Positions 1 through 11,157 of a DNA stretch of 11,157 bases are shown here, piece after piece; position 1 is the first letter of the stretch, and every line of letters starts with the position of its first letter. The DNA comes from a virus (taxonomy: Duplodnaviria > Heunggongvirae > Uroviricota > Caudoviricetes): IMG/VR virus record IMGVR_UViG_3300031248_000001; one strand, 5' to 3'. The position numbers were made by a program, and so were the translations under genes. The notes beneath the pieces were generated by a model. That model saw nothing but the letters and a program-made list of their open reading frames with translations. It ran no database searches and was not told the DNA's origin.

Positions 1-1
1 A

Positions 2-589
2 CAGGGCGCGGACGCGGACTATACCCGGAAGCTGGAGGAGACGCGGAAGCGGGCTTCCGAAGCGACGACCCGGAAGGCGAAGGAACTGGCGGCAGGCGCG
101 GAAGCGCGGCGGCTGGAGTTCCTGAAGGCACGCGAGGAGGGACGGCCCCTCCCGGCGGTGTCCGCGGCCTCGATCTCCGTGATGGAGGACCCGACCGTGC
201 CGCTGGACCGCAGTGGGCAGCCGCTGGACCCCAGCTTCGTCTACAAGTGGGGCCGGATGTGCGACGCGGCGGAGCGGGACGATAAGGGCGCGCACCTGGC
301 GGGCCTGATCCGCGAAGGGTACGAGGTGGTGAAGGATCCCGGTGACGGGCAGCCGATCACCCACATGCGCCACACGCTGCTGCGGGCGACCCCGGAAGCG
401 GACGCCGAGCGCCGGGCGAAGCACATGCAGAACCTCGTCAGTGCCGGCAAGCGGGAAGTGCGGGCGTACGAGGACAGCATCGAAGGCACGAACCGCGCGC
501 TGGGCGCGGAGGCCATGCAGCCGTATGACGGGGGGACCCGTCGCACCAAGGTTTCGCTCGCGGAAGCGGCGGCCGGGCTCACCGAGTAA
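2..589 (+). CDS. 5'-truncated scaffold-like / head-assembly protein
   Basis: The frame of track ORF 158..589 is open back to position 2 (QGADADYTRKLEETRKRASEATTRKAKELAAGAEARRLEFLKAREEG), a K/E/R/A-rich coiled-coil-like stretch, so the true start is probably outside the window. The C-terminal part (FVYKWGR...DDKGAHLAGLIREGYEVV) resembles small proteins I associate with the position just upstream of capsid genes. Function inferred from position and composition. Confidence 0.5.
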   Translation, partial: QGADADYTRKLEETRKRASEATTRKAKELAAGAEARRLEFLKAREEGRPLPAVSAASISVMEDPTVPLDRSGQPLDPSFVYKWGRMCDAAERDDKGAHLAGLIREGYEVVKDPGDGQPITHMRHTLLRATPEADAERRAKHMQNLVSAGKREVRAYEDSIEGTNRALGAEAMQPYDGGTRRTKVSLAEAAAGLTE

Positions 590-631
590 GACGACCGGGA
601 ACGCGTCGTTCAAAGCAAGTTTCACGCACTC

Positions 632-665
632 AGGCTGCCTGTAAGGGGCGGCCTCTTTCGTTTTT
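632..665 (+). terminator. Intrinsic terminator-like hairpin plus U-tract
   Basis: Stem AGGCTGCC (632-639) / GGCGGCCT (647-654), 8 bp with one G-U, followed by CTTTCGTTTTT. Confidence 0.6.
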
Positions 666-684
666 GAGGGAGAGAAGCGATGGC
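664..684 (+). repeat. 21-bp RBS/start cassette, copy 1 (TTGAGGGAGAGAAGCGATGGC)
   Basis: Identical to 1272-1292; contains the SD-like GAGGGAG and ATG 680. Confidence 0.9.
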
Positions 685-1207
685 GACCATTTCGATTGGT
701 CATGCGATCTACCTCGGCAACCCGGACGGCCAGACGCTGTACGAGGGGGGTGCCGAGCGGACGGGCATCAAGGAGACGGCCTCTCAGACCTACGGGCAGG
801 GCGCGCCGCTCTACAAGGACTCCAGCGGCACGATTGCGATTGCTACGGCGTCCTCGAACGTCGTGGCGCTCTGCACGGGGTTCGCGATGGAGGCGGCGTC
901 CGGGACGACCGGGCAGTCCGTGTACTACCGGCGGCTGCGGCCGGGCGACAAGTACGTGGTGAACGTGGCGGGGACTTCCACCACGACCACGAACGCCAAT
1001 ATGGTGGGCGACCTGACGAACTTCGACATCAGCTCGGGTAAGTTGGTCGCCAACCCGGACGGCACGGACGACACCAAGCTCGCGGCGATCATCGTGGCGC
1101 TCTACGTGCCGACGACGTTCGGCTACAACGAGGCGGCGGACGCGGCCGGGGACACGAACGGTCGGATCGTCGTGCAGTTCATCGACAACAAGGCCATCCA
1201 GCGGTAA
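680..1207 (+). CDS. Putative capsid decoration/cement protein
   Basis: 175 aa, strong SD, directly upstream of the MCP and sharing its leader; Gly/Ala/Thr-rich and beta-like (21 Thr and 11 Ser by count). Function inferred from position. Confidence 0.6.
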   Translation: MATISIGHAIYLGNPDGQTLYEGGAERTGIKETASQTYGQGAPLYKDSSGTIAIATASSNVVALCTGFAMEAASGTTGQSVYYRRLRPGDKYVVNVAGTSTTTTNANMVGDLTNFDISSGKLVANPDGTDDTKLAAIIVALYVPTTFGYNEAADAAGDTNGRIVVQFIDNKAIQR

Positions 1208-1234
1208 GCGCCGCGGCCCTGCAACGTTTCACGC

Positions 1235-1269
1235 AATCCCCTGCGGCCTACGGGTCGGCGGGGGTTTTT
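1235..1269 (+). terminator. Intrinsic terminator-like hairpin plus U-tract
   Basis: CCCCTGCGGCC (1238-1248), C(UACG)G tetraloop, GGTCGGCGGGGG (1253-1264, one bulge), then TTTTT. Confidence 0.7.
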
Positions 1270-1271
1270 CA

Positions 1272-1292
1272 TTGAGGGAGAGAAGCGATGGC
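1272..1292 (+). repeat. 21-bp RBS/start cassette, copy 2
   Basis: Identical to 664-684; contains ATG 1288. Confidence 0.9.
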
Positions 1293-2226
1293 TCTGCTAG
1301 GTGGAACCGTCACGCGTTCGCATTTTGCAAACGCGCTGGAAGCGAACCTGCGGAAAGGGTACGTAGAGGAGTACAAGATCCTCTCCGCGCGTGCCCTCTA
1401 TCCGCGCATCTACAACTTGCTGGACTCGGACGGCAAGATCGAGCGCTTCACGGTCAACGCGGGGTTGGGGACCTTCCCGACCAAGCCGGAGAACGATGCG
1501 TTCGACTACGACGCGCCGCAAGAGGCGTGGACCCAGAACCTGACCAACGTCGAGTACGCGCTCGGGGTCAGTGTGTCCATGACCGCGATGGAAGACGACA
1601 TGCACGGGCTCATCAAGAAGAGCCTGCGGCAGAACGGCGGCGCCTTGATGAAGGTGGCGATGTACACGAAGGAGCGGGACGCGATGACGCTGTTCAACTC
1701 CACGCTCACTTCGGGCACCGCCTACACGGCCGGCGGAACGAACTACTCCGTGCTCGCGACCAACCACTTCCGGGTGGATGGCGGGACGTGGAGCAACAAG
1801 TTCGCCAGTTCGACCGACCTTTCCATCGAGGCGCTCGAAGCCGCTATCCAGCACTGGATGGCGAACCAGAAGAACCAGCGCGGCCAGATCAGCATGGTGA
1901 TGCCGACGACCCTGATGGTCGCCCCCGGCAACGTCATGCTGGCCCGCCGGATCGTCAACTCGGTGAAGCTGCCGCAGTCCGCGGACAACGATCCGAACCC
2001 GGCCGGCTCGATGATCGATGAGATCATCGAGCACCCGCTGCTCACTAACGATGGGCGCTGGCTGCTGTTCGCTCCGAAAGACGAGCGCCGCCTGCCCTAC
2101 ATCGAGCGCGTGCGCCCGAACGTCTTCCGCCAGCCGGACGGGGACAACGGGGCCAGTCGCTGGGTTGGCCGCTACCGGTGCGTGTCGGGCTTGGTCGACC
2201 CAATCGGTACCTTCGGGACGGACTGA
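1288..2226 (+). CDS. Major capsid protein, Mu gpT-like family (HK97 fold)
   Basis: 312 aa. Motifs YDAPQEAWT...EYALGVSVSMTAMEDD, TDLSIEALEAAI, PTTLMVAP, SADNDPN and C-terminal RY..SGLVDPIGTFGT match the pattern I recognise from Mu-gpT-like MCPs (YDNAQEAWT...ALGFSITEEAIEDN; DLNETSLEAA; ADNDIN; SDPLGMFGS). Strong SD and flanking terminators. Confidence 0.85.
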   Translation: MALLGGTVTRSHFANALEANLRKGYVEEYKILSARALYPRIYNLLDSDGKIERFTVNAGLGTFPTKPENDAFDYDAPQEAWTQNLTNVEYALGVSVSMTAMEDDMHGLIKKSLRQNGGALMKVAMYTKERDAMTLFNSTLTSGTAYTAGGTNYSVLATNHFRVDGGTWSNKFASSTDLSIEALEAAIQHWMANQKNQRGQISMVMPTTLMVAPGNVMLARRIVNSVKLPQSADNDPNPAGSMIDEIIEHPLLTNDGRWLLFAPKDERRLPYIERVRPNVFRQPDGDNGASRWVGRYRCVSGLVDPIGTFGTD

Positions 2227-2252
2227 GGACCGTTCCCTATCAACTGAACATC

Positions 2253-2290
2253 GGGGCCTGCCCTTCACCGGGGCGGGCCTCTTTTCATTT
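2253..2290 (+). terminator. Intrinsic terminator after the MCP gene
   Basis: GGGGCCTGCCC (2253-2263) / GGGCGGGCCTC (2271-2281), 11-bp stem with two G-U, then TTTTCATTT. Confidence 0.75.
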
Positions 2291-2304
2291 ACAGGAGGCA
2301 CTCC

Positions 2305-3105
2305 ATGTCCGTGCTCTTAGGGCACCAGGGCGCTGGGGGAAGCGATTTCCGGTTCCCGCTCCGGACGATTTCGCGGGGCAACGCCGGGGTGGTGGACATC
2401 CACGCTCCGACGCTGTTTCAGGCGTATCCCAACTGGTTCTGGTATTACGAAGACTTCCTCTGGGACGCCTTCGATGCCGATGAGATGGCGCTGTCGATCT
2501 ACGACCACTCGCCTTCCGGTTCCCCGACCAAGGGGCTAGTAGCGAACGGCACGGGCGGCCAGTTCCAGCTCAAGGCCAGCAGCACTTCCGAAGCGCAGAT
2601 GCTGGCGATCTGCCAAGATGACAACCTGTTCATCCAGGGGAACCTGCCGTTCATGTTCGCGGCCCGCGTCAAGGTCGTGCACACGATGGCCGCGAACCAG
2701 AACGTGCTCATCGGCGTGACCTCCGCGTTCAAGAATGATCCGGTGACCCCGGACTACTGGACGCGGCACGCGATGTTCAAGTTGGACACGGATACGGACC
2801 TGCTGCTGGAGTCGGATGACAACACGACCGATACCGACGACAAGGACACCGGCATCGACATCACGGCCGGTGAGTGGTACTGGTACGTGATCGAGAACGG
2901 CAGCAACGGCCGGCTCTACTACGGGCTGATCGACAACGAAGGCTACATGAAGACCTGGAACCTGGAGGACAAGTTCGGCGTAACGGCCCCCAGCTACGGG
3001 GCGAACAACATGCAGCCGTTCGTGGGGGTCCTCAAGGCCTCCGGCACGACCACGCCCGAGATTCTCTGCGATGCCGTCCTGTACGGCGGACAGCGCGTCC
3101 AGTAA
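2305..3105 (+). CDS. Putative virion structural protein (beta-rich, possible head decoration/lectin-like fold)
   Basis: 266 aa, SD AGGAGG at 2293-2298, immediately after the MCP; acidic, aromatic and beta-strand-like (WYYEDF, GGQFQL, FAARVKV, WYWYVIE). No motif I can assign firmly. Confidence 0.45.
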   Translation: MSVLLGHQGAGGSDFRFPLRTISRGNAGVVDIHAPTLFQAYPNWFWYYEDFLWDAFDADEMALSIYDHSPSGSPTKGLVANGTGGQFQLKASSTSEAQMLAICQDDNLFIQGNLPFMFAARVKVVHTMAANQNVLIGVTSAFKNDPVTPDYWTRHAMFKLDTDTDLLLESDDNTTDTDDKDTGIDITAGEWYWYVIENGSNGRLYYGLIDNEGYMKTWNLEDKFGVTAPSYGANNMQPFVGVLKASGTTTPEILCDAVLYGGQRVQ

Positions 3106-4209
3106 GTGAAGGCGTTCGTCTTCCGTTCGGAAGGAACTCCGGCCCCGCCCGAGGCGAGGGAGTGGGACTACAACCCCGCTCCCTCGCCGCTCCCCCTCGT
3201 CTCCGTCATCGTCGCCTGCCTCGGGCAACTCGACTACACGAAAGGGCTCGTGGCTTCCCTGGAAGCGAACGCGGGCTGCGAGTACGAGTTGATCCTGGTA
3301 GACAACGGGTGCCCGGAGGGGACGGCGGCCTGGGCGAAGCAGCAGGGTATCCGGTGCGTGCGGTTCCGTGAGAACCAGGGGGTGCCGAAAGCGTATAACG
3401 CAGGGGTGAAGGAAGCGCGCGGCGAGATCATCGCGCTCTGGAACAACGATCAAGTCTGTCACCCGCACGGGCTCAAGCGGCTCGCGGAAGCGTGCTACAC
3501 GCGCGGGATCGCGGCGCAGGGCGCGGGTATGTGGGATGACGGGGGCGGATACGTCGGCGGCTCGGACGAAGCGTGGTGGTCCGATAACGCGGGCGGGAAC
3601 GCGTTGGTTTTCCAACGCCAGGTCTGGGAAGACGTGGGGGAGTGGGATGAAGCCTTCTTCCCCTCCTACTCGGATGATACTGATTGGTGCTTGCGGGCGC
3701 GGTTGAAGGGTTGGGACTTCCGGTGCCTGCGGGGCTGCGTGACGCACTTCGGGCAGAAGACGAGCGGCTCGATGGATCTGCGCGAGGTGGTGCTGCGGCA
3801 TCAGCAGATCATCCGGGACCGCTACCTGCATCTGGGGCTCGGGCAGCGCATCCTCGTGATCCGCTACGCGGCGGCGGGCGATATCCTGATGACGACCCCC
3901 GTGCTGCGGGCATTAAAGAAGCAGGTGCCGCTGGCTCGCCTGCACGTGTATTGTCATCCGGGGGCGGGCTCGGTGCTGGCTGGGAACCCGCACGTCGACC
4001 ATCGGACCGACCAGCTTGTGGACCCGCGGCGCTACACGCGGCTCATCGATCTGACGAACGCTTACGAGGCGGGACAGCGGCGCGGGGAGTGGGAGCATCC
4101 CGTCCGGGCCTACTGCGAGCGGGCGGGGGTCGAGTTCGATGGGAAGCCGTATGACCTGTACATCCCGGAGCGGCTGCGGGAGTGGGCAAAGGAGATGTTT
4201 CCACAATGA
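3106..4209 (+). CDS. Glycosyltransferase fusion: GT2 domain plus N-terminal half of a GT9 (heptosyltransferase-like) domain
   Basis: GT2 motifs: LVSVIV, LILVDNG, ENQGVPKAYNAG, IALWNND, GEWDEAFFPSYSDDTDWCLRA. From ~3847, RILVIRYAAAGDILMTTPVLRALKKQVPLARLHV...LAGNPHVD is the typical WaaC/WaaF-like GT9 N-terminus. GTG start abuts the upstream TAA. Confidence 0.85.
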   Translation: MKAFVFRSEGTPAPPEAREWDYNPAPSPLPLVSVIVACLGQLDYTKGLVASLEANAGCEYELILVDNGCPEGTAAWAKQQGIRCVRFRENQGVPKAYNAGVKEARGEIIALWNNDQVCHPHGLKRLAEACYTRGIAAQGAGMWDDGGGYVGGSDEAWWSDNAGGNALVFQRQVWEDVGEWDEAFFPSYSDDTDWCLRARLKGWDFRCLRGCVTHFGQKTSGSMDLREVVLRHQQIIRDRYLHLGLGQRILVIRYAAAGDILMTTPVLRALKKQVPLARLHVYCHPGAGSVLAGNPHVDHRTDQLVDPRRYTRLIDLTNAYEAGQRRGEWEHPVRAYCERAGVEFDGKPYDLYIPERLREWAKEMFPQ

Positions 4210-4436
4210 TGAATTTCATCGCTCCGGTCTTACTCTTTTGGGTGCCCCTTACGGTCTTGATCTTGATGGGCCTTTCTTACGAGGAGAGGACCGGGCAGAG
4301 CGACAGGTGTCTGCCGTTCTGGGGCGAGTTCATCTACAGGACAAGCCTCGTCGGCATGTTCTTGATGGTCTTGAACCTGATCGGGTGGGGGATGGCGCAG
4401 GGGATTGCCAAGACGGTGGGCATTTCGGGGCAATGA
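4206..4436 (+). CDS. Small membrane protein (76 aa, two hydrophobic segments)
   Basis: MMNFIAPVLLFWVPLTVLILMGL...SLVGMFLMVLNLIGWGMAQGIA. ATGA overlaps at both ends, AAGGAG at 4189-4194, and about 64 of 76 codons end in G/C although local GC is only ~55%. Confidence 0.7.
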   Translation: MMNFIAPVLLFWVPLTVLILMGLSYEERTGQSDRCLPFWGEFIYRTSLVGMFLMVLNLIGWGMAQGIAKTVGISGQ

Positions 4437-4933
4437 TTTACATCGCCGCTGGCATCCGCTCCGGCACCCGCATCAAGCAGAACTACCGCGCCTCCGGCTG
4501 GCTGGAGATCGCCAACGCCTTACCGGCCGGGATGCGCCTCGTGGCCCTGGACAGCGCCCCGCGTCCGCCGCTCGGCGCACACGGCCCCTCTGCCCTCGAT
4601 GACGCGTTCTACGACCATCCCAACGTCTTGGATCTGACCGGAGAGACGGAGTCGATCCACCACGCCGCCGCGTTGATCGAACGGTGCTCTGCCTTCGTGG
4701 GCGTGGACTCGGCGCTCCTGCACGTGGCGCACGCGCTGGGTAAGCCGGTACAGGTGTTGTGCGCGGCGGCCCCGATGGAGGCGCGGCTGCCGATCGTGGG
4801 GCAGGGTGACGGCTTCGAGGGCGGGGCGGACTGCTTCCCGTGCCAGTACCGGACGCCGTGTCCGGAGCGGAGCCACTGTCTGGATTGGGTGAAGGGGGAG
4901 TGGGTGGCGAAGAAGATTGGGGAGATGGTATGA
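4433..4933 (+). CDS. C-terminal half of a GT9 glycosyltransferase
   Basis: Starts MIYIAAG at an ATGA overlap (track ORF 4139..4933 is over-extended). Contains VLDLTGET..HHAAALIERCSAFVGVDSALLHVAHALGKPV and a C-terminal CFPC...C...C cluster, both typical of GT9 C-domains. Confidence 0.8.
   Translation: MIYIAAGIRSGTRIKQNYRASGWLEIANALPAGMRLVALDSAPRPPLGAHGPSALDDAFYDHPNVLDLTGETESIHHAAALIERCSAFVGVDSALLHVAHALGKPVQVLCAAAPMEARLPIVGQGDGFEGGADCFPCQYRTPCPERSHCLDWVKGEWVAKKIGEMV
4905..4929 (+). repeat. 25-bp imperfect direct repeat, copy 1 (3' end of the GT9 C-half gene)
   Basis: TGGCGAAGAAGATTGGGGAGATGGT versus 5071-5095 TGGCGCGGAAGATTAGGGAGATGGT, 22/25 identical. Confidence 0.8.
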
Positions 4934-5034
4934 TGCTGTCACCTGATCGACGGTGCGCGTCGGGGGTGCTGCGACACCTGCGGCTGCTAAGTGAGGCTCT
5001 CGCAGGAGCCAAACCGGCTCGGTTCAGGGATTAG
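4930..5034 (+). CDS. Possible 34-aa micro-ORF (MMLSPDRRCASGVLRHLRLLSEALAGAKPARFRD)
   Basis: ATGA overlap with the GT9C stop and GGAG at 4921-4924, but no clear GC3 bias (~21/34) and it overlaps structured sequence. Confidence 0.25.
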   Translation: MMLSPDRRCASGVLRHLRLLSEALAGAKPARFRD

Positions 5035-5066
5035 GGGTCTCATCGAAAGGTGAGGCCCTTTCTAAT
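5030..5066 (+). other. Stable RNA hairpin with GAAA tetraloop (possible terminator or structured element)
   Basis: ATTAG-GGGTCTCATC (GAAA) GGTGAGGCCC-TTT-CTAAT: 10-bp inner stem plus 5-bp outer stem separated by a 3-nt bulge. The U-tract after the inner stem is short (TTTCT). Confidence 0.55.
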
Positions 5067-5070
5067 GCAA

Positions 5071-5095
5071 TGGCGCGGAAGATTAGGGAGATGGT
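5071..5095 (+). repeat. 25-bp imperfect direct repeat, copy 2
   Basis: 22/25 identical to 4905-4929; reads (M)ARKIREMV versus (V)AKKIGEMV. Confidence 0.8.
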
Positions 5096-5098
5096 GTC

Positions 5099-5125
5099 GG
5101 CGGGGCCAGCATAGCCAGCCCCGCC
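5099..5125 (+). other. GC-rich hairpin (weak terminator candidate)
   Basis: GGCGGGGC (5099-5106) / GCCCCGCC (5118-5125), perfect 8 bp with an 11-nt loop; only TT follows. Confidence 0.4.
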
Positions 5126-5295
5126 TTCGATGCCTGGACAGCGCAAGGGGGTGCCCATTCCCATCCTTCCCGGATGCCTCCAAGCTGCTCGGGACTCAGA
5201 GCTTTCATGCGCCACGCCCGCCGTTTAGCTGACCTGTCGATGCCTCGAACAAATCAGCCGAAGCAGGCGCTGAGACCAGGGTTTTAGTCTATCAC

Positions 5296-6111
5296 ATGAC
5301 CCGCCCCCTCCTCTCCGTCCACATGCCCCTGCACCGGGCCGTGGAGTTCGACTACCCCTACATCGAAGCCCTGCAGTCCGTCCTCCCTATCGCGGACGAG
5401 GTTCACGTAGTCGTCCACCCGAGCGGGGACGGCACCGAGGAGCAGCTCGGCAAGCTGGCCTGGGAGCACCGCCCGAAGATTCACCTGCACGAGTGGGAGT
5501 GGTGGCAGCCGGCACGGAAAGAGAAGTGCCTCGCGGACGCGACCAACTACGGGATCGAACAGTGCGCCGGGGTCTGGCACCTGGCGCTCCAGGCCGACGA
5601 AGTGGTGCACGAGAGCCAGTTGGAAGCGCTGCTGGCGCTGTGCCGTCAGGACGAATACCCGTGGGTGGAATTCGAGCGCCTGAACCTTTACGGGACGTTC
5701 GACGGCTACAACACGAACCGGGGACGCTGGCCGTGTTCGGTGGTCCGGCTGGCGAAGCGCGACCTCTACCCGCACATTTGCAGCTACGACGACGCGACGC
5801 ACCTGGGGATACCGAAGGGGTACGATGAGCGGGAGACGCCCCGGCTGGATGCGCGCGGGCAAGTAGCGCTCTGGCATTACAGCTATACGCGGACGGGGCG
5901 CGCGTTTGTGGAGCGGCAGGCGTCGATGGCTAGATTATACGGCCTCAACCCCGATCCGGTGGTGGAAGCGCATCGGGCGGAGGAACGAGTGGATTGGTGG
6001 AAGACCGTGCCTCGGGCGGAGTTCGCACCGCTGCCGAGCGAGCATCCCCAGGTGATGCGGGAATGGGTGGAAGCAAGACGGGAACGGGTCCACGCGGGGG
6101 CTTGGGAGTGA
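5296..6111 (+). CDS. Glycosyltransferase, GT-A fold (GT2-like)
   Basis: LLSVHMP, YPYIEALQSVLPIADEVHVVV..SGDGTEE, LADATNYGIEQCAGVWHLALQADEVVHE: a GT2-like N-terminus with a QADE DxD-type motif. Confidence 0.8.
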   Translation: MTRPLLSVHMPLHRAVEFDYPYIEALQSVLPIADEVHVVVHPSGDGTEEQLGKLAWEHRPKIHLHEWEWWQPARKEKCLADATNYGIEQCAGVWHLALQADEVVHESQLEALLALCRQDEYPWVEFERLNLYGTFDGYNTNRGRWPCSVVRLAKRDLYPHICSYDDATHLGIPKGYDERETPRLDARGQVALWHYSYTRTGRAFVERQASMARLYGLNPDPVVEAHRAEERVDWWKTVPRAEFAPLPSEHPQVMREWVEARRERVHAGAWE

Positions 6112-6734
6112 GTCTCGTTGCCCACGCCCAGCAGTCCGTGGCCGACGTGCTGATCGGGCGCGTGGAAGTGCCGCGCGAGATCTTCGAGATCGGCGGCTTC
6201 TGCGGCGCCTCCTTCCGCGCCCTCGTAAACCGCCTGTGCCGCCCGCCAGCAACCGCGTATCTCGAAGTAGGCGTTTTGCACGGAGCGACCTTCTGCTCGG
6301 CCCTGGCGGGCAACACGGGGCTGCGGGCGTGCGGGGTGGACAACTTCTCCAACCCGTCCTTCAACGGCAGCGAGGAGATCGTCCGGGCGAACCTGACGAA
6401 GTGGCAGGGCGCGAACGAGGTGCGGTTCCTGAACGCGGACGCCTGGGGGCTGGACCCTCTGACGTTGGGCGGCCCGTTCGATGTCTACCTGTACGACGCG
6501 GATCACAGCGAGGCAGGCACGGCGCGCGGCATCACCCATTTCCTGCCGGCGCTCGCGCGGCCGTTCGTCTTGCTGATGGACGATTACGAGCGGCCCGAGG
6601 TGGCGGCGGGGACGGAGCGCGGGATTGCCGAGGCGGGTTTGCGCGTGCTCTGGGACGCCTCCTTCTACCCGCCGGTGCCGCCAGACGGGGGCGGCACGTG
6701 GTTGAACGGGCTGTATCTCGCCGTGCTGGAATGA
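6108..6734 (+). CDS. Class I SAM-dependent methyltransferase (Methyltransf_24-like; candidate sugar O-methyltransferase)
   Basis: GTGA overlap start at 6108 (208 aa; track start 5994 is over-extended). Motifs YLEVGVLHGAT, GVDNF, PFDVYLYDADH and LLMDDY. Confidence 0.8.
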   Translation: MSLVAHAQQSVADVLIGRVEVPREIFEIGGFCGASFRALVNRLCRPPATAYLEVGVLHGATFCSALAGNTGLRACGVDNFSNPSFNGSEEIVRANLTKWQGANEVRFLNADAWGLDPLTLGGPFDVYLYDADHSEAGTARGITHFLPALARPFVLLMDDYERPEVAAGTERGIAEAGLRVLWDASFYPPVPPDGGGTWLNGLYLAVLE

Positions 6735-7363
6735 GCGCCGTCCTGATCCAGGTCGCCACCGGCGATTGGACGCCGGTTCTGGAAGTCACCGAACTACACC
6801 ACCAAGCCTACTGCGCGCGACACGGGATGACCTGGCGGGCGGTCCGCGAGCCGCTGCAGACGGAGCGGCACCCGATCTGGTGCAAGATCTGGGCAATCCG
6901 GCAGGCGCTGGCGGAAGGCTTCGATTGGGTGTTTTGTTTGGACGGGGACGCCCTGGTGGTGGACGTGGAGACCGACCTGCGGAGCGCGCTCACCTACGGG
7001 GAGTTGGGGCTCGCGTGGCACGTCCTGCCCTGGATGCCCTTGAACTTGAACACGGGCGTCAGCTACATCCGGAACACGCCCCGGATGCGGGAGTTCTACG
7101 AGCGGGTGGCGACCTTCCCGCACGAGGCGGATTGGGACGCCTGCACGCACAAGCTGGGGAGCCGGGGCGGCGAGCAGCATTCGGTGGTGCGGGTCTTGCA
7201 GGAGACGGGGTTCGAGGTGCTCCAGATCCTGCATCAGCGGTGGAACTACGTGGGGGGCGAGATGCCGGAATGCCGGCCGGTGGTGCAGGCGTGGCACGGG
7301 GTCGGCGGGATTACGGATCGGGTAGCGTTGATGGCGGCGGAGTTGGATAAACTACAGGTATGA
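6731..7363 (+). CDS. Glycosyltransferase, GT34 / GMA12-MNN10-like
   Basis: ATGA overlap start at 6731 (210 aa). YCARHG, WCKIWAIRQAL, DWVFCLDGDAL (DxD), LNTGVSYIRNT, GEQ and RWN follow the GMA12/MNN10 motif order. Confidence 0.7.
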   Translation: MSAVLIQVATGDWTPVLEVTELHHQAYCARHGMTWRAVREPLQTERHPIWCKIWAIRQALAEGFDWVFCLDGDALVVDVETDLRSALTYGELGLAWHVLPWMPLNLNTGVSYIRNTPRMREFYERVATFPHEADWDACTHKLGSRGGEQHSVVRVLQETGFEVLQILHQRWNYVGGEMPECRPVVQAWHGVGGITDRVALMAAELDKLQV

Positions 7364-7575
7364 GCAAGCCAGGGTTCTTGAAGACTGCTGAGGAGAAGGT
7401 TGCTGAACGCCAGGGCGACCCGGTGCTTCGCCAGATGCCCCCCGTCGGTTGTGGCAAGCGCTATTTCCGGGTGATTGACGGTGAAGTTTGCGAGACGCTG
7501 AGTCCCGCCGTAGATTCCTCGGCCTTCCGTAGAGAGACGGTCCCGTTTGCTATCTGGGGCACTGCCGAGACGTAA
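7360..7575 (+). CDS. Hypothetical protein (71 aa)
   Basis: ATGA overlap with the GT34 stop, ~49/71 G/C-ending codons, and it fills the gap to 7588. Confidence 0.5.
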   Translation: MSKPGFLKTAEEKVAERQGDPVLRQMPPVGCGKRYFRVIDGEVCETLSPAVDSSAFRRETVPFAIWGTAET

Positions 7576-7587
7576 CCTCTACCCACA

Positions 7588-8817
7588 ATGACCATCACGG
7601 CTTCCCGGCCGGCACCCGTAACGGTGCCGGCCTTCTCTACGCCCGGCCGCTGCACCCTCTGCTGCGGGTCGCACATCCGCTGCGTGCTCGATCTAGGGGA
7701 ACAGCCGCTGGCGAACGGCCTGCTCTCCTCCGCCGCCGAAGTGGCCCCGCGCTTCCCGCTCCGGCTTGGCTACTGCGAGGGCTGCGGTCACGTCGAACTC
7801 ATGGACCGCGTGCCGCCGGAAGCGATGTTCGGCACCTATGTCTACCGGACGGGGGCGAGCGCGCCGATGGTCGCGCACTTCACGGAGCTGGCCGCGCAGG
7901 TTTCGCATCGCCTCTCCGTGGTGGACCCCGGCTGGGTCTGCGAGATCGGCTCGAACGACGGGACGTTCTTGCGGGCGCTGCGCGGGCAGGGATTCGCGGA
8001 AGAGGAAGTGATCGGGGTTGATCCGTGTTCCGTGGCGCGCGGCGAGCAGTTCACGGTGCATCGCTATTTCGGGACGCTGGTGGCCGAGCAACTGCGCGAT
8101 AGCTACGGCCCCGCCGCCTGCGTGGTGGCCTGCAACGTGCTCGCCCACTGTCCGCAGCCGACCGCGCTGCTTAAGGCCGCCCACGGGCTCCTGGCCCGCA
8201 ACGGCTTGCTGGTGCTGGAGGTGCCGTATCTGCGGGATATGGTGGACAGCCTGACCTGGGATCAGGTCTACCACGAGCACCACTCCGTCTTCTCTGCCCA
8301 GATCCTGGCGCGGTTGTTGACGGTGACGGGCTTCGTGGCCGAGCAGGTGGAGCGGCTGTCCGTCCACGGCGGTTCCCTGCGGGTCTGGGCGCGCGCGGTC
8401 TCCAACATCCAGCAGCACAGTCCCTGCCCGGAATGGCACGCCCTGCAGGAGCAGGAGTGGCGGAGCCCGGTGGACTGGGAGCGATTTGGCGCGGACGTGG
8501 AACGGCACGCGACCCGGCTGCGGGAGCTGTGCGGCGGCGCGGAACGGCTCATCGGTTACGGGGCACCGGCCAAGGCGACGGTCTTGTTGAATTACGCGGG
8601 AATCAAGCCGACCGCCCTGTTCGACACGACGCCGGAGAAGGCGGGCCGCTACGTGCCCGGCGTGAACGCGCCGATCCTGCCGATGGACGAGATCCGCGAC
8701 CACCGCCCCGACCGCGCCCTCCTACTCGCCTGGAACTATCAGGACGCGATCCTGGCACGCGAGACGTGGCTGCACGGGAAGTGGGTTATCCCTTTCCCTG
8801 TCCCGAGGACTGCCTGA
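7588..8817 (+). CDS. NDP-hexose C3-methyltransferase (TylC3/TcaB9/EvaC-like)
   Basis: Zn site CTLC (7651-7662) and CEGC (7774-7785), LDLGEQPLAN, FPLRL, EIGSNDGTFL, NVLAH, EVPYL, DQVYHEH (YHEH 8269-8280), HGGSLRV, GYGAPAKATVLLN, PEKAGRYVPG and LLLAWNY: the full motif series of the family. Confidence 0.92.
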   Translation: MTITASRPAPVTVPAFSTPGRCTLCCGSHIRCVLDLGEQPLANGLLSSAAEVAPRFPLRLGYCEGCGHVELMDRVPPEAMFGTYVYRTGASAPMVAHFTELAAQVSHRLSVVDPGWVCEIGSNDGTFLRALRGQGFAEEEVIGVDPCSVARGEQFTVHRYFGTLVAEQLRDSYGPAACVVACNVLAHCPQPTALLKAAHGLLARNGLLVLEVPYLRDMVDSLTWDQVYHEHHSVFSAQILARLLTVTGFVAEQVERLSVHGGSLRVWARAVSNIQQHSPCPEWHALQEQEWRSPVDWERFGADVERHATRLRELCGGAERLIGYGAPAKATVLLNYAGIKPTALFDTTPEKAGRYVPGVNAPILPMDEIRDHRPDRALLLAWNYQDAILARETWLHGKWVIPFPVPRTA

Positions 8818-9026
8818 TGGCTTCCCGCTACATCCGTATCAACCACCGCAGCAAGTCTCTGGCACGCGGGCGCATCCCCGGCTGCTGGCCGCCGCTCCCC
8901 GCCGTAGGGCCGTACGTCACGAGCGCCGATAGCGGGCTACTGATCGCGAAGAAGCACGCGGTTAAGGGGCGGGGCGGGTACGTGCACCGGGCGTTTCGCT
9001 TCGGGGAGAGGGATCGGACACCGTGA
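8817..9026 (+). CDS. Small basic hypothetical protein (69 aa, MASRYIRINHRSK...RDRTP)
   Basis: TGATG overlap upstream and GTGA overlap downstream; ~58/69 G/C-ending codons; R/K-rich. It is the distal part of track ORF 8433..9026. Confidence 0.6.
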   Translation: MASRYIRINHRSKSLARGRIPGCWPPLPAVGPYVTSADSGLLIAKKHAVKGRGGYVHRAFRFGERDRTP

Positions 9027-9652
9027 CTCAGGCAGAAGGCCGAACCCTGTTCCGTGACTTGACGAACGAGCAGGACACGAACATCGTCACGGCGGCACAG
9101 GTCGATCAGCAGATCAGCCTTGGGCAAGAGGCGCTCAACGACCTCATCGGCTACTTCATAAAGGACGATACGAGTACGATCGCGCTGGTGAATGGGACGC
9201 AGGAATACACGCTCCCCGCCGACTGTCTCGAAGTCCTGCACGCGACGTGGAACAACACGTTCTTGAAGGAAGAGACGCTAGACGAGGCGCGGCGGAACTA
9301 CACCAACTGGCTTTCAGCATCCGCCTCTGCCACGCTCGAAAGCTACGTGCTTTACGGGCGGAAACTGCTCTTAATCCCGAAGCCGAACGCTACAGCGGTC
9401 TCTTCGGACGGCTTCGTGGACCTCCGCTACGTGGCGACCCCCACGGCCTACGCGACCACGGCGTTCGACGGGCTTGCCTCGCAGCACCACGCGATTCCCA
9501 TCTACTACGCGGCGTCTCTGTGGTTGGACGCCCACGGGTTCGACGGCGCGATGGTGCGGTCGCAGCGTCTGATGGAGAAGTTCCTGCAGCGGGCCGAGGG
9601 GGCGAGGCGGCATTACCAGAGCCGCTTCACGAGCGGGAAAGGGCGGGCGTAA
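9023..9652 (+). CDS. Putative head-tail adaptor / connector protein, paralog 1
   Basis: Helical N-terminus, ALVNGTQEYTLPADCLEV, LLLIPKP, RYVATP and a helical C-terminus: an architecture I associate with phage adaptor proteins; lies downstream of the head genes. Confidence 0.6.
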   Translation: MTQAEGRTLFRDLTNEQDTNIVTAAQVDQQISLGQEALNDLIGYFIKDDTSTIALVNGTQEYTLPADCLEVLHATWNNTFLKEETLDEARRNYTNWLSASASATLESYVLYGRKLLLIPKPNATAVSSDGFVDLRYVATPTAYATTAFDGLASQHHAIPIYYAASLWLDAHGFDGAMVRSQRLMEKFLQRAEGARRHYQSRFTSGKGRA

Positions 9653-10333
9653 GTGGCGCAGTTCACCCTTGACGGGCTCCGGTCGGCGCTGCGGAAGCGG
9701 ATCGGCAACCCAGACACGCGCGAGGCCCCGGACCGCGAGTTGGATGACTTCCTGCAACGCGGCTGGGAATGGGCCGCCGCCGAGCTCGAACTCACCGTCA
9801 CCACCGACACCACGACCCTCGCCCTCGTCGCCGGCACCCAGGAATACACGCTCCCGACCGACCTCCTGGTGGTGTTGTGGGCGGAGTGGAACGAGATCCG
9901 GCTGAAAGGGCGCACGACGTTCGAGTGGGATCGGGACGGAACCGTGTGGCGGAACGCGGAGAACGCGGACACGCTCGTGGAGTTCGCGCTGGAAGGTCAG
10001 AAGATGATCTTCAGCGCCCCGCCTTCCGCAACAGCAGTGACCGCAGACAGTGCCGTGACGGTGCGCTACTACGCGAATGCGGCGGCCCTGGCGACCTCCA
10101 GCACGGCGGCGACGGCGCTCGGGGAAGGTGACCAGATGCTGCCCGTCTACGCGGCGGCGGTGGAGTGGCTGGGCGTGCATCCGGAGCGGGACCAGGGCGC
10201 GCTGCTATTGCAGGCGAACGCGGCGACGCTGGGGCGGCTGCTCGTGCAGGCGAAGCGGCGGGTGATGAAGCGGATAGCGGATTACGAGCCGGGGTTTGCG
10301 GTGAGTAATCGCAGGGCGGGGATCGCCAGGTAA
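9653..10333 (+). CDS. Putative head-tail adaptor / connector protein, paralog 2
   Basis: TLDGLRSALRKRIGNPD, ALVAGTQEYTLPTDLLVVLWAEWN and PPSATAVTADSAVTVRYYA are clearly similar to 9023-9652. GTG abuts the upstream TAA. Confidence 0.6.
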   Translation: MAQFTLDGLRSALRKRIGNPDTREAPDRELDDFLQRGWEWAAAELELTVTTDTTTLALVAGTQEYTLPTDLLVVLWAEWNEIRLKGRTTFEWDRDGTVWRNAENADTLVEFALEGQKMIFSAPPSATAVTADSAVTVRYYANAAALATSSTAATALGEGDQMLPVYAAAVEWLGVHPERDQGALLLQANAATLGRLLVQAKRRVMKRIADYEPGFAVSNRRAGIAR

Positions 10334-10360
10334 GCGGGCGGGGGAGTAGCGAGATTTCGA

Positions 10361-10395
10361 GGGGAGTGCCCTTTTCGGGGCGCTCCTTTTTCTTT
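10361..10395 (+). terminator. Intrinsic terminator
   Basis: GGAGTGCCCT (10363-10372) / GGGGCGCTCC (10377-10386) stem followed by TTTTTCTTT. Confidence 0.8.
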
Positions 10396-10413
10396 GTACC
10401 GGGGGATGGGTAG

Positions 10414-11157
10414 ATGCCGATTGCAGCAGGATACGGGATAGGTCCGGTTACGCTGGATGCCGACGAGGAGACCGCTGTTCTGGGGGTGGGCGGCCGATCC
10501 TCGGTAGGCGGCTCCCTGAACACGAACGCGGCGAACGCGACCCTCACCTACATCATCGAGCTATCCCTCGACAATGAGACTTCCTGGGAGCCCGCGACGT
10601 GGTTCCAACAGGATGCGACCCCGGCGCCGCTGTCGGGCAACCAGGCGGTAGCCGCGGCGACCCTGACGGCGGTCGGCTTCTATATCAACCTGCCTGGCGG
10701 GGTCACGCACGTACGGGTGCGGCTGGACGCCTACACGTCCGGCGAATTGCGCGTGACGATGCACGCGGTAGACACGCCGCCGGGCCACGTGCTGGCGACC
10801 CTGGTGGACAGCAGCGGGAATGTGGGGAGTGGGCTATCCCTTGGCACGGTGACCGGTCCTGTCGCCGATGATGCTCCGGCCGTCATCGGCACCACGACCG
10901 TCTTCCCGATGGGGGCACTGGCGGACGAGACCACGCCCGACAGCGTGGACGAGGGGGATGTGGGCATCCCCCGGATGACGTTGACGCGCATCCTGAAGAC
11001 GAGTGCTCAGGATCATGTCCGGGCGATCAGCGGATCCCACACTACGAACTCCAGCCTTTCCTCGGCGGTCACGCTCACGCCGCCGGCCAACGCCACCGCG
11101 CTCATTATTCAGGCGACGGTCAGTGCGAAGAACATCCGGCTCACCCTGGACGGTACG
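10414..11157 (+). CDS. 3'-truncated putative virion structural protein (fibre/decoration-like)
   Basis: Missing from the ORF track. Open from ATG 10414 to the window end (248 codons: MPIAAGYGIGPVTLDADEETAVLGVGG...YIIELSLDNETSWEP...THVRVRLDAYTSG...NIRLTLDGT). Strong G/C third-position bias; Thr/Ser/Ala/Gly-rich and beta-like. Confidence 0.65.
   Translation, partial: MPIAAGYGIGPVTLDADEETAVLGVGGRSSVGGSLNTNAANATLTYIIELSLDNETSWEPATWFQQDATPAPLSGNQAVAAATLTAVGFYINLPGGVTHVRVRLDAYTSGELRVTMHAVDTPPGHVLATLVDSSGNVGSGLSLGTVTGPVADDAPAVIGTTTVFPMGALADETTPDSVDEGDVGIPRMTLTRILKTSAQDHVRAISGSHTTNSSLSSAVTLTPPANATALIIQATVSAKNIRLTLDGT

What the first reader, a model, noticed from the sequence alone, without database searches (positions are those of the whole stretch)
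3106..8817. Glycan-building cassette inside the capsid-to-adaptor operon: candidate virion glycosylation system
Seen: four glycosyltransferase modules (GT2, split GT9, GT2, GT34-like), a class I methyltransferase and an NDP-sugar C-methyltransferase sit co-oriented between the MCP/decoration genes and the head-tail adaptors. Most are joined by stop/start overlaps (3105/3106, 4206, 4433, 6108, 6731, 7360, 8817, 9023), implying late, coupled expression with virion proteins. Established: virion glycosylation by phage-encoded GTs is reported for some mycobacteriophages, and chloroviruses such as PBCV-1 put methylated sugars on their capsid; known serotype-conversion cassettes (GtrABC) look different and are usually expressed in lysogeny. 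Inference: this phage assembles a multi-residue, O- and C-methylated glycan on capsid or decoration proteins, possibly for shielding or adhesion. I do not recall this enzyme combination being described in a tailed phage.
Basis: partly seen in the sequence, partly recalled or inferred. Interest (0 to 1): 0.85.

Follow-up and report, generated by a model that had tools for sequence, protein, structure and literature searches.

The report
Phage head-module glycan-building enzyme cassette
An uncultured temperate phage, probably of Armatimonadota bacteria, carries a conserved set of sugar-transferring and methylating enzymes between its capsid and head-tail adaptor genes; it probably sugar-coats a particle protein, but what it modifies is not shown.

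Summary
Window 3106-8817 encodes four glycosyltransferase modules: GT2 fused to a GT9 N-domain, a separate GT9 C-domain, a GT2-like GT-A, and a GT34/A064R-like GT-A. It also encodes a Methyltransf_24 methyltransferase and a full-length TcaB9/KijD1/TylC3-type NDP-hexose 3-C-methyltransferase. All are co-oriented, soluble and mostly start/stop-coupled.

It is not a mis-assembly. The same cassette sits at the same place in at least six other uncultured phages.

Sampling capsid relatives showed more. The cassette is one allele of a variable cargo slot between a concanavalin-A-like head-module protein (p266) and a small backbone gene (p69) followed by SU10-type adaptors.
- Some relatives carry a GT9-like transferase with sulfotransferase, dioxygenase and methyltransferases.
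- One carries GT2, methyltransferases and radical-SAM enzymes.
- Two carry no enzymes, and one Armatimonadota prophage has an empty slot.

Best reading (about 0.5): late, cytoplasmic assembly of a short, methylated glycan with a C-methyl branch on a virion surface protein, analogous to Corndog/Che8 mycobacteriophage virion glycosylation but without detectable homology to it. The acceptor is unproven. Host-envelope and DNA glycosylation remain rivals.

Earlier notes of this scan describe similar head-module cassettes on other DNA. I rate this a new variant of a known kind.

The parts
680..1207 (+). Cement-like head decoration protein (175 aa). Context and a candidate acceptor.
   Evidence: Weak Phage_cement_2 hit. 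Conserved in all relatives. It shares the leader TGAGGGAGAGAAGCG with the MCP gene.
1288..2226 (+). Major capsid protein (312 aa). Context and a candidate acceptor.
   Evidence: Mu-like_gpT / Phage_capsid_4. 68 homologue clusters at 32-67% identity.
2253..2281 (+). Terminator-like hairpin after the MCP gene, probably an attenuator ahead of the cassette.
   Evidence: 12-pair stem with 9 G-C pairs, followed by a T run.
2305..3105 (+). p266, a concanavalin-A/legume-lectin-like beta-sandwich protein. It is the partner gene that always precedes the enzyme cargo.
   Evidence: AF2 model pLDDT 89.8. Top PDB match is 2A5Z (SO2946), followed by legume lectins. SO2946-like_C in 24 of 67 and Laminin_G_3 in 7 of 67 family members. 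389 representative clusters.
3106..4209 (+). GT2 glycosyltransferase (residues about 30-235) fused to a GT9 N-terminal Rossmann domain (residues about 240-367).
   Evidence: Pfam. Aligns to intact 527-560 aa GT2-GT9 fusions. 3TOV GT9 N-domain hit.
4206..4436 (+). 76-aa two-TM microgene inserted at the GT9 interdomain linker. Specific to this phage.
   Evidence: GC3 0.83 in its own frame. KD19 maximum 2.41. ATGA overlaps at both ends. No homologue in the relatives examined.
4433..4933 (+). GT9 C-terminal (nucleotide-sugar-binding) domain with a conserved CxxC...C...HC motif.
   Evidence: PF01075 at 1.4e-8. WaaF 1PSW match. 58-67% identical to the same region of intact fusions. The Cys/His columns are invariant.
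4934..5295 (.). 362-nt noncoding gap with two local GC-rich hairpins. Same spot as insertions in relatives.
   Evidence: No frame-specific GC3 signal. No Rfam family above its threshold. Overall fold z-score -0.87. No similarity to relatives. L012 has an AAA ATPase inserted at this spot.
5296..6111 (+). GT-A (GT2-like) glycosyltransferase, 271 aa. A core cassette gene.
   Evidence: PF00535 at E 0.001, below cut-off. Family profile hits the GmaR GT domain at 2.8e-4. Atlas GT2 neighbours at TM 0.82. 50-67% identical in all six relatives.
6108..6734 (+). Methyltransf_24 class I SAM methyltransferase, a probable sugar O-methyltransferase. An alternative ATG start lies at 6063.
   Evidence: PF13578 at 2.4e-8. 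phrog_1458 at 4e-17. Homologues in five of six relatives.
6731..7363 (+). GT34 / A064R-D1-like GT-A with an LDGD motif.
   Evidence: PF05637 at 25.2 bits against a cut-off of 23. PBCV-1 A64R (2P6W) at E 7e-7. Homologues in L012 and L013 only.
7360..7575 (+). 71-aa ORF, a doubtful gene.
   Evidence: GC3 0.68 against 0.83-0.92 for its neighbours. No family match and no homologue.
7588..8817 (+). NDP-4-keto-hexose 3-C-methyltransferase with three domains: Zn ribbon, SAM-binding domain and C-terminal domain.
   Evidence: Methyltransf_13/23/14. Full-length match to KijD1, TcaB9 and TylC3 at E 6e-60 to 4e-53. Four Zn cysteines and the YxEH motif are aligned. Present in all six relatives.
8817..9026 (+). 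p69, a small basic backbone protein that marks the downstream edge of the slot.
   Evidence: Homologues lie directly before the adaptors in the enzyme-less relative L016 and in the empty-slot prophage L026.
9023..10333 (+). Two paralogous SU10-type head-tail adaptor genes (9023-9652 and 9653-10333).
   Evidence: PF24175 at 2e-14 and 9.5e-13.
10359..10390 (+). Terminator-like hairpin that closes the unit.
   Evidence: 14-pair stem followed by a T run.

Best explanation
Window 3106-8817 is a functional, late-expressed, cytoplasmic glycan-assembly cassette. It most likely decorates a virion surface protein of the head. The ConA-like protein p266, the cement-like protein and the MCP are the candidate acceptors.

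Inferred steps:
1. The TcaB9-type enzyme C-methylates a host-made NDP-4-keto-6-deoxyhexose. No dehydratase or ketoreductase is encoded here, so the host must supply those steps.
2. A GT9-type transferase is the common first enzyme of all cargo alleles that could be examined. Here it is fused to GT2 and then split. Its characterised relatives use ADP-heptose.
3. Together with the GT2 module, the GT-A 271 and the A064R-like GT, it would make up to four linkages.
4. The Methyltransf_24 enzyme O-methylates a sugar.

Shown: enzyme identities, solubility, operon position, conservation, and the slot's variability. Inferred: donors, order of steps and the acceptor.
For: - The enzyme families are robustly identified.
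- All enzymes lack TM segments. There is no flippase, polymerase, ligase or initiating phosphoglycosyltransferase.
- The cassette lies inside the head operon, after an attenuator-like hairpin and upstream of the essential adaptor genes, with start/stop coupling. In L013 the genes run almost gap-free from the ConA-like gene to the adaptors.
- It sits at the same position in six other phages whose MCPs have diverged to 31-67% identity, while the enzymes stay at 47-79%.
- The slot carries interchangeable tailoring sets. In every locus with DNA these follow the ConA-like protein and begin with a GT9-type enzyme.
- The prophage with an 80%-identical MCP lacks both the ConA-like gene and the enzymes.
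- Precedent: the Corndog O-methyltransferase plus three GTs lie inside its head module and modify capsid and tail tube.
- The split GT9 is probably still active. Both halves are intact with strong GC3, and L007 carries a second split at the same linker.
Against: - No acceptor is identified. C-termini and Ser/Thr tracts of the MCP, cement protein and ConA-like protein do not track cassette presence.
- There is no detectable homology to the proven Corndog enzymes; the best pair has E 0.006.
- GT9 relatives are mostly LPS-core enzymes.
- A064R likeness also occurs in DNA-glycosylating phage GTs.
- No 4,6-dehydratase or 4-ketoreductase is present to complete a C-methyl sugar pathway.
- The 362-nt gap could hold an independent promoter.
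- The phage is uncultured, so nothing here is experimental.
Confidence: 0.5

Rival explanations
1. Host-envelope remodelling. The soluble GTs act at the inner face of the membrane on LPS core, or on another lipid- or protein-linked host glycan. This would change the receptor, for superinfection exclusion or to stop progeny sticking to debris.
For: - The nearest characterised relatives of the GT9 domain are the LPS heptosyltransferases WaaC, WaaF and WaaQ.
- The lineage is temperate: a relative is integrated in an Armatimonadota genome.
- Variable cargo resembles O-antigen-type diversification.
- This phage has a TM microgene and a gap that could hold a promoter.
Against: - The GT9 scores are far below the equivalog cut-offs.
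- No Gtr-, Wzx-, Wzy- or WaaL-type membrane proteins are present.
- The TM microgene and the gap are absent from relatives.
- The cassette sits in a late operon upstream of essential adaptors, not near an integrase or immunity region.
- It is consistently linked to a head-module lectin-fold protein.
Confidence: 0.17
2. DNA sugar hypermodification. The GTs build a glycan on modified bases of the phage genome during packaging.
For: - Phage DNA GTs can add heptose and di- or trisaccharides. They resemble LPS enzymes and PBCV-1 A64R, and some of their gene clusters lie near structural genes.
- An earlier, unchecked scan note reports a C5-cytosine methyltransferase and a TAGT-family GT elsewhere in this genome.
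Against: - No C5-methyltransferase, TET/JBP-type oxygenase or thymidylate-synthase-like hydroxymethylase lies in the window or in the flanks of relatives.
- The known DNA GT-B enzymes are T4 beta-GT-like, not GT9.
- C-methyl and O-methyl tailoring, and the link to a ConA-like protein, are unexplained by this reading.
I did not check this.
Confidence: 0.1
3. Another acceptor. The glycan is made on a non-virion phage or host protein, or on a small molecule. Alternatively it is a free or lipid-linked ligand that the ConA-like head protein binds.
For: - p266 has a lectin fold.
- The enzymes are never seen without it.
- The GT2 domain weakly resembles the small-molecule GT MftF.
Against: - No carrier or scaffold gene is present in the cassette.
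- This reading is less parsimonious than direct decoration of co-expressed virion proteins.
Confidence: 0.13
4. Decaying cargo. In this phage the cassette is degenerating, as suggested by the split GT9, the noncoding gap and a doubtful ORF, and it no longer functions.
For: - The GT9 is interrupted.
- There is a 362-nt gap where relatives have none.
- p71 has weak coding signal.
Against: - All enzyme ORFs are intact with GC3 of 0.84-0.89.
- Catalytic motifs are kept.
- The split lies exactly at the linker and recurs in L007.
- The identical sequence occurs in several samples.
Confidence: 0.04

Closest known systems
Mycobacteriophage virion glycosylation (Corndog gp35-38, Che8 gp108-110, Myrna; Freeman et al. 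2023, read only through citing papers PMC11600133, PMC12363180 and PMC12619734)
   Same: - Phage-encoded GT-A glycosyltransferases plus a Methyltransf_24/TylF-type methyltransferase.
- Embedded in the head-morphogenesis module. Corndog gp35-38 lie between the portal gp34 and the protease/capsid genes.
- Accessory within the lineage.
   Different: - No significant sequence similarity.
- A different host phylum, probably Armatimonadota, and an SU10-type short-tailed lineage.
- Adds a GT2-GT9 fusion and an NDP-hexose 3-C-methyltransferase.
- Sits after the MCP, next to a lectin-fold protein.
- Glycosylation of the virion is not demonstrated here.
PBCV-1 A064R (domain 1 beta-L-rhamnosyltransferase, domain 2 rhamnosyltransferase, domain 3 2-O-methyltransferase), which builds the capsid N-glycan (PMC7826918)
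   Same: - The 210-aa GT34-like protein matches A64R domain 1 (2P6W) at E 7e-7, with the DxD motif aligned.
- The logic of GTs plus a methyltransferase making methylated 6-deoxy sugars on a capsid is similar.
   Different: - Separate small genes rather than one multidomain protein.
- The match covers about 114 residues.
- The same likeness is reported for DNA-modifying phage GTs, so it says nothing about the acceptor.
- This module is present in only three of the seven cassettes.
TcaB9 / KijD1 / TylC3 NDP-hexose 3-C-methyltransferases of antibiotic deoxysugar pathways
   Same: Full-length three-domain match at E 6e-60 to 4e-53, with the Zn cysteines and the catalytic Y-x-E-H aligned.
   Different: - Encoded by a phage with no accompanying 4,6-dehydratase, 2,3-dehydratase, aminotransferase or ketoreductase.
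- The substrate nucleotide and sugar are unknown.
GT9 heptosyltransferases: LPS WaaC/WaaF/WaaQ and the protein-directed TibC/Aah family
   Same: - PF01075 above the gathering score.
- GT-B two-domain layout.
- Matches to WaaF 1PSW and to 3TOV.
   Different: - Far below every NCBIfam equivalog cut-off. TibC/Aah scores only E 2.7e-5.
- Fused to GT2.
- Carries an extra conserved CxxC...C...HC motif.
- Split into two genes in this phage.
Alg13/Alg14-type split GT-B enzymes (from general knowledge, not tested here)
   Same: A GT-B enzyme encoded as two polypeptides, divided between its Rossmann domains. Here a small membrane protein gene lies between the two halves.
   Different: - A different GT family.
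- The membrane ORF is a separate third gene, found only in this phage.
- Assembly of the halves was not tested.

Membership tests
Phage-encoded virion glycosylation system (Corndog/Che8 type) | Phage-encoded glycosyltransferases, with or without a methyltransferase, located in or next to the virion structural module | tested here: met
   The Corndog layout was verified.
Phage-encoded virion glycosylation system (Corndog/Che8 type) | Glycans detected on capsid or tail subunits | not testable with these tools
   This needs glycoprotein staining or MS of particles. No acceptor tag was found by sequence.
Phage-encoded virion glycosylation system (Corndog/Che8 type) | Sequence homology to the proven enzymes (Corndog gp35-38) | tested here: not met
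   BLASTP and phmmer gave nothing significant. The best pair is the GT34-like protein against gp38, at E 0.006 in a 5-sequence database. Che8 and Myrna were not compared.
CAZy GT9 / Pfam Glyco_transf_9 | Match to PF01075 above the gathering score, with a two-Rossmann-domain GT-B layout | tested here: met
   34.8 bits against a cut-off of 22. The N-domain matches 3TOV and the C-domain matches 1PSW.
LPS heptosyltransferase I/II/III orthologues | Score above the NCBIfam equivalog cut-off | tested here: not met
   59-60 bits against cut-offs of 135-185, tested on the intact relative P0002.
NDP-hexose 3-C-methyltransferase (TcaB9/KijD1/TylC3) | Zn-ribbon, SAM-binding and C-terminal domains, with the Cys4 site and the Y-x-E-H catalytic motif | tested here: met
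   PF08421, PF13489 and PF08484 all above cut-off. The full-length alignment shows the cysteines and 'YHEH' aligned to TcaB9 'YDEH'.
NDP-hexose 3-C-methyltransferase (TcaB9/KijD1/TylC3) | Activity on an NDP-4-keto sugar | not testable with these tools
   An enzyme assay is needed.
GT34 / A064R domain-1-like GT-A | PF05637 above cut-off and a DxD motif | tested here: met
   25.2 bits against 23, a marginal pass. 2P6W at E 7e-7, with LDGD aligned to LDSD.
GtrABC-type seroconversion cassette | GtrA flippase, membrane-anchored GtrB and an integral-membrane GtrC | tested here: not met
   No such Pfam hits. The enzymes have a KD19 maximum below 1.6. The only trace is a weak GtrB-like PHROG hit at E 0.0077.
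Phage DNA sugar-hypermodification gene cluster (Pyle et al.) | GTs adjacent to a C5-methyltransferase plus 5mYOX, or to a ThyS-like hydroxymethylase | tested here: not met
   None in the window or in the 20-kb flanks of relatives. The whole genome could not be searched.

The most novel reading that the evidence does not exclude
The MCP-to-adaptor slot of this Armatimonadota phage lineage is a hypervariable 'virion glycan locus'. A lectin-fold head protein travels with a GT9-type initiating transferase and with swappable tailoring sets: GT-As with C- and O-methyltransferases, or sulfotransferase with dioxygenase and methyltransferases, or radical-SAM enzymes. Related phages would then display chemically different glycans on their particles, as a viral counterpart of bacterial O-antigen loci. 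The ConA-like protein would be the glycan's carrier or its anchor.
Probability: 0.3. Interest if true: 0.8.

Novelty: new variant of a known kind. Interest (0 to 1): 0.6.

Why it matters
Phage-encoded virion glycosylation has been shown only in a few actinobacteriophages. A conserved cassette in the head module of phages of a barely studied phylum would extend it in three ways:
- to new hosts;
- to new sugar chemistry, namely a C-methyl-branched sugar, a GT9-type step and O-methylation;
- to sulfation and oxidation in sister alleles.

It would also suggest that phages diversify particle surface chemistry at a dedicated locus. That bears on phage adsorption to environmental polymers, grazing or immune recognition, and particle stability.

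The cassette also supplies compact, soluble enzymes for glyco-engineering: a GT2-GT9 fusion, a naturally split GT-B enzyme, and a stand-alone 3-C-methyltransferase.

Tried and rejected
**Searches that found nothing**
- Megablast of the window against GenBank phages: no match.
- tblastn of p266 and of GT2-GT9 against GenBank phages: no match.
- IMG/VR scans with the MCP and with the GT2-GT9 profile: no relatives.
- GTDB species genomes with the GT2-GT9 profile: only distant GT9 hits in Armatimonadetes and Verrucomicrobia MAGs.
- Rfam on the window: two hits, both below their gathering scores.
- Sigma-70 promoter scan: none.
- The noncoding gap 4934-5295 is not unusually structured (z -0.87) and is not a remnant of any relative's gene.

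**Leads that led nowhere**
- A closer GT2-GT9 homologue (34-40% identity) in Armatimonadota genome G176 sits beside a GT4-GT2 fusion, a DegT aminotransferase and LAGLIDADG genes. This says nothing about the acceptor.
- Acceptor tags. This lead came from earlier scan notes on Thr or Gly-Ser C-termini. C-termini and Ser/Thr tracts of the MCP, cement protein and ConA-like protein do not differ between loci with and without the cassette.

**Steps that could not be run or gave no verdict**
- Complex prediction of a GT2-GT9 fusion with its ConA-like neighbour: no verdict (score 0.00). This is not evidence either way.
- The whole phage genome could not be searched for TET/JBP or ThyS genes, because no genome or record is held.
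- Freeman et al. 2023 is not in the library. I read it only through papers that cite it.

**Rejected reading**
- A mis-assembled host fragment. The same locus occurs in several independent samples and in related phages.

Full report
**1. What is in the window**

The + strand carries one head-module operon:
- a partial scaffold-like gene (2-589);
- a cement-like decoration gene (680-1207);
- the major capsid protein (1288-2226; Mu-gpT/Phage_capsid_4);
- a strong terminator-like hairpin (2253-2281);
- a 266-aa gene (2305-3105);
- the enzyme block 3106-8817;
- a 69-aa gene (8817-9026);
- two paralogous SU10-type adaptors (9023-10333);
- a second terminator-like hairpin (10359-10390).

The junctions are ATGA, GTGA or TGATG overlaps at 4206, 4433, 6108, 6731, 7360, 8817 and 9023. 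At 3105/3106 the genes are adjacent rather than overlapping. A 362-nt gap (4934-5295) has no coding signal. All enzyme ORFs show the genome's strong GC3 bias (0.84-0.89). The 71-aa ORF does not (0.68) and is doubtful.

**2. The enzymes**

The 409-aa protein is a full-length homologue of the sugar 3-C-methyltransferases KijD1, TcaB9 and TylC3 (E 6e-60 to 4e-53). The four zinc cysteines and the catalytic Y-x-E-H are aligned.

The 367-aa protein is a GT2 domain followed by the N-terminal Rossmann domain of a GT9. The 166-aa protein is the GT9 C-domain. Nine of twelve homologues are single 527-560 aa GT2-GT9 fusions, and the window's break falls exactly at the interdomain linker. A 76-aa two-TM microgene with GC3 of 0.83 fills the break. 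Relative L007 is split at the same linker without any microgene. A split GT9 therefore seems tolerated rather than dead.

The GT9 domain is divergent. It matches WaaF (1PSW) and 3TOV, but it lies far below the LPS heptosyltransferase equivalog cut-offs and only faintly resembles TibC/Aah. It carries a conserved CxxC...C...HC motif.

The 271-aa protein is a GT2-like GT-A. Pfam scores it below cut-off. A family profile hits the flagellin O-GlcNAc transferase GmaR at 2.8e-4. Its Atlas neighbours are mostly viral GT2 clusters, and the structural neighbours include GT2+TPR proteins.

The 210-aa protein matches PBCV-1 A64R domain 1 (2P6W) at E 7e-7 with the DxD motif aligned. A064R domain 1 is a rhamnosyltransferase of the capsid glycan (PMC7826918). 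Phage DNA-glycosylating GT-A enzymes show the same top match (preprint 10.1101/2023.12.21.572611). This likeness therefore does not identify the acceptor.

None of the enzymes has a TM segment.

**3. Not an artefact, and conserved**

The identical locus occurs on contigs from ENA, Logan and JGI samples. GT2-GT9 homologues led to six further phages: L005, L006, L007, L012, L013 and its second copy L014. The order is always MCP, p266 homologue, GT2-GT9, GT-A 271, methyltransferase, C-methyltransferase. SU10 adaptors follow in every locus that reaches that far; the L007 contig ends before them, and in L006 about 5 kb of unknown genes come first.

Against the window, the enzymes are 47-79% identical, the MCP 31-67% and p266 29-69%. 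The core is GT2-GT9, GT-A 271 and the C-methyltransferase. Methyltransf_24 is present in five of six relatives and the A064R-like GT in two of six. L013 is the most compact version, with almost no intergenic space from the p266 homologue to the adaptors. Transcription that reaches the essential adaptor genes must therefore cross the cassette.

**4. The slot is a variable cargo locus**

I sampled MCP relatives without regard to GT content. The region between the p266-type gene and p69 plus adaptors varies:
- L016 (MCP 52% identical) and L017 (40%) have a longer ConA-like protein (395-407 aa) and no enzymes.
- L018 and L019 (50-52%) have a short ConA-like protein followed by a 299-300 aa protein, a Sulfotransfer_3 enzyme and methyltransferases. 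L019 adds a PhyH dioxygenase and an RMNT_CmcI-type methyltransferase.
- A contig carrying P0234 (50%) has a Methyltransf_23 enzyme, GT2, two radical-SAM enzymes (one of them with a SPASM domain) and three Methyltransf_24 genes.

The 299-aa family has 41 clusters, and several lie on contigs of MCP relatives. It is GT9-like. Profile-profile comparison with the GT9 domain gives probability 94.8% and E 4.8e-8. WaaF scores E 8e-5, and three members carry PF01075.

The common denominator of the cargo alleles is therefore a ConA-like protein, then a GT9-type transferase, then variable tailoring enzymes. The P0234 contig could not be checked because no DNA was returned.

p69 is a backbone gene: it precedes the adaptors in L016 and in the prophage below. 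The cassette boundaries are thus exactly 3106-8817.

**5. Host and lifestyle**

A search of 401 Armatimonadota genomes with the MCP found a prophage on a 285-kb contig of genome G051. Its MCP is 53% identical to the window's and 80% to L019's. In that prophage the slot is empty: MCP, then the p69 homologue, then the adaptors, with no ConA-like gene and no enzymes.

NCBI MAG fragments labelled Armatimonadota hold a 63%-identical GT2 and a 53%-identical MCP. The lineage is therefore temperate and probably infects Armatimonadota. The ConA-like gene plus enzymes is an accessory block. Enzymes were never seen without the ConA-like gene upstream.

**6. p266**

Its family is large: 389 representative clusters, some as the C-terminal domain of long fibre-like proteins. 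The AF2 model (pLDDT 89.8) is a concanavalin-A/legume-lectin-like sandwich. Its nearest solved structure is the protein SO2946 (2A5Z), followed by legume lectins. BFVD neighbours include tropism-determinant and tail-repeat proteins.

It is most likely a surface-exposed virion protein, either a glycan carrier or a glycan binder.

**7. Interpretation**

Several features fit cytoplasmic decoration of a co-expressed virion protein better than lipid-linked envelope synthesis or DNA modification:
- The enzymes are soluble, and there is no membrane export machinery.
- They are placed in the late operon upstream of the adaptors.
- They are retained while the capsid proteins diverge.
- They are linked to a lectin-fold head protein.
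- The chemistry is interchangeable, as expected for a surface structure.

The closest known system is the Corndog cassette. I verified its layout: gp35 is TylF/Methyltransf_24, gp37-38 are weak GT-A hits (gp36 gave no Pfam hit), and the block lies between the portal and the protease/capsid genes. Papers in the library state that these enzymes modify capsid and tail tube. There is no sequence homology between the two cassettes. The relation is one of analogy, not membership.

The acceptor remains unknown. The sugar pathway is incomplete without host dehydratase and reductase. GT9's usual business is LPS. DNA glycans can also be complex. I therefore put virion-protein glycosylation at about 0.5, host-envelope remodelling at 0.17, DNA at 0.1, another acceptor at 0.13 and decay at 0.04.

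**8. Novelty**

Literature searches found no phage cassette combining GT9 with a C-methyltransferase. No GenBank phage has p266 or GT2-GT9. Earlier AI notes of this scan describe many head-module GT cassettes on other DNA, including one with a C-methyl sugar. I treat these as leads only.

I rate the finding a new variant of a known kind.

Noticed in passing
L018:11050-14484; L019:11026-16661; contig of P0234 (no DNA returned): Relatives with 50-52% identical MCPs carry other enzyme sets in the same slot. L018 and L019 have a GT9-like 299-aa protein, Sulfotransfer_3 and methyltransferases; L019 adds a PhyH dioxygenase and an RMNT_CmcI methyltransferase. The P0234 contig has GT2, methyltransferases and radical-SAM enzymes (one with a SPASM domain).
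   Followed up: partly
L026 (G051:C12:188400-208399), MCP at 9987-10928: A prophage in a 285-kb contig of an Armatimonadota genome. Its MCP is 80% identical to L019's, and its slot is empty (MCP, then p69, then adaptors). This gives a host phylum and shows that the ConA-like gene plus enzymes is dispensable.
   Followed up: partly
L012:3948-5180: A BCS1-like AAA ATPase gene is inserted between GT2-GT9 and the GT-A gene. This is the same spot as the window's 362-nt noncoding gap and L006's 74-aa ORF, so it may be an insertion hot spot inside the cassette.
   Followed up: no
window 664-679 and 1272-1287: The cement-like gene and the MCP gene are preceded by the same leader, TGAGGGAGAGAAGCG, directly before the ATG. 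This is probably a shared strong ribosome-binding context for the two most abundant head proteins.
   Followed up: no
window 4433-4933, residues about 134-149; P0002 C493-C507: A CxxC-x5-C-x4/5-HC motif at the end of the GT9 C-domain is invariant in the eight intact fusions of alignment A2. It may be a metal finger and is not a feature of WaaC or WaaF.
   Followed up: no
window 5030-5070 and 5095-5125: Two GC-rich hairpins with weak U tracts lie inside the noncoding gap. They may act as an internal attenuator or terminator; no Rfam family fits.
   Followed up: partly
L018:7050-7418; L018:1016-1946; L019:683-1608: Relatives encode an Acb2/Tad1-hairpin protein (of the anti-CBASS/Thoeris sponge family) near the scaffold genes. 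They also carry a STAS-domain protein plus a sigma-70 region-4 protein pair, next to the terminase gene in L018.
   Followed up: no
L017:10940-11884: A LAGLIDADG-type endonuclease ORF lies between the MCP gene and the ConA-like gene of an enzyme-less relative.
   Followed up: no
L028 (G176:C25), about 10554-13281 minus strand: An Armatimonadota contig carries a GT4-GT2 fusion followed by a GT9-GT2 protein (34-40% identical to the phage GT2-GT9), a DegT sugar aminotransferase and two LAGLIDADG genes. GC3 is lower across the island. Its origin, phage or host, is unclear.
   Followed up: partly
L007:12931-14331: The gene called as a 466-aa C-methyltransferase matches p69 at its C-terminus (residues 425-462). 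This is either a real fusion or a frameshift or calling artefact.
   Followed up: no
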